64,000 nucleotides of DNA, taken from positions 75,059-139,058 of IMG/VR virus record IMGVR_UViG_3300032331_000527. One strand, written 5' to 3'. A program made the position numbers and the translations under genes. Shown here in pieces: positions 1 to 64,000 of this stretch. Source of the stretch: a virus. The notes beneath the pieces are model-generated. The model made no database searches and had not been told where the DNA came from. It saw nothing but the letters and a program-made list of their open reading frames with translations. How positions within the stretch are numbered: position 1 is the first letter of the stretch; each line of letters starts with the position of its first letter.

Positions 1-1383
1 GATGATTCTAAAGTCGTTGTTAGTAGGGAACGTTTCCGATTCTGAACCAGCAGTACGAACGTTAAACATAACAGACGTTCCGTATAGCTCATCAACTGGG
101 TCCGAACCGTGTCCGCCTAAAGGAGAAATGACTGGTCTAGCTGTAGCACCGTATCCATTATTAGACGTGATCGTTACGTTAGCTGACGAATATGAACGTC
201 CTTGATTAATGATCTTAATGTATTTAATTTGTCCACCAGTTGTATTCGACACATACGCAGTCGCGCGAGAGTCAATTGTTCCTCCAGAATCACCTCGAAT
301 CGTAACGAGAGGAGAGATAATATAACGACTCGAAGTTGTTGGTGTTGTAGAAAAAGCAGAGTTAACGATCAGAGTATTATTAGAACCATAATACTTCGTG
401 ATTTTTCTATACTCGCCAGCACCAGCACCTTCACTGATAAACAATCCGGATCCCGTCCATACGCCGTCCGCCTGAAGAGAATTTGATTTTAACGTGAACG
501 CAACCGTGTTGACAATCGCAGAAAAAAGATTTGACGTTGCAATATAATTAGTACCATTAGCCAACATATTAACGTGATGGATTGCGCCATTAGCTGCGTT
601 TGTTTGTACGCTCCATTGTGAAGAACCGTCATTGCTCTTCAGAGTTTTAACAGGAATAAAATCTGTTGAACGGAACTTGATGATTTCACCAGCCGTTACT
701 GTGTACATATATTTCCAACGATATTTATCAGCAGTTATAATGATCGAAGATGGATCCGTACCAGTTGGTTTATAATACGAATTCGCACCGCGATTGTTAT
801 CGATGCACTTATAGACGTTGGAATCATCAGTAAAGACAAAAAACTCTTTGTTATACAAAGCATAATCTGTGTCATCGTATTTATCGTAATAATGATTGTA
901 CGCCCAATTATAACGATAACATACGTGTGTAGCATCAGAAACTTGCACTTTTTTCAGAGAAATCATATTACGCCAAATATCATAATATAAGTTTTGATAG
1001 CTATCTTCTACTTCAGGCGGATCTTGTTCTGAAAAAAGTTTACGGATATATGCGTTAGCGCCTGTCGTATTAGAACCATTCGGACGAGGCGATACGATCA
1101 TTGTTTGTGCTGTTTTTATTGAAACAACACGTACAGTTTGAGTTTGATTCGTAACGCCTACATAATCACCGACAGCTAATTCAGTATTGAATAAAGTACC
1201 TTGTCCAACAATCGTGTTGCTTGTGTAATTAGTTTTCACCTTTCCAGTCAAAGGAATGCTATTCGCAAGCGCATAGCTCTTCGCGATGAAAAGATAATAG
1301 TTAGTAGGATTGCTTTCACTCACCGATTCAAACATCTGAATCGCTTGATGAACCTTAAAATGACGAGGTACTAATACTGACAT
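1..1383 (-). CDS. gp8: Baseplate wedge subunit gp8 (3' end runs off window)
   Basis: Manual translation from ATG at 1383: MSVLVPRHFKVHQAIQMFES...ADKYRWKYMYTV...ISPLGGHGSDPVDEL...NNDFRII. Motifs are typical of T4-like gp8 and the gene sits downstream of gp6/gp7. Absent from the ORF track because it has no stop in the window. Confidence 0.88.
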   Translation of the reverse strand, partial: MSVLVPRHFKVHQAIQMFESVSESNPTNYYLFIAKSYALANSIPLTGKVKTNYTSNTIVGQGTLFNTELAVGDYVGVTNQTQTVRVVSIKTAQTMIVSPRPNGSNTTGANAYIRKLFSEQDPPEVEDSYQNLYYDIWRNMISLKKVQVSDATHVCYRYNWAYNHYYDKYDDTDYALYNKEFFVFTDDSNVYKCIDNNRGANSYYKPTGTDPSSIIITADKYRWKYMYTVTAGEIIKFRSTDFIPVKTLKSNDGSSQWSVQTNAANGAIHHVNMLANGTNYIATSNLFSAIVNTVAFTLKSNSLQADGVWTGSGLFISEGAGAGEYRKITKYYGSNNTLIVNSAFSTTPTTSSRYIISPLVTIRGDSGGTIDSRATAYVSNTTGGQIKYIKIINQGRSYSSANVTITSNNGYGATARPVISPLGGHGSDPVDELYGTSVMFNVRTAGSESETFPTNNDFRII

Positions 1384-1386
1384 TTA

Positions 1387-1983
1387 TTAGGCAGACGCTG
1401 TGTAGGTAATGTTAACAACGTCACCAGAAGCGATCGTCTTATCTCCACCAGTGAACAAACCAGCTGAATAAAGGACGCCAGAAAAGCCACCTTTCTTAGC
1501 AGCACCACCACCAACACCACCACTATTGTTATTGGCCATAAGGAACGTACCCTTAACTGTGTTAGCTGAAGTGATAGAGTATACTGCAGCCGTTGATGTA
1601 GCTTTTGAACCGCTTGCTGCAACAGAAAATGTAGGCTGAGGACGAGCAGGTTGTGAATAACCGAAGAATTCTGTCCAACCCGTATGGGAGTTTGCAGTAT
1701 CGCCGACGGCAACTGCTGTGTAGCTGGTTGAGCTGATCATTCCGAGGAACACCTTACCACCAGCAACTCCTGAATATGTGTTGCTCGCTAGATATGTGTT
1801 CAGAAGATGATTCTTACCCTGTGTAGTCACGAGATTGTCGAATTCTTCTTCCCACTTAAGATTTCCTTGTACGTCAAAGCACTTTGCTGTATACTTTCCT
1901 GTTATATTAACTGATTCCACTTCCTTAGCTCCTCTGATAACTGAAGCATCTGCGGCTTCCATCGGTTTAATAAGTTCTGACAT
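1387..1983 (-). CDS. Hypothetical virion structural protein
   Basis: 198 aa ORF tightly packed between gp7 and gp8, with a NLVTTQG motif common in phage baseplate/fibre-associated proteins. Confidence 0.6.
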   Translation of the reverse strand: MSELIKPMEAADASVIRGAKEVESVNITGKYTAKCFDVQGNLKWEEEFDNLVTTQGKNHLLNTYLASNTYSGVAGGKVFLGMISSTSYTAVAVGDTANSHTGWTEFFGYSQPARPQPTFSVAASGSKATSTAAVYSITSANTVKGTFLMANNNSGGVGGGAAKKGGFSGVLYSAGLFTGGDKTIASGDVVNITYTASA

Positions 1984-2013
1984 TTTGTCTCCTATGCGTA
2001 TTTATACTGTTTG

Positions 2014-4959
2014 TTATGGAACTGAACTGTACCAGATTCTCGTATTCGCTGAAACAGGGTCGAAATTGGTGCGAATCGTGAATGCTGTATTTGAGAAGAT
2101 CGCATTGACCTGATATATTGGAGATCCACCGACAGGAACACCAGCTGTTGTAATGATATATAGGTTGGAACCAACATCACCAACCGAAACAGTACCAGTG
2201 TTGGCTTTAAGCGCACCGTTTGCGAATTTCGCGCCGATTGAACCCGAAGTAACAAGGCGCGGAGTCCCGTCCAGAGCGCCAACAGGAACGCCAGCATAAG
2301 GAGCAATTTGAGAACTTGCATATACTGAAATGATATTGTTTGCATATTGAACAACACCATATATGCCAGACATAAGGGCAAATCGTTGTCCCTGATGCGT
2401 AGCAGCAGCGGTAATCGTTTCAGTGATCTGAGTGTTAGCTGTGTAGGTCGCAGTATGTGTAGCAGTTGAAGTAACAGACTCAGAAGCGAACGTGTTAGCT
2501 GTGTATACACCAATCGCAGATTCTGTTGCTGTAATAGATTCAGTTGCGAACGTGTTAGCTATGAACGTTGCTGCATGTGTAGCAATCGAAGTTATCGTTT
2601 CAGTAGCGAACGTGTTAGCTGTATATGTAGCTGTATGTGCGGCAGTCGAAGTGACAGATTCTGTAGCGAACGTGTTAGCTGTATATGTAGCTGTATGTGC
2701 GGCAGTCGAAGTGACAGATTCAGAAGCAAACGTATTAGCAATATAAGTGACAGAATGAGCAGCAGTTGCTGTAATAGATTCAGAAGCGAATGTGTTAGCT
2801 GTATAGGTGACTGAATGTGTGTCAGTTGATGTTACAGATTCTGTGGCAAACGTGTTAGCTGTGTATGTAGCTGTATGAGCAGCAGTTGATGTTACAGATT
2901 CTGTGGCGAATGTGTTAGCTGTGTATACGCCAGTATGTGTAGCAGCTGCTGTAATAGCTTCTGTTACATTTATACCACCAGTGTATGACGCAAGAGCAGA
3001 AGGAGTATCTGTAGCCACAATTTTTTCTACGATATTGCGGCGAGTAACAACAGCTGAGCTATCAATAACTGTAGGATCGAGTGTGATACCTGATGAATGG
3101 ATATAGTCGCCAAACATCTTTGTTCCTGCTGGATGCAGCAACGCTTTGACGATGTCTTTATATTTTTCTACCGTTTCAGTTAGACGAAGAACGTAAGAGA
3201 ATTCTTGATAGTAATAGTTGTCCTGGAGTCGATTGTTCCAGCTCAAGAATCCCTTCGTGTCGAGATAACGACCTGGGAACGAAACGAATCCAGAAGGTTT
3301 AACTGAAGAGTATGAATTAAACGTCTTCTTACGAATTGTGTATTTCGTATTCGCGGCTCCGCTCACGCGAGATCCTGTGTAAGAATCTGTTATTAGCGTG
3401 TTACCCTGAGTCGTATTGATAATCGTAGCACGACCAGTTTTATTGAAATCTGCGCCAGGACTTACTATTGCAATTTTTACGATTGCACCTGGTGCATTGT
3501 TTGTCGTGACAACGCAGTTGTTTCCAAGAACGTTGCCATACGTGTCAGCAAGATTAAGCTTGGAAATGCTATCGTCAACGATACGAATTGTAGGTAGAGT
3601 CGTATATCCATATCCAGGATTTGAAATAGCGATAGCATTGATACTGAAAATATCTGTGCTGCTGTAGTTCAACGCAGAAACAATTCGTGTTGAAATGTTG
3701 GCACCAGCCAATCCAATATATGCGTTAGCACCAGAACCAGCTATAGTAACTGTTGGAGTGAAGGCAGAAATGAAAGCTGTTGCGTTAACAATAGAATGAA
3801 CACGCATTGTGTTGGCTGATCCGAACACGCGGACCAGATTTCCAACTGCTAATTGATTAACAAAACTTGTTCCTACACCAATAACGGTATTTGATACAGA
3901 AGATAATTTTACTGCGCCTGATAGTTTTCTGTAAACAGTAGATGTATTCGCAACACCACCAGAAACAGGTCTAGCAAAAAATTGAGAATTGAGACGCACG
4001 TTTCTAACAGAACCAATTAGATCTGTGTTGATATTAAGACCAGAAATAGGCTCGGAACTAAACGAAGCGATAGTGGCTTCAAATCCAGTACCGTTTCCCC
4101 CTGAAATAATTAAGCGTGTATTTTCTTTTGTGTATCCGTTACCGCCCTTAGCAACTTTAGCTGTTACGGCACTTTTGTTTGAAACTTCTGTGATTCTTCC
4201 GATAGCTGCTTGAGTTGAACCAGCACCATCGATACTAACTTGTTCGCCTTGTGTGTGATAAGCTCCACCGTCAATAACACCGACTTCAATAAGCGATCCC
4301 GTTTGAGCATTAACCGTTACGAAATTATCTGTATTGTCAATGTCAACAACACGCTCACCATCGGAAAAGTTTCCAACGATCTGCTCTAGTGACATATCAT
4401 AAACTGTTAGACCAGAAGCATCTTTACAAAGAATATCCTGCACGTATGCAGTAGCACCAGATACTACGCCTCGAATTCTTCTACCTTCAAATAAACGAGG
4501 ATTTTCGCTAACAGGATCACCGACACGAAGACGAATTTCTTTAGTCCATCGTCCGTCAGAAGCGCGAAGAATATCATCGCCTGGATAGTAAAATTCTAGC
4601 TCTTTATTAAAGAGTGCACGGAACAGGAATTTATATGATTCTTGTGAACCACGAGCGCGATAAAACTCACGAATATGTTTGGCTAATAGGCGTTTGTTGG
4701 CAAGAACAGATCCTGGAATATTAACCATGAACTCTTTACGAAAATATTCAACAAAAGAATCGACTGTTCTGTCTATGTCTTGATTATCAATAAGAGAACG
4801 TGCTTCGTAGACAGGACTACCTGGTTGCTCCATATATTCAAAATAAGCTTTAAGGAACGCAACAAATTGCGGACCTTCCTCACGAACGAAACCAGGAAAC
4901 TGTGTTTCGACCTGTGAAGAAATCTTTTTGAATAGTTCCTGTGAGCCAGCTATTGCCAT
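2014..4959 (-). CDS. gp7: Baseplate wedge initiator gp7-like protein with C-terminal repeat extension
   Basis: N-terminal FLKAYFEY...FYRARGSQESYKFLFRALF...ASDGRW and LQDNYYYQEFSYVL...LHPAGTKMFG motifs. Follows gp6. Confidence 0.82.
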   Translation of the reverse strand: MAIAGSQELFKKISSQVETQFPGFVREEGPQFVAFLKAYFEYMEQPGSPVYEARSLIDNQDIDRTVDSFVEYFRKEFMVNIPGSVLANKRLLAKHIREFYRARGSQESYKFLFRALFNKELEFYYPGDDILRASDGRWTKEIRLRVGDPVSENPRLFEGRRIRGVVSGATAYVQDILCKDASGLTVYDMSLEQIVGNFSDGERVVDIDNTDNFVTVNAQTGSLIEVGVIDGGAYHTQGEQVSIDGAGSTQAAIGRITEVSNKSAVTAKVAKGGNGYTKENTRLIISGGNGTGFEATIASFSSEPISGLNINTDLIGSVRNVRLNSQFFARPVSGGVANTSTVYRKLSGAVKLSSVSNTVIGVGTSFVNQLAVGNLVRVFGSANTMRVHSIVNATAFISAFTPTVTIAGSGANAYIGLAGANISTRIVSALNYSSTDIFSINAIAISNPGYGYTTLPTIRIVDDSISKLNLADTYGNVLGNNCVVTTNNAPGAIVKIAIVSPGADFNKTGRATIINTTQGNTLITDSYTGSRVSGAANTKYTIRKKTFNSYSSVKPSGFVSFPGRYLDTKGFLSWNNRLQDNYYYQEFSYVLRLTETVEKYKDIVKALLHPAGTKMFGDYIHSSGITLDPTVIDSSAVVTRRNIVEKIVATDTPSALASYTGGINVTEAITAAATHTGVYTANTFATESVTSTAAHTATYTANTFATESVTSTDTHSVTYTANTFASESITATAAHSVTYIANTFASESVTSTAAHTATYTANTFATESVTSTAAHTATYTANTFATETITSIATHAATFIANTFATESITATESAIGVYTANTFASESVTSTATHTATYTANTQITETITAAATHQGQRFALMSGIYGVVQYANNIISVYASSQIAPYAGVPVGALDGTPRLVTSGSIGAKFANGALKANTGTVSVGDVGSNLYIITTAGVPVGGSPIYQVNAIFSNTAFTIRTNFDPVSANTRIWYSSVP
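2390..2990 (-). repeat. ~9-10 tandem 60-bp repeats encoding a 20-aa unit (TANTFATESVTSTAAHTATY)
   Basis: Sequence lines 2461-2941 show an obvious 60-bp period (cgtgttagctgtatatgtagctgtatgtgc...). Confidence 0.93.
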
Positions 4960-6842
4960 TAGTAGCTATACAACTTTGCTGTTGGTGTTAATATGGTAGC
5001 AGTTTGTCCTGTAGTATCAATGTTTGAAGCAGAAGCTAATACTTTACCAGTTTTATCGTCAATGATATTAACATGGCTCTGAGAGATCAATAGAATCTGA
5101 TTGCGAATCGGCTGAACATTTACCTCAACTGGTGCTACGATAATAGAGATACCAGAATTTTCGAATGATGTAGGCAAGAAATTGTTAATAGTAACAACAC
5201 CCGTATCGTAATCAACAGTTCCTGCGTTCGAAATAACGTATACTCTACCTAATGTTGCAGCAGCAGATTTATAGTATGCACGAATTCTTCCATATCCATT
5301 ATCATCGAAGAAGCATTCTTGTCCGCCATATACGAATGGTGAAGAAGTCAAGCAGCCATAAGCAACAGAGCTTCCTGCTCCATTTTTATCACCAAGTCTT
5401 TGAATCGCGCAGTTAAATTTAAGAGTATAAGTTCCTAGCATCAGAGTTGATGGTGTGAAGAGTTTCTTCAAACGAATATGTGCTGTCGTTGTTTGAAATG
5501 AATCGTTTCCTCCATCAATATAGCTCAAGAATCGCGAGAATCTAAAACTCTTTGAGAATGTGGAAAGATATGATTCTTCAAAAGCCATAATGCTATCCGC
5601 AACAACAGTTGCTAACTCGCCTGGAGTTAATGATGTTGCGTTCATGTTGTATCTCACATCAACGTATGGCACAATATACATGTATGTGGGATCAACGATT
5701 TGTGTATCAATCGATTGAACATTATACTTACGAATAGAATTTCTGATTTCGTCTTTGCGATTCTTAGAAAACAGAATACCGGATTTAGGTTTCGCGCATA
5801 CGAATACTTTACCGTAGATAGGCGGATCGTTTTCTTCTCCACCCCAAACACTAATAGCTTGAATGTCTGGGTTGTCGCGAAGAAGAATACGCTCGTAATC
5901 TGGCGCAGTCACAGAACGATTTTGTGTTTCATATCCTCGAGGAGCATTAAATCTTACTGATTCAATTCCTTCGATTTCAGCTCCACCAGATGAACGTCCG
6001 ATTGAAGTCACGCGAATTGAAGATTGGCCGTCGATAGTAGGATTGACAATAGAAAAACTATTTGCGCCGTTCGGAGCACTACCAGAACACACACGATAAT
6101 CTATAGCGACGATACTATTCGTTGGTGGTTGTTTACCAAAAATTCCGTCTCCGAAATATACCTTATAACGCTGTTGTCTATCAGCTTCTGTATAGAAAAC
6201 TTGACTGCTGCTATTTACACTAAACACATCATCAACCAAAATGTATGGCTGAACGTTACCAGAAGAAGTGACGGTCACAGAGATACTTGAAGTATCTACG
6301 TTATCATTTGGAAGGATGAATGCTGTGTTTGATGTACGATTATAAACGTATCTGTGTATCAATGGTTGACCTTCAACAATACGAATATAATCAGCAAATC
6401 CTCCACTTGAATTTGCTGATATCGTATAAGTCTGTGGTGCCACGAAATTGTAAAGAGAGTTGTTTACGATGGCACTGAAACGTGTATTCTTAGGGACACG
6501 AATCGAACGGAAAACACCATTCGATTGACTCATCGTAAAAGTGAGCTGAATGTTCGCGCTAGATCCGCGAGCGCTTGTGGGTGTGTATCCAAGCTTCTTC
6601 GCGTGCGAGACTACGCTATCATACTGCTGTGCTGTGTCAATGAACGACTCGTTAGTAGCCATATTGACATAGAAAGCATTATAGTATGTGTTGTATGCTA
6701 GAAGATCAAGCAGAGTTCCGATAGCCGAGTCATCCAGATCGTAATCTGTGAACTCTGGTTTAGAAGCGACGTAGTTGCGTAGATTACCACGAATCGTGTC
6801 GAAATCTAAGCCCGTTACAACGATATCTGTTTTCGCAGCCAT
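4959..6842 (-). CDS. gp6: Baseplate wedge subunit gp6
   Basis: LDFDTIR...FTDYD...LLDLLAYNTYYNAFY...QNRSVTAPDY...WGGEENDPPIYGKVF motifs. Confidence 0.95.
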   Translation of the reverse strand: MAAKTDIVVTGLDFDTIRGNLRNYVASKPEFTDYDLDDSAIGTLLDLLAYNTYYNAFYVNMATNESFIDTAQQYDSVVSHAKKLGYTPTSARGSSANIQLTFTMSQSNGVFRSIRVPKNTRFSAIVNNSLYNFVAPQTYTISANSSGGFADYIRIVEGQPLIHRYVYNRTSNTAFILPNDNVDTSSISVTVTSSGNVQPYILVDDVFSVNSSSQVFYTEADRQQRYKVYFGDGIFGKQPPTNSIVAIDYRVCSGSAPNGANSFSIVNPTIDGQSSIRVTSIGRSSGGAEIEGIESVRFNAPRGYETQNRSVTAPDYERILLRDNPDIQAISVWGGEENDPPIYGKVFVCAKPKSGILFSKNRKDEIRNSIRKYNVQSIDTQIVDPTYMYIVPYVDVRYNMNATSLTPGELATVVADSIMAFEESYLSTFSKSFRFSRFLSYIDGGNDSFQTTTAHIRLKKLFTPSTLMLGTYTLKFNCAIQRLGDKNGAGSSVAYGCLTSSPFVYGGQECFFDDNGYGRIRAYYKSAAATLGRVYVISNAGTVDYDTGVVTINNFLPTSFENSGISIIVAPVEVNVQPIRNQILLISQSHVNIIDDKTGKVLASASNIDTTGQTATILTPTAKLYSY

Positions 6843-7261
6843 TAGCGGACCTTATTTAAGTTGACGTCTACTACAACGTCTGCAAGTGTAATTGCGTTGC
6901 GATAACTAATCGTAACGGAAAGAGAATTCATATCAGGATATTCTTTCACTGAAACAGAGAACGAATCTAATATAGCACGAGGCTCGTAGTTTTTGATAAC
7001 AGTCTTAAGGCGCGATTCAAAGTCGGATCTATCAATGCTATCAAACAAATCGAAAAGGCGTCTACGGATATCTCCACCATACTCTGGGCGAAAAGGACGC
7101 TCATACTTATTCGTTAATATCAAATTTTTAAGAGCTTGCTTAACGGCGTCATCATCTTTCTTAACGAGCAATTTACCCGTAGAAGGATGACTACGAAATG
7201 AAAGATCAAAATCCTTACTCGTTACCTTTTTTAGTGACGTTGGCAGAACTCTTTTTTGCAT
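6842..7261 (-). CDS. gp25: Baseplate wedge subunit gp25
   Basis: DFDLSF..HP...AVKQALKNLILTNKYERPFRPEYG...YEPR. Confidence 0.93.
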   Translation of the reverse strand: MQKRVLPTSLKKVTSKDFDLSFRSHPSTGKLLVKKDDDAVKQALKNLILTNKYERPFRPEYGGDIRRRLFDLFDSIDRSDFESRLKTVIKNYEPRAILDSFSVSVKEYPDMNSLSVTISYRNAITLADVVVDVNLNKVR

Positions 7262-7299
7262 TTAGATATCCCTTTTTCTTATTTATTCAGAAAAAAGTC

Positions 7300-7328
7300 T
7301 TGACAAGCGTCTACTTTACCATTATAAT
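7300..7328 (+). promoter_or_regulatory. Perfect sigma70-type promoter, antisense to the late baseplate genes
   Basis: TTGACA (7300-7305), N17, TATAAT (7323-7328), with an A-tract upstream. Confidence 0.75.
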
Positions 7329-7355
7329 AAGAATTGTATTCAACGGGTCATAATA

Positions 7356-8858
7356 TCAACAATAAGTCTTATTCGCAGCTACATCAGCCGCAATTAATTG
7401 CTCGCGAGCAGCAGTTAGTTCATCATCCTCTTCGATAATACACAAAGCTTCGAGTACGCTCATCGTAGGTTTGATTCTAGGATACTTTTTCGTTAATGTT
7501 TGATAGCTGCAAGAAGTGAGTTTTGTATAGTCAACCATTGCGAGTAGTTCTTGAGTATGCATCTCGACCTTAGCAGCCAAATCCATACGTTGCTGTTCGA
7601 GTTGAGCCATCTTCGTTTCACGACCATATCCTCCGCTACTCCAATTCACGGAGTTGGCATTACCGACAAGTTTATTTCCATATGAAGTAGCGGATGCCGA
7701 CTTCGCAACTAATGGCGTCTGAGGAGCAATCGTAGCTTGCATTCCCATAAACATAGATAATGGTTGCTTTAAGCTAGACATAGCTCCTGCTGCAGCTCCT
7801 TCAGCAAACAGATTCTTCATCTCGATTGGTTTCTTTGGCTTAGGAGGTTTAGCTGTTTTAACTGCATTCATAGCGTCCATAGTAGGTGTTCTTCCGGGCA
7901 TTGGAAGAAGCTTTGACAATCCACCAGCGAGCGCCATATTAGGAACCATAGAACCTATATTAAATCCTGCGCCACCAAGAGCGCCTGTGATAGCACCAGC
8001 AACCATTTTTCCTGCGATGGCATTAACATTGATCATAGGAAACTGCTGTTTGATCCCTGCTGCTTGTGCTGCGAATGCTATTGGATTACTAGCCATATCA
8101 GCTAAACTTGCAACCTGACTTTGCAAGCTAACAACATTCGCAAGAGCATCGGCTCCAGGTATGTCAGAAAGAAAACTTCCTCCGACTGATTTAAAAAGAG
8201 CAGAAGCTGGGCCGCTAATCATTCCTTGAAGTGTTGCTTTGACAGAAACAATTTGATTCACAATATCTGCAGCACCATTCATCTTGAACGGAAGACTTTT
8301 CATCACACCACCAATAGCGCCTTTAACAGCTTCTACTGGTCCATCTAATCCTGGAGGCATAAAACCAGAAGCGATTCCACCAAGAGCGCCACCAATTCCT
8401 CCTCCAAGAGCACCACTTAATACGCCACCAACAGAACCACTTAATGCTCCACCTAACGCAGCTCCTGCGCCAGCTCCGCTTAAAATATCACCAGCAAGTC
8501 CACCAACTGTATTACCCATAACGTCTTTAAGCGCTCCGCTACTTACAGCAGCTTGCAATGCAGTAGCAACAGCTCCGCCAGCTAGTGCTGCTCCTATGTT
8601 TCCCGTGAGCGCATGCGAGATAGAAGGATCCATCTGAAATCTTGTTGGTGGTCTATATCCGAGTGGATCTGCCATCATATTTCTAGCGACTTCTAAATCA
8701 AGAAGTTCAGGATGATCGCGAGTTAACGTATCAATCTGATCCATAATAACATCTAGACCAGTATATTGATAATCAACACAATTAATCGTAACAATAGTAC
8801 CAGGAATGATGCCTGGATATGTTTGTGATAGCTGTGTGTCTATTGTAAGTTGATCCAT
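7356..8858 (-). CDS. Gly/Ala-rich hypothetical protein (probable virion protein) downstream of gp5
   Basis: 500 aa ORF with GGALG/GGAAG repeats, in a late operon. Confidence 0.65.
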   Translation of the reverse strand: MDQLTIDTQLSQTYPGIIPGTIVTINCVDYQYTGLDVIMDQIDTLTRDHPELLDLEVARNMMADPLGYRPPTRFQMDPSISHALTGNIGAALAGGAVATALQAAVSSGALKDVMGNTVGGLAGDILSGAGAGAALGGALSGSVGGVLSGALGGGIGGALGGIASGFMPPGLDGPVEAVKGAIGGVMKSLPFKMNGAADIVNQIVSVKATLQGMISGPASALFKSVGGSFLSDIPGADALANVVSLQSQVASLADMASNPIAFAAQAAGIKQQFPMINVNAIAGKMVAGAITGALGGAGFNIGSMVPNMALAGGLSKLLPMPGRTPTMDAMNAVKTAKPPKPKKPIEMKNLFAEGAAAGAMSSLKQPLSMFMGMQATIAPQTPLVAKSASATSYGNKLVGNANSVNWSSGGYGRETKMAQLEQQRMDLAAKVEMHTQELLAMVDYTKLTSCSYQTLTKKYPRIKPTMSVLEALCIIEEDDELTAAREQLIAADVAANKTYC

Positions 8859-8869
8859 TATTATACCTT

Positions 8870-9739
8870 TTAACTTGGCAGAGTTTTACCGACGGGAGCA
8901 ATAAGACCAGCGGTATCTAGCTGTGTACCACCATCTGTTTTCGATAATACTTTACCACCAGCGCCTAAGATGATATCTGTTGTAGAAGAGAACACACCAG
9001 CTTTATATCCTTTAGACCAAATGAATACCGGCAGAGCACCTGTAGAAGTACATTGGATACAGTATGCGTCAGTGATAAACGTTCCTGTTTGTCCTGACAT
9101 CTGAACTTGTTCAGCTGAAGTCAATCCTAGAATTCCACCAGCTCCAAGTCCAATCTGTCCAACAGCTACGATTTGATGCATCTTACCAGTGAGTGTAGCG
9201 TTGTCTCCTGAAACAGTTTGTGTGTTATCTCCACCGACAGTCTGATCTAGATCTTTGTTGATAGTGTCTATCTTCTTGCCGCCAGTGATTTCTTCGCGAT
9301 CGCCAGATGTACGATGAGATGTTTTACCATTGACCTGTATACGTTGATCTCCACCAGATTCAATGATATGCTTTCCAGAAGACTTAACACGGAACTCGCC
9401 GTGAGTTACAATTTCGTAATTACCTTTGACTTCGTGCTTTAGATTTCCAGTGACGTGCATAATAGCATTTCCATCAACAGTGATATTGAAATCACCTCCA
9501 GAAATCTTTTCTACTTTACCTTTATTAAACCATTCTTGCGTCTCGCCTTGATTCTTGGCGATACGTGCTCCGTCGTCTTTAATTTCAATGAACGTACCAG
9601 AAGCATGATATATGTGGATGCGTCTGTCGCCTGGAGTATTATCAAACTCAACTTTATGACCAGCTTCAGTCGTGTATGAGTGATTCCCAAGATACTGAGA
9701 CTTATCGCCACCTGGATCTTGTTCTTTTTTCTTAGCCAT
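8870..9739 (-). CDS. gp5: gp5 C-terminal (beta-helix needle) part
   Basis: YLGNHSYTTEAGHKVEFDNTPGDRRIHIYHASGTFIEI followed by 8-residue VxG repeats. Confidence 0.85.
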   Translation of the reverse strand: MAKKKEQDPGGDKSQYLGNHSYTTEAGHKVEFDNTPGDRRIHIYHASGTFIEIKDDGARIAKNQGETQEWFNKGKVEKISGGDFNITVDGNAIMHVTGNLKHEVKGNYEIVTHGEFRVKSSGKHIIESGGDQRIQVNGKTSHRTSGDREEITGGKKIDTINKDLDQTVGGDNTQTVSGDNATLTGKMHQIVAVGQIGLGAGGILGLTSAEQVQMSGQTGTFITDAYCIQCTSTGALPVFIWSKGYKAGVFSSTTDIILGAGGKVLSKTDGGTQLDTAGLIAPVGKTLPS

Positions 9740-9748
9740 TATTCATCC

Positions 9749-10642
9749 TTATCCAAATACGCTACCGACGCCTGAATCGCCGGGATTATTTTCAATCAGT
9801 GCTTTAGTTTCATCTGGCGCTGCTCTCATTTCAGGTGTAGAACTAGCAGCTTCAATTTCAGCAGAAGAAATGCTTGCTGGTTCAGGAGGAACATCTGGCA
9901 CAGTTTCATTATATCCAGTATAGTTACCCATCTGATCATATATTGGCGCACCTTGTTCCACTTTCGCAGACGCAAGATTATCTTGTGCTTCTTCTGCTTT
10001 AGCCGGTTCTATCTTATCTGGTTTGAGTGGAGTACCGCCCGATGGATCTGTAGCTCCGAATGGATGTTTCTCAGGCGGAACAGGAATCTCGTCTACAGTT
10101 TGTTTTTTACTCTTAACGCGAGGATCCTCTTTACGTTCTTTACTTCCTCGCGCAACAAGAGAAGTCGATGATTGATCATCTTGCGTCGGGTGTACTGATG
10201 GACTAGGTCCACCAACTCCACCATTACCAAACAGCGCTTCCAATGCTCCCATCAATGCAGCAACAGTAGCAGCTTTTTGTTTTAATTTTGTCTTACTTGG
10301 TCCTTTAGGATTATATACAGGAGGAAGAATCGTTAGTTCGTTTTTTGATGTGTCTGTGTCAACAGTCTGATTTGTGTTGATATCATAGATGTTGGCTTCT
10401 ACCTCATATGTTCCAGGAAACATTGGAGTATCGATATGCAATTTCCATTTGTATAATCCAGGATATGTCGTATTTTCTAAACCTAGATTTCCTTCAAACA
10501 AATAATATGCGTTGTAATTGACAATGATCTCTAGGTCTTCGAATGCATTGCCTAAATCATCAAATCTAGTAAATGCTGCGAACCCCGTAATCGTAGGCAC
10601 GTTGTTAGCAGTTGTCATTTTTCTTACAGTTATTCTAGCCAT
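9749..10642 (-). CDS. Hypothetical protein (Ig-like N-terminus) between the two gp5 halves
   Basis: 297 aa ORF. PTITG...WKL...PGTYEVEA suggests an Ig-like fold. Acidic low-complexity tail. Confidence 0.6.
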   Translation of the reverse strand: MARITVRKMTTANNVPTITGFAAFTRFDDLGNAFEDLEIIVNYNAYYLFEGNLGLENTTYPGLYKWKLHIDTPMFPGTYEVEANIYDINTNQTVDTDTSKNELTILPPVYNPKGPSKTKLKQKAATVAALMGALEALFGNGGVGGPSPSVHPTQDDQSSTSLVARGSKERKEDPRVKSKKQTVDEIPVPPEKHPFGATDPSGGTPLKPDKIEPAKAEEAQDNLASAKVEQGAPIYDQMGNYTGYNETVPDVPPEPASISSAEIEAASSTPEMRAAPDETKALIENNPGDSGVGSVFG

Positions 10643-11028
10643 TATGCAACACTCGATCCTGGAGCATTAGAACCAGCTTCTTCTTTCTGCTGAATGTGTG
10701 GGAGAACACCAAATACGATAGGCACTTGTCCTCCGTCTCCATCCATGAAAAATCCAACGACTTTGCTTTGCTCAACGATTCCTGTTGGACTAGAACCAAC
10801 TCCACTAATTCCGCCAGAAGTTGTGGGCATCAATGTGTAGCACCATGGCAGATCTTTCGTTGGAAGATCACTCTTATTATCCGTGTGCTTACCTTTAATG
10901 CGTACCTTCATTCTTCCGATACATAAATTATCAGGTTCTCCTGAAAATTGACCTGTTCCACGATCTTCGACAACACCGACCCACCACTTTAGGCCTTCTT
11001 GTCCCATTACTGTGCCTTCTTCAGCCAT
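10642..11028 (-). CDS. gp5: gp5 N-terminal OB-fold domain as a stand-alone gene
   Basis: WWVGVVEDR...GRMKVRIKGKH...LPTKDLPW...VVGFFMDGDGGQVPIVFG. Confidence 0.88.
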   Translation of the reverse strand: MAEEGTVMGQEGLKWWVGVVEDRGTGQFSGEPDNLCIGRMKVRIKGKHTDNKSDLPTKDLPWCYTLMPTTSGGISGVGSSPTGIVEQSKVVGFFMDGDGGQVPIVFGVLPHIQQKEEAGSNAPGSSVA

Positions 11029-12284
11029 TACTTAGCAACTCCCGAATTACCTGATGATGAAGATTTATTTTTTGAATCGCTCTTGCATTCCATAATAACC
11101 TCGTATTTCAAATCCTTATCGTCTTTATAAATCACGTGTCTCACCTGTGTCACGAGATACGTACCAGAACGCTTATCTAACTCTCTTCCTTCACTGTTAC
11201 CAGGAATATTGAGTTTCACTTTAGATCCTGGTTTGTAGCTTGTGTTTCCAGGAACACGAATAGTCATTATCATATTATCTAGCTGATTTGCAGCAGAGCT
11301 TTGAGCAGCATGCTCCGCTATGTTTCTTTTATTTTCAGAAATTTTTGGATCGCGTGAGTCTCTGAATTTGCTCTTGGCTTGACCTGGAGCAACAACGAAA
11401 TTGAAACGCTCTCCGATAGCTGATTTGCTATCTTTCGTTATCTTATCCGAACCAGTGTGAGTAGTATCGCCTGCTCCATCACGTTTACCTTTAGGAGGAG
11501 AGTCGATCTTACCTACTGTTGGATCGTAATAATACCAGTGATCAGATTCTGCTCCGTTGTAAGAAGCTTCCATTTTATCAAAATCTTTCTTCTGATCGAA
11601 CGCTATAATTTTCTTAGAGTCATCTGCTCCGCCAGCATCACCAATATTCTGCGAAGAATAACTGAGTTCGACAGGAGAGCCCCCCGCGGCTAACATAGCA
11701 TCTAGCGTCTTGAAATAATATCCTTCGCGATCTTGATAGTAGACATAGTTCGATGCTTTAGCCTTCGCAGATTTCGCTTCTTTAGCTCCCCAACGAATAG
11801 CTGATATCGGACCTTTGCCTGTTCCGTGATATGCAGCATTTCCTTCAGTTTCTTCGTTGTCAACAAGACTCTTTTTTAGAGTAGTTGATTCTTTAGTATA
11901 TTCTTCGTGCCAGTCTTTAACCATATCAGAGATCTTTTTATCTTTGTATGCTTTACTGACTGCTTTCTTATTGTTATCTGCGAACTCAGACGAAGCGCAA
12001 GTCATGAGGAACATATCTTGGTTTTCTTTCACGCGAACGCGATCGCCAACAATAAGAGATTTCATTTTAACATTGATACCACTCCCATTAGCACGATCAC
12101 CGAATGAGATTTCTACGTCGTCGCCAACCTTCATCTCCGTACCACTCGCGTCGTTGAGAGTAATATTCGCAGAAATCGTAGGAGAATTGATACTCTCAAA
12201 ATATTCTAGCATGTAGAAGATACCTTTGATATCAGTTCCACCTACTGTTAATTTTGAGATATTACCGCCGCCGGTATCACTCAT
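11028..12284 (-). CDS. Tail/baseplate hub protein (gp27-like)
   Basis: YFESINSPTISANITLND N-terminus and VPGN...SGTYLVTQVRH C-terminus. Sits between gp53 and gp5. Confidence 0.7.
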   Translation of the reverse strand: MSDTGGGNISKLTVGGTDIKGIFYMLEYFESINSPTISANITLNDASGTEMKVGDDVEISFGDRANGSGINVKMKSLIVGDRVRVKENQDMFLMTCASSEFADNNKKAVSKAYKDKKISDMVKDWHEEYTKESTTLKKSLVDNEETEGNAAYHGTGKGPISAIRWGAKEAKSAKAKASNYVYYQDREGYYFKTLDAMLAAGGSPVELSYSSQNIGDAGGADDSKKIIAFDQKKDFDKMEASYNGAESDHWYYYDPTVGKIDSPPKGKRDGAGDTTHTGSDKITKDSKSAIGERFNFVVAPGQAKSKFRDSRDPKISENKRNIAEHAAQSSAANQLDNMIMTIRVPGNTSYKPGSKVKLNIPGNSEGRELDKRSGTYLVTQVRHVIYKDDKDLKYEVIMECKSDSKNKSSSSGNSGVAK

Positions 12285-12874
12285 CGAACGTATTCACCTT
12301 CGTTGAAAATATATGGATGTTGATCTTTAATGAGTGCTAGATAATTCAAATCTAGAAGATATATATGACGACGATTTTCGTTAAGATTCATTTCGTAGTC
12401 ATATACAGAAATCGTTTTTCTTTCAGGATATGTGAGAGACGCCCAAGTAGTGTAATCAATCACAAGGGTTTTTTCGGGAAGCAACTGTCTTCCTGCAGTA
12501 GTCTGAACTTCTTGTGCGGCTTGAATTATCTTTTCGTAATGATGAGTCGTTTTCATCGCTTCGGAAACGCTGCCATATTTCTGCTTGATATAATTTTGAA
12601 ATTCTGTGTATCCTAATACCCAATCAAAATACGGATCTTGAATTTCATTCGTAAGAAGAATAAGCCAATCCATAGTTTCGTCGCCGTAATAATCATACGC
12701 AACAGTATCAGGACGCTCTCCGTCTTGAACATAGTATTCGTCGAAAGTCACGTTTGCGTTGAAAAGAAAATTCGCAATAGAAAATCTGCGTGTTATGTCA
12801 GTGACATTAACAACTTCATTTCTACCAGGAGTACGATACGAAACAGTAGGATAAGGTCTGAAAAATAATGCCAT
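12281..12874 (-). CDS. gp53: Baseplate wedge subunit gp53
   Basis: YYVQDGERPDTVAYDYYGD..WLILLTNEIQDPYFDW...YIKQKYGS. Confidence 0.93.
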   Translation of the reverse strand: MALFFRPYPTVSYRTPGRNEVVNVTDITRRFSIANFLFNANVTFDEYYVQDGERPDTVAYDYYGDETMDWLILLTNEIQDPYFDWVLGYTEFQNYIKQKYGSVSEAMKTTHHYEKIIQAAQEVQTTAGRQLLPEKTLVIDYTTWASLTYPERKTISVYDYEMNLNENRRHIYLLDLNYLALIKDQHPYIFNEGEYVR

Positions 12875-12876
12875 GA

Positions 12877-13911
12877 TTATCTTCCTGTGCCAGGTGGTTG
12901 TGTAGGTCTAACTGCTACAGCTGCTTGATCCGGAACATTAATTTTAATATTTCTTTGGAACGTCGCAGGCCCTGCATCAGATCCCATAGGTTTAGGGTTA
13001 AGACTATTCTTCGTGATGATTTCTGTTTCCATCATAGTAAATGAGAATTCTACTTCTGCTGGAGCAGGCGTATCAGAAGGATTGTCTGTGCTATTATAAG
13101 CAGCATATCCTTGTGGATGATAGTTCACGCGAACGTCTTTACACACAGAAGGTTGAAATTCAAAAAGATAATCAGGATGTTTAAACTTTATATCAAAAAA
13201 CTCAGGATACTTAAAGAACATTCCACCAGCAATATATTCAGGATGTGAATAGTATGTGAACATATCAATAATAGCTTTGATTGCGTCCGATTCTCTACGA
13301 TTTCTAGGTGAGAAACGCCAGCTGAATTGATGCTCGCGGAAATTAACACCAGTGAACAAAACGATCTTGTGTGGATTTTGAGCAAGCCCAGCAGCAACTT
13401 TTAATGCAGCGGCTGCGGTTGGGCCTGTTGTGTCTAGCGTAACACCCGCTGACTTAGCAGCCGCTCCAATAGCTGCTGCTCCAAGTCCTGCCATAGCCGC
13501 TCCAGCTTCAGCTGATTTAGGAATATCAGTATTTCCGTACATAGCTCTATCAAATGGTTTTAGAACACCACCTGCCGCTGTTCCTAGAGATTCTGAAGTA
13601 TAGTCTGGATGATAATTCGTAGAAAGATTAGATGGCATAGGTAGATATATAGAGCCACTATCAACTTGCTGTCCGATACTTGCACCTACACCATTAGTTG
13701 AATGTGCTGTGAACTGAATCCAATGCCCTAGTTGTCCAAGATCTAATGGAAATCTCATCGTAGCACCTTTAAATGGATCAGGAGCTATGTTTGTTCCTAC
13801 CAAAGAAGCTAACGCAAGTCCACCAAACGCAGCAGCTGAGCCACCGAGAATCAATGCTTTGCTTCCGGCTGTTAGTCTACGAGTTGCTAATAGTGCTGCT
13901 CCGCCTGCCAT
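12877..13911 (-). CDS. gp48: Baseplate tail-tube cap gp48
   Basis: IYLPMP...NPHKIVLFTGVNFREHQFSWRFSPRNRRES...YPEFFDIKF. Confidence 0.88.
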   Translation of the reverse strand: MAGGAALLATRRLTAGSKALILGGSAAAFGGLALASLVGTNIAPDPFKGATMRFPLDLGQLGHWIQFTAHSTNGVGASIGQQVDSGSIYLPMPSNLSTNYHPDYTSESLGTAAGGVLKPFDRAMYGNTDIPKSAEAGAAMAGLGAAAIGAAAKSAGVTLDTTGPTAAAALKVAAGLAQNPHKIVLFTGVNFREHQFSWRFSPRNRRESDAIKAIIDMFTYYSHPEYIAGGMFFKYPEFFDIKFKHPDYLFEFQPSVCKDVRVNYHPQGYAAYNSTDNPSDTPAPAEVEFSFTMMETEIITKNSLNPKPMGSDAGPATFQRNIKINVPDQAAVAVRPTQPPGTGR

Positions 13912-13938
13912 ATTTGGTATTCCTTTCGTTCTTCCATC

Positions 13939-13946
13939 TATTTATA
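13939..13946 (-). promoter_or_regulatory. T4-type late promoter (TATAAATA) for the gp48-gp5 operon
   Basis: Exact TATAAATA about 28 nt upstream of the gp48 ATG. Confidence 0.75.
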
Positions 13947-13961
13947 TCATACATAGTGGGC

Positions 13962-14408
13962 ATGGCTACTTACAAAGGTCGATTCCAACCAAAGAACCCC
14001 CAGAAATATAAAGGAGATCCTACTAAGATCGTTTACAGATCATCGTGGGAACTTCGTTTCATGGCGTATCTTGACACTAACTCCAACATCATTCAATGGG
14101 CTTCTGAAGAGTTGTTCATTCCATATAAGTCACCCATAGATGGGAAGTGGCATCGTTATTTCCCAGATTTCATCATACGCATGCGTGACAAAGACGGCAA
14201 CGTAGTCGTCAAGATGATTGAAATCAAACCTAGAGCGCAGTCGATTCCTCCTACTCCAAAAGGAAATGGTTCTAAACCAACGAAGAAGTATCTTCGCGAA
14301 GTCGCAACTTTTGGAATAAATAGTGCTAAGTGGCACGCTGCTAAGGATTATTGTGATGATCGTAAGTGGCAGTTCGTTGTGTTGACGGAAAAGGAACTCG
14401 GACTTTAA
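13962..14408 (+). CDS. gp4: Head completion nuclease gp4
   Basis: MATYKGRFQPKNPQKYKGDPTKIVYRSSWE...HRYFPDF...EIKP. Start moved to the ATG at 13962. Confidence 0.93.
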   Translation: MATYKGRFQPKNPQKYKGDPTKIVYRSSWELRFMAYLDTNSNIIQWASEELFIPYKSPIDGKWHRYFPDFIIRMRDKDGNVVVKMIEIKPRAQSIPPTPKGNGSKPTKKYLREVATFGINSAKWHAAKDYCDDRKWQFVVLTEKELGL

Positions 14409-15019
14409 TGGTCGCATATATCTTCGACGGTATTCTGAATCGCGCAGCGAAAGCTGGTATCTCGCCTTCTACTAAGAGAGATGCTCGTGCATGGTTCCGC
14501 AAACAAGCGCAATCTGTAACTGCGAATCCTACACGCATGATCCGTAGCAACGCTCAGCGATTGACGGATAATCCTATGATTGGTCGTATGTATCTTTTTA
14601 ACTATGATCCGAAGTATAAAGGAAAGCTCCCATATTATGACAAGTTTCCGCTCGTTATTCCTATCGGCTCTGGGCGCACTTCTGGATTTGCTAGTAGTGG
14701 AGGATCCTTTATCGGACTCAACCTACATTATCTACCACCTACGCTCAGAGCAAGATTAATGGATGCGCTGTATGCTACAGCGACTACCACAGAATTGAAC
14801 GAGACTACTCGACTTCGCATCTCATATAATATTCTTCAGCAAGCAACTAAGTATCGTTTCTTCAAACCTTGCATCAAGCGATATCTAACTGCTCAAGTAC
14901 GCAGCAAGTTTTTTTACATAGAGCCTACAGAATGGGAAATGGCTTTGTTTCTACCTCTTGATAGATTTGTAGGCGCCAACAAGTCACGCATTTATCGAGA
15001 TAGTCGAGATAGGATCTAA
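14408..15019 (+). CDS. gp2: DNA end protector gp2
   Basis: GRMYLFNYDPKYKGKLPYYDKFPL...GLNLHYLP...FKPCIKRYL. TAATG overlap with gp4. Confidence 0.92.
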   Translation: MVAYIFDGILNRAAKAGISPSTKRDARAWFRKQAQSVTANPTRMIRSNAQRLTDNPMIGRMYLFNYDPKYKGKLPYYDKFPLVIPIGSGRTSGFASSGGSFIGLNLHYLPPTLRARLMDALYATATTTELNETTRLRISYNILQQATKYRFFKPCIKRYLTAQVRSKFFYIEPTEWEMALFLPLDRFVGANKSRIYRDSRDRI

Positions 15020-15020
15020 T

Positions 15021-15686
15021 ATGGCTGGACCATTTAATATCACAAGTTTCAATGCGGAAATATCAAAGACTGGTATCGCACAGAACTCGTTCTTTATGGC
15101 TATGATTAGCGCGACTCCTACTGGACTTTCCGGTAAATTTGGTTTCACGAATGGATTGTCATTTCGTATCGAATCTGTTAATCTACCTGGAAGAACGCTA
15201 ACGACGCTAGATCAAAACTATCATGGTCCCGTGCGTCGTATTCCGTATCGTTTCACACATCAGCCAATCACGTTTAGCGTAATCCTCTCGCGTGACATGC
15301 GCGAGCGAGAGTTCTTTATGCAATGGCAAGATTACTTCGTTGGACAATCAAGAACTTCTGGTGGAACAGGTTTAGCAGAACGCCCGTTCGATAGTCGCTA
15401 TTACGACACTGGTATTGGTGAAATGGTTATCACGCAGTATTCTTATCCTATTCAATCATCAAGCTCTACAGCTGTGCCATCGCAAGAATATGTTGAGAGT
15501 TACAACATAACATGTCAAGAGGCATATCCATCATCAGTACAAGACATTCAGTTGGGTTGGGGTGAAGAGGGATACGGTAAATTGCAAGTAGAAATGACGT
15601 ATCGTTTTGCAACAGAGAAACACTTGACGTTTGGTGACAATAGACAATTAGCAGCTGAGAAAGCTGTTCAGCAAGCGAATCCATAA
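15021..15686 (+). CDS. gp54: Tail tube initiator gp54-like protein
   Basis: ESVNLPGRTL...YHGPVRRIPY...FFMQWQD...EAYP tube-protein fold. Synteny gp2-gp54-gp26. Confidence 0.75.
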   Translation: MAGPFNITSFNAEISKTGIAQNSFFMAMISATPTGLSGKFGFTNGLSFRIESVNLPGRTLTTLDQNYHGPVRRIPYRFTHQPITFSVILSRDMREREFFMQWQDYFVGQSRTSGGTGLAERPFDSRYYDTGIGEMVITQYSYPIQSSSSTAVPSQEYVESYNITCQEAYPSSVQDIQLGWGEEGYGKLQVEMTYRFATEKHLTFGDNRQLAAEKAVQQANP

Positions 15687-15707
15687 TAATTTAAAATGAG
15701 GTGAATA

Positions 15708-16424
15708 ATGGCATTACCTAAAATATCAGCGCCAAGATTTGGTTTGACACTACCTTCGAATGGAAAACGTATCTCGTTTCGTCCGTTCCTAGTCAAAGAA
15801 GAAAAGATGCTGCTTATGGCGGCACAATCTGAAGATATGCTCGATATGATTGACGCAGTTAAAGACGTTATCTCTTCGTGTCTTATTAATCCAGATGAGA
15901 CTATTGATGTTGAGAAACTACCATACTTTGATTTAGAATACATTTTTCTCAACATTCGAGCTAAGTCAATTGGTGAAGTTGTTAAGCTTGAGTATCGTCA
16001 TACAGGTGGAGTTAACTATCAAGGTATCAAGTGTGAAGCAGTTACGCCTGTTGAAGTTAATCTTGAAACAGTGAACGTAATCAAAGAAGACGATCATATG
16101 AAGACGATCCAGCTGGATGATAATCTTGGGCTTGAATTAAGATATCCAACTGTAACTGATGTTCGTATGGTATCTGAAGGAGCTGATGAAATCGAGATGC
16201 TCGCTAAATGTATCGTGAGCGTTTATGACAGTGATAGCGTTTATGAACCTGATAATCTACAAGACTCGTTGGATTTCATTGAGTCTTTGAACAATGCACA
16301 ATTCACTAAGATTATGCGATTCATTGAGACTATGCCAAAACTGAAACATACATTTACATATAATTGTGTAGGCTGCGGACAAGAGGATACGGTGACGTTG
16401 CAAGGAATGTCCGATTTTTTTTAA
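15708..16424 (+). CDS. gp26: Baseplate hub assembly protein gp26
   Basis: MALPKI...LPS...FRPFLVKEEK.LL.A...FDLEYIFLNIRAKSIGE...CxxC...DFF. Confidence 0.93.
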   Translation: MALPKISAPRFGLTLPSNGKRISFRPFLVKEEKMLLMAAQSEDMLDMIDAVKDVISSCLINPDETIDVEKLPYFDLEYIFLNIRAKSIGEVVKLEYRHTGGVNYQGIKCEAVTPVEVNLETVNVIKEDDHMKTIQLDDNLGLELRYPTVTDVRMVSEGADEIEMLAKCIVSVYDSDSVYEPDNLQDSLDFIESLNNAQFTKIMRFIETMPKLKHTFTYNCVGCGQEDTVTLQGMSDFF

Positions 16425-16603
16425 TGATCCTCTCTCATAATACTCTTGCGAATTACTACCGTACTAATTTTTCATTGATTCAGCATCACAAATACTCGCT
16501 GAGTGACATTGAAGGTATGATTCCGTGGGAGAGGGATATGTACGTTAAGATGCTACTTGATTATCTTGAACAAGTGAAGGACGAACAGGAAAAAAGGCGA
16601 TAG
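16424..16603 (+). CDS. gp51: Baseplate hub assembly catalyst gp51
   Basis: LANYYRTNFSLIQHHKYSLSDIEGMIPWERDMYV. Confidence 0.9.
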   Translation: MILSHNTLANYYRTNFSLIQHHKYSLSDIEGMIPWERDMYVKMLLDYLEQVKDEQEKRR

Positions 16604-19600
16604 ATGGCCAAAGATACTAGAATTGTAGCAGGAAAAATTCAAGACACAATATACTATTACGCGAGTGATGGTACGGTTGTTGATGAAAACGGTAAACCCG
16701 CGCCTGCTAAATTCGCAGTTATGTTTCCTCCTATGCCTGAAAAAGTTCCCGAAGCTGTTGCTGAAACTCAACCAAAGAAGAGACGCAAAGGTCTTAAGAA
16801 CGTAGCCGGTAAGATCAGCAACAGTAAATATTACTACGATCCTACAGGTGCGATTGTTGATGATCAAGGACAACCTGCTCCAGAACGCATTGCAAAGATG
16901 CTTCTGAAGAAAGACGAAACAGCTAATGTTATCAAAGAACATCTAGCAAAAACAGCTAAACCTATTAAGACTGCATCGTCAAAAGAAATCAATCAGCTTC
17001 GAGCTGAAATCAAAAAAATGGTAGGAGCAACTAAAGATGTTGCTGCTGCGCATGATGTTGTGCTGAAAAAAGTTCCAGAGGCTACGAAAGGATATCAGAA
17101 CGTTTTTTCTAATCTAGGAACACAAACACAAATGTTGCTTGATAGTTTAATCAAGCAGAACGAAGCGTTCCAAGAAAAAGTAATAGAAACAATAACAGGC
17201 GTATCTTCTCCTACGCGAGCAGGCGGAGCTGTTCCTTCTTCTCCTAAGAAAAAAGGAGGAAAAGTTAAAGCTAGAACAGCAGAACATAAAGCTCGTATTG
17301 AAGCACGTGCTGCTAATATAGGTAAGATTCGCGCTAAGAAAAATATCGGAACGGCAGCAAAGTATGGTGCCGCTGGTGCAGTCGCAGGAACTGCTGCGGC
17401 AGTAGGCGCTTATGGTGTAATGAAAGCGACAGGTGCTGTTAGTAGCTCAACTCCAGCAGCTCCTAGCGCTCCATCTACTACAGCCACCGGTGCTCCTCCT
17501 AGTTCTACTCCAGCGCAAACACAGTCAGCACCAGTTCAAGCAACAGGGGCACCACAAGCTCCATCTGTTACAGCTACTCCTGCGCCTCCAGCTCCACAAC
17601 CAAATTCTTCAGTAGGATTGGGTGGCGGACCAAGCGGACAAACACCAGAAGATTCTCCTGCAGCTGAAAAGAAAGATCGTGAAGGTGGTGCCGGAGGAAA
17701 CACACCTTCTCCTCCAGGCACTCCAGCAAACGTATCTGGAATGATGCGCCTCACTACTCCTGGTGGTAGACCGTATGAAGTTGCTGCTCCTTATGCTGCT
17801 AACTTCAAAGGATTCGTTGACGAGCTAGAGAACAGTGGATATAAGATTAAGAGTATCGGTGGATATGCTAATCGTAATATCGCAGGAACAGGAAAGAAGA
17901 GCTATCACTCACTAGGCGTTGCGATCGACATTAATCCTGGTTCTAATCCACATCTATTCGACGGCAGATTACAAACAGATATGCCTGCGAGTGTTGGCGC
18001 GATGGCTGCTAAGTATGGATTAGGTTGGGGTGGGAATTGGCGTACATCTAAAGACGCTATGCACTTTTCTATGGCATCAGGTGAAGGTGGATCTGTACCT
18101 GTAGATAGATCAGGTGCTACTCCTCTCCCAGGTGCTCCTGGTGCTCCTACAACTACTCCTCAAGCAGGTTCTCCAGAAGCTTCACGTCCTTCTGCTTCAA
18201 CACCTTCTGCTCCAGGTGCTGCTCCTCGTCCAGTAGATCCAGGTATAGGATCCCCAGAACGTTCTAATGTTCCGTTAGGTTCTTCTAAAGTATCTGAAGG
18301 TGAAGCAGGCGAACAACCAAGAGGTAAAGCTGGATTTAAACAAATCATGGATTCTGCAGCAAAAGCTGGAGATCCATTTCCAGAAGTAGTAGCAGCTCAA
18401 TGGGCTATTGAATCTGGATGGGGTAAACACATGACGGGTAAGAATAACCCGTTTGGTCAAACTGGAGTTGAAGGTAAAGATCCAGGTATAAGAATTCCTA
18501 CCCCAAGGGATCCAGGTGGGGGAAGTAAATTCTTTAGAAGCTTTGAATCTATTGACGAAGCAGTTGCGTTTCGTGTTAAGAAATGGGCACCAAAATACTC
18601 AGGAGCTAAATCTGCTGAAGAAGCAGTTATGATGCTACAGAATTATGGGAGAACTCCTAGATACGCTCAGGGTTATAATAATGACTGGATGTCATATGTG
18701 ACCAGCATATCTGGTGTTATTCGTGGTCAAGGAATAGATCCTAAAGTTGCGAAGGGTCCAGGAGGAGGAACTCCAGGGTCTCCACAACCCACACAAACTG
18801 CTTCTGGTCCCTCTGGTGCACCTGGTTCTCCGCAAGCTGCTCTTCCTTCTGCTCTTCCTGCTCCAGGTACAGCACCAACTAACGCGACACAAGCAGCCGT
18901 AAATGCTAACGCTGCCGCAGGAGGAGATTCGAGTAAACCTGCTAATGTTTCATTCGAATCTAGCAAGGTAGACGTATCCAAAGTCGATCCTGAGTTGATG
19001 AAGAGATTCTATCAAGCAGCTGCTGCATATGGTGGACCTATTAGAATCAACTCTGCTTATCGTGACGATGAATATCAAGCACAGCTATGGGTTCGTGGTA
19101 ATATCCTACATGAGCCAGGAATTCATATTCCAGCGAAGCCTGAGAAGACGATGACGATTAACTATAAAGGTCAGTCGTACACTGTTCCTGGATCAGGAAA
19201 AGGTTCTTCTCATGGAAAAGGACAAGCACTAGACGTAAGTCCTACAACTGCGCTTGATCCATTTCTAGCTAAGTTTGGTTTGGTTCATCCATTTGGTGCT
19301 AATGATCCACCACATATTCAATTGGCTGGAGGAAGTAATTATACTCCTCCCGCGAGCGGGACAGCTGTTGCTGGTGCTCCAGCCGCACCTGGAGTCACTC
19401 CTACGAGCGCAGCATCTGGAGCACAAATTGCTTCTGCTGCTAATCAAAATGCTGTTCAGCAAGCAGCTTCTCCAGGAAGAATAGTACCTATGATAATTAA
19501 CAACACTCAAAGATTCAACAACACGAGAACTGTCACGCAACAAGCAATGTCATCTGGAGAAAGACCATGTGCTGGATTTAATCCTATGACTATGGTTGCA

Positions 19601-19636
19601 GGAGTTGCTCTAGGTAAAGTTCTGAGGTTATTTTAA
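16604..19636 (+). CDS. Virion-associated multidomain peptidoglycan hydrolase (two M15-type peptidases plus a GH73-like glucosaminidase), tape-measure position
   Basis: SYHSLGVAIDIN...WGGNW...DAMHFS; AAQWAIESGWG...NNPFG; INSAYR...SSHGKGQALDV...DPPHIQ. Pro/Ala/Ser linkers. Follows gp51. Confidence 0.8.
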   Translation: MAKDTRIVAGKIQDTIYYYASDGTVVDENGKPAPAKFAVMFPPMPEKVPEAVAETQPKKRRKGLKNVAGKISNSKYYYDPTGAIVDDQGQPAPERIAKMLLKKDETANVIKEHLAKTAKPIKTASSKEINQLRAEIKKMVGATKDVAAAHDVVLKKVPEATKGYQNVFSNLGTQTQMLLDSLIKQNEAFQEKVIETITGVSSPTRAGGAVPSSPKKKGGKVKARTAEHKARIEARAANIGKIRAKKNIGTAAKYGAAGAVAGTAAAVGAYGVMKATGAVSSSTPAAPSAPSTTATGAPPSSTPAQTQSAPVQATGAPQAPSVTATPAPPAPQPNSSVGLGGGPSGQTPEDSPAAEKKDREGGAGGNTPSPPGTPANVSGMMRLTTPGGRPYEVAAPYAANFKGFVDELENSGYKIKSIGGYANRNIAGTGKKSYHSLGVAIDINPGSNPHLFDGRLQTDMPASVGAMAAKYGLGWGGNWRTSKDAMHFSMASGEGGSVPVDRSGATPLPGAPGAPTTTPQAGSPEASRPSASTPSAPGAAPRPVDPGIGSPERSNVPLGSSKVSEGEAGEQPRGKAGFKQIMDSAAKAGDPFPEVVAAQWAIESGWGKHMTGKNNPFGQTGVEGKDPGIRIPTPRDPGGGSKFFRSFESIDEAVAFRVKKWAPKYSGAKSAEEAVMMLQNYGRTPRYAQGYNNDWMSYVTSISGVIRGQGIDPKVAKGPGGGTPGSPQPTQTASGPSGAPGSPQAALPSALPAPGTAPTNATQAAVNANAAAGGDSSKPANVSFESSKVDVSKVDPELMKRFYQAAAAYGGPIRINSAYRDDEYQAQLWVRGNILHEPGIHIPAKPEKTMTINYKGQSYTVPGSGKGSSHGKGQALDVSPTTALDPFLAKFGLVHPFGANDPPHIQLAGGSNYTPPASGTAVAGAPAAPGVTPTSAASGAQIASAANQNAVQQAASPGRIVPMIINNTQRFNNTRTVTQQAMSSGERPCAGFNPMTMVAGVALGKVLRLF

Positions 19637-21741
19637 TGGCGATTTCAAATCTAGTTAAGGGCGGACAGAAGTTCGATCGTCCTAGTGTTGGAGCTTACTT
19701 TGGTAAGCGTCCAGCTAATGATAATCCGTCAACGAAAGTCTCTTCGGATATGATAACGCCCGACGTCGTTCGAGAGATGATGGGTGGCGTTAAAGGTCTC
19801 ATCGGAGAAATGGCTCGTATTAAAACCACTTGCGTTGATATCTATAAATCGTTTGTTGGTATCATCAGAGATACGAACAGACTCAACGATGATATTACTC
19901 GTAGCTTCAAGCTCGTTAATATCGAGCTGAATAAGAGCAGATTAGATTTCCTTAAATCAATAGTGCGAGTATCTGGAAATGAAAATGCTGTTCCAGGTGC
20001 TAATATGTCTGCCGCTCCTGGTGTTCCTGTCGCTGATCCTAAGAAACAAGAAAAGAAAACTGAAGACGATCAAAAATCTTGGTTAGACACAGCTTTATCA
20101 TTTCTTGATATAGCAGATACAGCAAAAACTGCTTGGGATCTTGCTAAAGGTGGCGGACGATTTCTTGCTCGTGCGGCTTCTGGTCCTATGTTGTTACCGG
20201 CAGCAGCTGGCGCAGGTCTAATAGCATTAGCAGCTCATCGTAAAGCAGCACAAGAAGCAGATCCACTTGGCGCTGAGAATTTTGATAGAGCAACTGCTTC
20301 AGGGGCTAAACGAGCAGAAGTCATTCAAGGACCAGAAGCAGATAAGAATGCTCCTAATCCAAATACCGACATTAGTCGTAAGAAATTGTCTCCGCCAGAT
20401 TTCTTGATGCAACAAGGCATTATCAAAATGCCGTCTGAAGCTAAGAATGTTATCGCGAGTATCAAAGGCGATATCATTACTCTTAAGGATGGAAGATGGT
20501 TTGATAACAAAGTCCAGGTTCTCAATTATCCAGATGGACCAGGTACTCCAGAGAAAGCTCCTAAAGAACAATCTGATTTTCGTAGTAAAGTAAATGAAGC
20601 TATGCAAAAACGAGCTGGCATCGTCGATATGTCCGGTATGGTTAAGTCTGATGAACTCGTTCGTTCATTCGCGGGGCGTATGGGTCTAGATCCTAAGACT
20701 GACTATAAAGCTGAATTGCGTGGAGGGATACCAACAAAGATTAATGGACAGCCTGTTCCTCGTGAGCTATACACCAAAGAACAAGCAGCAACAGTGGACG
20801 CTGCTATTCAAATGGGTAAGATGATGACTGGCGATCCAGAAGCTATGAAACAAGCTCAATCAAATGCGGCTCCTCCTCCACCTCCTGTCGGAGAAAATGC
20901 ATCAGGCGAAAAAGAACAGCCTAAACCAGGCGGAGATGATGAAGGCAAATCACCTCCCGCCGCCGCCGCTGCTGCTGGTGGTGGTGGCGGAGATACGGGA
21001 GCGAGTCCTCCTCCAGCTGAAGCTCCTGGTGGTGCTCCTAGTGGAGCAACCGCCCCTGCTGCTCCTGCAGCTCCTGCTGCGGGTGGTGATAATTCGAATG
21101 GTTCACCGACTCCTGCTGCGTCTGCTGGCGGTAGCTTAACTGGCGGAGGCGCAGGCGGCCCAACACAAACAGAAACAACTATGGTTGCTGGTCAGCCTGT
21201 TGAAAAAGGAAAAGATTTAACTGAACAACAGACTTCGGCTATTGATATGGCTTTAAAGATGAGTCCCGAAAACGCCAAGAATTATCCTAAGTGGCTTATT
21301 GATCAGTACAACAAATCTAAAAATGCCAGTAAATCAACTGGAACATCTGCGGATGGAACGACAGCTGCTCCCGGTGGTGGAGATGCTTCTTCTAATGCAG
21401 AAACGCCTACTATGGGTTCTCCAAGTCAAGCAGCGACCGCACCTACTGCAAAGCCAAATGACGATGGTTCTGTTCCTCCAAAGGATGAATCGAAAGGTGG
21501 AGCTGGATCTCCTAATGGTGCTCCAGCTGCTGTTCCCGCAGCGTCAGCTCCTCCTGTACCTGGAGCAACGCCAGCACCAGCAGAACCAAAATCTATCGTG
21601 ATGAATAATGAATCTACACAGAACAGCTCTTCTTCTGAAGGTGGAGCGAACAGTAAAGTCGCTGGACAGAACTTGCCTATGATTGCACACAACCAACAGT
21701 TGCAGCAGTATCTCGCAAAGCAGAACATAGGATATCAATAA
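19636..21741 (+). CDS. Low-complexity hypothetical virion protein (tape-measure region)
   Basis: 701 aa ORF with a helical N-terminus and P/A/G-rich C-terminus, translationally coupled to the previous gene. Confidence 0.65.
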   Translation: MAISNLVKGGQKFDRPSVGAYFGKRPANDNPSTKVSSDMITPDVVREMMGGVKGLIGEMARIKTTCVDIYKSFVGIIRDTNRLNDDITRSFKLVNIELNKSRLDFLKSIVRVSGNENAVPGANMSAAPGVPVADPKKQEKKTEDDQKSWLDTALSFLDIADTAKTAWDLAKGGGRFLARAASGPMLLPAAAGAGLIALAAHRKAAQEADPLGAENFDRATASGAKRAEVIQGPEADKNAPNPNTDISRKKLSPPDFLMQQGIIKMPSEAKNVIASIKGDIITLKDGRWFDNKVQVLNYPDGPGTPEKAPKEQSDFRSKVNEAMQKRAGIVDMSGMVKSDELVRSFAGRMGLDPKTDYKAELRGGIPTKINGQPVPRELYTKEQAATVDAAIQMGKMMTGDPEAMKQAQSNAAPPPPPVGENASGEKEQPKPGGDDEGKSPPAAAAAAGGGGGDTGASPPPAEAPGGAPSGATAPAAPAAPAAGGDNSNGSPTPAASAGGSLTGGGAGGPTQTETTMVAGQPVEKGKDLTEQQTSAIDMALKMSPENAKNYPKWLIDQYNKSKNASKSTGTSADGTTAAPGGGDASSNAETPTMGSPSQAATAPTAKPNDDGSVPPKDESKGGAGSPNGAPAAVPAASAPPVPGATPAPAEPKSIVMNNESTQNSSSSEGGANSKVAGQNLPMIAHNQQLQQYLAKQNIGYQ

Positions 21742-21765
21742 AAAAAGTGGAGCCGAAGCTCCCCT
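21740..21765 (-). terminator. Rho-independent terminator with UUCG tetraloop, downstream of gp32
   Basis: Minus strand GGAGC-TTCG-GCTCC-AC-TTTTTTT. A second hairpin (TCGTAGG...CCTACGA) lies at ~21770-21799. Confidence 0.85.
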
Positions 21766-21798
21766 AGGTATCGTAGGTGAAAGGAATAAACCCTACGA

Positions 21799-22710
21799 TT
21801 ATTCGTCATCCTCTGCGAGCTTCGAGAAGAATTCAAGATCGTCATCATCGACTGCCTTAATCGGCTTCGCAGGCGTTACTTTACCAACTGAAGGTGCAGC
21901 CGCGGGACGCGAAACCGGACGGTCAAAAGGGATGTCGTCTTCCTCCGTCTTGCGACCAGCACCTGTTGGCTCAGACAGAACCTTATCCAGACGCTTCTTG
22001 AGATCTTCGTAGCTCTTGAACTTATCTGGAGCAACCAACGCAGCAAGAGAATGCTCCGTCTTCCAAATAGCTTCCATGTTGTCTTCGTCATCAGACAAAG
22101 GAGCTGGCTCTGAGAACTCGCTCTTATCATAATTACGATAGCCCTCAACCTTACGGATCTTGAGCTTAAAGTCAGCTCCGGCCCAAAGATCGAAAGGATT
22201 CACAGGAGTCTCATCCTCGAACTGAGGATTCATCTTCTCATTAATCTTATCGAAGATCTTCTTACCAAACTTGTAGAGGAATACCTTACCTTCGTTCTCG
22301 GGATGAGCAGGATCCTTAACGACGTAGATATTAGCGATGTAAGTCAAACGACGCTTGCGCTGACGAACAATCTCCTTATCCTTATCGTTACCTGAGTTCC
22401 AAAGCTTGGAATTCATTTCGGATACGGGATCAGGATTGCCAAGAGTAGTGAGGGAGTTCTCGATATACCAACCGCCTGGACCTTGGAAACCATGATTCCA
22501 GATACGAACCCACGGGAGTTCTTCACCATTAGGAGCAGGGAGGAAGCGGATAACAGCATAGCCATTACCAACCTTATCAACTTCAGGCTGCCAGAAACGA
22601 TCGTCTTCGTTAGAAGCCGTTTCCTTGTTAGCGAGTTTGTTGATTTCTTTGGTCAGACGCTCGAGGGAAGAGGTACGCTGACGCTTGAGGGCAGAAAAAG
22701 ATTCGTTCAT
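21799..22710 (-). CDS. gp32: Single-stranded DNA-binding protein gp32
   Basis: DDRFW..DKVGNGYAVIRFLPAP...WYIENSLTTLG...YRNYDKSEF, acidic tail. Start taken at MNESF after GGAG. Confidence 0.96.
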   Translation of the reverse strand: MNESFSALKRQRTSSLERLTKEINKLANKETASNEDDRFWQPEVDKVGNGYAVIRFLPAPNGEELPWVRIWNHGFQGPGGWYIENSLTTLGNPDPVSEMNSKLWNSGNDKDKEIVRQRKRRLTYIANIYVVKDPAHPENEGKVFLYKFGKKIFDKINEKMNPQFEDETPVNPFDLWAGADFKLKIRKVEGYRNYDKSEFSEPAPLSDDEDNMEAIWKTEHSLAALVAPDKFKSYEDLKKRLDKVLSEPTGAGRKTEEDDIPFDRPVSRPAAAPSVGKVTPAKPIKAVDDDDLEFFSKLAEDDE

Positions 22711-22767
22711 TTGTATGTCTCCGATGTATGTGTTGTATGGGTAGTTCTTCGTCTTATCCACTTAATC

Positions 22768-22796
22768 ATAATATAACTTATATAGCATAATGTCAA
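22768..22796 (-). promoter_or_regulatory. Sigma70-type promoter for gp32
   Basis: TTGACA-N17-TATTAT. Confidence 0.7.
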
Positions 22797-23386
22797 GACG
22801 AAAACACATTACGCATAACTTTTTTTATCGTTTCCCGTTCAATCCGTACGAACGGACGATACTTACTCAGCTGGCGATATAACTCAGGCCAGATGATTTG
22901 GTCGTCTATCAAAGAGTTCCACGTCTCCAACATATCGCCAACGAAAATATCAAAGGCAATGATAGTCTCTGCTTTTATTTTTCCGCCAAGATACATTTTC
23001 AATAGTGTAGGATGACCAGTCGTAATCGTAATGCATTGTTTCCAGTCATCCTGCTCTTTTATATATTCTAGATCCTGCTTCAGATTATATGAAAAGGTAT
23101 CCATTCGACCTTTCCAAGACATATATACTTTCTCTGATTCAGGACCAGACATTTCACCAACCCAGCGAACGCCAGCCTGTGAAATGAAATTAGCAACAAA
23201 GAAATCAGTCAGCTCGTTATCATCGTACTTACGCTCGAGCTTGCGAAACAGATATTGATCCTTGCGCTTTAGAAAAGACTCATCAGATATCTTGCGAACT
23301 TTTCCGCCGTACTTGATGAAGTCGTAGTCGCTAGTGAAATGGAGCTTGAGTGCTTGATATTTTTGGTAGGCTTTAATTCCTTCCAA
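22793..23386 (-). CDS. gp59: Helicase loader gp59
   Basis: AYQKYQALKLHFTSDYDFIKYGGK...SFLKRKD...FFVANF...KYRPF. Confidence 0.92.
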   Translation of the reverse strand: MEGIKAYQKYQALKLHFTSDYDFIKYGGKVRKISDESFLKRKDQYLFRKLERKYDDNELTDFFVANFISQAGVRWVGEMSGPESEKVYMSWKGRMDTFSYNLKQDLEYIKEQDDWKQCITITTGHPTLLKMYLGGKIKAETIIAFDIFVGDMLETWNSLIDDQIIWPELYRQLSKYRPFVRIERETIKKVMRNVFSS

Positions 23387-24365
23387 CGACCCAACCTCTC
23401 TGCTTCATCTTTTCGATTCTATGAGGCTTAACAAGCTCCATGACACCAGACTGCGCACGGATTTCTTTCTTCATGATAGTTTCATACACATCACGACTGA
23501 TATAGAGCTTATCATCCCAAGGCGTATACGAAACGCAGCAATGTACCATATCAAAGTGCTCAACGAGCTTTTGTCTCGTAGGATATTTGGTCGTGATGAA
23601 CTGCAACTTAGTGATCGTATCGAACGCAGTATATTCGATGCTGTCGTTATCCATATAGTTTGAGCTGCCTTCCTTGATGATTTCGCTTGAAGGATTCTTA
23701 AACTTGATCTGCTCGATATGCTTATGAAGCATATCCTTAGTTTTTTTATCGTTGAGAATAAACACGTCGATATCGTGTGGAGTAGCACCGTGAAATAGTG
23801 AAGTCCAGCAACCGCCAGCGATAACGATATTCTTGCTGTACATAAGCTCGCTAGGAATATACATCCAGTATTTTTGCTTAAGATTTTGCTTAGCAGTAGT
23901 GATGATAGCTTGCTCATACGGACCAAACGTCTTATCGCGAGCTAAGATTTCTTCATCATTCAGCGGAACATAACCGACGTGACCACCATGCCCAACCATA
24001 GGAGAATATGTTGTTTGTATAGTTCCTGAACCACCACCCCAACCTGCGCCTTGAGCGCCTGGAAAAACTATGCCACCTATCCCAGGATTCGCCGCTTCTC
24101 TTATGATATCGCCAAGTTTGTCAATAGGTACTGCCATGATATTACTGATAGCCTCTAATATAACATGATGTGGATTTGTTGCATCTTCCAGAGCATATCT
24201 AGTTATTCTTTGTGCTGAGTGATTATCTTTATTCAAGATAGTCAAATCATCAGTCAAAGGACTAGTCATGAACACAATGTTGGGAAGATTAAGACTTCGA
24301 ATCCACTCGCTGAGTTCGCTCATCGTGGTGTAGCCGTTTTTTCCGGTAGCGTGTGTTAAAGCCAT
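23373..24365 (-). CDS. Nucleotidyltransferase-superfamily protein (poly(A) polymerase/CCA head-like domain)
   Basis: IVIAGGC..S...HDIDVF...FDMVHC...KMKQRGW motif in the C-terminal half. Confidence 0.6.
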   Translation of the reverse strand: MALTHATGKNGYTTMSELSEWIRSLNLPNIVFMTSPLTDDLTILNKDNHSAQRITRYALEDATNPHHVILEAISNIMAVPIDKLGDIIREAANPGIGGIVFPGAQGAGWGGGSGTIQTTYSPMVGHGGHVGYVPLNDEEILARDKTFGPYEQAIITTAKQNLKQKYWMYIPSELMYSKNIVIAGGCWTSLFHGATPHDIDVFILNDKKTKDMLHKHIEQIKFKNPSSEIIKEGSSNYMDNDSIEYTAFDTITKLQFITTKYPTRQKLVEHFDMVHCCVSYTPWDDKLYISRDVYETIMKKEIRAQSGVMELVKPHRIEKMKQRGWVVGRN

Positions 24366-24604
24366 TAGATTGGTAACCGTGATCCAGTACGTTTCAGGAG
24401 TTTAAGGTTCATAGCTTCTGACTGAAGCAACTTACGCATTGTAGGTGTCATTAGCTTGGAGACGTTCTCGAACTCTAAGCCGGTCTTTTCGCAGACATCA
24501 GTAATCGCTTCAAGATAGCTCATACCTTTATCTGAAATACGCTGCTCAACCATAGAGATGAATGTGTTGGAACTCAACACGCTTGCGATTACTGCATCAG
24601 TCAC
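24365..24604 (-). CDS. gp33: Late transcription co-activator gp33
   Basis: FISMVE...MSYLEAI..CE...E.E...KL...L..EA..L.LL...LPI. Confidence 0.88.
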   Translation of the reverse strand: MTDAVIASVLSSNTFISMVEQRISDKGMSYLEAITDVCEKTGLEFENVSKLMTPTMRKLLQSEAMNLKLLKRTGSRLPI

Positions 24605-25044
24605 TTATTGAACTCCTCAGATAAACCAATAGCATCAGCAACAGCTGTCAGCGTATTGGGATACGCTTTAGGAACAGTGTATGGAAGAGGATGATTTGTT
24701 GGACCACCGACACTACGACGAATGATATCTTCGCTGAGTAGCTCGGGATAGTAGAGTTCTAGCGCAGCGCAATCGTCGACGCAGTTGAACCAATGATATT
24801 CGCCAGGACGAACAGTAGTAAAGTCACCTGCTCTGAGCACAGTGACATCAACCAAGTCGTAGTCATTTTTTCGTACATGGATTTCCAGAGTTCCAGAAAT
24901 AACGAAGAATCCGTTCCATTTGTGTTCATGCTTATGCTCCGAACATTTGTAGCCTGCGTTGACGTTAATCTTATGCAGTTCGACTATAGGATTCTGAATA
25001 ATTACGCTTGTGTCTCCCCAGACTTTTCCTGTGAAGTTGCCCAT
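24601..25044 (-). CDS. Cupin-domain protein
   Basis: GKVWG...CSEHKHEHKWNGF...V.PGEYHWF...E.Y cupin motifs. Confidence 0.75.
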   Translation of the reverse strand: MGNFTGKVWGDTSVIIQNPIVELHKINVNAGYKCSEHKHEHKWNGFFVISGTLEIHVRKNDYDLVDVTVLRAGDFTTVRPGEYHWFNCVDDCAALELYYPELLSEDIIRRSVGGPTNHPLPYTVPKAYPNTLTAVADAIGLSEEFNK

Positions 25045-25883
25045 GATGTACCCTTTCTCATATTTAATGAACGTTTGCTGATATAATCCAACTCTACTAA
25101 ATCATATACTAATTTCTCGAACGTGTCAAGATAAATCATATTGGGTCCATCACTTGGCGCTTCAGTCGGATTCTCGTGGACTTCCATGAACACAGCGGAG
25201 ACGCCAACAGAAACAGCAGCTCTAGCCATAAGAGTAACATACTTACGCTCGCCCGATGAACTCGTACCATGAGCGCCAGGAAGTTGAACTGCGTGAGTGC
25301 AATCCATAACGACCTGATTGGTGTATTGCTTCATAACATCAAGGGAACGAAAGTCTACGACGAGATTGTTATAGCCAAATGTTGTGCCTCGCTCTGTGAA
25401 CATATACTTTTCACAACCAAACTTCCGAAGCTTCTCGGCTACATTCCGCATCTCCCACGGAGACATGAACTGTCCTTTCTTCACGTTGACTGGCTTACCA
25501 CTTTCCGCAGCCGCGCGAAGAAGATCAGTCTGACGACAAAGGAACGCAGGAATCTGAATGATATCAGCATTAACTGCATCACAGTGCCAAGGTTCGTGAA
25601 CGTCCGTGAGAACCTCGATTCCTCGAGCACGGACGGCCTCCATTCCGTAAAACGCCTCGTCGAAGCCGCTACCTCTTTTACTATCTGCGGAACTTCGATT
25701 CGCTTTATCGAAAGAGGTCTTATAGATGAAATTGATCTCTCTGTCGAATGCTTGACCTACTGCTTTGCAATCGGCTTGCAAATGTTCAGCCATCATAACT
25801 GCATGTTCCGTATTCTCAAATAGACACGGTCCAGCAATGATACTTAGTGGTTTGTCGTTATGACAATTATCATAGAAGCTCAT
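25002..25883 (-). CDS. kdsA: KDO-8-phosphate synthase (KdsA)
   Basis: IIAGPC..E, YKTSFDKANRSS, LTDVHE, QIPAFLCRQTDLL, NVKKGQF, TERGTTFGYNNLVVD, DCTHAVQ, SDGPN. Confidence 0.95.
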   Translation of the reverse strand: MSFYDNCHNDKPLSIIAGPCLFENTEHAVMMAEHLQADCKAVGQAFDREINFIYKTSFDKANRSSADSKRGSGFDEAFYGMEAVRARGIEVLTDVHEPWHCDAVNADIIQIPAFLCRQTDLLRAAAESGKPVNVKKGQFMSPWEMRNVAEKLRKFGCEKYMFTERGTTFGYNNLVVDFRSLDVMKQYTNQVVMDCTHAVQLPGAHGTSSSGERKYVTLMARAAVSVGVSAVFMEVHENPTEAPSDGPNMIYLDTFEKLVYDLVELDYISKRSLNMRKGTSWATSQEKSGETQA

Positions 25884-25885
25884 TT

Positions 25886-26557
25886 TTAATCCCACAATGC
25901 GCGATAGTATTTACCGAAAAGAATGAATCCATTTGCTTTACGCTTGTCGAACTTAGCATTCTCTTCGTGATACACTTTCCAAGCCTCAACATTTTCTGGT
26001 GAATCGTCGAATGGAATTGCATCCATTATCCGACGAGTATACGCACTAGGACTATCAGGAGCATCAGGATCTTCGTTTGCTTCCTGATTGAAAGTCCAAA
26101 TCAATTCATCCAAAATCCAATCCCAACGAGCTTCGTGTAAGCTATCTACACCGCCGTATTTCTTGTCTTCTTCAGTTAGAGGCGGAGCAGAAGTCGAACG
26201 CAAATGCTCGGGAACGTCTTCGTCATCTACGAAGGGAGAACCGTGCTTAGTAGCTTTCAGTTGGATAAGCATAGGATGAATGATAATCGAAAGTGTATGA
26301 TCCATTGACCACGTGTCGTAATTATCGAGCTTCACTTTGACAGTGCGCTTGCGCTTATCGTGTATCCAGTTGCAGAATTTGTGAACCCACGTTTCTGAGA
26401 GCCAGTCGCTGAACTTTTCTTTTGCTTTATAATCCCAACGCTCGTATCGAGGATCGTCATCATTCATGATGCCGTTGCGCTTAATCCAAAAGAATAGGAT
26501 ATCAGCGATTTGATATGCGCCGTACCAGGTCAGATAGGGTCCAATGTTTACTTTCAT
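25886..26557 (-). CDS. Conserved hypothetical phage protein
   Basis: MKVNIGPY...DTWSMDHTL...LFGKYY.ALWD, a family seen in T4-like phages. Confidence 0.7.
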   Translation of the reverse strand: MKVNIGPYLTWYGAYQIADILFFWIKRNGIMNDDDPRYERWDYKAKEKFSDWLSETWVHKFCNWIHDKRKRTVKVKLDNYDTWSMDHTLSIIIHPMLIQLKATKHGSPFVDDEDVPEHLRSTSAPPLTEEDKKYGGVDSLHEARWDWILDELIWTFNQEANEDPDAPDSPSAYTRRIMDAIPFDDSPENVEAWKVYHEENAKFDKRKANGFILFGKYYRALWD

Positions 26558-26560
26558 GTG

Positions 26561-26776
26561 TCACCAGTTCTCGTAATCTGTGATGTCTTTCCAGAGGCCT
26601 TCGCCTTCCGCAGTTTCAATCTCTGCGCGAAGACAGAAACCAATACCTGTGCTTCCGCCGATAAGAGTAATCTTGTGAGGCTGAGGATCCATAGGCTTGA
26701 TCCACTCAGTCAAAGACTCTAACTCTTTAGGGCTAATCATTAGTTGATACTTACGTTCCACGCGATCCTCATCCAT
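26561..26776 (-). CDS. Hypothetical protein
   Basis: Small ORF ending KDITDYENW, a common phage motif. Confidence 0.55.
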   Translation of the reverse strand: MDEDRVERKYQLMISPKELESLTEWIKPMDPQPHKITLIGGSTGIGFCLRAEIETAEGEGLWKDITDYENW

Positions 26777-26777
26777 A

Positions 26778-26993
26778 TTATTTAATTCCAAAGTGATCTT
26801 TAATTTGTTTAGCAATCCAAGGAGCCTGTGGCGCTGGTTCTAAACCAGTATCATATTCTATCATACAAATTTCAGCACATTCACGCACGATCAACTCAGC
26901 AAACTTTACTGATTGTCTAGTCGGCATATCACAACCGCAACTACACATTTCTAATCCAGCCTGTACAGCAAGTTCTTTGATTCGCTCTTCCAT
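26778..26993 (-). CDS. Hypothetical protein
   Basis: MEERIKELA...KFAELIVRECA...IKDHFG phage family. Start is downstream of tRNA-Gln. Confidence 0.6.
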   Translation of the reverse strand: MEERIKELAVQAGLEMCSCGCDMPTRQSVKFAELIVRECAEICMIEYDTGLEPAPQAPWIAKQIKDHFGIK

Positions 26994-27008
26994 AACATGC
27001 TCCAAAGT

Positions 27009-27084
27009 TGGCTCGGGGTGATGGGCTCGAACCACCAACACACAGATTCAAAGTCTGTAGTTCTACCAATTGAACTAACCCCGA
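27009..27084 (-). tRNA. tRNA-Gln (TTG)
   Basis: Cloverleaf, anticodon arm ACAGA-CTTTGAA-TCTGT, TTCGA loop, encoded CCA. Confidence 0.92.
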
Positions 27085-27088
27085 ATAA

Positions 27089-27331
27089 TCACTTAGTTTC
27101 TGTCAAGAGTTCCGCAGAGCCAGGAACTTGAGAAGGACGACGATACTGCTCACTTGGATTATCTGAATCAACGAACTTCATAAGCTCTTGAGCCTTTGAA
27201 ACGATATCTGTAGTCGTAGGAAACGGAATTTGCGATCCAGTCTTCTCAGCCGAGAAAAGGAATTCCTGATCGCACATTACTTGAGCCATCTGGAGAACCT
27301 GAAGTCGGATTTCTTTATCAGTCGTTATCAT
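27089..27331 (-). CDS. Hypothetical protein
   Basis: EIRLQVLQMA...FPT..DIVSKAQEL..FV, a conserved phage small protein pattern. Confidence 0.6.
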   Translation of the reverse strand: MITTDKEIRLQVLQMAQVMCDQEFLFSAEKTGSQIPFPTTTDIVSKAQELMKFVDSDNPSEQYRRPSQVPGSAELLTETK

Positions 27332-27350
27332 ATAATAAGCTCCGTGCTTG

Positions 27351-27890
27351 TTATGGATTAGTAGGAGATTTGGGTACATCGAATACGAACGTAATACGTT
27401 CAACTTCCGAAATGTTTTTCGCAGAGTGCATCTTTTTGTTATCGAACCAAAAGAACGTTCCTGGACTAATTATATGTTCTTCACCGTCTACTTCATACAG
27501 ATACTCTCCTTGGAGAGCAAAATGATATCTGTCACGCGAAAGATAATACGTTCCGTCATCAATATGTCGTCCCATACTTCCACCGACCTGAAGTCGAAAG
27601 AACGCTGCGCGAGAAGTTTGCTCGATGTTCCAAGATCTCAACCATTCGTGAATCTCGGTATACTTATCAAACAAAGGAGTGTTTTGCTGCTGTTCACAAT
27701 TCTTGGGATTAATACGCTTCGACGGTACAACAGCCATAACGAGTGGAAGAAATCCATATGGATCCAGATCGCCAGCGATATTATCGTAAGTAGAAACAGC
27801 TTTCCAGTCGCCAGGATTATCTAATACCTGTTGAAGCACAGGCTGATATAATTCTTCGTAACTGATAAATCTAAAATTGGTCATAATCAA
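27351..27890 (-). CDS. Aspartyl/asparaginyl beta-hydroxylase-like 2OG-Fe(II) oxygenase
   Basis: HIDDGTYY..RDRYH...WFDNKKMHSA.N....RITFVFD. Confidence 0.82.
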   Translation of the reverse strand: MIMTNFRFISYEELYQPVLQQVLDNPGDWKAVSTYDNIAGDLDPYGFLPLVMAVVPSKRINPKNCEQQQNTPLFDKYTEIHEWLRSWNIEQTSRAAFFRLQVGGSMGRHIDDGTYYLSRDRYHFALQGEYLYEVDGEEHIISPGTFFWFDNKKMHSAKNISEVERITFVFDVPKSPTNP

Positions 27891-27894
27891 TCCT

Positions 27895-28213
27895 GTGTGA
27901 AACGGGCCCGTTCTGTTCCAAGGTGGAGCCCATACCCGTGAGATTACGCCGCTAGGCGAGTCTCGATGAGTGCATTATCGTTTGCATCTAGAACGTCGCT
28001 TTGGTCTACTCGTACCTTTACTACAATCCGTCGAACCTGTTTCGCCCCCATCAAAGATACACAATATCAAGCACCCTCTTGACCGCAGCCACTCACTTCC
28101 GTCGAAGCTATTCAAACGTGGTAGGACCCGTCGGCATTGTGTATCTATGGTGGAGGCGTCGGGTACTGCCCCCGAGTCCGAATCGTCTATTCTGAACGCC
28201 TCAACAACCTTAG
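27895..28213 (-). ncRNA. ssrA: Circularly permuted (two-piece) tmRNA with tag ANDNALIETRLAA
   Basis: Acceptor piece ...GACTCGGGGGCAGTACCCGACGCCTCCACCA (CCA at 28148) precedes the coding piece GGGGGCGAAACAGGTTCGACGG (28049). G3.U70 pair present. Tag ORF 27985-27944. Outer ends are approximate. Confidence 0.92.
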
Positions 28214-28217
28214 CGTA

Positions 28218-28352
28218 TTATTTATAATACCACTTTACGGGTGGATTGTCAAGAAGGAATTTCCTAGCCTGTGTCTCAGACCAGTTATTGATACAGATAT
28301 ATCGCGGGCAATCCCAGTAGATAAAAGCCCACGAGCTATAGTGCTCGCTCAT
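28218..28352 (-). CDS. Small hypothetical protein (44 aa)
   Basis: MSEHYSSWAFIYWDCPRYICINNWSE..., with an ATGA overlap on the exonuclease stop. Confidence 0.4.
   Translation of the reverse strand: MSEHYSSWAFIYWDCPRYICINNWSETQARKFLLDNPPVKWYYK
28219..28252 (-). promoter_or_regulatory. Overlapping early (TTGACA-N17-TATTAT) and late (TATAAATA) promoters for the tmRNA
   Basis: -35 at 28252-28247, -10 at 28229-28224, TATAAATA at 28226-28219. Confidence 0.72.
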
Positions 28353-29041
28353 GCTATCTCCGCCAGGGCTTTACGAACTCGATATTCGTGGTCGTCGCGC
28401 ACGCGAATGAGATCAGCCACATAGTCGTTACGCTCGCCATGAAAAGCTTGGAACTCTTGGTCTTCGCTGACCATAAGGATAACGATATTAGGCGTCCTGA
28501 TTCCAGTGTGCTCTTCGAACATGATTGAGTAAGCCGTAGCCTGTAGGAAGTAATCCTTAATCATGTCGCGAGTTTTCATTCGCGTGGCAGTCTTGAAATC
28601 GACTACAGTGACTTCACCGTTCCACTCGCAGATTAAGTCTGCTGTCCCTGCGACCCTGAGAATATCTGAGAACATAGGCGTTTCAGACGCATAGACAAGT
28701 TGCAAATTTTCATCCAGACATTTCTGAACAGGACGAAAGTATGAGAGTGTCGTAGGTAGTATTTTTCTTGCATCTATTTCATCTCCGAGAATATATTTTT
28801 CCATGAGATTATGAAGAGCAGTCCCTCGGCTAGCTGCTTGTCTACTTATCTTGTTAGCTTGTTCTTCGCCGACACGACGTCGCCACTCAGCAAGAGACTT
28901 CTTCTTCTCAGGTTGAGAACCAAGAACGGTTGTTATTGATGGATATATGTTACCATCGGGGGTCGAATATCGACGCCCCAATGATGTGTTGATTTGAAAT
29001 GCTTTGGGTAAATCTATATGCGGACTATGGTCAAATTTCAC
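28349..29041 (-). CDS. PD-(D/E)xK exonuclease (Cas4/RecB-like)
   Basis: YPSITTVL...WRRRVG..RGTALH...AGTADL...DFKT...YFLQATAY. Confidence 0.88.
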   Translation of the reverse strand: MKFDHSPHIDLPKAFQINTSLGRRYSTPDGNIYPSITTVLGSQPEKKKSLAEWRRRVGEEQANKISRQAASRGTALHNLMEKYILGDEIDARKILPTTLSYFRPVQKCLDENLQLVYASETPMFSDILRVAGTADLICEWNGEVTVVDFKTATRMKTRDMIKDYFLQATAYSIMFEEHTGIRTPNIVILMVSEDQEFQAFHGERNDYVADLIRVRDDHEYRVRKALAEIA

Positions 29042-29811
29042 ACTATCATTCCTCGTTCTTCAAGATCTGTTCGCGTAATTATATAGTCGCGAACGAAGCC
29101 TGAACGAACGATATCATTCTTATCAAATTTGACAATATCAAAAGATTTCATTTCAGCTGCTACCTTGAGCAGATTAGGCATTCCGCTGCCTTCACGAGTA
29201 TAGTCCTTTTGCGTAAAGTCACCACAGAAGATAACACGACATCCTTCACCTACGCGAGTCATTACCGTATGGATTTCATGGTCACTCATATTTTGACACT
29301 CATCAATTATAATAATGTTATCGCGAAATGTCAAGCCGCGAAGGAACGATGTTGTGTCAAATTGAATGTAGCCATTCTGTTTCAGCCAGTCGTAAGGCTT
29401 ATCACAGACTTCCGAAATGATTCCTTGATAAGGGCTTTCGTACACAGCAGCTTTATCCTTAGCATTGCCAGGAAGGAAACCGATGTCACGAGTTGGCACT
29501 ACGCTTCGAAGGATGACGATTGGCTTAGGAGCGTCTCCACTAATCATAGCATTCATAGAAAGCCATAACGCAATAAACGTCTTGCCTGTACCCGCGCAGC
29601 CATGAAGAATAAGATTTCTGTCGGAATGAAATGCTTCAAACGCGATACGCTGAGCAGCAGTCTTTGGGGAGATTTTACACAGACTAGGAATAACAGGTTG
29701 TCGATATCCTCCTGTTGTTCTAGTTCTCTTTTTTTGCTTTCGTTCTTTTCTCGTCAAATACTTACTGGCTTCGGCTTCAAGAAATGCTTCGTCTATGACT
29801 GGAGGCTTCAT
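29038..29811 (-). CDS. phoH: PhoH-like ATPase
   Basis: GCAGTGKT, RDIGFLPG, FLRGLTF, IIDECQN, TRVGEG, GDFTQ.D, DIVRSG. Confidence 0.94.
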   Translation of the reverse strand: MKPPVIDEAFLEAEASKYLTRKERKQKKRTRTTGGYRQPVIPSLCKISPKTAAQRIAFEAFHSDRNLILHGCAGTGKTFIALWLSMNAMISGDAPKPIVILRSVVPTRDIGFLPGNAKDKAAVYESPYQGIISEVCDKPYDWLKQNGYIQFDTTSFLRGLTFRDNIIIIDECQNMSDHEIHTVMTRVGEGCRVIFCGDFTQKDYTREGSGMPNLLKVAAEMKSFDIVKFDKNDIVRSGFVRDYIITRTDLEERGMIV

Positions 29812-29883
29812 TGTGGCTCCGATTGTTATGGTTATAGGGAATCATAACGAAATACGAGAACGAGTCTGTGTCGTGAAATCTCC

Positions 29884-30117
29884 TTAGAATGTGTTGACGT
29901 TTGAGCGTGGATGTCGCTTCTTGATAGTCTTCAGAATATCTCTGAAGCCTGAGTCTGGTTTATTTTTGCTGGAAACGACGCCCGCTACGATAGGAGGAGC
30001 GCTGAGGCACTGACGCATGTGTGGATTCTCCGCGAGATAAGTCTCTAGCGCAGACCAAGACATGAATTCGGTGGAAGTTTCACCGGTTTCAGTATTTTCA
30101 ATTGTGTATGTTGGCAT
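29884..30117 (-). CDS. Conserved T4-like hypothetical protein
   Basis: MPTYT..N.ETGE...YL.ENP...KPD.GF.D.L..IK..HP.S. Confidence 0.7.
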   Translation of the reverse strand: MPTYTIENTETGETSTEFMSWSALETYLAENPHMRQCLSAPPIVAGVVSSKNKPDSGFRDILKTIKKRHPRSNVNTF

Positions 30118-30125
30118 CTTATCCT

Positions 30126-30812
30126 TTATTTAGTATCTGAGAGCACTTCCGAGAGTGACGGAAAAATCTTGATGATTTCATCCCAAGCCATAAGAGCAAT
30201 TTCGCGATGCTCTTTCTGAGTTGCTACATCAGTCCTAACTTCCGCATAATGAATCCAAGAGCGTAGAGACCCAGCCATATACAAACGACTAATGATAAGT
30301 CCCTCAGGCAGTACAGCACGAGCCTGCTCCTTGGCAATTCCGTTTTCGATGGCCCACTGATAGGTTTCTTTTGATTTTGTTGTGAGATGTCTTTGCATTT
30401 CCTCCCACATTTCACTGAGTGATTCGTCGTCCGTCTCAATCGAGTTCTGTCGATTTTTTGTGTCTTGTAGACGGGCTTCACGGGTAACGAACCCCATGTC
30501 TTGTGTCGGATCTGCATAGCGTTGACTGAACTCCTGAAAGCTGAATGAACGATGGCGCAGAATCTGACGAGCAATATCACGGGTCGTCGTGATTTCCATA
30601 CAGATAGAAATCATTTCAAATGGAGACCAATGCTTATGTTTGGCTAGATACTTAAGAAGTTTAGGAGCAGTTACAATATTCATCTGATTAGATGGATTAC
30701 TCACGCGAGCGACGTATGCGATAAACTCATCTACTGTTAGCTTCTGTGGTTCTCCTGGAGCATCCGTCCAGATCCGCGGTTCACTTACAGCTACAACCTG
30801 TACTTTTTGCAT
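30126..30812 (-). CDS. thyX: Flavin-dependent thymidylate synthase
   Basis: RQILRHRSFSFQEFSQRY signature, AKEQARAVLP, TQKEHR. Confidence 0.96.
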   Translation of the reverse strand: MQKVQVVAVSEPRIWTDAPGEPQKLTVDEFIAYVARVSNPSNQMNIVTAPKLLKYLAKHKHWSPFEMISICMEITTTRDIARQILRHRSFSFQEFSQRYADPTQDMGFVTREARLQDTKNRQNSIETDDESLSEMWEEMQRHLTTKSKETYQWAIENGIAKEQARAVLPEGLIISRLYMAGSLRSWIHYAEVRTDVATQKEHREIALMAWDEIIKIFPSLSEVLSDTK

Positions 30813-31020
30813 TACGAGCATCCTCAATGAGTTTCAAAATTTGTGCAGTGCTTTCTTCGACTTCCCAAGTGATAACTCCACCTAGTCCACCGTAGACGAA
30901 AGACGAAAGGCTTCCGTCTGGAACTTTAGAATGTTCGTAGACGCAAGTTATATGATCTGCATTAACGTAGAGAGGTTCTCCACGATAATCTCCGCTTACG
31001 TTTGTGAGTTTGATGAACAT
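30781..31020 (-). CDS. Hypothetical protein (FlbD-like pattern)
   Basis: MFIKLT...YVNADHI...VEES..QIL. Confidence 0.5.
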   Translation of the reverse strand: MFIKLTNVSGDYRGEPLYVNADHITCVYEHSKVPDGSLSSFVYGGLGGVITWEVEESTAQILKLIEDARNAKSTGCSCK

Positions 31021-31544
31021 GTGAACCACTCCGGAATTTCACGATTCGTCCATTTTGCGAATCGTGCTTTATCTTTTATATAGTATGCGCGATAGCCGTC
31101 CACAGGATCGAGACGCTTGCAGTCGTCTGGCATAGCTTGAGGAAACTCGTAGACAGGACCATTCTTGAGACTGTTAGGCTTATGCGACAAGATTTTCCAT
31201 AACAGTTCGCTCTTATGAACTCTGTTGTAGCGATAACGATACTCGTTCAGCAGCGCACGGAATAACATAAGAGCCCACACATAGTTATCTGACGACTGCA
31301 TCACCCACTGAGTACACGGATGACCTACATGCGTGGCTTTGTATAGAGTAAGCTCGCGATCATCGTGTAGTTTCCAACGCTTGATCTTACGACCAGACGA
31401 TGCGTCGGTATACTCTTCGCCGTCAAGAATACGATGCGCCGTAGAAAGCATCTGCGCTTCCTCAAGGATCATCTTGACCACATGCTTGTCACAGTGATAC
31501 TCTGCGGCCTTGACTGGATTCTGGTCTAGAATAAACCGATTCAT
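30996..31544 (-). CDS. Pyrimidine-dimer DNA glycosylase-family protein
   Basis: CDKHVVKMILEEAQMLSTAH...YKATH.GHPC..W...AYY..DK. Confidence 0.75.
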   Translation of the reverse strand: MNRFILDQNPVKAAEYHCDKHVVKMILEEAQMLSTAHRILDGEEYTDASSGRKIKRWKLHDDRELTLYKATHVGHPCTQWVMQSSDNYVWALMLFRALLNEYRYRYNRVHKSELLWKILSHKPNSLKNGPVYEFPQAMPDDCKRLDPVDGYRAYYIKDKARFAKWTNREIPEWFTCSSNSQT

Positions 31545-31723
31545 TCACTTCTCCCGTCATATAAGTTTCCTACTGGGTATAATTAACAACCAAGGTCTTG
31601 GCTTTTTCATAATATCTTCTACTGTAACTTTCAAGCAGCCTCTACGATAATAGTTACGATACCTATTCGTAATTGATATTACTGGTTGAAATGTATCTTG
31701 ATTGATTCCAGCTTGCTGTTTCA

Positions 31724-32425
31724 TCATTTTCTATCTCCTAGCAACTGGAGCAGGTTCACAAAGATATTGATGAAGTCTAGGTAAAGATTGAGAGCGCCAA
31801 AAATACCAGCCTTGCGGATTTCTTCGTCATCATTTAGTTCATAATACTTCTCTTTGAGATCCTGCATGTCATATGCAGTGAAGCCAACAAAGATAAGGAC
31901 ACCGATAACACTGATGGCAAAGGCCATAACGCTACTCTGTAGAAACAGATTGACGACACCAGCAATCATCAAACCAATAGCACCCATCATGAGAAACGAT
32001 CCCATGCTACTCAGGTCACGCTTAGTTGTATATCCATACAATGCAGTAGCACCAAATGTTGCAGCACTAATGAAGAACACATTAGCAATGCTGCCCAGCT
32101 TGAATATCATAAAGATGCTACTAAGGCTCAGGCCCATCAAAGCAGAGAAACAATAAAGCATAGTCCTTGCTGTGCTTGATGACATACTATCTGCCATGTA
32201 CGAGAACAAAAACACGAATGCAAGAGGCGCAAAGATAGCAACCCACTTGAATGGTGTTCCCCAAATGGCTGCACCAATCTCAGGTGTGAGACCAATGTAT
32301 GCGCTGACAACCGCACTGATTAGTAGTGCGATTCCCATGTGATTGAACACACCAACAAGATATGTTCTGAGACCCCAATCAACGACTGGTGCTGGATATG
32401 CTTGTGATTCGTTTTGATAAGACAT
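31724..32425 (-). CDS. Bax inhibitor-1/YccA family membrane protein
   Basis: About 7 hydrophobic segments. YGYTTKRDLS, TAYD.Q..K, GAL.LYLDFINIF..LLQLLG. Confidence 0.9.
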   Translation of the reverse strand: MSYQNESQAYPAPVVDWGLRTYLVGVFNHMGIALLISAVVSAYIGLTPEIGAAIWGTPFKWVAIFAPLAFVFLFSYMADSMSSSTARTMLYCFSALMGLSLSSIFMIFKLGSIANVFFISAATFGATALYGYTTKRDLSSMGSFLMMGAIGLMIAGVVNLFLQSSVMAFAISVIGVLIFVGFTAYDMQDLKEKYYELNDDEEIRKAGIFGALNLYLDFINIFVNLLQLLGDRK

Positions 32426-32428
32426 GCC

Positions 32429-32809
32429 TTACTCCTTGTTTAGCCAGGGTTCAGAACCTTGCCCATAGTTTTCGGTCCAATCGAGAGGTTCTTTCCCCTC
32501 CAATGCTTTGCGGCAAGCCCACAATTGACAAACTTGTCCGCTTTTCTCGTCGCAATTCGACTCGCAAACGCAATTTGCATATTTCCGCAGCACCGCCTCC
32601 AGCTTCTCGATGCGGGCGGCGGCTTTATTGAAAGCATGGAAATACAACTTAAATTGGCTTTCCAGCTTTTCGATGCGCTGTTCTTTATCAGCAATGGTCT
32701 GCTTCATTTCCATGATGCCGCCAGGGCCAGATTCAAGTTCTTTAATTCTCTGCTCCAGCCAGATTATTTGGCTTGATGCTGGGGTTCCCTTGTAGCTCAT
32801 TTTCGTCAT
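32429..32809 (-). CDS. Hypothetical coiled-coil protein
   Basis: ORF in the early operon with RIEKLE repeats. Confidence 0.5.
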   Translation of the reverse strand: MTKMSYKGTPASSQIIWLEQRIKELESGPGGIMEMKQTIADKEQRIEKLESQFKLYFHAFNKAAARIEKLEAVLRKYANCVCESNCDEKSGQVCQLWACRKALEGKEPLDWTENYGQGSEPWLNKE

Positions 32810-33017
32810 CTCCAGGATGAATGGTAAGTGTTGCTTCTCTTAGTCTGTATCCACGATCATGCCATGCTTGAATTATACGGGGGCGTTCGATATCATGTAC
32901 CTCGTGCCCAAGCTTTCTATACCATGCTTCACCAGCAGTAGGAGCAAATGTCCAGTATCCGAGTTTCCAATCTGGATCACCAGGCGGAACAATTACGAAA
33001 CCTTTGATTTCCTTCAT
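32742..33017 (-). CDS. Hypothetical protein
   Basis: ORF with a GGAG RBS. Confidence 0.5.
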   Translation of the reverse strand: MKEIKGFVIVPPGDPDWKLGYWTFAPTAGEAWYRKLGHEVHDIERPRIIQAWHDRGYRLREATLTIHPGDDENELQGNPSIKPNNLAGAEN

Positions 33018-33018
33018 A

Positions 33019-33705
33019 TCAAATCTCCACAATCTTCGGAGCATATCTCCAATAGTCGTCACGCTCATTCTTGTAGCCACGCGGGTGACATACGACGCGA
33101 GTATCACCAATCATATAGTCAAAATCATCGTGCGTGTGCCCGTGAATCCAAAGCTTAGGTGGCTTTTTCATATTGAGAATCTGTTTCTCAAGATTATTGG
33201 CAAAGCACACATTATGCGGATCGTTCATATAGCGTTCATGCACCGAACGCATCGTAGGCGCATGATGCGACACGATGATATCAGCATCCATACCGAATAG
33301 GAAATGCTTGTGCATCTCGTGGGCCTCAATCATAGCCTCGTGATTGAGGTCATCGATATAGACACAATCAATCAGGCCTTTCTTGTATGTATACCAAGCA
33401 AGATTGTCGCGAACATCAGTCCACAGAGTAGCACCAGCGATACGCACACCATTGACCTCACGCAGGATCGTGTGATACTTGGCGTCCGAGAACGTGTTGC
33501 CGTAGTAATCATGGTTGCCATTGATAGACAACATGTGGTCGTAATGCTTCTGGGTAAATCGTGCGCGATGGTCATTGTCCTCGCAGATATCGCCAGCGCA
33601 GATATAAAACACGTCTGCCTCAGGATCAAAGTCCCAAGGCGTTTCCTCCGTCTTCACAGTCTTGTACATGTGAAGGTCTGACATAATGCCAATCTTCATA
33701 GCCAT
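33019..33705 (-). CDS. Calcineurin-like metallophosphoesterase
   Basis: SDLH, AGDI, GNHDYY, SHHAP, WIHGHTH, PRGY. Confidence 0.9.
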   Translation of the reverse strand: MAMKIGIMSDLHMYKTVKTEETPWDFDPEADVFYICAGDICEDNDHRARFTQKHYDHMLSINGNHDYYGNTFSDAKYHTILREVNGVRIAGATLWTDVRDNLAWYTYKKGLIDCVYIDDLNHEAMIEAHEMHKHFLFGMDADIIVSHHAPTMRSVHERYMNDPHNVCFANNLEKQILNMKKPPKLWIHGHTHDDFDYMIGDTRVVCHPRGYKNERDDYWRYAPKIVEI

Positions 33706-33724
33706 CTCCTTAATTCATATGACT

Positions 33725-33753
33725 ATTATAGTCCGTTTCATGTCGTTCGTCAA
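33725..33753 (-). promoter_or_regulatory. Early sigma70-type promoter
   Basis: TTGACG-N17-TATAAT. Confidence 0.7.
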
Positions 33754-33756
33754 GAC

Positions 33757-33915
33757 TTACCAGTGACGTATCACGCCAGCAATGATAAAGCAATTCGTCA
33801 CTATGTAGGACACAACGATAAGAGTTCGAACCAGTGCTACCCGGTCCGACTCCCTATCATTAATACCTTCTTTTCTGCCGAGGGCTTTGGCCCAGATGCG
33901 CCAGAACTTAGCCAA
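33757..33915 (-). CDS. Small membrane protein (WRIWAKALG family)
   Basis: Manual translation ..FWRIWAKALGRKEG..DRVALVRTLIV...IIAGVIRHW. Start uncertain. Confidence 0.55.
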   Translation of the reverse strand: MAKFWRIWAKALGRKEGINDRESDRVALVRTLIVVSYIVTNCFIIAGVIRHW

Positions 33916-34004
33916 GACGCTCGTTCCAGTATTCTACGATATCAGCCCAAAGATCTGGGAAATAGCCATTAGCGAGCATGTCGTTATATACCATCTGTTC
34001 GAAC

Positions 34005-34262
34005 TCAGTCATTGTTAAAGAACTCCTTCTGCTCATCGGGGGTCATATGATACTCAAGCACACGCTTCATTGCTTTGCGTGTGCGACGGAAATCCTGAAG
34101 ATCTTGTTTCTGCCACAACTCGAGCTTTCCTGTCGACTTAATCTTATGCTTCAGATCGCGAATCTGATCAGTGAGATCGTTGAAGGTAATCTTAAGGCTT
34201 TCTAGAACAATCTTGTCTGCTAGCTCATAGTTGATATCAATATGCATCTTGATCCCAGTCAT
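34005..34262 (-). CDS. Hypothetical protein
   Basis: Packed ORF in the early operon. Confidence 0.55.
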   Translation of the reverse strand: MTGIKMHIDINYELADKIVLESLKITFNDLTDQIRDLKHKIKSTGKLELWQKQDLQDFRRTRKAMKRVLEYHMTPDEQKEFFNND

Positions 34263-34733
34263 TCACTTATCCTCCATATGCTCATAACAGGTATGACGGT
34301 ATCCGCCGTCTTCGGTAGGCCAGCCGCAGCTGGTAACTTCATAGCATCCTGGCTCGTCACAACAATTCAGGACTTCTTTTAGTTCCTTGAAATGATATTC
34401 GCGCATGTCTTCGCGACCTTGCTCGAATGCTCCCTTGAGCATACGCCTGGCATCGGGCAATGCCTCAGCGTTAAACTCATTGCTGATGAATAGCCCATCA
34501 CTACACAATGGCGCATAAGCATCAGGGCCAAAACCAAGGCGTTCATAAATCAGATAACGGTATGATCCGCTTTCTGCGCCATGAGCAGCAATGTGTTTGA
34601 ACACCCAACGAGTAACTGCAAGCTTCATATCATAATCGCAGGTTTCTGCGAGATTGTCAAGTTCTTTTTCACGCTCAGCCATTGCTTCACCTATCTTTGC
34701 GAAATCTTCCCACATATCATCTTTGTCGGTCAT
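34263..34733 (-). CDS. Hypothetical protein with C-terminal Cys/His cluster
   Basis: SYRYLIYERLGF..DAY and CDEPGC...CGWP...C.EH. Confidence 0.6.
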   Translation of the reverse strand: MTDKDDMWEDFAKIGEAMAEREKELDNLAETCDYDMKLAVTRWVFKHIAAHGAESGSYRYLIYERLGFGPDAYAPLCSDGLFISNEFNAEALPDARRMLKGAFEQGREDMREYHFKELKEVLNCCDEPGCYEVTSCGWPTEDGGYRHTCYEHMEDK

Positions 34734-34939
34734 GGGATCATATCCACAATTCGACCAGTCTGCTCACTCACAGCACGCACGCGAATAGTATATGGTGTTG
34801 CGTTTTGAGCCCGCTTTACTTGCATCATGCGCTGAGTAATTTCCTGAGAGTTGTTGATGATAGAACCCTGACAAACAGTCCAATCCATAACGACTTGTCC
34901 AGAAAGACCCAGCATCATCATTTCTATGCGTACAAACAT
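34730..34939 (-). CDS. Hypothetical protein
   Basis: ATGA-coupled ORF. Confidence 0.5.
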   Translation of the reverse strand: MFVRIEMMMLGLSGQVVMDWTVCQGSIINNSQEITQRMMQVKRAQNATPYTIRVRAVSEQTGRIVDMIP

Positions 34940-34940
34940 A

Positions 34941-35225
34941 TCAAAACTCCTTCCATATGTAGCTTGAGTTTTTGGTCTTGAACTTTACGGTCCAGAAACC
35001 TTCATCATTGACTGACTCCTCAGTGATCTCGGTAATCGGTGTGGTCTGCCAGTAATCTGACGCGGAGTATGTACGACCATACGGCGAGCCGACGCGAACA
35101 CCATAACCAACCATAGGATAGTCGGCATTCTTTACAGCCGTGCCGCTTTCAGCGTCAAGGATTTCACACATAGGCCCGGAGTCACCAGCACCATCTTTGT
35201 CACGCACCAACGAATATCTAGGCAT
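34941..35225 (-). CDS. Hypothetical protein
   Basis: MPRYSLVR..DGAGDSG...WQTT.ITEI...FKT.NS.Y phage family. Confidence 0.55.
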   Translation of the reverse strand: MPRYSLVRDKDGAGDSGPMCEILDAESGTAVKNADYPMVGYGVRVGSPYGRTYSASDYWQTTPITEITEESVNDEGFWTVKFKTKNSSYIWKEF

Positions 35226-35575
35226 CAGTCTAATCCAAAATGATCTTTGATTGATGTGGATACAGGAAATGTCCTGCATTTATATTGCGAATCATCAGCA
35301 AGTGTGATGCACTCCTCAGCGACTAACTTGATAAGCTTCATAACATCATCGGAAATATCCACACCTTCGCGCCAGCGAGAAAGTATCTCATCTCCATCAA
35401 CGCGAAAGCCAGCTTGAGTAATGATCTCGTGTAAACGCTCTTCGGTAATCAACGGTTCTCTCCTTGGACCCCACGGTGAAAAATCTTCATACTCACCATC
35501 ATCTAGTGGATTATATCCTCCGAATGGCATCACTTCACCACACAACGAGTCTGGATGTTGGTATCGTTCATCCAA
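35225..35575 (-). CDS. Hypothetical protein
   Basis: Ends ECI...IKDHFG, like the ORF at 26778. Confidence 0.5.
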   Translation of the reverse strand: MDERYQHPDSLCGEVMPFGGYNPLDDGEYEDFSPWGPRREPLITEERLHEIITQAGFRVDGDEILSRWREGVDISDDVMKLIKLVAEECITLADDSQYKCRTFPVSTSIKDHFGLD

Positions 35576-35718
35576 CGTCCATTGACATCCTTAGCAGCCT
35601 TTTGGACGACGATAGCAGCGACCTCACAAGCCTGCTGCCCTTTGTATTCCTGTTGGGAGACTGAAACACCATTATAGGCATTGGTCACTACGATCAGGAC
35701 ATATAGCATCACTTGCAC
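35530..35718 (-). CDS. Small hypothetical protein
   Basis: Hydrophobic N-terminus and an ACE.AA...CV pattern. Confidence 0.45.
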   Translation of the reverse strand: MQVMLYVLIVVTNAYNGVSVSQQEYKGQQACEVAAIVVQKAAKDVNGRWMNDTNIQTRCVVK

Positions 35719-36086
35719 TCCCTTACATGCTTGCAGTCTTTACGAAAGCCGAAGCCAACACAAGTGCAGCTCCAGTGCGAACCATCACAAGTTACAGTGT
35801 ACGACGAGCCAGGCTTTGAACCCTTGACAGAGAAAAGCTTCTTGCTACTAGCAGCAGGCGCTGGCAAATAGCTCTGAAGGAAAGCTTTACACCAAGCCTT
35901 CTCTATCACGCGGACGGGAAACTTGGCATCACCCGTAGACAGGCAGAAAACATCATTGCCAAAGCCTTTGAGATTAGGCACGATGGTGCCGGTGTACTGA
36001 TTCCACTCACGGATTACACCAGCAGCATACACAGCTGGATTACGAGCGTCGCGGACTTGGACAGTTACAACATCGCCAACTTTCAT
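35709..36086 (-). CDS. SWIM zinc-finger protein
   Basis: YTV...WSCTCVGFGFRKDCKHV. Confidence 0.75.
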   Translation of the reverse strand: MKVGDVVTVQVRDARNPAVYAAGVIREWNQYTGTIVPNLKGFGNDVFCLSTGDAKFPVRVIEKAWCKAFLQSYLPAPAASSKKLFSVKGSKPGSSYTVTCDGSHWSCTCVGFGFRKDCKHVRECK

Positions 36087-36109
36087 GCCTGATCTCCTAT
36101 CTATGAAGT

Positions 36110-36138
36110 ATTATATCATCGATTTCGATAGCTGTCAA
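36110..36138 (-). promoter_or_regulatory. Early sigma70-type promoter
   Basis: TTGACA-N17-TATAAT. Confidence 0.75.
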
Positions 36139-36709
36139 GTATCACGTCTATCGTACCAAACATCTGCTCTATCGTGCCATTGTTATAGACAATAGCATCT
36201 ACAGGCTCTCTGTTCCAAGCAGTTTCGCTCGTGTGAATATGCTCAGGATTTTTGCCAAACCAATCGGGAAGAGGACCACGCTGAACGTGCCAAATCTTGC
36301 CACCAAGACGACGAATCATTTCTATTTCATTGGGAAAGCGCACGTCACTGATAACGAAGTCGCTTATGCCAAGTGAAAGATGATCCAATATACGCTTTTC
36401 TGTGGCTAACGCCCAGATTTCATTATGGAGATGATTTCTCATGACTTCAGTTCCCATGAACTGAAGCATATATCGCGGAGACACATCAAAGCCAAGACGC
36501 TTGCTCCACCATTCGTCTTTGATTTCACGCTCATCGCGAGACTGTTTGGTATCACCTTCGAGCATATCACGATCCCAGCCAAAGATACACGCAGCTGCAT
36601 CCTTCAGTGTTTCTGCGAAGGACACGCCGACATAATCGTGCTGTTTCATGAGATGCTCAGCCGCAGTACCTTTGCCTGAGCCAATGAGTCCACACAATCC
36701 AATGATCAC
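36116..36709 (-). CDS. Deoxynucleoside monophosphate kinase (gp1-like)
   Basis: MIIGLCGLIGSGKGT, SFA..LKD, PR..LQ..GTE, SDVRFPNE, H.SE. Confidence 0.9.
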   Translation of the reverse strand: MIIGLCGLIGSGKGTAAEHLMKQHDYVGVSFAETLKDAAACIFGWDRDMLEGDTKQSRDEREIKDEWWSKRLGFDVSPRYMLQFMGTEVMRNHLHNEIWALATEKRILDHLSLGISDFVISDVRFPNEIEMIRRLGGKIWHVQRGPLPDWFGKNPEHIHTSETAWNREPVDAIVYNNGTIEQMFGTIDVILDSYRNR

Positions 36710-36960
36710 TTATCATTCTCCATAGAACGAGCCACAAGTCCATCAGCGACTTGATAGAACTCTTCAGCCATTCGTCTTATGCCATATGCTTCTACCCACG
36801 TTTCATGGATCGTATGGAAAGCAGTATCGAGAGCGAGTTCTGCTGCTTCGCGCTCATCCATTCCTTGTGCGACTAGTTTATCCGTATTAGCGTGCACAAA
36901 ACCCAAGAATGAGTTCTTTATCATACGAATTCTATGGGCTTTGAGCTTGTCGGTAGTCAT
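36706..36960 (-). CDS. Hypothetical protein
   Basis: Coupled ORF. Confidence 0.5.
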   Translation of the reverse strand: MTTDKLKAHRIRMIKNSFLGFVHANTDKLVAQGMDEREAAELALDTAFHTIHETWVEAYGIRRMAEEFYQVADGLVARSMENDK

Positions 36961-37205
36961 AGAGGCATATCCATGTCTAGGAATTTGAGTTCCAAGAACT
37001 TGCGAAAGTTCTCAGGTGTATCTGTTATATATGACTGTCGGATGAGCCAGAGAATGCGATCGCTATTCGTCTCGCGAGCTTTCATATCATGCTCGTCAAA
37101 CACAACGAAACCACGATCTTCGAGTATTTCGATGAGATCGTCAGTATCGAAGTCGTTGATATCTACGTCTACATCTACGTCTACTGTAACAGTTTTACGA
37201 CTCAT
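36957..37205 (-). CDS. Hypothetical acidic protein
   Basis: VDVDVDVDINDFDTDDLIEILE..G pattern. Confidence 0.55.
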   Translation of the reverse strand: MSRKTVTVDVDVDVDINDFDTDDLIEILEDRGFVVFDEHDMKARETNSDRILWLIRQSYITDTPENFRKFLELKFLDMDMPL

Positions 37206-37674
37206 TGGATTCTTCCTCATCAACCATGAAGTCGCTGATGGCGAAACACTCGTCAATATCAGCGGGAACGTTTTCCTTCACCCAACGCCAGTCGTGCTCG
37301 GAGATATCATAATAGTCTTCCTCATCACTTTCGCTGCAATACTTACCACAAAAGCCTACTCCAGACTCATAGTAGAAAGCTTCAACATCAAAGCCAAGCT
37401 CAGCAATATGCTTATAGAATCCGATAGGCGGAGCCCACGCAGAATCGAACCATATATCTAGCGATCCCTCGCTAAGATTATCAACTGCGTCGCTGCATTC
37501 CACGTCCCATTTCGTGCCCCAATTTTCAGCGCACCAACCATACTCCCACTCTCCTTCGGGAGCAGGCATGAAAGTCATCATAGGATTACCTTGGACAAAG
37601 GCTTCAGCTAGACGCTTCAGCTCGCTCTGATCCTTGTGTCCAAATGTAGCAACGTTCTGGCACCAATTAGGCAT
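37195..37674 (-). CDS. YubB/DUF1281 ferredoxin-like protein
   Basis: MPNWCQN...WYGWC.ENWGTKWD-type motif (WEYGWCAENWGTKWD)...FDSAWAPP...YYESG..FCG. Confidence 0.8.
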   Translation of the reverse strand: MPNWCQNVATFGHKDQSELKRLAEAFVQGNPMMTFMPAPEGEWEYGWCAENWGTKWDVECSDAVDNLSEGSLDIWFDSAWAPPIGFYKHIAELGFDVEAFYYESGVGFCGKYCSESDEEDYYDISEHDWRWVKENVPADIDECFAISDFMVDEEESNES

Positions 37675-37832
37675 TAGACTACTCCACAGGCTTTATAGAA
37701 ACGGTCGAAGTCGAACTTCGCATTGATGCGCTTACACGCAGTCGCAGCAGCGATCGCGGCGTTCAGTCGTGCGTGAGGATCCATGATATTACGAATCTCT
37801 TCAGCGAAGATTTCAAAATGCTTGCGTGTCAT
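37674..37832 (-). CDS. Small hypothetical protein
   Basis: Manual translation MTRKHFEIFAEEI...NAKFDFDRFYKACG. Confidence 0.6.
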   Translation of the reverse strand: MTRKHFEIFAEEIRNIMDPHARLNAAIAAATACKRINAKFDFDRFYKACGVV

Positions 37833-37834
37833 GT

Positions 37835-38038
37835 TCAGCTCCGTTCAATAATGTCAAGAAGATCGTTCAGCCACATTTCCTCATTGGCTAGACGGCAGTT
37901 GATACCCAGATCAAACTCGTCGTCAGCCGAAACTCTAACGGCTAACGCACGCCTCACGTCGTCCAGACGATCGTAAAGCTGTTCGACAATCTCTTCTTTC
38001 GCTGTTTCTGGATTAGCGGCAAGGAACGTCACACTCAT
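37835..38038 (-). CDS. Small acidic hypothetical protein
   Basis: Coupled ORF, D/E rich. Confidence 0.55.
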   Translation of the reverse strand: MSVTFLAANPETAKEEIVEQLYDRLDDVRRALAVRVSADDEFDLGINCRLANEEMWLNDLLDIIERS

Positions 38039-38271
38039 GCTGCTTGCTCCGCCTGTTCAGAATAAAGTTCGTCCAGCCAAGCCTTGGCATAAGCTTTCGA
38101 CTCGTGTAGAAGCTTGCGCTCTTCTGAGGTACGAGTAGCGACGAGGCACCAGACTCCAGGCTCGCGCTCGGAAAAGAGTTCAAAAGTCCTAGAGCCGTTA
38201 TAGCGGACCATGCCCCACCAAGGGTCGAACGCAACAATCCAACCGTCGCAGATAGCCATTTCGAAAGTCAT
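38035..38271 (-). CDS. Hypothetical protein
   Basis: Start at MTFEM after a GGAG RBS. Confidence 0.55.
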   Translation of the reverse strand: MTFEMAICDGWIVAFDPWWGMVRYNGSRTFELFSEREPGVWCLVATRTSEERKLLHESKAYAKAWLDELYSEQAEQAA

Positions 38272-38284
38272 GCTAAATTCTCCC

Positions 38285-38542
38285 TCAGAGTTCGCTATAG
38301 ATTTCGCCGTCGGCGTGACGATACACGGTTTCGTTAACGAACTCGTCATCCATATCGAAGAACGAAACGGTAAACTCGCCGAGGATACAGACGCCAAAGT
38401 CACCAAACTCGCCGATGAGGTCGCCAGCTTCGGCACCAGCAAAGCCCATGAAATCCGTTTCATCCATAGGGCGGAACTGAATGGTCTCGAGCAAAATCTG
38501 GGCGTCGGCTACGGTACGGGGGGCGGAGATAGAGATTTGCAT
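38285..38542 (-). CDS. Small acidic early protein
   Basis: Own promoter and AAGGA RBS, D/E rich. Confidence 0.6.
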   Translation of the reverse strand: MQISISAPRTVADAQILLETIQFRPMDETDFMGFAGAEAGDLIGEFGDFGVCILGEFTVSFFDMDDEFVNETVYRHADGEIYSEL

Positions 38543-38566
38543 TGGATTTCCTTTCATCATATTTTA

Positions 38567-38595
38567 ATTGTAGCTGGTTGGCATGAAATTGTCAA
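38567..38595 (-). promoter_or_regulatory. Early promoter (TACAAT class)
   Basis: CCTTGACA-N17-TACAAT. Confidence 0.75.
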
Positions 38596-38807
38596 GGGCG
38601 CTGGTCGAGCGTAACCTGACGAATTTCGAACCAAAACTCGTCGGCCTCAAGGTCTTCGGCCTCGGTCATTTCTTGGACATAAGCCTCGCCCACTTCGGCG
38701 GCAAGGGCGTGGGTCGAATAGGCCCCAATGACCTCGACAATAAAATCGTCGCCACCTTCAGAATTCCAGTCGGCACGACCCCCGATTACAACGTAAATGT
38801 TAGCCAT
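38592..38807 (-). CDS. Small highly acidic early protein
   Basis: Own promoter and GGAG RBS. EMTEAEDLEADEF. Confidence 0.62.
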   Translation of the reverse strand: MANIYVVIGGRADWNSEGGDDFIVEVIGAYSTHALAAEVGEAYVQEMTEAEDLEADEFWFEIRQVTLDQRP

Positions 38808-38849
38808 ATTGTCAAGCTCCAGTTTCTAACGAATCACCCTACATTATTC

Positions 38850-38878
38850 ATTGTAGGGGGCTTAGCCTTGATTGTCAA
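38850..38878 (-). promoter_or_regulatory. Early promoter (repeated CCCCCTACAATG class)
   Basis: GCCCTTGACAATC...CCCCCTACAATG, 17-nt spacer. Confidence 0.8.
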
Positions 38879-39032
38879 GGGCCCCTTTGCGGCTTTTTCC
38901 GCGAGCGATATAGCGGGTCTTGCGGAGTCCAGCGGCTACGGCCACGGGAGCTACAGTCACGCTCCTGTTGGCGAGAAAAGTGGCGATAGCGGCGGTATTA
39001 GCGGTGTTGGTGGGCTTTACGGTAACGGCCAT
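38862..39032 (-). CDS. Small basic early protein
   Basis: GGAG RBS and own promoter. AIATFLA...RKTRYIARGKSRK. Confidence 0.55.
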   Translation of the reverse strand: MAVTVKPTNTANTAAIATFLANRSVTVAPVAVAAGLRKTRYIARGKSRKGALDNQG

Positions 39033-39062
39033 CGGTAAACTCCATTGCATCATCATATTATC

Positions 39063-39091
39063 ATTGTAGGGGGTATATTCGTGGTTGTCAA
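39063..39091 (-). promoter_or_regulatory. Early promoter (repeated CCCCCTACAATG class)
   Basis: GGCCTTGACAACC...TACCCCCTACAATGATAAT. Confidence 0.8.
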
Positions 39092-39103
39092 GGCCCCTAA
39101 ACG

Positions 39104-39133
39104 AAAATACCGCCCTTTCGAGCGGTATTTTTT
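39104..39133. terminator. Bidirectional intrinsic terminator
   Basis: AAAATACCGC-cctttcga-GCGGTATTTTTT. Confidence 0.75.
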
Positions 39134-39146
39134 GTAGCTTTTTTTG

Positions 39147-39431
39147 TTACAGACGTAACAGCTTTTTTGCCATTTGTAACTCGTTAATGGCGGTTCGTAA
39201 GTCGAATTTTTCGTGATTTTCGTGGAACTTTACTTTACTTTCGATTTGGTTTATTACCTTTAGGACCTCGAATTTACTAGTAAAATCAGCGACTTGAAGT
39301 AAACGCTTGGCCTCGATTAAATCTATACTATATTCTACCCACTTATCGGTGGGGTTAAACTTAGGAACCCCACGGCTATACTTACGACCCGCGATTTGTA
39401 CATTTTTATACTTGAGAATTACATTTGACAT
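39147..39431 (-). CDS. Basic hypothetical early protein
   Basis: GGAG RBS, own promoter and terminator. Confidence 0.62.
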   Translation of the reverse strand: MSNVILKYKNVQIAGRKYSRGVPKFNPTDKWVEYSIDLIEAKRLLQVADFTSKFEVLKVINQIESKVKFHENHEKFDLRTAINELQMAKKLLRL

Positions 39432-39457
39432 TTTTCGTTCTCCAGCGTCCAATTATC

Positions 39458-39486
39458 ATTGTAGGGGGTACTGAAGCGATTGTCAA
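39458..39486 (-). promoter_or_regulatory. Early promoter (repeated CCCCCTACAATG class)
   Basis: GGCCTTGACAATC...TACCCCCTACAATGATAAT. Confidence 0.8.
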
Positions 39487-39494
39487 GGCCTAAT

Positions 39495-40172
39495 TTAATG
39501 GAGCGCCGCGCCCCCCGAAAGGTCGAAGCAAGAGCCGGTAACATGAGCCGACTCATCGGACAACAGAAAGAAAATCATGTTGGCTACATCAACTGGTGTG
39601 GTGTTGCGCCCCATAGCTGAATGGGCATTGATTTTCGTTCTGTTGGCGTTCCAACGATTTTCGGTGAATCCAGGCAGAATCGTGTTAGCACGAATTCCTT
39701 TCATGCCATACTCTTGGGCGATGCTCTGTGTAAATGTGTTCACCGCTGCCTTCGAAGCGGAGTAGGCGCTCATTCTAGGGAATCCTTTGAACGCCGAACC
39801 TGAGATGATGGATACGATATTCCCCTTCTTCTGTTCTAGGAAATGAGGAATGATGGCGCGAGTGGTGTTGACTACTCCATTAAAGTTGAGCATCATCGTT
39901 GCGTCGAAATCTTCCTTGCTAGTTTCATGGAACAGTTGTTTGGCAGATTCCATAGAAGGGAGACCGCCAGCGATATTGACGACAGCATCAATCTGTCCGC
40001 GAGCACTAATAGCAGAAGCGAAGAAGTTGTTCACCGCCTCTGCGTCTGTGACGTCAACAACGTTGTCACTCTTGCGGCTACACATAATGATATCCCAATC
40101 ATTATCCAAAAGCTTTTTGGCTGTTTCCTGAGCCATCCAGCTAGTGCCTCCTGTGATGATGGCGACTGGCAT
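39495..40172 (-). CDS. Short-chain dehydrogenase/reductase
   Basis: AIITGG, VNIAG, S, YSASK catalytic motif, GIRAN.I.PG. Confidence 0.9.
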   Translation of the reverse strand: MPVAIITGGTSWMAQETAKKLLDNDWDIIMCSRKSDNVVDVTDAEAVNNFFASAISARGQIDAVVNIAGGLPSMESAKQLFHETSKEDFDATMMLNFNGVVNTTRAIIPHFLEQKKGNIVSIISGSAFKGFPRMSAYSASKAAVNTFTQSIAQEYGMKGIRANTILPGFTENRWNANRTKINAHSAMGRNTTPVDVANMIFFLLSDESAHVTGSCFDLSGGAALH

Positions 40173-40513
40173 TATTCAGTCTCTTCTTTGAATTCCAAAC
40201 GCAATCCAAGCTGCTTGAAAATATGATCACGAGTTATGTGTTGAATCTCGGAAACTGTTTCCGCTTGTCCGATGAACTTATGATTAAGGAACCAACCGTA
40301 GTAAAGACCGTCTATACGCACAATCTTGACCGGAATATAAGCGCGATCATCCTTATCATAATCTACGATGTCGTCTGTTGAGATTTGTCCAGAGATTTCT
40401 CCATCGTCTTCGACATGCTTCTTAATGAATTTCTTATATACAAGATCTCCCAAGAATGCGCCAATGATCCAGGTGACTCCATAGAAGAGTACGTTGTAAA
40501 AGAACGGTTCCAT
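40172..40513 (-). CDS. Hypothetical membrane-anchored protein
   Basis: N-terminal hydrophobic helix and FIGQ motif. Confidence 0.6.
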   Translation of the reverse strand: MEPFFYNVLFYGVTWIIGAFLGDLVYKKFIKKHVEDDGEISGQISTDDIVDYDKDDRAYIPVKIVRIDGLYYGWFLNHKFIGQAETVSEIQHITRDHIFKQLGLRLEFKEETE

Positions 40514-40522
40514 TTATTTTCC

Positions 40523-41368
40523 TTATGCTAAGAACGATTCGAGTGTGTTGGTGAACTGAGAACTTTGATACGCTTTCTGCCACTGGATACGGACTTCCTT
40601 TCTATTCTCCATACCCATCTTTCCCCATGCGCCTTCTTTTTCTACGATGTCAACGAACTGGGGAAAATACTTCCTAAGCTCGTACGCAGCTTGCTCCTGC
40701 AATTCATGATTGCGAAACGTAGAGTTGCCTCCTGCGCTGTTGTGATTATAATTGAAGAAATACTTATAGATCACTGCATTCTTGAATCCCTTCGTGAGCA
40801 TCGAAAGAGTGATCCAGTAATCCTCATAGAGTTTAATATTCTTATTCTGCTGATACATCCCGTCGAAACGAATTCCTTCACGCTCCATCCAGTCTGTGCG
40901 AAGTCCGTATGTCGCATACGAGCGACCCACTTCTTTGACATTATCTTCGACGTGATTGTTTCCACCACGTGCAGAAAAGCCCACTTGCATATACTCGTCG
41001 AGCATCTCGCTGACCATATCGTACATTTTCAACCATTCAGCTTCCTCCATACCATTGAACTGTTTCAGTTCTTCATTACGCCAACCAAACGTAGCAAGAT
41101 CATCGATGAACCAAACTTTCCCCTTACCTACTTCAGGATGATCAATACACCGCTGCCTAATATCAGCAATCCCATCAATATCAAGGGGATTAGCGATAAT
41201 GCGCACAGTATCAGGAACATGAGGTCGAAGGTGAGAAACCCTATCCTCTCTCGTGAAAACATAGACGTTCTCGTGGAGCGCCTTCGGAATCTGAAAAATT
41301 GCACGCTGATTGTCCTCGCGCATGAACGTTGTAATGATAATTTTAAGTGGAGAAAGTGATGAACTCAT
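40523..41368 (-). CDS. TET-associated glycosyltransferase (TAGT-like, GT-A fold)
   Basis: GIADIRQ...WFIDD...YEDY.ITL.ML..G...SAGGNSTFR...IQWQKAY. In the same operon as the TET/JBP gene. Confidence 0.75.
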   Translation of the reverse strand: MSSSLSPLKIIITTFMREDNQRAIFQIPKALHENVYVFTREDRVSHLRPHVPDTVRIIANPLDIDGIADIRQRCIDHPEVGKGKVWFIDDLATFGWRNEELKQFNGMEEAEWLKMYDMVSEMLDEYMQVGFSARGGNNHVEDNVKEVGRSYATYGLRTDWMEREGIRFDGMYQQNKNIKLYEDYWITLSMLTKGFKNAVIYKYFFNYNHNSAGGNSTFRNHELQEQAAYELRKYFPQFVDIVEKEGAWGKMGMENRKEVRIQWQKAYQSSQFTNTLESFLA

Positions 41369-41732
41369 GGAGACTCATAGCCTTATCATCTATGTAAGCC
41401 ATACCATACGGCTTACCGAATATCAGTTGATCGAAGGGAACTTTATACGCATCAAGCCAATCAGCTGTAATCTTACCCAGACGAGCAAAAGCTTCATCTG
41501 GATCATTGTAGCAAGATAGCATATGTCTGGCTGTGTGGATAGTGATGTACCATCCTTCGCTATGAATTCTTCTCATACCCTCAATGATATCAAGCTTTGG
41601 TTCGGCTGAGATATATTTTTCATAGATGTCTTGGATGGATTTATCTGAGACGCAGATAGTGTCGTCCAGATCAATAACAATCGACTTACTGAACAAATCC
41701 AGAGTCTGTGGCCGCCTTACGATAGAGTGCAT
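41343..41732 (-). CDS. HAD phosphatase (capsule biosynthesis EcbF/BcbF-like); start uncertain
   Basis: IDLDDTI, HTAR, WL....VPFD.L.FGKP, YIDDKA. Confidence 0.85.
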   Translation of the reverse strand: MHSIVRRPQTLDLFSKSIVIDLDDTICVSDKSIQDIYEKYISAEPKLDIIEGMRRIHSEGWYITIHTARHMLSCYNDPDEAFARLGKITADWLDAYKVPFDQLIFGKPYGMAYIDDKAMSLHEFITFST

Positions 41733-43299
41733 AGAACACTTCCTGGTTAGTTCTGTTATGTGAATGAAGTGGTATCATACTCAAAAACAGAGACGCTGTC
41801 AAGAACAAAGTTAAGCACCACACATGCTCACCATATTTGGCTATGAACGCAGTCTTGTAGGCTTCGCGAGCAGCTTCTTTGCCAGCATCGAAGATGATGA
41901 TCTCCTCGTCTTTCTTGACATACAGTTCCGCGTCGATATAGTCGTAAGGATAGTAGGCGGAATGAGTAAGCTTGGCTAAATCATACAGAATGTTGCCATA
42001 TGCGTCGCCACGAGGATCGATGAGCTTTATCTGCTTGCTGCCAGGATGATAGAAAATATTCGAGAAGCAGAAATCACCATGTGACAACGAGTCTGTCCAA
42101 TGAACAAAACCATCTTCGCTTTCTTTCAGCTCATCGAACTTACGCAGGAACTCACGCGAGAGATCAAAGTCGATATCAGGTTTTTCTTCAACCATCTCTA
42201 AGAAACGTTCCCAGTTCTTTTCAGACATCTTATCGAAGAACTCGGAATAGACACCTGGCTTATAGTAGAACTTGAACGTATCGAGGATACCAAACAGTTT
42301 GTTATAGATTTCCGTCCAGAATGCGGGGTCTGACTCGAGATACAGATAAAGCTCGCGCAGCGTAGGACTATCAATGCGCTCCATCGTGTATGTGGGGCGT
42401 CCGCTTTCTATAGTACCATATGGTTTCTTATCAAGGATACGCGGCGTCAACAACTTTACGGGAAGCGGAAGGTTTTCATACCAATTCATCTCAGCCTGAA
42501 TCTTAGCTGGTTGCGTCTGAGAAGACTTGGTGATAGTCATTCCCTTATCGGTAGCATGAACCTGATTGAATTCACGCGAGTTCTTGATGCCTCGATTTTC
42601 AAGATACTCTTGCAACGTACCGAAGTCTTTGATACTGATTTCTTTGACCTGAATCTCTTCTGCCGAATTATAAAGACTCATAGCTTGAGAAATTTGAATT
42701 TCACCATCTCGCACGCGAGCGCGAGCATTGTAAATTGCTACATGCAACGACTGACGAAAACGAGCACCGTTAGCGAAATAATACACACCACTGACAGCAA
42801 GATTCGTCGGAGGCTTATCAGCAGGCTTATCATGGAACGCTTTGATGCGGCTATCTTCTACTTCAGCCATGCACCAGCGATTCCAGTCAGAAACTTTCTG
42901 TACGCTCACCCAAGAAACAGAACCATTCGCGAACCACATATCAGGAATAGTCTTGACGATGATATCACTCAACAGAACAAGAACTGGTTCGTTCTGTGCG
43001 ATAAGGTCTGTAGAAAGGCCGCAGTAGATAGAAACAGCTGGACCACCATTTCCGATATGAACGTAGTCCTCGAAACGGATTCGTTGGTCATCAGGAAAGT
43101 ACATCTTCACGATTTCGATAATACGATGACCCTGATGCCCAGTCACGATTGTTACGAGACGAGCACCAGCTTCAAAAGCAAATCGAATGTTATGAACGAT
43201 GATAGGGATTTCCTGAAACGGCAGGACGCACTTTGGATAGTTCTTACCCAACTCATTAAAACGAACGCCACGTCCTGCCGCCGGAATCACACACTGCAT
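41686..43299 (-). CDS. Sugar nucleotidyltransferase fused to an APH/choline-kinase-like domain
   Basis: VIPAAGRGVRF...PKC.LP, DFGTL..Y, then HGDFCFSNI...LIDPRG...YDLAKL.HS...LFLSMIPLH. Confidence 0.85.
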   Translation of the reverse strand: MQCVIPAAGRGVRFNELGKNYPKCVLPFQEIPIIVHNIRFAFEAGARLVTIVTGHQGHRIIEIVKMYFPDDQRIRFEDYVHIGNGGPAVSIYCGLSTDLIAQNEPVLVLLSDIIVKTIPDMWFANGSVSWVSVQKVSDWNRWCMAEVEDSRIKAFHDKPADKPPTNLAVSGVYYFANGARFRQSLHVAIYNARARVRDGEIQISQAMSLYNSAEEIQVKEISIKDFGTLQEYLENRGIKNSREFNQVHATDKGMTITKSSQTQPAKIQAEMNWYENLPLPVKLLTPRILDKKPYGTIESGRPTYTMERIDSPTLRELYLYLESDPAFWTEIYNKLFGILDTFKFYYKPGVYSEFFDKMSEKNWERFLEMVEEKPDIDFDLSREFLRKFDELKESEDGFVHWTDSLSHGDFCFSNIFYHPGSKQIKLIDPRGDAYGNILYDLAKLTHSAYYPYDYIDAELYVKKDEEIIIFDAGKEAAREAYKTAFIAKYGEHVWCLTLFLTASLFLSMIPLHSHNRTNQEVFYALYRKAATDSGFVQ

Positions 43300-43314
43300 A
43301 ATATAAAGCTCCTG

Positions 43315-44718
43315 TTAAACGAAATCGAAGATGCTGGTCTTTTGACCTTTTCCAAGCTTATTTAGAATCTCTTCTGCTTCGTCATGGAATCCATTATTTC
43401 CTAAGAAATTCGCCCACTCTTCCGTATCCCACATTGATGGAGATACACCAATCCATCCTTCATGCCACAACGGATGTTCCTTGTTATCACGACGCTGATA
43501 AACGAAACGACGACGAGTCTCTTCATACTTACGAGAGCCACACGTCAACATAGACTCGCGGAAGTACATCACAACGCTCATGCGCTCGAAACCTTCTTCG
43601 TAATCGAACGCAGGTGAGTTGCTATGAACACGATGTGCGTTCATCATAATCAAATCACCAGCACGAATATCAGCAGCCACACGAAACTCTGGGAAGCAAA
43701 GGAAGAATCCGTTATAGTTCTTACCATTATCTAGAACAAGGAGATTACTAAATCCTTTTGGATTGTCAGCATTTTCCCAACTCTCACACAAGTCACCTAC
43801 GTCACGATGAGCAGCTGTGCGGAAATCGCGATTGATAGTTAGAGTCGTGTAGACTGTTTCACCAATACGCCAGTCTTCTCCGAGCTGTTTCATTGCTTCC
43901 GCTTGTCCTTCCCAACGAATAGGAAGCTCGCGCTTGAACACTTGATTAGCAGCTTCGAACAGAGGAACGGCAGCTTCATACTTATCTTTATGATTAGCTT
44001 GCCATCCAGTCTCACGGCAGAAAGGAATGCGTGGATATCTATCCATGAATCCACCGACACCAGAGCGCACACCATTAGCATACGTTGTATCGGAAATCAA
44101 ATCATGAAGGATATGATCTGCTGCCATACGACGTCCTTCTGGACTCTTATCCTTATTCTCTTCATACCAAGTAGTGAAGTCAAATCCCTGAGTCTTCTTC
44201 ACAATCCAGATAGCGCCAGCACCGATTTCTGCGAGATCCTTATTAGCACCAGAGCCACGGCCTTGTAGAGGCTTATCTGGTGTCCTATCATAAAGATCTT
44301 GCAGCATATCTCTGCCAGTGATATCTAACGGAGAACCCTTCATCATATATTGAAGAACAGCTTTCTCACGCTGTGTCACCCAACGGCGAGAACCTTCGCC
44401 GTCAGGAAGCTTCTGGAACGCAGTATCACGCTCGATACCAGCAGCCAGTCCACGATTGTCTGACATCATCGCGCCACTACGCAGATGCTTGTATGCAGCA
44501 TCTGTCAGTTCTTTCGGGAATACGTTCTTACGAAACTTGCATAGCAAATTCTTTTCGCTATGCGTTTCGCCATTAGCAATCTGAAGAGGAGTCAGAGGTT
44601 CGTAAACGTCTGTGTCTTCAGTAAGAACAAGATCGTAACAATCATGGTCTAAGAACTTTCCCAGAAGATGATCCTTCTGGTCGCGTTCGGAATGCTCTAG
44701 ATAAATTACTTTTACCAT
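43315..44718 (-). CDS. TET/JBP-family 2OG-Fe(II) dioxygenase (5-methylpyrimidine oxidase)
   Basis: DRYPRIPFCR.T, YTTLTINRDFRTAAHRD.GD (HxD), GDL..M..H..HSN, RMSVV.Y.RE. Confidence 0.85.
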   Translation of the reverse strand: MVKVIYLEHSERDQKDHLLGKFLDHDCYDLVLTEDTDVYEPLTPLQIANGETHSEKNLLCKFRKNVFPKELTDAAYKHLRSGAMMSDNRGLAAGIERDTAFQKLPDGEGSRRWVTQREKAVLQYMMKGSPLDITGRDMLQDLYDRTPDKPLQGRGSGANKDLAEIGAGAIWIVKKTQGFDFTTWYEENKDKSPEGRRMAADHILHDLISDTTYANGVRSGVGGFMDRYPRIPFCRETGWQANHKDKYEAAVPLFEAANQVFKRELPIRWEGQAEAMKQLGEDWRIGETVYTTLTINRDFRTAAHRDVGDLCESWENADNPKGFSNLLVLDNGKNYNGFFLCFPEFRVAADIRAGDLIMMNAHRVHSNSPAFDYEEGFERMSVVMYFRESMLTCGSRKYEETRRRFVYQRRDNKEHPLWHEGWIGVSPSMWDTEEWANFLGNNGFHDEAEEILNKLGKGQKTSIFDFV

Positions 44719-44748
44719 TGTTCTCTCTCCTTCTGAAAATCTATATCT

Positions 44749-45327
44749 CTATGTATGCTTCAGAAGATTTTCATATGTGTTGAAATACACATTTTTACCA
44801 AATAAAGGATTCACTTTAAAGTCATTCGGGAAAATGAAAATGAAGTCAATGTCAGGATTGCTATTAGTCAGCCACTGAACATAGCGGATTCGTCCAGGAT
44901 TATCAGCTGCGTTGGCACGAACTTCCATACCATAGTTGTTCGTGCCATCATAGACGTTGGAAACAGACTGCTTGTTATCAGTAGCCAAGAAATCGAATCC
45001 AACGCAAATCAGCTGATTGAATTCCATCTTAATAGCTTCACGCATAGCATTGACGCCAGCATTACTGCGTGGACGTCCAATGTTACACTCTGCTGGTTCC
45101 CAGCGTTCATCAACCGGAGGCACAAGAAAACGCATGGACGGAAAATCCGAGCATTCTATTTCGGAAATGATACCATCATCAATGCTAACGATGAAATCAG
45201 GAAAAGAGTAGTCAGGATAATCACGATATAGCGCATTACAACCAAACACCGTTCCATAAGGTTTAAATCTGGTAAGGTCTATCCCCTTCCGAGAAGTGCC
45301 ATTACCGATGATAAAAGCTGTGTTCAT
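44749..45327 (-). CDS. Hypothetical protein (DUF115/sialyltransferase-like Rossmann motif)
   Basis: AFIIGNG.SR...GCNALYRD...SNAG..A...VGFD...NVY.GT.NY. Confidence 0.6.
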   Translation of the reverse strand: MNTAFIIGNGTSRKGIDLTRFKPYGTVFGCNALYRDYPDYSFPDFIVSIDDGIISEIECSDFPSMRFLVPPVDERWEPAECNIGRPRSNAGVNAMREAIKMEFNQLICVGFDFLATDNKQSVSNVYDGTNNYGMEVRANAADNPGRIRYVQWLTNSNPDIDFIFIFPNDFKVNPLFGKNVYFNTYENLLKHT

Positions 45328-45812
45328 ACTTTAGCCTTCTTTGATTTAGCGGGCTTTGATTCCTCCACATCTGGAGCTTGCTCAACCCAGTGACCAGCAA
45401 GATTCGGAAACGCTTCCTTCACAGCTGAAATTCGAATGTTCAGCTTCTTGTTCTTCATTCGCAAAAGCAGTTCAGCATCGCGACGATCAATAGATTCCAA
45501 GACCTGAATGAAAAGAACTTCACGACGGAGTTGTGCTACCTCACGGCCTTCATTACTATCAACGAAGTAGATAAGTTTGCGACACTCCGTATAGAAACGA
45601 CCTTCCTGATCAGCAGAATCGGGAAGAGGAGTATAGGGCGGATCACCAGCAGGGAGTAACCAAGTGCAACCTGGATCCAAACCATATCCAAGAACAGTCT
45701 TCAAAGCAGACGAGCTATGAAGCTTAAGAAAGTCAACTTGTCTTGCGTGCGTCGTTTGTGCTTCAATCTTAGCAATAATCTGAGCCAAACATTTACTTGT
45801 ATCAATCGCCAT
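45324..45812 (-). CDS. Conserved T4-like hypothetical protein
   Basis: LP.G.PPY...RRE.LFIQ.LE....DAELL..MK.K...V.EAFP. Confidence 0.7.
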   Translation of the reverse strand: MAIDTSKCLAQIIAKIEAQTTHARQVDFLKLHSSSALKTVLGYGLDPGCTWLLPAGDPPYTPLPDSADQEGRFYTECRKLIYFVDSNEGREVAQLRREVLFIQVLESIDRRDAELLLRMKNKKLNIRISAVKEAFPNLAGHWVEQAPDVEESKPAKSKKAKV

Positions 45813-46119
45813 CGTTATTCTCCGTAAGGGGTGATTCGTAGTCTATACTGTTTATGTAGGAAAATTTCTTGTCGTCATCCCACAACTTGAGATAATCATT
45901 ATCTTCATTGAAAATCTTAAGATACTCATCACGACTGATTTCGTAGTGAGTAATGATAGGTGATGGTTCCAAGTGTTTCTGACTGAACTCATGGAACTCG
46001 AAATTTTGTTCTTGCATAATAACTTCGTCGAGCGCATGGTCAATGTCGTCTTCTACTTCCACGACATAGCGCATACGATACTGAGAAAGCACTTCAACCA
46101 TAACAAGCTTCTTAGTCAT
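45802..46119 (-). CDS. Hypothetical protein
   Basis: RMRYVVEV...ALD.V...EFSQKHL..I...F.EDNDY. Confidence 0.6.
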   Translation of the reverse strand: MTKKLVMVEVLSQYRMRYVVEVEDDIDHALDEVIMQEQNFEFHEFSQKHLEPSPIITHYEISRDEYLKIFNEDNDYLKLWDDDKKFSYINSIDYESPLTENNDGD

Positions 46120-46529
46120 TAGATATCACCTTCCTTACGATTTTCGGAATAGAATGCATCGAACGTGCCGCCAGGATATCTAGCCTGAAGCTTATCCACG
46201 TTTCCTGCGATTACTTCATTCGGGTCAATCTGCAACGCATTACACGCATTAGTCCAGTACCAAATCACATCACCGAGTTCCTTGATAAGATGCTGGCGAG
46301 TTTCCTCGGTGTATGGCTTGCCCTGAAACAAAACCTTCTTGAGGATTTCTTGGGCCTCGCCAGCTTCACTAGTCAAGCCAATCATTGCAGTCAGAAGCAA
46401 TGGCACATTGATGACTGTATCCTTATCATAATGTATTTGCTTCACTCTGTCAAGAAATTCCGCACATACGCGACTCTCTTTGCTCGTTACAGCCATAACG
46501 AACTCAGCATACTTAGCCATATCAATCAT
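46119..46529 (-). CDS. mazG: MazG-like nucleotide pyrophosphohydrolase
   Basis: GL.SEAGE..E..KK..FQGK...KELGDV.WY...N..KL..RYP. Confidence 0.88.
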   Translation of the reverse strand: MIDMAKYAEFVMAVTSKESRVCAEFLDRVKQIHYDKDTVINVPLLLTAMIGLTSEAGEAQEILKKVLFQGKPYTEETRQHLIKELGDVIWYWTNACNALQIDPNEVIAGNVDKLQARYPGGTFDAFYSENRKEGDI

Positions 46530-46822
46530 TCTTCTAGTTCTCCTGTAGGGATAAGTATTTTTGTTACGTTCAACTCATCTAGATCGCGATGGACTATTGG
46601 AAGCGGAATCCACTCTGGCGAACCCTGACGCTTATATTGAATCTCATGGCGAACCACATCCCATATCTGCTTTTCTGCCGTAGTCCAATCCCAATAGTTT
46701 ACTGCACGAATGTCGATGATAGCGTTATCAAGTTTGGTCTTGAGAGTGCGAATCTCCTTTTCCATCGTAGCGAGTTCGCGCTCAATGCGACTTCTATCCC
46801 ATGACCAACTATCATTCATCAC
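46526..46822 (-). CDS. Hypothetical protein
   Basis: Coupled ORF. Confidence 0.5.
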   Translation of the reverse strand: MMNDSWSWDRSRIERELATMEKEIRTLKTKLDNAIIDIRAVNYWDWTTAEKQIWDVVRHEIQYKRQGSPEWIPLPIVHRDLDELNVTKILIPTGELEE

Positions 46823-47526
46823 TTCACCACATATCGCTTATTGATTACACTTACATTTAGTTCTTTATGCGCAACTTCAAATTTATCATATCCAACCTTG
46901 AGCTGTTTCCAGAAATCCATATTAGGATTCTTTGAATGAGTGAACATATTGAATTCGTTCATACGGAATGGATACATATGAATCTGAATCATCTTTTGTC
47001 CTGCCTTCAAAGAATCACGAATCGCTGCAAAGAGATCTTGCATAGGAACGTCTTTAATCGCAAAGCAACCAGAGCTGTCGCATCCGCCGTGAATCATAAT
47101 GCTTCCACCTGTACGACCATGAGCGCGATCGTACTCATTAGGATATCCTGTGTTGAATGAGAGATATCTAATGCTATTGAAATTGAGATTATCAAAAGCA
47201 GTGCTATAGAAACCCTCAGGTGACTGACGATCACCTAACTTCTTCTTAGGACCAAGCTCTCCGCTGTATGCACACACGCTAAACGTATGCACGAGCGCAT
47301 ACTCGCCAGACGCAGTCTTACGCCAGAATTCCAGTTCATTCGATTCTTTGAAGATACGAATGAGCACTGGACTGTTCTTAGTAGCACCTACTCTCTCGCT
47401 AGCCTCAACCAGCGAGAGAGTCTGGGGAGCATGACCTTTTCTACGATCAGTGAACTCGCCGTATTGAATTCCTTGCGCACATCCCGCGAGCGCGAGCATT
47501 GCGACACCAAGAAAGAGCTTTTTCAT
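46819..47526 (-). CDS. L,D-transpeptidase-family lipoprotein (YafK/DpaA-like)
   Basis: Lipobox LAGC. IRIFKE..ELE.W, SG.LGPK...GD.Q.PEGFY, IMIHGGC.S.GCFA, YPFRM, FW.QLK.GYD.FE. Confidence 0.88.
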   Translation of the reverse strand: MKKLFLGVAMLALAGCAQGIQYGEFTDRRKGHAPQTLSLVEASERVGATKNSPVLIRIFKESNELEFWRKTASGEYALVHTFSVCAYSGELGPKKKLGDRQSPEGFYSTAFDNLNFNSIRYLSFNTGYPNEYDRAHGRTGGSIMIHGGCDSSGCFAIKDVPMQDLFAAIRDSLKAGQKMIQIHMYPFRMNEFNMFTHSKNPNMDFWKQLKVGYDKFEVAHKELNVSVINKRYVVK

Positions 47527-47527
47527 A

Positions 47528-48391
47528 TTAGAATTCCGAGATAGATTCTGTTAAGTTGCGCAGCCGATACTTGATGAAGTAATTCAAGATCTTGCTCCGT
47601 GGATTACGCTCATACTTATCAAACTCTTCTACGATTTCTTTCTGAAGTTCATCAGGAACCAAGTCCAGATCAACCATCATCTTGTTTCTATTATAGTTTC
47701 TAAGCATCTCTGGAGTGCAATATGCTTCTGGCATCATAAGAGTCCACTCTTCGAGCTTCTTCTTAGGGAGAGGCTTCTGTCGTTTACCCGCTACGATAAA
47801 CGTGTCGTCTTCGGAAAGGAAATTAGGTACACCGTCACCGCTGTCTCCTTGCAAGATATGATATTCTTTGAATCTTGCAGGATTGACGTCGGGCGCAATG
47901 AACTTCTTAGCGATGGGGGAATACTGCGTAATGTTTCCAAACAGCTGGAGCTGCATGAAATCCTTATCGCCAGAGATGATGAGAATCTTCTCAGCTGTGT
48001 TCAGGAACGAACCATTAGCGTTACAGATAGAACCGATAATGTCGTCGGCCTCAGCACGATCGAAGCACAACACGGGATAAGGCATGTTGTCGCGAATCTC
48101 CTCGCGAATCTTGTGCAAGGATACAAAGATAGTCTTCCAGTCGTGATCGGAATTGGCTCGCGCTTTCTTGCGATTAGCCTTGTAATGAGGAAACACTTCA
48201 CGACGCCAATAAGAAGGACCGTCGCAGCATATTACAAGCTCGCCATACTCTTTGCCAAACTTCTGCTTGTACATGCGAAAGCTCGACAGAACCATATGGC
48301 GGACCGTATCTTCGTCGAGCTTCTGTTCATTATTTGATAGCTGCATCATGATATTTGAAATCATGACTTGGCTGAAATCCACGAGTATCAT
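47528..48391 (-). CDS. rnh: T4 RNase H / 5'-3' exonuclease
   Basis: YWRR..FP.YKANRKK, EADDII, IISGDKDF.QL, GD.GDGVPN.LS. Confidence 0.93.
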   Translation of the reverse strand: MILVDFSQVMISNIMMQLSNNEQKLDEDTVRHMVLSSFRMYKQKFGKEYGELVICCDGPSYWRREVFPHYKANRKKARANSDHDWKTIFVSLHKIREEIRDNMPYPVLCFDRAEADDIIGSICNANGSFLNTAEKILIISGDKDFMQLQLFGNITQYSPIAKKFIAPDVNPARFKEYHILQGDSGDGVPNFLSEDDTFIVAGKRQKPLPKKKLEEWTLMMPEAYCTPEMLRNYNRNKMMVDLDLVPDELQKEIVEEFDKYERNPRSKILNYFIKYRLRNLTESISEF

Positions 48392-48414
48392 ATCAACTCT
48401 CCATTCATATTAAC

Positions 48415-48443
48415 ATTATATCAGGTCGTGGATAGGTTGTCAA
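48415..48443 (-). promoter_or_regulatory. Early promoter for rnh and the downstream hypermodification genes
   Basis: TTGACA-N17-TATAAT. Confidence 0.75.
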
Positions 48444-48811
48444 GCCGGATCGTAGTCATCATCATCTATATTGTCGTTCTTGGCTAGAGTCTGGACAGTA
48501 GCCTCGACGATTTCTTGAAAGGGATGATGGAGTCCCATAGTCATAAGCAGCGTAGAACGTAGTGCTTCAATGGCAAAGCCAAAGTGTTTGTCGAACTGCT
48601 TATCAAAGATATCAAAGCCCTGCTGTGCAAGCTTGTTTGCAATATGATTAGCATAGGCTTCAGCGACCTCATCGACGTATGCTCTACGAGTCGTTTCCCT
48701 AACAGCTTTGTCTTCTACTGGGGGAACGACTCGTAGATTTCGCTTCGGAAACCGAACGACGTTGTTATTTGACTGCCCTGAGGATGATGGTATATTCGTT
48801 GATTCGTCCAT
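48440..48811 (-). CDS. Hypothetical protein
   Basis: NNVVRFP...EALRS.L....G..HP.Q conserved pattern. Start adjusted. Confidence 0.55.
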   Translation of the reverse strand: MDESTNIPSSSGQSNNNVVRFPKRNLRVVPPVEDKAVRETTRRAYVDEVAEAYANHIANKLAQQGFDIFDKQFDKHFGFAIEALRSTLLMTMGLHHPFQEIVEATVQTLAKNDNIDDDDYDPA

Positions 48812-49901
48812 TCGGAATGGCGTCCTTAGTCTTAATCGCTTCGAAGCTGCGTTCGGCACTCTTTGAGGTGCTGGTTGTGATGTTGGGTAGAGATTCAGCT
48901 GGCTTACGCAGCTTCTTCTGCTTAGATGCTTCACCAAAGTTCTGGAGAGTAGTACCCTTCAGCGAAAGTCCGCCTTCATTGGAAACATAATGAGCAAGGA
49001 CGTTGTATTTAGTATTGAATGTCCAAAGCTCTGTAGCCCCAACAAGCTTGGAAGGATCGATACTCGCGATCTTGAGAGTAGTATCTTCCTTCTGGAACTT
49101 GATCTTAGACACAAGCTTCTCAGCAGACTTAGGCTTTGTTTTGCGCGGCTTCGCATTGGTGACTTTGCGACTATTAGAAACGATAGATTCGCAGTCGCTG
49201 ATGATGCCAGAGAAAATAGCAATGCGTTCCTTGAACTTCTTTTTTGTGAAGTGACGATACGCATACTTCAGATCTGGATCTTTAGTCTTTTCTGCTTCCT
49301 GCAACTCAGCAAGAGTTGGCTTATAGTAGTCAGCGATCGCCCTAGCCGCAGCAGGCTTCACTTGACGTGTGTCTTTCAGCCATGAGTAGAATCCCTCTAT
49401 CAAGACAGGACTATCCTTGTCAAGCATCTCTTCGATGTCGCCGATGAGATTGCTGGCGGGATTCTTAGGAATCGTCACAACAAGCGCAGCAGCTTTCTCA
49501 GCCTTCTCAATCTCGATACCATTCTCTACGAGCTTGACTAGATGATCGTTCAGCTTTTTTGTAAGCTCTTCGGATTCTAAGCCCATAGAAAGCATGCGTG
49601 CTGTGTTACACATGCTGGCGTTGAGCTTGTTATCCGAATTACGATTCACCATAGCAATGGCAGCCTTAGACATACCCTGCTCAGTCATATAGGCTAGGAT
49701 ATTCTCGCGAGCTGTTTTGACTTCGTGAAAATAGTTGTACCAGTTGTAGGCGAAGCCAATCTTGGAACTGATCTCACTTTCACTTAAGAAAGCTTGATCG
49801 TCCCAAGTTGGTTCTTCGCCCCAATACTTGGCGTCAAGACCGCGAGGCGTGAAGACACGCTTCTTCTTGATCACGCCCGTCTTTAAGAGATTCTTTGCCA
49901 T
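48765..49901 (-). CDS. Conserved T4-like hypothetical protein
   Basis: G.EP.W...NWYNY...SIDP...GA.ELW.FNTK...SLKGTTL...KKLRKP...GRINE..IIL. Confidence 0.75.
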   Translation of the reverse strand: MAKNLLKTGVIKKKRVFTPRGLDAKYWGEEPTWDDQAFLSESEISSKIGFAYNWYNYFHEVKTARENILAYMTEQGMSKAAIAMVNRNSDNKLNASMCNTARMLSMGLESEELTKKLNDHLVKLVENGIEIEKAEKAAALVVTIPKNPASNLIGDIEEMLDKDSPVLIEGFYSWLKDTRQVKPAAARAIADYYKPTLAELQEAEKTKDPDLKYAYRHFTKKKFKERIAIFSGIISDCESIVSNSRKVTNAKPRKTKPKSAEKLVSKIKFQKEDTTLKIASIDPSKLVGATELWTFNTKYNVLAHYVSNEGGLSLKGTTLQNFGEASKQKKLRKPAESLPNITTSTSKSAERSFEAIKTKDAIPNGRINEYTIILRAVK

Positions 49902-49924
49902 GAGGATATCCTTTCACTATGAAC

Positions 49925-49953
49925 ATTATATCATAGCGGCTTTCAAATGTCAA
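49925..49953 (-). promoter_or_regulatory. Early promoter
   Basis: TTGACA-N17-TATAAT. Confidence 0.75.
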
Positions 49954-50948
49954 GGCTTGTTTTTTATAGAGAATAGGAAGTCTTTCCATTGAGCAGCCCT
50001 CATATCCCAATTATAGAAATTGTCAAAGTAGGCCTTTTGGAAGCCCAATCGTTGCTGATTGAATTCTACCCAATATTCGCTGATGATCATGCTAAGAATT
50101 CCAGCGAACATATTGGCGTGATTGTTGTTGTTCTCGGTCCATCCATACATAACGGCAAAGTTGGCACACGTTTCGGGGAGAGCAGCAAGTGTTGGGCAAA
50201 TCACGTTACAGCCAGCGCTCATAGCCTCAAGAACTGAGATTCCACTCGTCTCTGGCCAAATGCTAGGATAGACATACACATGGGCTTTCTTAAGAGCTTC
50301 TCGAATGACTTCATTGGGCTGATAGCCATGGTACGTCATCTTTGGATGCTTCTTAATACGATCGAAGAGTTGGAGATATGGCTCATCGCGAGCAGGCCAT
50401 CCGTAGATAGCGAACGATGAGTAGACATCAAGATGGAAATCCAAGCCCTTATCTGCGAGGAACTCGATGACAGGAATCAAAATCTCTAAGCCACGATGTG
50501 GCGTTGTATGGTAGATAAGATTGATAGTTCCCTTTGGCTTTGAGTGTTCCTCGAAAGGAACGATAGCATTCTGCAGAACGATACCCTTATCATACGGAAC
50601 ACCAAGGCCGATGTTGAATGTAGCCTGCTGATAATGAGAAACGAAAACGAGCTTCTCAAAACGATCCAAGCTTTCCTTCTTCTTAAGATGTTCGGACTCT
50701 GGATCATCCCAAGTATCATGAAGCCAAAGAATGTTCTTCTTCGTCTTGCTAATATTCTCATCACGCACGCGAGAGCAAATGATATTGAACTCGTTCGTAA
50801 GCTCTTTAGGAAGACGAGCCATCAGTCCTTCGTACATCTGCTCAGTTCCACCCTTAGAACCAATATGAGCATATGTACCATTATTCGCAGGTTCAATATG
50901 AGCTTGAGTAGAAGACTCTTTGAGTCCAGTGATATTCAGTTTAGTCAT
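49950..50948 (-). CDS. Glycosyltransferase, GT-B fold (GT4-like)
   Basis: GGTE, W.HD, FVS.YQ, Y.TTPHRGL, YPS.W.ET..IS..EAMSAG. Confidence 0.88.
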   Translation of the reverse strand: MTKLNITGLKESSTQAHIEPANNGTYAHIGSKGGTEQMYEGLMARLPKELTNEFNIICSRVRDENISKTKKNILWLHDTWDDPESEHLKKKESLDRFEKLVFVSHYQQATFNIGLGVPYDKGIVLQNAIVPFEEHSKPKGTINLIYHTTPHRGLEILIPVIEFLADKGLDFHLDVYSSFAIYGWPARDEPYLQLFDRIKKHPKMTYHGYQPNEVIREALKKAHVYVYPSIWPETSGISVLEAMSAGCNVICPTLAALPETCANFAVMYGWTENNNNHANMFAGILSMIISEYWVEFNQQRLGFQKAYFDNFYNWDMRAAQWKDFLFSIKNKP

Positions 50949-51228
50949 TATCTTTCTCCATAGATATTACAGAATCAATTCGAAAAGAGCGCCAACCCTT
51001 TGCTTCAATATCCCATACAGCAAGAACATCAAGATTCTCTGCAGTTGTAGGCGGAGTAGGAGAATCCCACCAAGGCCTAGATGCAGTCTCTATCTTTGCT
51101 GGAGGAAGATACTTCTCATTCAATGAGCAACGCATTTCGCGTAGAGTACCGTCCTTCTTGGTAAACTCAACCAAGATAACGCCTTCGAGAGCAGCTTCAC
51201 GAATCTGTTCTTTATTATATAGCATCAC
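50941..51228 (-). CDS. DUF2693/WYL-like SH3-fold protein
   Basis: F.KKDGT.R.M.C.L...VWD.E..GWRSFR.DSV. Confidence 0.8.
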   Translation of the reverse strand: MMLYNKEQIREAALEGVILVEFTKKDGTLREMRCSLNEKYLPPAKIETASRPWWDSPTPPTTAENLDVLAVWDIEAKGWRSFRIDSVISMEKDND

Positions 51229-51620
51229 ACTTTCCTTCCGAGAAATTTAGCATCAGTTCCATCAGTGATATATTGAGTCGCACCTTTGTTATACGCAGGA
51301 GCAACACGCATTGCCTTCTCTTCGATAGCCTTCACAGTAGCAGCAGACTCTTGACGATCACGTTTCCACTTATGGTCATTGAGAACGTCACGCTTGGCAG
51401 CAATCCCGCCAGGAATGGTATTGGACATTGGTGCTGCCTTAGATTCTACTGCAAGACTATAGGTAAACTTCTTAGGACTAGTCTTAGTCCCTTTGAAGTA
51501 TCCTACCTTCTCGAGTAGTTCATTCGTCTTACGTTGAGCTTCAATCATACCCTGTGTGGGTGTACGAGCCTTACGCTTACGCATATTGTTGCTGGTGTAG
51601 TAGATTGGTAGAATAGCCAT
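51225..51620 (-). CDS. Hypothetical basic protein
   Basis: APAYNKG..QYI motif. Start placed downstream of the promoter. Confidence 0.65.
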   Translation of the reverse strand: MAILPIYYTSNNMRKRKARTPTQGMIEAQRKTNELLEKVGYFKGTKTSPKKFTYSLAVESKAAPMSNTIPGGIAAKRDVLNDHKWKRDRQESAATVKAIEEKAMRVAPAYNKGATQYITDGTDAKFLGRKV

Positions 51621-51644
51621 AACTGACCCCTTATCACATTTAGT

Positions 51645-51673
51645 ATTATATGGTGAAAGGAGCCAGTTGTCAA
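51645..51673 (-). promoter_or_regulatory. Early promoter
   Basis: TTGACA-N17-TATAAT. Confidence 0.75.
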
Positions 51674-53160
51674 GACGTAAAATCCGCCAAGACTGTCTTT
51701 TTGTAATTTTGAAGCAGTCTGCCTGTTTTTTCCATATAAAGCAGATCACGTTTCTTAAAGCCTTTTCTAGCCATCAAGGCTACTTCTTCAGGTGTGTGCC
51801 CAAAATTGCATACCTGTGGTATGTTGTGGGCTGTAATGAAGGTCTTGAATTTATTGAAATCGTTGAATCCGGCTACGAGTTTATCCATCGCGACAGAATT
51901 GTGCCAAGGACTGATCCATAAGCCACTATCCCCTTTCGCTATCTTATAGTCTTTGAATGGACCAGATCTAGCCTTATTGATCTCATTCTTTTCATCTTGA
52001 CCGTCGTTGACGTGCAATTTGCTCCACTTGTATGTGTCTATGAGATGTTGTCCTTCGTCTGACCAAATGAATTCCTGAGTCGCTATCATTTGATCCTCAG
52101 TCTCTGAAGGGAGTCCTGCGATCCACATCGTGGATATGATAGCGTTATCTTTCCAAGATTCTCGACACATGTGTAGGATATCAACGAGTCTGTTCTTGTC
52201 TGTCATCTTTCCGATATATTTTCCAACGGAAGGTGTGAACGATTCAACACCCATGAGAGCACCTACCATTCCGGAATCTCTCAATAGATCTGCTTGTTGT
52301 TTGTTTTTGATTGTGTCCAAACGAACATATCCAGCCCAACGAATATCAATCCCAGTTTCATCGCGTATGCGTATGAGCCATTTCATTTTTTCTTGATAGT
52401 CGTTCGAGATGTTATCTGTTAGATTATACATCCTTGTGCCAAAATTTTCATAGTTGCTCACGAACTCGCGCTTGAGCGAATCGAAGTCGCGCACATATTC
52501 ATGCTTCTTTTTACCCAAAGAACCAAATGCACAGAAGTGACAACTGAAGATACAACCAGCAGCCATCTCAATCGAAAGACTCTCTTGTGGATTAATATAG
52601 TCTTCCTTTGTAGGAGCAGTAGAAATGTCGCTGTAATCAGTTGTTGGTGGCGCATTAATTATCTTTGTGCTTTTCCATTTTGATTCATAATCGATAATTG
52701 GTTGTGCGCCGTTACCAAACACAAACGAGTCTACATATTTTTCTAGTAAATCGAATCCCCATCTTTTGTATCGACCGGCTCTGTCGAACTTATCGTTATT
52801 GATTTCCCATCCACCCATGATAACAATGCATCCAACGGATTTCGCTTTGATGCACAAGAAAAGTAATTTCTTGAAAACATCAACTCCGCTTTCGGAAACA
52901 CCCCATGTATGATTCGTTGGATTTTCATTCTGATTATGTTCTTCCGATAAGAAAGACGTGCTGATGCAAACATATTCTCCGCCCGATTCACGAAATCGAT
53001 CGATGATTATGCTTATTTCACTATCGGAAAAATAAATGAAGTGATGAATTTGTGTTACAGAAAAGTTGTTGCGTCGAAGCTCATTCCCTAGTCTGAGCGA
53101 CGACGCATTTTTTACGAACCCGTCGAAGAAATTCGAGAAGATGATAGCTTTACGTTGCAA
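51670..53160 (-). CDS. Radical SAM protein with a B12-binding-like N-terminus
   Basis: GCIFSCHFC (CxxxCxxC), GVESF, IAGLP.ET. Confidence 0.85.
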   Translation of the reverse strand: MQRKAIIFSNFFDGFVKNASSLRLGNELRRNNFSVTQIHHFIYFSDSEISIIIDRFRESGGEYVCISTSFLSEEHNQNENPTNHTWGVSESGVDVFKKLLFLCIKAKSVGCIVIMGGWEINNDKFDRAGRYKRWGFDLLEKYVDSFVFGNGAQPIIDYESKWKSTKIINAPPTTDYSDISTAPTKEDYINPQESLSIEMAAGCIFSCHFCAFGSLGKKKHEYVRDFDSLKREFVSNYENFGTRMYNLTDNISNDYQEKMKWLIRIRDETGIDIRWAGYVRLDTIKNKQQADLLRDSGMVGALMGVESFTPSVGKYIGKMTDKNRLVDILHMCRESWKDNAIISTMWIAGLPSETEDQMIATQEFIWSDEGQHLIDTYKWSKLHVNDGQDEKNEINKARSGPFKDYKIAKGDSGLWISPWHNSVAMDKLVAGFNDFNKFKTFITAHNIPQVCNFGHTPEEVALMARKGFKKRDLLYMEKTGRLLQNYKKTVLADFTS

Positions 53161-53629
53161 GGATTTCCTTTAATCTATCTGCTGCATACGAAGCCGCAAA
53201 AGCGTCAGGTTTCACTTTTGGCGCGAATCCACACATCCCACGGATATATCCTGTAGCCTGTTGAATCACGCACGAAGAGCCGTGCATCTCGTCGGGATTG
53301 ATATCCAGATGAACTTCGACGTGTCTGTCGCCAATGGCTTCGAACAGATCCAAATACATTTGAGAAGCACGATACACCTCATTCATCAAGCGATATGCTG
53401 GACGATCGTGGCGTTTATCGTAGTCTCGTTCTGTTGAAATCTGTCCGAATACCTTACAACCACGCGAGCCGTCGATATGAATCACGACAGCAACCGTGTA
53501 ATCAGCCTGCCAATGATCATCCTTACGATATCGTTCAGAATCTGCGCCGATATAGACACAGCTTGACTCTGAAGAGTTACGAATAAACTCACGGACTTCT
53601 TCGATATTCATTTCTACATTCCTACTCAT
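53150..53629 (-). CDS. RNase H-like YkuK (DUF458) protein
   Basis: YIGADS...RLMNEV...EVHLDIN...VKPDAFAASYAAD. Confidence 0.85.
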   Translation of the reverse strand: MSRNVEMNIEEVREFIRNSSESSCVYIGADSERYRKDDHWQADYTVAVVIHIDGSRGCKVFGQISTERDYDKRHDRPAYRLMNEVYRASQMYLDLFEAIGDRHVEVHLDINPDEMHGSSCVIQQATGYIRGMCGFAPKVKPDAFAASYAADRLKEILAT

Positions 53630-53644
53630 CGTCTATATAGTTCT

Positions 53645-54649
53645 ATGATGACACATATTGATTTCTTTGGATGCGAACATCCTATTGTATGTCTGCCAAT
53701 GAATGGCGTTTCTGATTTGAACTTGGCAGTTGCAGTCAATAAAGCCGGTGCGTTTCCTAGTCTTTCTATTCCTAATTATATGAGCGATATGGGTAAGATT
53801 TTTCGTAAACAAGATCTTGTTCGCGACTTGTTCGCTTTTGGTGATAAGACAGGAACAAACAAACTGATGTTAAGCACGAGCGATGACATATTATATAATA
53901 ATCGAGATATACTGTATTATCTTTTTGAGAAAACAAAATTGACTCATATAGAGTTGTTTTTGGTTATGAAGAACGACACCCATAAAATAGGAATAGATGA
54001 TTTTAAAAATTTCTCATCTCTCATTCAGGACTTAAAAAGCATTGATATAAAAATCATCGTAAAGAGCATATTTGACAAAATTCAATTCCCATTCGATCCC
54101 CATCCTAATTTTTGGAAAATGTATCCATTCATGGACGGAGTATTATTCAAAGGACCAGATGGTGCTGGTAAGATATTTAATGGACCGATATCTCTTTCTC
54201 AGATGCTAGATATCTCGAATAGATTTTTAAAAGATAAAGCTTCTATCGTCTCTGGCGGGATTTCGACGAACGAGCACATACAGAGTTATCTTAAAGCTGG
54301 CGCAACAGCTGTTGGTATAGGCACACTGTTCGCGTTATCAGAAGAAAGTTTGATTTGTCAAGAATCGAAACTGGCCGTTATAAACGACAACAGAAGACCA
54401 CTCGATAAAAAGTCGAGTGATTCTACTGTTCAAAATGCTTTTGTTTTTTCTGCGTACAACGGACCTGATAATAACAACAATTCAGAAAGTTTGAATCTTG
54501 GTATATCTGGTAAAGGCGGGCATCTCTTTGTTGGTGAAGGAAAGAAATACGTTAATGAGATTCTTCCTGTCGCAGAGATCGTTGCTAGATTGATGAACGC
54601 AGATTATCCAGTTTTTCATAGAGCCCCATCGCAAGACAATTTTGCCTAA
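53645..54649 (+). CDS. Nitronate monooxygenase-like flavoprotein
   Basis: PI..LPMNGVSD..LA.AV..AGA, KG..GAG, SGGI, GA.AVGIGTLFA.SEES. Confidence 0.75.
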   Translation: MMTHIDFFGCEHPIVCLPMNGVSDLNLAVAVNKAGAFPSLSIPNYMSDMGKIFRKQDLVRDLFAFGDKTGTNKLMLSTSDDILYNNRDILYYLFEKTKLTHIELFLVMKNDTHKIGIDDFKNFSSLIQDLKSIDIKIIVKSIFDKIQFPFDPHPNFWKMYPFMDGVLFKGPDGAGKIFNGPISLSQMLDISNRFLKDKASIVSGGISTNEHIQSYLKAGATAVGIGTLFALSEESLICQESKLAVINDNRRPLDKKSSDSTVQNAFVFSAYNGPDNNNNSESLNLGISGKGGHLFVGEGKKYVNEILPVAEIVARLMNADYPVFHRAPSQDNFA

Positions 54650-55763
54650 AAGAACCTAACCACCACGTTCCGTAATGGACAGGAGTATTTCCTCCTGTAT
54701 TAGGATCATCACCATAAACGTATGTCTTGGATGTGTCAATCCAAGTCATGAATTCTTTATCTCGCACAGATCTTTCCATAATTGGTAAAGCTCTTGCTTG
54801 AGCAAATTCCCAGAACTTTGATTTGAAAATAGATCCGGCATAGTAATGCATCATGATCATATTTTCGATTTCATAAACTCTTTTGAGATAGAGATTGTTC
54901 GTATGCTGGTTGGAATATCCTTCGGTCCACATTCTATATGCTTGACGATTAATCATATCCATAAGACTGATAGAAGTCGCCTCCATTGGCTCTAGGAAGA
55001 ACGAAGCATTTCCATTGTATGCGATTCGTGAATCAACGTAATTCTGTTTCCTGAAATAGTTCTTGAAGCTGAATGCGTTCGTCTGATCGCTTGGAGTTAA
55101 TCCCTGCTCAATAAAGATGTTCTTAACGTCTTCTTTGACTTCATCAAGCGAACTCATTTCGCTGTTGTACATATAGCCTACAGAACAACGATTTCTAAGA
55201 GGAATGCCAAAGACCCAACCATGAGGACGAGCAGCTGCAAGTGTGTGATCGAACTTAGGATATTCCCACGGACACTGCGTGACATACACCGAATTTACAG
55301 GAATGCTTTCCGGAAGATAGAAATCTTCATATGAATCTGGTCTACCTGAGCAATCCATAACGTAGTCCGCATCAACAGTAAAAGCTGATACGTTCTTTTC
55401 GATGATACGAACTCTAGGATGTTTTCTTAGCAGAGAGAGAATATGATTTTGAAGAGCGATAGCGTTAAAGTGATACGAAACCAATGGAGGAGCGAACGTG
55501 TGAGTAAACGCTTTTCCATCACTCCATCCAGTCTTATGAATACCAGTCTTATAGTGTCCGTCGATCTTAGACAAATCGAAATGTTCGAATTCGTGTCCGT
55601 ATGAAAGCATGTAACCGAGAGCGATTGGTCCACCTTCACCTACTGCTTGAGGACTAATCTGTGGATCAAAATACCAATCAATAGCCCAATCTGTCCAGCG
55701 AGCGAAATGAGAAGCGGCGAGCGCTCCAGCAGTTCCTCTACCAATAACTGCAAGTCTTTTCAT
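54585..55763 (-). CDS. Tryptophan-halogenase-like flavoprotein
   Basis: VIGRGTAG, VGEG, DCSG, GWVFGIPL, GNASFFLEPMEATS. Confidence 0.82.
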   Translation of the reverse strand: MKRLAVIGRGTAGALAASHFARWTDWAIDWYFDPQISPQAVGEGGPIALGYMLSYGHEFEHFDLSKIDGHYKTGIHKTGWSDGKAFTHTFAPPLVSYHFNAIALQNHILSLLRKHPRVRIIEKNVSAFTVDADYVMDCSGRPDSYEDFYLPESIPVNSVYVTQCPWEYPKFDHTLAAARPHGWVFGIPLRNRCSVGYMYNSEMSSLDEVKEDVKNIFIEQGLTPSDQTNAFSFKNYFRKQNYVDSRIAYNGNASFFLEPMEATSISLMDMINRQAYRMWTEGYSNQHTNNLYLKRVYEIENMIMMHYYAGSIFKSKFWEFAQARALPIMERSVRDKEFMTWIDTSKTYVYGDDPNTGGNTPVHYGTWWLGSFRQNCLAMGLYEKLDNLRSSI

Positions 55764-55780
55764 GTATCACCCTATTAAAA

Positions 55781-55854
55781 TGGCACCAGTGGTAGGAGTC
55801 GAACCCACGCCCTCAGTTTTGGAGACTGATGTGCTACCGTAACACTTCACTGAT
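55781..55854 (-). tRNA. tRNA-Trp (CCA)
   Basis: Anticodon arm TCAGT-CTCCAAA-ACTGA, CCA end. Confidence 0.9.
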
Positions 55855-55858
55855 ATTA

Positions 55859-55948
55859 TGGCGGAGAGTGTGAGATTCGAACTCACGGAACCGGTTAGGG
55901 TTCGCTCATTTAGCAAACGAGTGCTTTCGGCCACTCAGCCAACTCTCC
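55859..55948 (-). tRNA. tRNA-Ser (GCT)
   Basis: Long variable arm, anticodon loop TTGCTAA. Confidence 0.92.
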
Positions 55949-56582
55949 ATAACTTATTCACGAACTCTAATAGCAACTTGTGATGTTGACCATCGTGCCA
56001 ATATCCATCAAGATACTTATACGGAGCTTCATACCAAAATTCCTCACTCTCAGGATGGCAACCAATCAGACCAAGATTACCTTGAATGATAGCCATTGGT
56101 TCGTCATTAGCGTATTTAGCAATTGTATCATAACGACCTGTTCCTGTAAAGACACAACCGTCATAGAAGAACATCTTTTCTTTTTGCCCAAGCCATTCAA
56201 TATCAGCGGCGGTGCCATAGCTACGGCGTATCTCTGCCGTAGGACGCTTGATATATTGAACAGCATCTACATTATCAAGAAGGTCAAAATATCTAGACCC
56301 AGCCCAATAAGCACCCATACAAATACCAATATACCTACCACCTCGAGATAGAAACGATGCGATTTTGTTAGCTTTAGAACGTGTAAAGAAATCGAAATAG
56401 GAATCACTATCGCCAATGCCACCAGGAAAAACAATCCCATCCACGTCATTTAACACCTCGTCCATATCGTCATTGATGGTAAAGATTTTGATTTCATATT
56501 CGGGAGATAACGCTCTTATGATCCCGTTGCAGCATTGCTCGGAACATTCTGGATGGTGCTGGAAAAGAGCAATCCGTTTCAT
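55935..56582 (-). CDS. BPL_N / class I glutamine amidotransferase-like protein
   Basis: FPGGIGD, YIGICMGAY.A, FYDG, GCHPE. Confidence 0.8.
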   Translation of the reverse strand: MKRIALFQHHPECSEQCCNGIIRALSPEYEIKIFTINDDMDEVLNDVDGIVFPGGIGDSDSYFDFFTRSKANKIASFLSRGGRYIGICMGAYWAGSRYFDLLDNVDAVQYIKRPTAEIRRSYGTAADIEWLGQKEKMFFYDGCVFTGTGRYDTIAKYANDEPMAIIQGNLGLIGCHPESEEFWYEAPYKYLDGYWHDGQHHKLLLEFVNKLWRVG

Positions 56583-56588
56583 TCGTCG

Positions 56589-56596
56589 TATTTATA
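56589..56596 (-). promoter_or_regulatory. Late promoter TATAAATA (near-leaderless start of the BPL_N gene)
   Basis: Exact motif 6 nt upstream of the ATG. Confidence 0.6.
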
Positions 56597-56672
56597 TGGT
56601 GCCGACTCCTCGTTACGATCGAGGTTCTCTAGTTCTTCAGACTAGCGTGAGGACCACCTTCACCAAGTCGGC
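56597..56672 (-). tRNA. tRNA-Phe (GAA), atypical T-loop ATCGTAA
   Basis: CTAGT-CTGAAGA-ACTAG, CCA end. Confidence 0.85.
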
Positions 56673-56681
56673 TTTATATAA

Positions 56682-56750
56682 TGCTGCTGCTCCGATTCGA
56701 ACGGCGTCCTAGTCTTGTCGATCTGTGTTTCCCACAACACCGACAGCAGC
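56682..56750 (-). ncRNA. tRNA-like RNA without a canonical anticodon arm
   Basis: Acceptor stem GCTGCTG/CAGCAGC, D-like hairpin GTGTT/AACAC, T-loop TTCGAAT, no encoded CCA. Confidence 0.55.
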
Positions 56751-56753
56751 AAA

Positions 56754-56830
56754 TGGTGCCCATAGTAGGACTCGAACCTACAACATACCGATTTTGAGTC
56801 GGTCGCCTCTACCAGTTGGACCATACGGGC
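56754..56830 (-). tRNA. tRNA-Leu (CAA), short variable loop
   Basis: ACCGA-CTCAAAA-TCGGT. Confidence 0.9.
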
Positions 56831-56837
56831 GTATCTA

Positions 56838-58592
56838 TTAAAACGATACCTTTAGACCTATCATTCCATAGAAGTTATTATACTTCTCTTGAACGCCTTT
56901 GTCAAATCCAATCGTAGCATTTACAGAAACATTATCTGTAATGTTCTCGCTGAGAATACCGCGATTGCTAATGACTGTCTTATAATCAGGCGAATGCACT
57001 ACACGAGTTTCAATCGCTGCGCCTTTGCTGAACTCGTAGCGAGTACCGACATATGGCATAACATGAGTCTTCGTGCCATTAGGAGGCATAGTTGACAATA
57101 GAGGACTACCAGATTCTACGCCATCGATTTGACTACGATTGATAGTGACACCTACAAGCGGACGGAAACCTAGATATGTCTCGGCATTATATATGGCTAG
57201 ATCAGCGTAGATATTCTTCTGCTTGATGCTAGAATTATTAAGCAGAGCAAACACAGGTATCTCATTCTTAGTTAGATAGTTGCTTTTGCTATATCCAATA
57301 GATGCTTTGTACCACAGAGCAGGATCACGAATCAGCACATACGCAGAACCAGAATAAGACTCGATATCAGTTCCGGAATTCACTAGTCCGTTAACAGAAC
57401 CGCGATCTCCGCTGATACCGAATCCGAATGAGTTATTATCAACTGTATCCTGCCAACCAGCAGATGCGCCTTGAGAATTCACACGACCAGAAGAACGAGT
57501 AGAACGATAGAATGGAGAAGCCCATACTCCGTCTCGTGTTGAAAGAACATCCACTAGGAAAGGATTCATGTTACGAGCGCGAATAGCATCACGAGCACCA
57601 ACAGCTGAAATAGTTTCTGTCTGAGTAGCAGTTTGTCCTACTGTTAGAGTAGAACCAACAGTCGTAGTTGTGACAGCAGTTCCATTTGTTGTAACAGTAG
57701 AGTTATCACTGTATGTTTCTAATGTTCGAGGAGTCGTAACCGTTGTCGTTGTGAATGGTCGTGTAGTCAAAGGAGTAGTCGCACGATCTACACGAATCCA
57801 ACCTCCATTGTTTGATCCTGTATCAACAACACGATTTGTTGTGACAGCAGTTCCATATGTCGTAGAAGTTGTGGCAGTTGGAGCTAGATTTGTTGTGCTT
57901 ACGAGCGTGACTGGTGGTGGAGTAGGATTACCAGCAGCAGCACCTTGCGATGGAGTTGCTAATGTAGTGAATCCAACAGTCGATGGAATCGTGCACTGAT
58001 CGGGAGCGATGCTTACAGTTGCGCAAGCGCCGCCATATACGCCAAGCTGAATAGAGTTACCGTTAGAAGTGTTATTCCCAGAGACTTCAAAAGCAATAGT
58101 ATAAGTGGTGCCGGCTGTGAGAGCCACACCCTGATAGATGCCGTCGAACGAGCCAACAGCACCGTCGTACCATACGCCACCATGAGCGCCCCCAATATCA
58201 GTCCAAGTGCCAGCGGCAGCAGGATATGTTCCATTTTGATACCAAACTCCCCAATTCGTTGGGGCTTGCATGTTAGAAACGCCATTGTTGGTCGTTACAC
58301 TAAAACGGCCACCGGTGGTAAATGTTCCATTAGTTAAAAGATTTGTGGTTGAACCAGCCTCGGTTAAAGTGACATTGTCAAATGTCCAGAATGCTGGATC
58401 TTCGCGAAAGGCAAAACCTACGAAGTTCGCTCCAGTTGTTGATGGAGTAAACGTGTAGGTAAATGGTTGCCATGTGTTTCTTGTATTGCCTGTAACAGTA
58501 CCTATTGAACCTGACGGAAGCGTCTGAGAAGACGCTACAGACAGATATGCACATGCGAATAGAGCGCCTAACGACGCCGTAACCTTTTTCAT
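56838..58592 (-). CDS. Autotransporter-like outer-membrane protein (signal peptide, carbohydrate-binding-like passenger, Thr-rich stalk, beta-barrel)
   Basis: Sec signal MKKVTASLGALFACAYLSVA, alternating beta strands, C-terminal YGMIGLKVSF (terminal Phe). Confidence 0.75.
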   Translation of the reverse strand: MKKVTASLGALFACAYLSVASSQTLPSGSIGTVTGNTRNTWQPFTYTFTPSTTGANFVGFAFREDPAFWTFDNVTLTEAGSTTNLLTNGTFTTGGRFSVTTNNGVSNMQAPTNWGVWYQNGTYPAAAGTWTDIGGAHGGVWYDGAVGSFDGIYQGVALTAGTTYTIAFEVSGNNTSNGNSIQLGVYGGACATVSIAPDQCTIPSTVGFTTLATPSQGAAAGNPTPPPVTLVSTTNLAPTATTSTTYGTAVTTNRVVDTGSNNGGWIRVDRATTPLTTRPFTTTTVTTPRTLETYSDNSTVTTNGTAVTTTTVGSTLTVGQTATQTETISAVGARDAIRARNMNPFLVDVLSTRDGVWASPFYRSTRSSGRVNSQGASAGWQDTVDNNSFGFGISGDRGSVNGLVNSGTDIESYSGSAYVLIRDPALWYKASIGYSKSNYLTKNEIPVFALLNNSSIKQKNIYADLAIYNAETYLGFRPLVGVTINRSQIDGVESGSPLLSTMPPNGTKTHVMPYVGTRYEFSKGAAIETRVVHSPDYKTVISNRGILSENITDNVSVNATIGFDKGVQEKYNNFYGMIGLKVSF

Positions 58593-58656
58593 TTTTATCT
58601 CCTCTATGCGTGGACGAATTTATTTCATCAACATCATAGCGAAGACAATCAGTGAA

Positions 58657-59679
58657 TTATATGGTCAGTTGCTTTATAATAAGAGTTAGTGGTTTAGAGC
58701 TAGGAATCTTATCCCAGATTTTCTTGTACTGAAGAACAGCAGCTTTTTTCATCGTTTCTGTTTCTTCGCTAGAAACATCTTTAATCGTCACACCTTTTCT
58801 AGCTGCGTTGATTTCATATGTTTCTGCGTCCTCGATAGACCATGTTCTTTCTAGTTTGGCTACGTTCTTAGCGACTCGCTTAAACACTTCTTGCTGTTGT
58901 TCATTCAATGTAGCAAAGAACTTATTACCAATTAGAATTGTAGTCAAGAACATGCTGTGATTTGTCTTAAGAATATGCTTACCCTTGAAACGAAGATAGG
59001 TAGTCTCAACTGCTCCACCTTCAACAACGTTCTTAGAAAGCTCTTCTTGCGTCAACATCTGTCTTCCGTAAGAGTTGCCGGCTAGTCCTACGAAAAATTC
59101 TCTGGCTGAAGGCACAGTAGAAATGTTCATGTTCTTAAGTGATTCTAGACTTTCAATAGGAGCGTTTGAACCTACGATACGGAATCCGCCTGAGTATGTA
59201 AACGCTAGTCCGCGAACCTGAGTATTCTCACCAAGACGACTCATCAGCTCATCACCAACAGGACCGTCTAGTGTACGAGATACGTGTCGGTGACCAGCAA
59301 ATAGAAATGGTAGATCTAGAGTCATGAATTCATCATAAATTCCGCCGATAACAGTGATCTGCGTCTGACTCATTTGAATCTTACCATCGTCCATAGCTTG
59401 GAACCAAGCACGAGAAATCTGCTTGACGTCTTCGTTGAAAGGGATCGTTTTGACACCTTCTTCTGGACCTACTTCGATTTCGTTAATGCGTGCAGGCGCC
59501 CATCCCAATTCTGGAACATCGCCATATTTCTTGTTATAGTAGCCAGGAGTTAAGATCTCAAAATCAAATTGACCAGGAAGTTCCGCATCGACTTGCTTTG
59601 CGAATTCTTCTGCTGTTCTGATGAAAAGATATTCTGGATCGTGGGCGATAAGCCAGCGTATCTTGATTGGTTCTGACAT
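58657..59679 (-). CDS. TRAP transporter substrate-binding protein (DctP-like)
   Basis: LDLPFLF....H....LDG.VG..L...GLAFTYSGGFR...F..L..EQQE.F. Confidence 0.8.
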   Translation of the reverse strand: MSEPIKIRWLIAHDPEYLFIRTAEEFAKQVDAELPGQFDFEILTPGYYNKKYGDVPELGWAPARINEIEVGPEEGVKTIPFNEDVKQISRAWFQAMDDGKIQMSQTQITVIGGIYDEFMTLDLPFLFAGHRHVSRTLDGPVGDELMSRLGENTQVRGLAFTYSGGFRIVGSNAPIESLESLKNMNISTVPSAREFFVGLAGNSYGRQMLTQEELSKNVVEGGAVETTYLRFKGKHILKTNHSMFLTTILIGNKFFATLNEQQQEVFKRVAKNVAKLERTWSIEDAETYEINAARKGVTIKDVSSEETETMKKAAVLQYKKIWDKIPSSKPLTLIIKQLTI

Positions 59680-59712
59680 AGAGTTCCCCTAATCTATAAT
59701 TAGATTCTATGC

Positions 59713-59720
59713 TATTTATA
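59713..59720 (-). promoter_or_regulatory. Late promoter TATAAATA for the DctP-like gene
   Basis: Exact motif about 34 nt upstream of the ATG. Confidence 0.65.
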
Positions 59721-59725
59721 AGATA

Positions 59726-59802
59726 TGGTGCCCTTGGAGAGATTCGAACTCCCACCATCTCGCTTCTAAGGCGAGCGCCTCTACCAGTTGGACTACAAGG
59801 GC
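59726..59802 (-). tRNA. tRNA-Leu (TAG), short variable loop
   Basis: CTCGC-CTTAGAA-GCGAG. Confidence 0.9.
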
Positions 59803-59823
59803 TATTCTGTTTCTACACGAAAT

Positions 59824-59898
59824 TGGAGCGGAGAATGGGATTCGAACCCACGACCGTCTCGTTGGCAACGAGAAGCTCTACCACTGAGCTACCTCCGC
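59824..59898 (-). tRNA. tRNA-Gly (GCC)
   Basis: TCTCG-TTGCCAA-CGAGA, TCCA end. Confidence 0.93.
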
Positions 59899-60836
59899 TT
59901 ATTAACCCTGATATCTGATGGACATACGCAACGTTTTTGAGGACAAATTATATATTCCTCGTAGAGCTTGAAATTATCAATCTTTCCTAGAAAAATTGAT
60001 CTACAAATCCCAGAAAAAACTTTTCCTGAATATGTGACGCAAATCGATTCTGATCCTGCGCTACATTTCCATCCTTTGAAATCATGCCATTCGTTTAGTG
60101 TTATGATTCCTAATTTATTAGCTGATATGACTGACCCATCAGAAAATATCATTCTAGCTTTTGCGATATTTTCTTTTGTATTAGCTCCATCCCAACGAAA
60201 GCTTTTTAGCGTTTTTTCCATCCATTCGTATTGATCTTCATTATAATCGTATGTTGTGTGAGCTAATTCACCCTTTACACCGATACGATTAAGAAGCTTT
60301 GGTTGAATTAGAGGCTTGAACTCATCGTCTATCTCATTATAGAGAGTCATCATATTATCCCAATTAGCAGGATCACATGAAAGATTATAATTTATAGGTG
60401 TCCCGCTTTCTCTGACAATTTTCGACAAGCTGTTAATTTTATTAGCTTTAGTAAACTCAGGATGAAGAGATAATTGCACCGAGGAAATAGGAAGAATTTC
60501 TTTCCAAAAGTCATCACCTCGAGTACCGTTAGAGGTAATCGATAAGAAACATTTATCACGCAATCTGGAAACGATATACGGGAGCATAGGATGAAGAGTC
60601 GGTTCTCCGCCGCTTAACGCAACGTTGATTTTTCTTGTCTTGCTGAATTCTTCTAGTCTATCAAGAAACGCAATAATCTCTTCATCCGTAGGAAATCCTG
60701 GAAGTCTTGCTTTATGATGATCACCGTTATGAAGAAACGGTGGACAGTAGTTACAACGAAAATTACAGAAATCTGTCAGTTGCCAGTAGATATATAACTC
60801 CGGATTCTCACAAGCTACTGCGACTGGATAAACCAT
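59889..60836 (-). CDS. Radical SAM protein with C-terminal Twitch/SPASM-like Cys cluster
   Basis: CNFRCNYC, SGGEPTL, SNG, C.AG...C...C....C.C..D. Confidence 0.88.
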   Translation of the reverse strand: MVYPVAVACENPELYIYWQLTDFCNFRCNYCPPFLHNGDHHKARLPGFPTDEEIIAFLDRLEEFSKTRKINVALSGGEPTLHPMLPYIVSRLRDKCFLSITSNGTRGDDFWKEILPISSVQLSLHPEFTKANKINSLSKIVRESGTPINYNLSCDPANWDNMMTLYNEIDDEFKPLIQPKLLNRIGVKGELAHTTYDYNEDQYEWMEKTLKSFRWDGANTKENIAKARMIFSDGSVISANKLGIITLNEWHDFKGWKCSAGSESICVTYSGKVFSGICRSIFLGKIDNFKLYEEYIICPQKRCVCPSDIRVNKRR

Positions 60837-60853
60837 TATGATTTCCGTATGAT

Positions 60854-60928
60854 TGGAGGTGCCTCCCAGAATCGAACTGGGTTCTCAAGGATTTGCAGTC
60901 CCGCGATTTACCATCTACCTCAGGCACC
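60854..60928 (-). tRNA. tRNA-Cys (GCA)
   Basis: GGA-CTGCAAA-TCC, U73-CCA, atypical D arm. Confidence 0.85.
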
Positions 60929-60931
60929 AAT

Positions 60932-61007
60932 TGGCTGGGGATCAAGGATTCGAACCTCGGACATCCAGATTCAGAGTCTGGCGTTCTACCAACTGAACTA
61001 ATCCCCA
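60932..61007 (-). tRNA. tRNA-Gln (CTG)
   Basis: CCAGA-CTCTGAA-TCTGG. Confidence 0.93.
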
Positions 61008-61014
61008 TTATTTA

Positions 61015-61089
61015 TGGCGATCCTGAAGGGAATCGAACCCTCCTCACCCGTTAGACAGACGGGTCGCCTCACCAGATGCGTACAGGATC
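61015..61089 (-). tRNA. tRNA-Asp (GTC)
   Basis: CCCGT-CTGTCTA-ACGGG. Confidence 0.88.
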
Positions 61090-61093
61090 AATC

Positions 61094-61864
61094 TCAGTGA
61101 AAAGGGCACTTACCTTTTCGTTCATCGTTTCGTTTATCTAGCTTCATTAGATTCCTGAAGCCAGAGAAGACTTTTGTGGATCCTCGATTGACAAGGAGAT
61201 CTCGCTCTTGATATGAAACGAGATGATTTCTGAATTCTACATTAATATCATCATTCAGCGGAATAATATGCACTAGAGGTGTTCCGATAGGAATGAACAT
61301 AGAGTATGACTGATCAACACTAGCTTTAGGCATCATTAGATTGACGTCTGTTCCTGAGTTATAGTGATATTCAACTACTCCAGGAAGCATCTTGAACGGA
61401 TAATTCTCTAATGCCCATTCAGCACCCAAATACAGGAAATGAAGTCCAGTCTTTTCGATAAAGAACCAAGGACTGACAAGTTTTCCATGGTGATAGTTCT
61501 GGAATGCGTTTCCATACTGAGCAGCAGGATGCACGACTATAGCTGGCTGATCAACAGCGGCCCCACCATTAACAGTATTAGAAACAGTATACTGATATCC
61601 ACCGTTCTCCACTTCAATATGGATATCTGCCCATGATTCCATGACTGCGCCGCGCTTATAGAATTCGATGAATCCATAACAGTGTTTCATGTTCTTTGGA
61701 ACGGGATACGTGCGAGCGTCACCGATTCCTAGATCTGGAATTGATTTCCACCACGAAGGGATAGTTTTAATCGCTTTAACGATAGGTGTGTATTTGTGCG
61801 TCAACGTATCGGACGTGTAGCAGTCAACAACAACCTTTCGCTTTCTATGAAAAAATGTAAACAT
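61094..61864 (-). CDS. Hypothetical protein (family ending KCPFH, often beside phage oxygenases)
   Basis: P.WWK...MK.C.G...KL.SPW...PG.V...GTPL.HIIP...KCPFH. Confidence 0.65.
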   Translation of the reverse strand: MFTFFHRKRKVVVDCYTSDTLTHKYTPIVKAIKTIPSWWKSIPDLGIGDARTYPVPKNMKHCYGFIEFYKRGAVMESWADIHIEVENGGYQYTVSNTVNGGAAVDQPAIVVHPAAQYGNAFQNYHHGKLVSPWFFIEKTGLHFLYLGAEWALENYPFKMLPGVVEYHYNSGTDVNLMMPKASVDQSYSMFIPIGTPLVHIIPLNDDINVEFRNHLVSYQERDLLVNRGSTKVFSGFRNLMKLDKRNDERKGKCPFH

Positions 61865-61877
61865 GATATCCCTATGT

Positions 61878-62040
61878 AGGGCTGGTTACTGCCATCCAGC
61901 ATCTCCCTTTTCGCGGAGTAGGTTAGTGAGAAAAGACGAGTCACGCTCCTAGGACATTTCAGGTAGCCTAAACCTATATCTAATATGACTGCACGACCGT
62001 CGTCATATTAGTGATTCGCAAGATCTCACCTTGCGAATGG
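61878..62040 (-). ncRNA. Candidate structured RNA (multi-hairpin with possible pseudoknot)
   Basis: Several perfect stems in an ORF-free gap of the tRNA array. Confidence 0.5.
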
Positions 62041-62042
62041 GT

Positions 62043-62117
62043 TGGTTGCGCAGGCTGGAATTGCACCAGCGTTCTCTTGGGTATGAACCAAGTGAGTTCC
62101 TACTTCTCCACCGCGCT
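62043..62117 (-). tRNA. tRNA-Met (CAT), initiator-like
   Basis: 1:72 mismatch (A/A), anticodon loop TTCATAC, T-loop TGCAATT. Confidence 0.82.
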
Positions 62118-62124
62118 TCAATCG

Positions 62125-62703
62125 TTAGTAGACTTTATCTTTAAACTCTTCCTTGAGATGAACATTAGAAGTGATAGCAACGCGATCCTTATCGCTTTGA
62201 TTCTGTGCGACCATATGAGTTACCCAGCCAGGAAACAAAATCAACTCTCCGTTCCTAGGAGAATGCGTGTACTGATTGTACGGTCGTCCGTCGTTTCTGC
62301 TAATCCAACCGAGAGTGCTTCGTGGATCAAGCAATCTAATGTCACCACAATTGTCGTGTACATCAACGTAATAAGTCATGACGACTGTAGTCAGTCGATG
62401 CGTATGCATCATTGCTTCTTGTCCTCTGCCACGATAGTTGATAGAACCGTGGGCGTGACGAAAGAACTCTGGATCATATTCCAGATCGAAACATTGAGTA
62501 GCATACTGGGCTGAACATTCTAGCATCCAGTCGTATAGTTTACGAAGAGCGGGAACTTCATCAACGTAGTCCCACAAATCGATCTTATTGATAAACGTAC
62601 AACCCTTTAACTCGGGATGAGCAAGGATCTCGGCGTTCAGAGCTTCGTATTCTGGATGATAGAAAAGAGCAACAGGAGTTGCCCATAGATTCATAAACTT
62701 CAT
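62125..62703 (-). CDS. 2OG-Fe(II) oxygenase (TIGR02466-like)
   Basis: H.H...YYV...GDI.L.DPR...P..GELILFPGW..H.V..N.S..DR.AI..N. Confidence 0.82.
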   Translation of the reverse strand: MKFMNLWATPVALFYHPEYEALNAEILAHPELKGCTFINKIDLWDYVDEVPALRKLYDWMLECSAQYATQCFDLEYDPEFFRHAHGSINYRGRGQEAMMHTHRLTTVVMTYYVDVHDNCGDIRLLDPRSTLGWISRNDGRPYNQYTHSPRNGELILFPGWVTHMVAQNQSDKDRVAITSNVHLKEEFKDKVY

Positions 62704-63392
62704 CGACTGATATATCCCTCTTTAATGTGTTCTTCTAGTGTTATGAAACCGATATCAGCAGGATCTGGATAATCATACTGATTGTAGTGGTCGGCATTTG
62801 GTTTGCCGATAGGCATCGCATTAGCGCCAATGATAATTCGACACGAGCTGTCTGAAGGTGCCGTGAAGTGATTCATCCATGCAGGAAACACAACTAGAGT
62901 ACCTGAAACGAATGGTACTTCTGCAACCTTCGCGAGGAACTCTGGCGCATTTTTCTGCAATCGCGGTTGAATTTGATACAGATTTGAATTATGATTACGG
63001 AAGATCGTGCCAGATGCGCTTTTGTCATGATCATAGACATAGAATACGCCAGCTAGAAACGTGTTCTTGTGAATATGCTCGTGATGAAATCCACCTTCGC
63101 GCTGACGAGTAGCCCACATTGCGGTCATTCCACACTTAGGTTCATAACCCATCATAGTCATGACCTGTTCAAACGATTCCTGAATGAAATCGCGAATAGG
63201 AACTAGGACTTCGTCATGCGTATGCAAATTTCCTTCAGTGGTTTGAAGTCCGTTGCGCTCGCGAGAAACGAAATACTTTTCGTCGTCAAGAAGATGCGCG
63301 GTCATCTCTGTCTGAATCTTAAAAAATTCTGGATATTCAAAATGCCAAATTGGCGAAGGAAAGAGATCGTATCTAGAAATCAAGTTGGACAT
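62700..63392 (-). CDS. 2OG-Fe(II) oxygenase (TIGR02466-like)
   Basis: LFPSPI...MWA...H.EHIH.N..L.GVFY...G.L.VFP.W..H...RI.I..N. Confidence 0.82.
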   Translation of the reverse strand: MSNLISRYDLFPSPIWHFEYPEFFKIQTEMTAHLLDDEKYFVSRERNGLQTTEGNLHTHDEVLVPIRDFIQESFEQVMTMMGYEPKCGMTAMWATRQREGGFHHEHIHKNTFLAGVFYVYDHDKSASGTIFRNHNSNLYQIQPRLQKNAPEFLAKVAEVPFVSGTLVVFPAWMNHFTAPSDSSCRIIIGANAMPIGKPNADHYNQYDYPDPADIGFITLEEHIKEGYISR

Positions 63393-63430
63393 AGTAACTC
63401 CACATTAAAAGATATATGGCTGGGACTAAA

Positions 63431-63506
63431 TGGTGGAGGTAGCCAGAATCGAACTGACGACATCCTGCTTGCAAAGCAGGCGCTCTCCCAACTGAGCTAT
63501 ACCCCC
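63431..63506 (-). tRNA. tRNA-Ala (TGC)
   Basis: GGGGGTATAGCTCAG start, G3.U70 pair, CCTGC-TTTGCAA-GCAGG. Confidence 0.94.
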
Positions 63507-63581
63507 TGGTAGTCCGTGACAGGGTTGAACTGCCGACCTTCTCCGTGTAAAGGAGTTGCTCTTCCACTGAGCTAACGGACC
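63507..63581 (-). tRNA. tRNA-Val (TAC), directly abutting tRNA-Ala
   Basis: CTCC-TTTACAC-GGAG. Confidence 0.92.
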
Positions 63582-63586
63582 AAATA

Positions 63587-63733
63587 TGGCGTGGGCTAAC
63601 TTTAGGTGTACAAGACCGTAAGTTTATCTCTTATCGCACCCCCACGCAGCACGATCGTAGTTGCTCCCAAGAAGTCGTTATGGCTCAGAGCAACCCAAAC
63701 CATAATCAAGCTAGGCACTATCTGTCCTAGCAA
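63587..63733 (-). ncRNA. Candidate structured RNA(s): hairpin, H-type pseudoknot and CCA-terminated stem
   Basis: GCTAGG/CCTAGC; TTATGG/CCATAA interleaved with GTTGCTC/GAGCAAC; GCGTGGG...CCCACGCCA. Confidence 0.5.
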
Positions 63734-63736
63734 TTT

Positions 63737-63812
63737 TGGTGCCGAAAGCTGGGCTCGAACCAGCGACCATACCCGTATGAAGGGTGCGCTCTACCAACTG
63801 AGCTACATCGGC
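63737..63812 (-). tRNA. tRNA-Met (CAT), elongator (Ile2 not excluded)
   Basis: ACCC-TTCATAC-GGGT, paired 1:72. Confidence 0.88.
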
Positions 63813-63816
63813 AATA

Positions 63817-63907
63817 TGGTGCGTGGAGAAGGATTCGAACCTCCAATGTTACCCTTAGGGAACGGATTTACAGTCCGTCGCAGAACCACCGTCTCTGCAG
63901 TCCACGC
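63817..63907 (-). tRNA. tRNA-Tyr (GTA)
   Basis: ACGGA-CTGTAAA-TCCGT, long variable arm. Confidence 0.9.
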
Positions 63908-63920
63908 AATTCTTTTTATA

Positions 63921-63996
63921 TGGTGCCCCCACGACGAATCGAACGCCGGACCTACTGCTTACAAGGCAGTTGCTCTACCAACTGAGCTATAAGGGC
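63921..63996 (-). tRNA. tRNA-Thr (TGT)
   Basis: ACTGC-CTTGTAA-GCAGT. Confidence 0.93.
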
Positions 63997-64000
63997 TTAA

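Follow-up and report, generated by a model that had tools for sequence, protein, structure and literature searches.

Why does one tetranucleotide vanish from more than two kilobases of a phage genome? The window analysed here, a stretch of 64,000 nt from the 139,058-bp contig IMGVR_UViG_3300032331_000527, comes from a T4-like phage (gp23 family match, E 1.4e-148). It contains a GATC-free stretch, the island, at 37973–40224 (no strand), bounded by GATC at 37969 and 40225. The island lies just downstream of a TET/glycosyltransferase operon, with the TET/JBP-type dioxygenase and the TET-associated glycosyltransferase (TAGT) just upstream in the direction of transcription, as the first-pass annotation had described.

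RESULTS

The GATC gap and its statistical weight

A computed scan finds zero GATC at 37973–40224, as claimed from manual inspection, and the accompanying counts of 15 GATC sites in 36000–37972 and nine GGCC sites in 38640–39490 are also exact. The genome-wide GGCC rate is 0.80 per kb; the genome itself avoids this word, and the island is enriched 13-fold. With all sites counted, the island gap of 2256 bp is the longest GATC gap in the window and in the whole contig. The statement that gaps elsewhere are about 0.8 kb or less was wrong. Other gaps measure 1953 (42162–44115), 1445, 1293, 1264, 1206 and 1142 bp, and besides the island and the 1953-bp hole the 139-kb contig holds five GATC gaps above 1.1 kb.

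Under a uniform null, the probability of a longest GATC gap of at least 2256 bp is 0.020. This null is badly anti-conservative for word gaps in this contig, because 52 of the 136 strand-merged 4-mers reach E < 0.05 under it for their longest gap; uniform-null gap statistics thus overstate word deserts such as the island. With a null that takes both amino-acid sequence and codon usage into account, the longest-gap probability is 0.035 by length and 0.0013 by the sites expected in the island gap (9.41). We judged word deserts by a calibrated route of local expectation, ranking over all words and codon-context tests. The island should hold 7.0 GATC sites under a local order-2 Markov model and 9.4 under the codon-aware model, and holds 0. 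By local expectation, its 7.0 falls outside the top 15 gaps of any 4-mer in the contig (cut-off 8.2), and gaps of other 4-mers with local expectations of 8.2–11.4 are present elsewhere in the contig. Within the island, GATC is the most depleted of the 136 words relative to local expectation. It is the only word missing, and the remaining palindromes are not depleted: the 16 palindromic 4-mers together occur 119 times versus 122.6 expected at the genome rate.

The island differs in composition from the rest of the genome, with a GC content of 0.48 versus 0.434. The triplets GAT and ATC are about 40% rarer in it (31 and 34 versus about 51 expected at the genome rate), the GATC expectations per gene are small (0.3–2.2), and AGCA, CTGC, CACA, ATCC and ACTA also have their longest gap in the window at the island. 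Genome-wide, the Markov ratio of GATC is 0.75, like that of six other palindromes. In coding DNA, 608 GATC sites are observed and 594 expected under the codon-aware model (ratio 1.02), and GATC is not depleted genome-wide after allowing for amino-acid sequence and codon usage.

A second hole and codon-level avoidance

The 1953-bp gap forms a second GATC-free stretch (42166–44114, no strand), 1.9 kb away from the island, and the two largest GATC gaps of the contig are thereby close neighbors. It spans the C-terminal 57% of the TET/JBP-type 2OG-Fe(II) dioxygenase gene (43315–44718, minus strand; 5 GATC, all within the first 600 nt) and the N-terminal two thirds of a gene for a sugar nucleotidyltransferase fused to a kinase-like (APH) domain (41686–43299, minus strand; 3 GATC, all near the 3′ end), ignoring the gene boundary. 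Depending on the null, 7.7–14 sites are expected in it and none is found. By local expectation (14.1) it is the top-ranked desert of all 4-mers in the contig. Purging is sharpest within the TET hypermodification genes and not at the promoters. The block between the holes (40225–42165, no strand) has 14 GATC, a normal density. It contains g113 (40172–40513, minus strand; 4 GATC), a 113-aa protein for which the family search gave no match and which serves as upstream anchor of the variable region, TAGT (40523–41368, minus strand), a HAD-type phosphatase-like protein (41343–41732, minus strand) and the 3′ end of the nucleotidyltransferase-kinase gene. TAGT and HAD together carry 7 GATC.

Codon choice shows the avoidance directly. 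Before a codon starting with C, aspartate is encoded as GAT:GAC in a ratio of 0:5 in the island and 0:3 in the second hole, versus 348:58 in the rest of the genome, which uses GAT for 86% of such residues. After a codon ending in G, isoleucine is encoded as ATC in 0 of 6 cases in the island and 0 of 7 in the second hole, versus 171 of 651 elsewhere. GATC was removed specifically, and at the DNA level, in both patches.

Genes, promoters and terminator of the island

The island is read from the minus strand. It holds a short-chain dehydrogenase/reductase gene (SDR; 39495–40172; 0 GATC, GC 0.49), followed by promoter P1 (39458–39486) and the AT-rich ORFan e94 (39147–39431; GC 0.37). A bidirectional intrinsic-terminator hairpin (39103–39132, no strand; z −2.9 on the minus strand) stands directly upstream of P2 (39063–39091) and forms with it a composite of the PeSL (promoter-early stem-loop) type. 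Further downstream lie e64 (38862–39056; GC 0.56, higher than in any other called gene of the contig), P3 (38850–38878), e71 (38592–38807; GC 0.55), P4 (38567–38595), e91 (38285–38560; GC 0.52), with homologues restricted to a GATC-poor clade, and e79 (38035–38271; GC 0.53). The GC contents of 0.52–0.56 of e79, e91, e71 and e64 correspond to z values of 2.0–3.1. The island ends within the gene of the small acidic protein e67 (37835–38038; 3 GATC). None of e94, e64, e71, e91, e79 and e67 has a match in Pfam or PHROG.

All four promoters (minus strand, at 39486, 39091, 38878 and 38595) read TTGACA-N17-TACAAT, confirming the four TACAAT-class promoters annotated earlier. They belong to a 48-nt repeat family, and in three copies a C-run precedes the −10 box. 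The hairpin upstream of P2 is matched by only 2 of 200 shuffles, while the corresponding z values at the other three promoters are +1.4, +1.2 and −1.5. Promoter strength does not single out the island, which had been described as centred on the strongest early promoters: the contig has 37 near-consensus sigma-70 matches, 20 of them without mismatch, and only 4 of these 20 are in the island. The remaining 33 strong promoters have 1–12 GATC within 500 bp, three of them with GATC abutting the −35 box, and the same promoter subtype beside CmoA (genome 16149 and 16570) has 3 GATC within 500 bp.

Relatives and strain variants

The hole is not shared by relatives that carry TET and TAGT. In 16 relatives with the same TET/glycosyltransferase operon and both anchors, none of the syntenic regions is GATC-free; each holds 2–18 sites, in sum 135 versus 165 expected from each locus's own rate. 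In a 157,580-bp relative with the same operon (G003), the longest GATC gap is 1088 bp. At the nucleotide level, 37950–40500 has almost no homology to 35 related loci except for e94, e91 and a weak SDR match, and none of these loci has a homologue of e64, e71, e79 or e52.

Exchange of the cassettes is visible in strain-variant contigs, which come from 4 studies and 4 runs. In one, e94 is deleted; another carries a 229-nt insertion at P3, placed between duplicated copies of the P3 site; a 188-nt replacement occurs at 38038–38063. Loose ends of strain contigs at 38560, 39078 and 39112 coincide with promoter/terminator sites. A variant, 38652 G>A, creates a GATC (at 38651) within e71 and is present in contigs from two studies, one run of each. 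The island has 123 one-step proto-sites for GATC.

GATC loss in the lineage

We compared 23 related loci, each 10 kb or longer. In five of them (L004, L014, L018, L019 and L020), the fraction of GAT before C is 0.42–0.62 and that of ATC after G is 0.13–0.22; in the other 18, these fractions are 0.83–1.00 and 0.34–0.59. TET genes contain 0, 0, 1, 0 and 1 GATC in this GATC-poor clade, 5 here and a median of 10.5 (range 2–18) in 24 others. For the nucleotidyltransferase, the counts are 0, 0 and 1 in the clade, 3 here and a median of 11 (10–17) in 9 others. In codon alignments of both genes, conserved GATC columns are altered synonymously in the clade, with GAT-CAT becoming GAC-CAT, GAT-CGN becoming GAT-AGA, TGG-ATC becoming TGG-ATT and GAT-CCN becoming GAC-CCA. 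This is a clear instance of lineage-specific purging of a single word, seen at aligned synonymous sites. The island genes follow the same pattern: in GATC-rich relatives, all four SDR homologues have 3–5 GATC each and all 12 e94 homologues have 1–3, while e94 has none in L004, L019 and here. GATC loss is a lineage trait in these comparisons.

This phage does not follow the clade uniformly. Its Asp-GAT fraction before C is 0.85 genome-wide, the family norm, and the phage as a whole is therefore weakly purged. At TET columns 45 and 84, it keeps the GATC of the rich clades that is absent in its own clade, and part of TAGT resembles GATC-rich L021 (88%) more than its own clade (83%). The TET-cassette hole measures 3982 bp in L004 and 2731 bp in L014. 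In these two of the three clade members examined (not in L019), the TET cassette is emptier than its own flanks under a uniform null, which is anti-conservative. The L004 and L014 cassettes hint at a region-specific effect that lineage-wide purging does not explain.

DISCUSSION

Our confidence is evenly balanced on the explanation we favor, in which swappable cassettes and lineage-wide GATC removal together account for the island and the two holes are surviving purged segments. The island would be the early-gene hyperplastic region of a freshwater T4-like phage, made of the SDR gene and, after it, a row of small ORFans with a near-consensus sigma-70 promoter in front of each one. Strains would acquire, lose and trade these cassettes, with promoter and terminator sequences as the points of exchange. 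That GATC is missing would be tied neither to position nor to early promoters. The phage would belong to a clade in which GATC alone was removed by synonymous changes, possibly under pressure from a GATC-reading host factor, e.g. a restriction system. Its genome may be a recombinational patchwork of purged and unpurged segments, in which two purged segments would persist side by side, with the 1.9-kb block of normal GATC density between them. Purging would have preceded assembly of the present mosaic. We can only infer the order of events, that is, whether the purge came before or after the arrival of the cassettes. SDR, e94 and the GC-rich ORFans are all GATC-free, and therefore a common purged background or a local cause is needed.

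Because GATC was removed specifically and at the DNA level, purging of a restriction-type site stays the most plausible driver, and restriction would act as the selecting force. To this extent the earlier proposal of DNA purged of a restriction site stands. No Dam, MutH or DpnII family genes are found in the contig, which is 78% complete. Avoidance of restriction sites including GATC is described for phage genomes (Rusinov et al. 2018, PMC6286503), and the phiX174 genome is GATC-free (PMC5014478). As in the cases covered there, a short palindrome is lost synonymously and with a strength that differs by lineage. In contrast to them, the loss here affects patches of a single genome and, after correction for codon usage, does not reach significance across the genome as a whole.

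Two other explanations of the island are each rather unlikely in our judgment. One is that it reflects chance and composition, being made of short foreign genes of high GC content in which GAT and ATC are scarce and the word is expected only about seven times, so that only the TET/nucleotidyltransferase hole is truly purged. The scarcity of both triplets, the small expectations per gene, the five other words with their longest gap at the same place and the many words that pass the uniform null all fit it, as do the larger local expectations of other 4-mers' gaps. It is at odds with GATC being the most depleted of all words in the island, with GAC at five of five aspartates before C in a genome that prefers GAT, with the GATC carried by every SDR and e94 homologue of GATC-rich relatives, and with the two largest gaps standing 1.9 kb apart. 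The other is selection on the region itself: early cassettes and adjoining modification genes that must work before protection would be kept free of GATC against a host nuclease or a reader of the Dam/SeqA/MutH type, as in T5-like pre-early DNA. The four strong host-type promoters at the island, the GATC-specific avoidance at codon level, the lack of GATC in all three compositionally distinct pieces and the L004 and L014 TET-cassette holes, which exceed what their own lower rates predict, are in its favor. However, none of the 16 syntenic regions is GATC-free, the other 33 strong promoters and the subtype beside CmoA have GATC nearby, TAGT and HAD carry 7 sites in the same operon, the site at 38651 recurs in two studies, and only a single word is cleared. 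A narrower form, improbable as we see it, is that in one freshwater T4-like clade the TET and sugar nucleotidyltransferase genes, here also the adjoining early cassettes, are held GATC-free by such selection. If true, a GATC-reading factor acts when these genes are needed, and the holes are a functional "safe zone", not a relic of ancestry; candidate factors would be a host nuclease, a Dam/SeqA/MutH-type system that would otherwise keep diverged cassettes from recombining, or the phage's own enzyme.

T5-like phages have first-step-transfer (pre-early) DNA without restriction sites. The island resembles it in its small early genes, host-type promoters and the absence of a restriction-type word. 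In contrast to T5, one word is cleared, the site-free state is not conserved in the relatives, and the linear contig shows no terminal repeat or fixed end; the island lies 24 kb from the contig end. Genomes of the T4 group are described as circularly permuted (Comeau, Arbiol & Krisch 2014, PMC4122927), and therefore no fixed DNA would enter first. The T4-like affiliation, the relatives and the two variants speak against the suggestion of first-injected DNA.

A replication origin or a packaging site at the island is barely credible. The island is a cluster of strong promoters, and T4 origins use promoter-primed transcripts. Yet nothing ties an origin to GATC loss, and the hypervariability of the region, both among relatives and among strains, does not fit a conserved cis-acting site. 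The four promoter repeats are its only repeats; iterons, other tandem repeats and a strand or skew switch were looked for and not found.

It is very doubtful that the bulky hypermodification of this phage is directed at GATC and that immediate-early genes were freed of this word for host RNA polymerase. If true, the phage would delete the target word from the genes that are read first and so shield them from its own modification, a new design rule. Both holes touch genes likely needed early, and some phage relatives of this TET oxidise T in an NTC context, which includes the T of GATC. As in hypermodifying phages, the genome carries TET/JBP, TAGT and a CmoA/CmoX pair. The sole C5-transferase of the contig matches SpCmoX (PDB 8YF3, E 2.8e-104), keeps the SPPC motif and the arginine binding the carboxymethyl group, and adjoins a CmoA-like gene. 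By homology it would act at GpC: CmoA–CmoX makes 5-carboxymethylcytosine at GC (Yang et al. 2025, PMC12783734), and characterised phage C5-MT/TET/glycosyltransferase systems act at GpC (Burke et al. 2021, PMC8256090). The island has more GpC than the genome (66/kb versus 53/kb), and TC is not depleted in it either. The known preferences of T-dioxygenases are at trinucleotide level, the main texts of the sources on CmoX, phage T-dioxygenases and C5-MT/TET systems do not contain the word GATC, and the passages on the CmoX and C5-MT/TET systems describe no motif-free window. Elsewhere in the contig, strong promoters have GATC right beside them, and relatives have the same operon without the hole. 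GATC is probably not the modification target, and the idea of an "unmodified window" is not supported.

From its sequence features, the island appears to be a T4-type hyperplastic region of promoter-ORFan cassettes with foreign composition. Hyperplastic regions of T4-type phages are built with PeSL cassettes (Comeau, Arbiol & Krisch 2014, PMC4122927; see also Arbiol et al. 2010, PMC2839356). The likeness extends to the T4-like host genome, the repeated near-perfect TTGACA-N17 sigma-70 promoters before ORFans that vary between relatives, and one promoter, P2, placed immediately after a terminator hairpin. Different from the PeSL regions of these sources, which are silent on word deserts, are the significant upstream hairpin at just one of four promoters and the −10 box TACAAT, with its C-run before three copies. 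As in PeSL regions, indels and replacements between strains break at promoter and terminator sequences, and a PeSL-like cassette region is caught swapping genes in lake metagenomes.

Gene order around the island

The window is the final 64 kb of a viral contig of 139,058 bp, which is linear and carries no end repeats, with a completeness of 78% (CheckV). The contig has genes for a T4-type major capsid protein (E 1.4e-148), 16 tRNAs and a tmRNA. Fifteen of the tRNA genes are clustered at the contig end (55781–63996) with a separate tRNA-Gln at 27009, and the phage tmRNA gene at 27853–28240 has the tag ANDNALIETRLAA. All genes around the GATC-free island lie on the minus strand. In transcription order, a TET/JBP dioxygenase (43315–44718) is followed by a fusion of a sugar nucleotidyltransferase and a kinase-like domain (41686–43299), a HAD-like protein (41343–41732) and the TET-associated glycosyltransferase TAGT (40523–41368). 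A 113-aa protein separates TAGT from a short-chain dehydrogenase (SDR, 39495–40172), after which come small ORFs without a family match and, beyond them, a dNMP kinase (36116–36709).

Two GATC-free stretches

GATC is absent from 37973–40224, which leaves the contig with its longest gap, 2256 bp. The counts of the first-pass annotation for this island, for the 15 GATC sites in the 2 kb preceding it and for its four TACAAT promoters are correct. Its figure of about 0.8 kb as the upper limit for other gaps is incorrect: a second hole of 1953 bp (42162–44115) crosses the boundary between the nucleotidyltransferase and TET genes, and elsewhere further gaps measure 1445, 1293, 1264, 1206 and 1142 bp. 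Nor do the island promoters stand out as the strongest, as 20 of the 37 near-consensus promoters in the contig are perfect matches and 16 of those 20 lie outside the island.

Under a uniform null, a longest gap of the island's size has P = 0.020. This null is untrustworthy for gaps in this contig, because the longest gap reaches E < 0.05 for 52 of the 136 strand-merged 4-mers. A null that keeps the protein sequences and the genome codon frequencies gives 0.035 for the island gap by length and 0.0013 by the expected sites inside it. The expected numbers of GATC in the island and the second hole were 9.41 and 7.69 with hand-set genes, and 7.0 and 10.3 with crude gene calls. All gaps of every 4-mer were also scored by local order-2 Markov expectation. 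The highest-scoring gap among all 4-mers is that of GATC at 42162–44115 with a local expectation of 14.1, and the island with 7.0 falls outside the top 15, for which the cut-off is 8.2. Therefore, the island by itself is borderline as a desert, while the second hole is robust. The island has a GC content of 0.48 vs 0.434 for the genome, GAT and ATC triplets are scarce in it, and several other words also have their longest window gap there. Further long deserts are free of TTAA (3863 bp, 34471–38334, ending within the island), TCGA (5966 bp, genome 29749–35715) and CCCC (11.8 kb, genome 67352–79155); they are probably explained by composition, because their local Markov expectations are modest (3–6).

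Specificity for GATC

Among 136 words, GATC has the largest shortfall in the island against local expectation. The 16 palindromic 4-mers together occur there 119 times, where the genome rate predicts 122.6, with enrichment of TCGA and GGCC. The idea of a block cleared of restriction-type words in general was rejected for this window, as GATC alone is missing from the island. Codon choice carries the same signature. For Asp before a codon starting with C, the ratio of GAT to GAC is 0:5 in the island and 0:3 in the second hole, compared to 348:58 in the rest of the genome; the block separating the two holes has 7:0. Ile after a codon ending in G is encoded as ATC in none of six cases in the island, none of seven in the second hole and 171 of 651 genome-wide. 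The avoidance is real and is a one-word effect on GATC.

Across the family (the contig and related loci L002–L034), Asp before a C-start codon is GAT in 83–100% vs 51–69% in other contexts. This strong context bias, an avoidance of GAC-C, generates GATC of itself. The nine GGCC sites noted earlier at 38640–39490 (0.85 kb) were recovered in full, a density 13-fold above that of the genome (0.80/kb), which avoids GGCC with a Markov ratio of 0.64; three of the nine lie directly upstream of -35 boxes.

Loss of GATC in a clade of relatives

A TET protein scan yielded 35 loci, in which TET is 72–82% identical, or 100% over a partial match. GATC density is 2–4 per kb in L004, L007, L014, L018, L019 and L020 and 6–9 in most others. 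Two classes are cleanly separated by context-dependent codon choice: in the GATC-poor class (five loci) the fraction of GAT before C is 0.42–0.62 and that of ATC after G 0.13–0.22, in the GATC-rich class (18 loci) 0.83–1.00 and 0.34–0.59, and in this genome 0.85 and 0.26. Gene identity places this phage beside the poor class: the nucleotidyltransferase shares 83–86% with that class and 58–63% with the remaining loci, and the 46119–46529 protein 93–95% and 69–80%. In codon alignments, columns with GATC in most rich relatives hold synonymous alternatives in the poor clade and this phage, with replacements of GAT-CAT by GAC-CAT, GAT-CGN by GAT-AGA, TGG-ATC by TGG-ATT or TGG-ATA, and GAT-CCN by GAC-CCA.

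The strongest signal of GATC loss lies inside the hypermodification genes. For TET, the GATC counts are 0, 0, 1, 0 and 1 in the poor clade and 5 in this phage, and 24 others have a median of 10.5; for the nucleotidyltransferase, they are 0, 0 and 1 in the poor clade and 3 in this phage, and nine others have a median of 11. Counterparts of the second hole span 3982 bp in L004, 2731 bp in L014 and 1893 plus 1685 bp in L019. For the genes of the island, all four SDR homologues in rich relatives have 3–5 GATC each, and all 12 homologues of the small ORF e94 in rich relatives have 1–3, against none in L004, L019 and this phage.

The first-pass annotation had asked whether relatives with the operon have the hole too; the island itself is not shared as one. 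The variable region, delimited by the 113-aa gene and e67, g159, g99 or g84, has both anchors in 16 of the 35 loci, which include the near-duplicates L011 and L012. None of these 16 syntenic regions is free of GATC (2–18 sites each), and their sum of 135 sites compares with 165 expected from their own locus rates. In a 157,580-bp relative with the same operon (G003), GATC occurs at 6.43 per kb and no gap is longer than 1088 bp, and a poor-clade member of 56,496 bp has 2.83 per kb. Near and distant nucleotide searches of the phage collection, which may lack records close to the window, gave no match to 37000–41000, and no relative of SDR or the small ORF e71 was found in viral_contigs. With SDR, a metagenome scan returned 18 loci at only 27–35% identity and a protein search an 11-member cluster with identities of ≥90%.

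Hypermodification genes

The first-pass annotation proposed, as one of three readings, that GATC is the target of the phage's modification and that the island is a window left unmodified. This is unlikely. The sole PF00145 member in the contig aligns with SpCmoX (PDB 8YF3) over residues 6–373 (E 2.8e-104), retains both the SPPC motif and the carboxymethyl-binding Arg of the GRMV motif, and adjoins a CmoA-like gene. SpCmoX is described as requiring a GC motif (PMC12783734), characterised phage C5-MT/TET pairs as acting at GpC (PMC8256090), and known phage T-dioxygenases as favouring words such as NTC or NTG; 'GATC' appears nowhere in the main text of these two articles or of the phage T-dioxygenase paper. 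By homology, the CmoX-like enzyme would act at GpC. The island cannot be free of GpC-type modification, because GpC is denser in it (66 per kb) than in the genome (53 per kb). Outside the island, each of the 33 other strong promoters has 1–12 GATC sites no more than 500 bp away, and in three of them GATC abuts the -35 box. Within the 78%-complete contig, there is no ordinary C5-methyltransferase and no match to Dam (PF02086, PF05869), N6/N4 methylase (PF01555), MutH/Sau3AI-type (PF02976) or DpnII (PF04556) families. The putative CmoA/CmoX-type carboxymethylcytosine pair is located at G000:C1 16683–18453 (L001:774–2604, minus strand), in addition to the TET/TAGT cassette; G003 (90% complete) also has a single PF00145 gene. 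With a partner that looks like a carboxymethyltransferase, the TET may act on 5mC from another source, on thymine or on some other substrate.

Exchangeable cassettes in the island

The small ORFs e94, e64, e71 and e91 each lie behind their own TTGACA-N17-TACAAT promoter, and these promoters fall within a 48-nt direct-repeat family. A significant upstream hairpin is present at only one of the four. Three of them have a run of five C directly upstream of the TACAAT box (common TACAATGA; minus strand, 39063–39070, 38850–38857 and 39458–39465), and two more promoters of this subtype closely follow the CmoA gene (genome 16149, 16570). That the island is an origin or packaging site is unlikely, as the repeat search gave these promoter repeats only and tandem-repeat rows were trivial. 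A single sub-threshold Rfam match, to ryfA (22 bits; gathering score 80), was taken as chance.

In 300-nt tiles over 37950–40500, almost no nucleotide match to the 35 loci was obtained except for e94, e91 and, weakly, SDR; protein homologues of e64, e71, e79 and e52 are absent from these loci. The four ORFans at 38035–39056 rank with the most GC-rich genes in the contig (0.52–0.56, z 2.0–3.1), and e94 is AT-rich (0.37).

Close strain variants of the phage come from lake, freshwater and biofilm metagenomes. Contigs of four runs from four studies, aligned to 37500–40700, are 95–99% identical, where island parts without cover in runs X5 and X7 were not counted as absent. Strain contigs differ by whole cassettes, with variants in runs X2 and X8. 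One contig skips 39161–39461 and with it e94; another has promoter P3 (38847–38883) in duplicate, with 229 additional letters between the copies, and 188 letters in place of 38038–38063. At the promoter and terminator sequences at 38560, 39078 and 39112, several contigs diverge. Gene-cassette turnover is here caught in lake metagenomes. Exchange at such sequences resembles the cassette exchange known from PeSL elements of T4-type hyperplastic regions (PMC4122927). At least one of the 233 strain differences creates GATC, as judged from 40 of them: 38652 G>A, carried by contigs from two runs and two studies, gives GATC at 38651. The GATC-free state of the island is hence not strictly kept in nature.

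Origin of the GATC-free island

The best explanation, in which we place about even confidence, is that the island consists of early cassettes that can be exchanged and that bear the purged signature of a GATC-losing lineage in a mosaic genome. The clade of this phage has been losing GATC through synonymous change, presumably driven by a GATC-reading host factor, and recombination among diverged relatives may have left this genome a patchwork. We suggest a patchwork because several parts depart from the own clade: TET columns 45 and 84 have GATC in this phage and the rich clades and lack it in the own clade, part of TAGT is nearer to the GATC-rich locus L021, and the HAD gene is equally far from both classes.

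Region-specific selection on early-needed DNA is a live but less probable rival; in its favour, the TET cassettes of L004 and L014 are emptier of GATC than their own flanks, and three island pieces of differing composition all lack the word. For the island alone, chance plus composition has a similarly low probability. Both elements of the cassette explanation, restriction-word avoidance and PeSL-type cassette shuffling, are already known.
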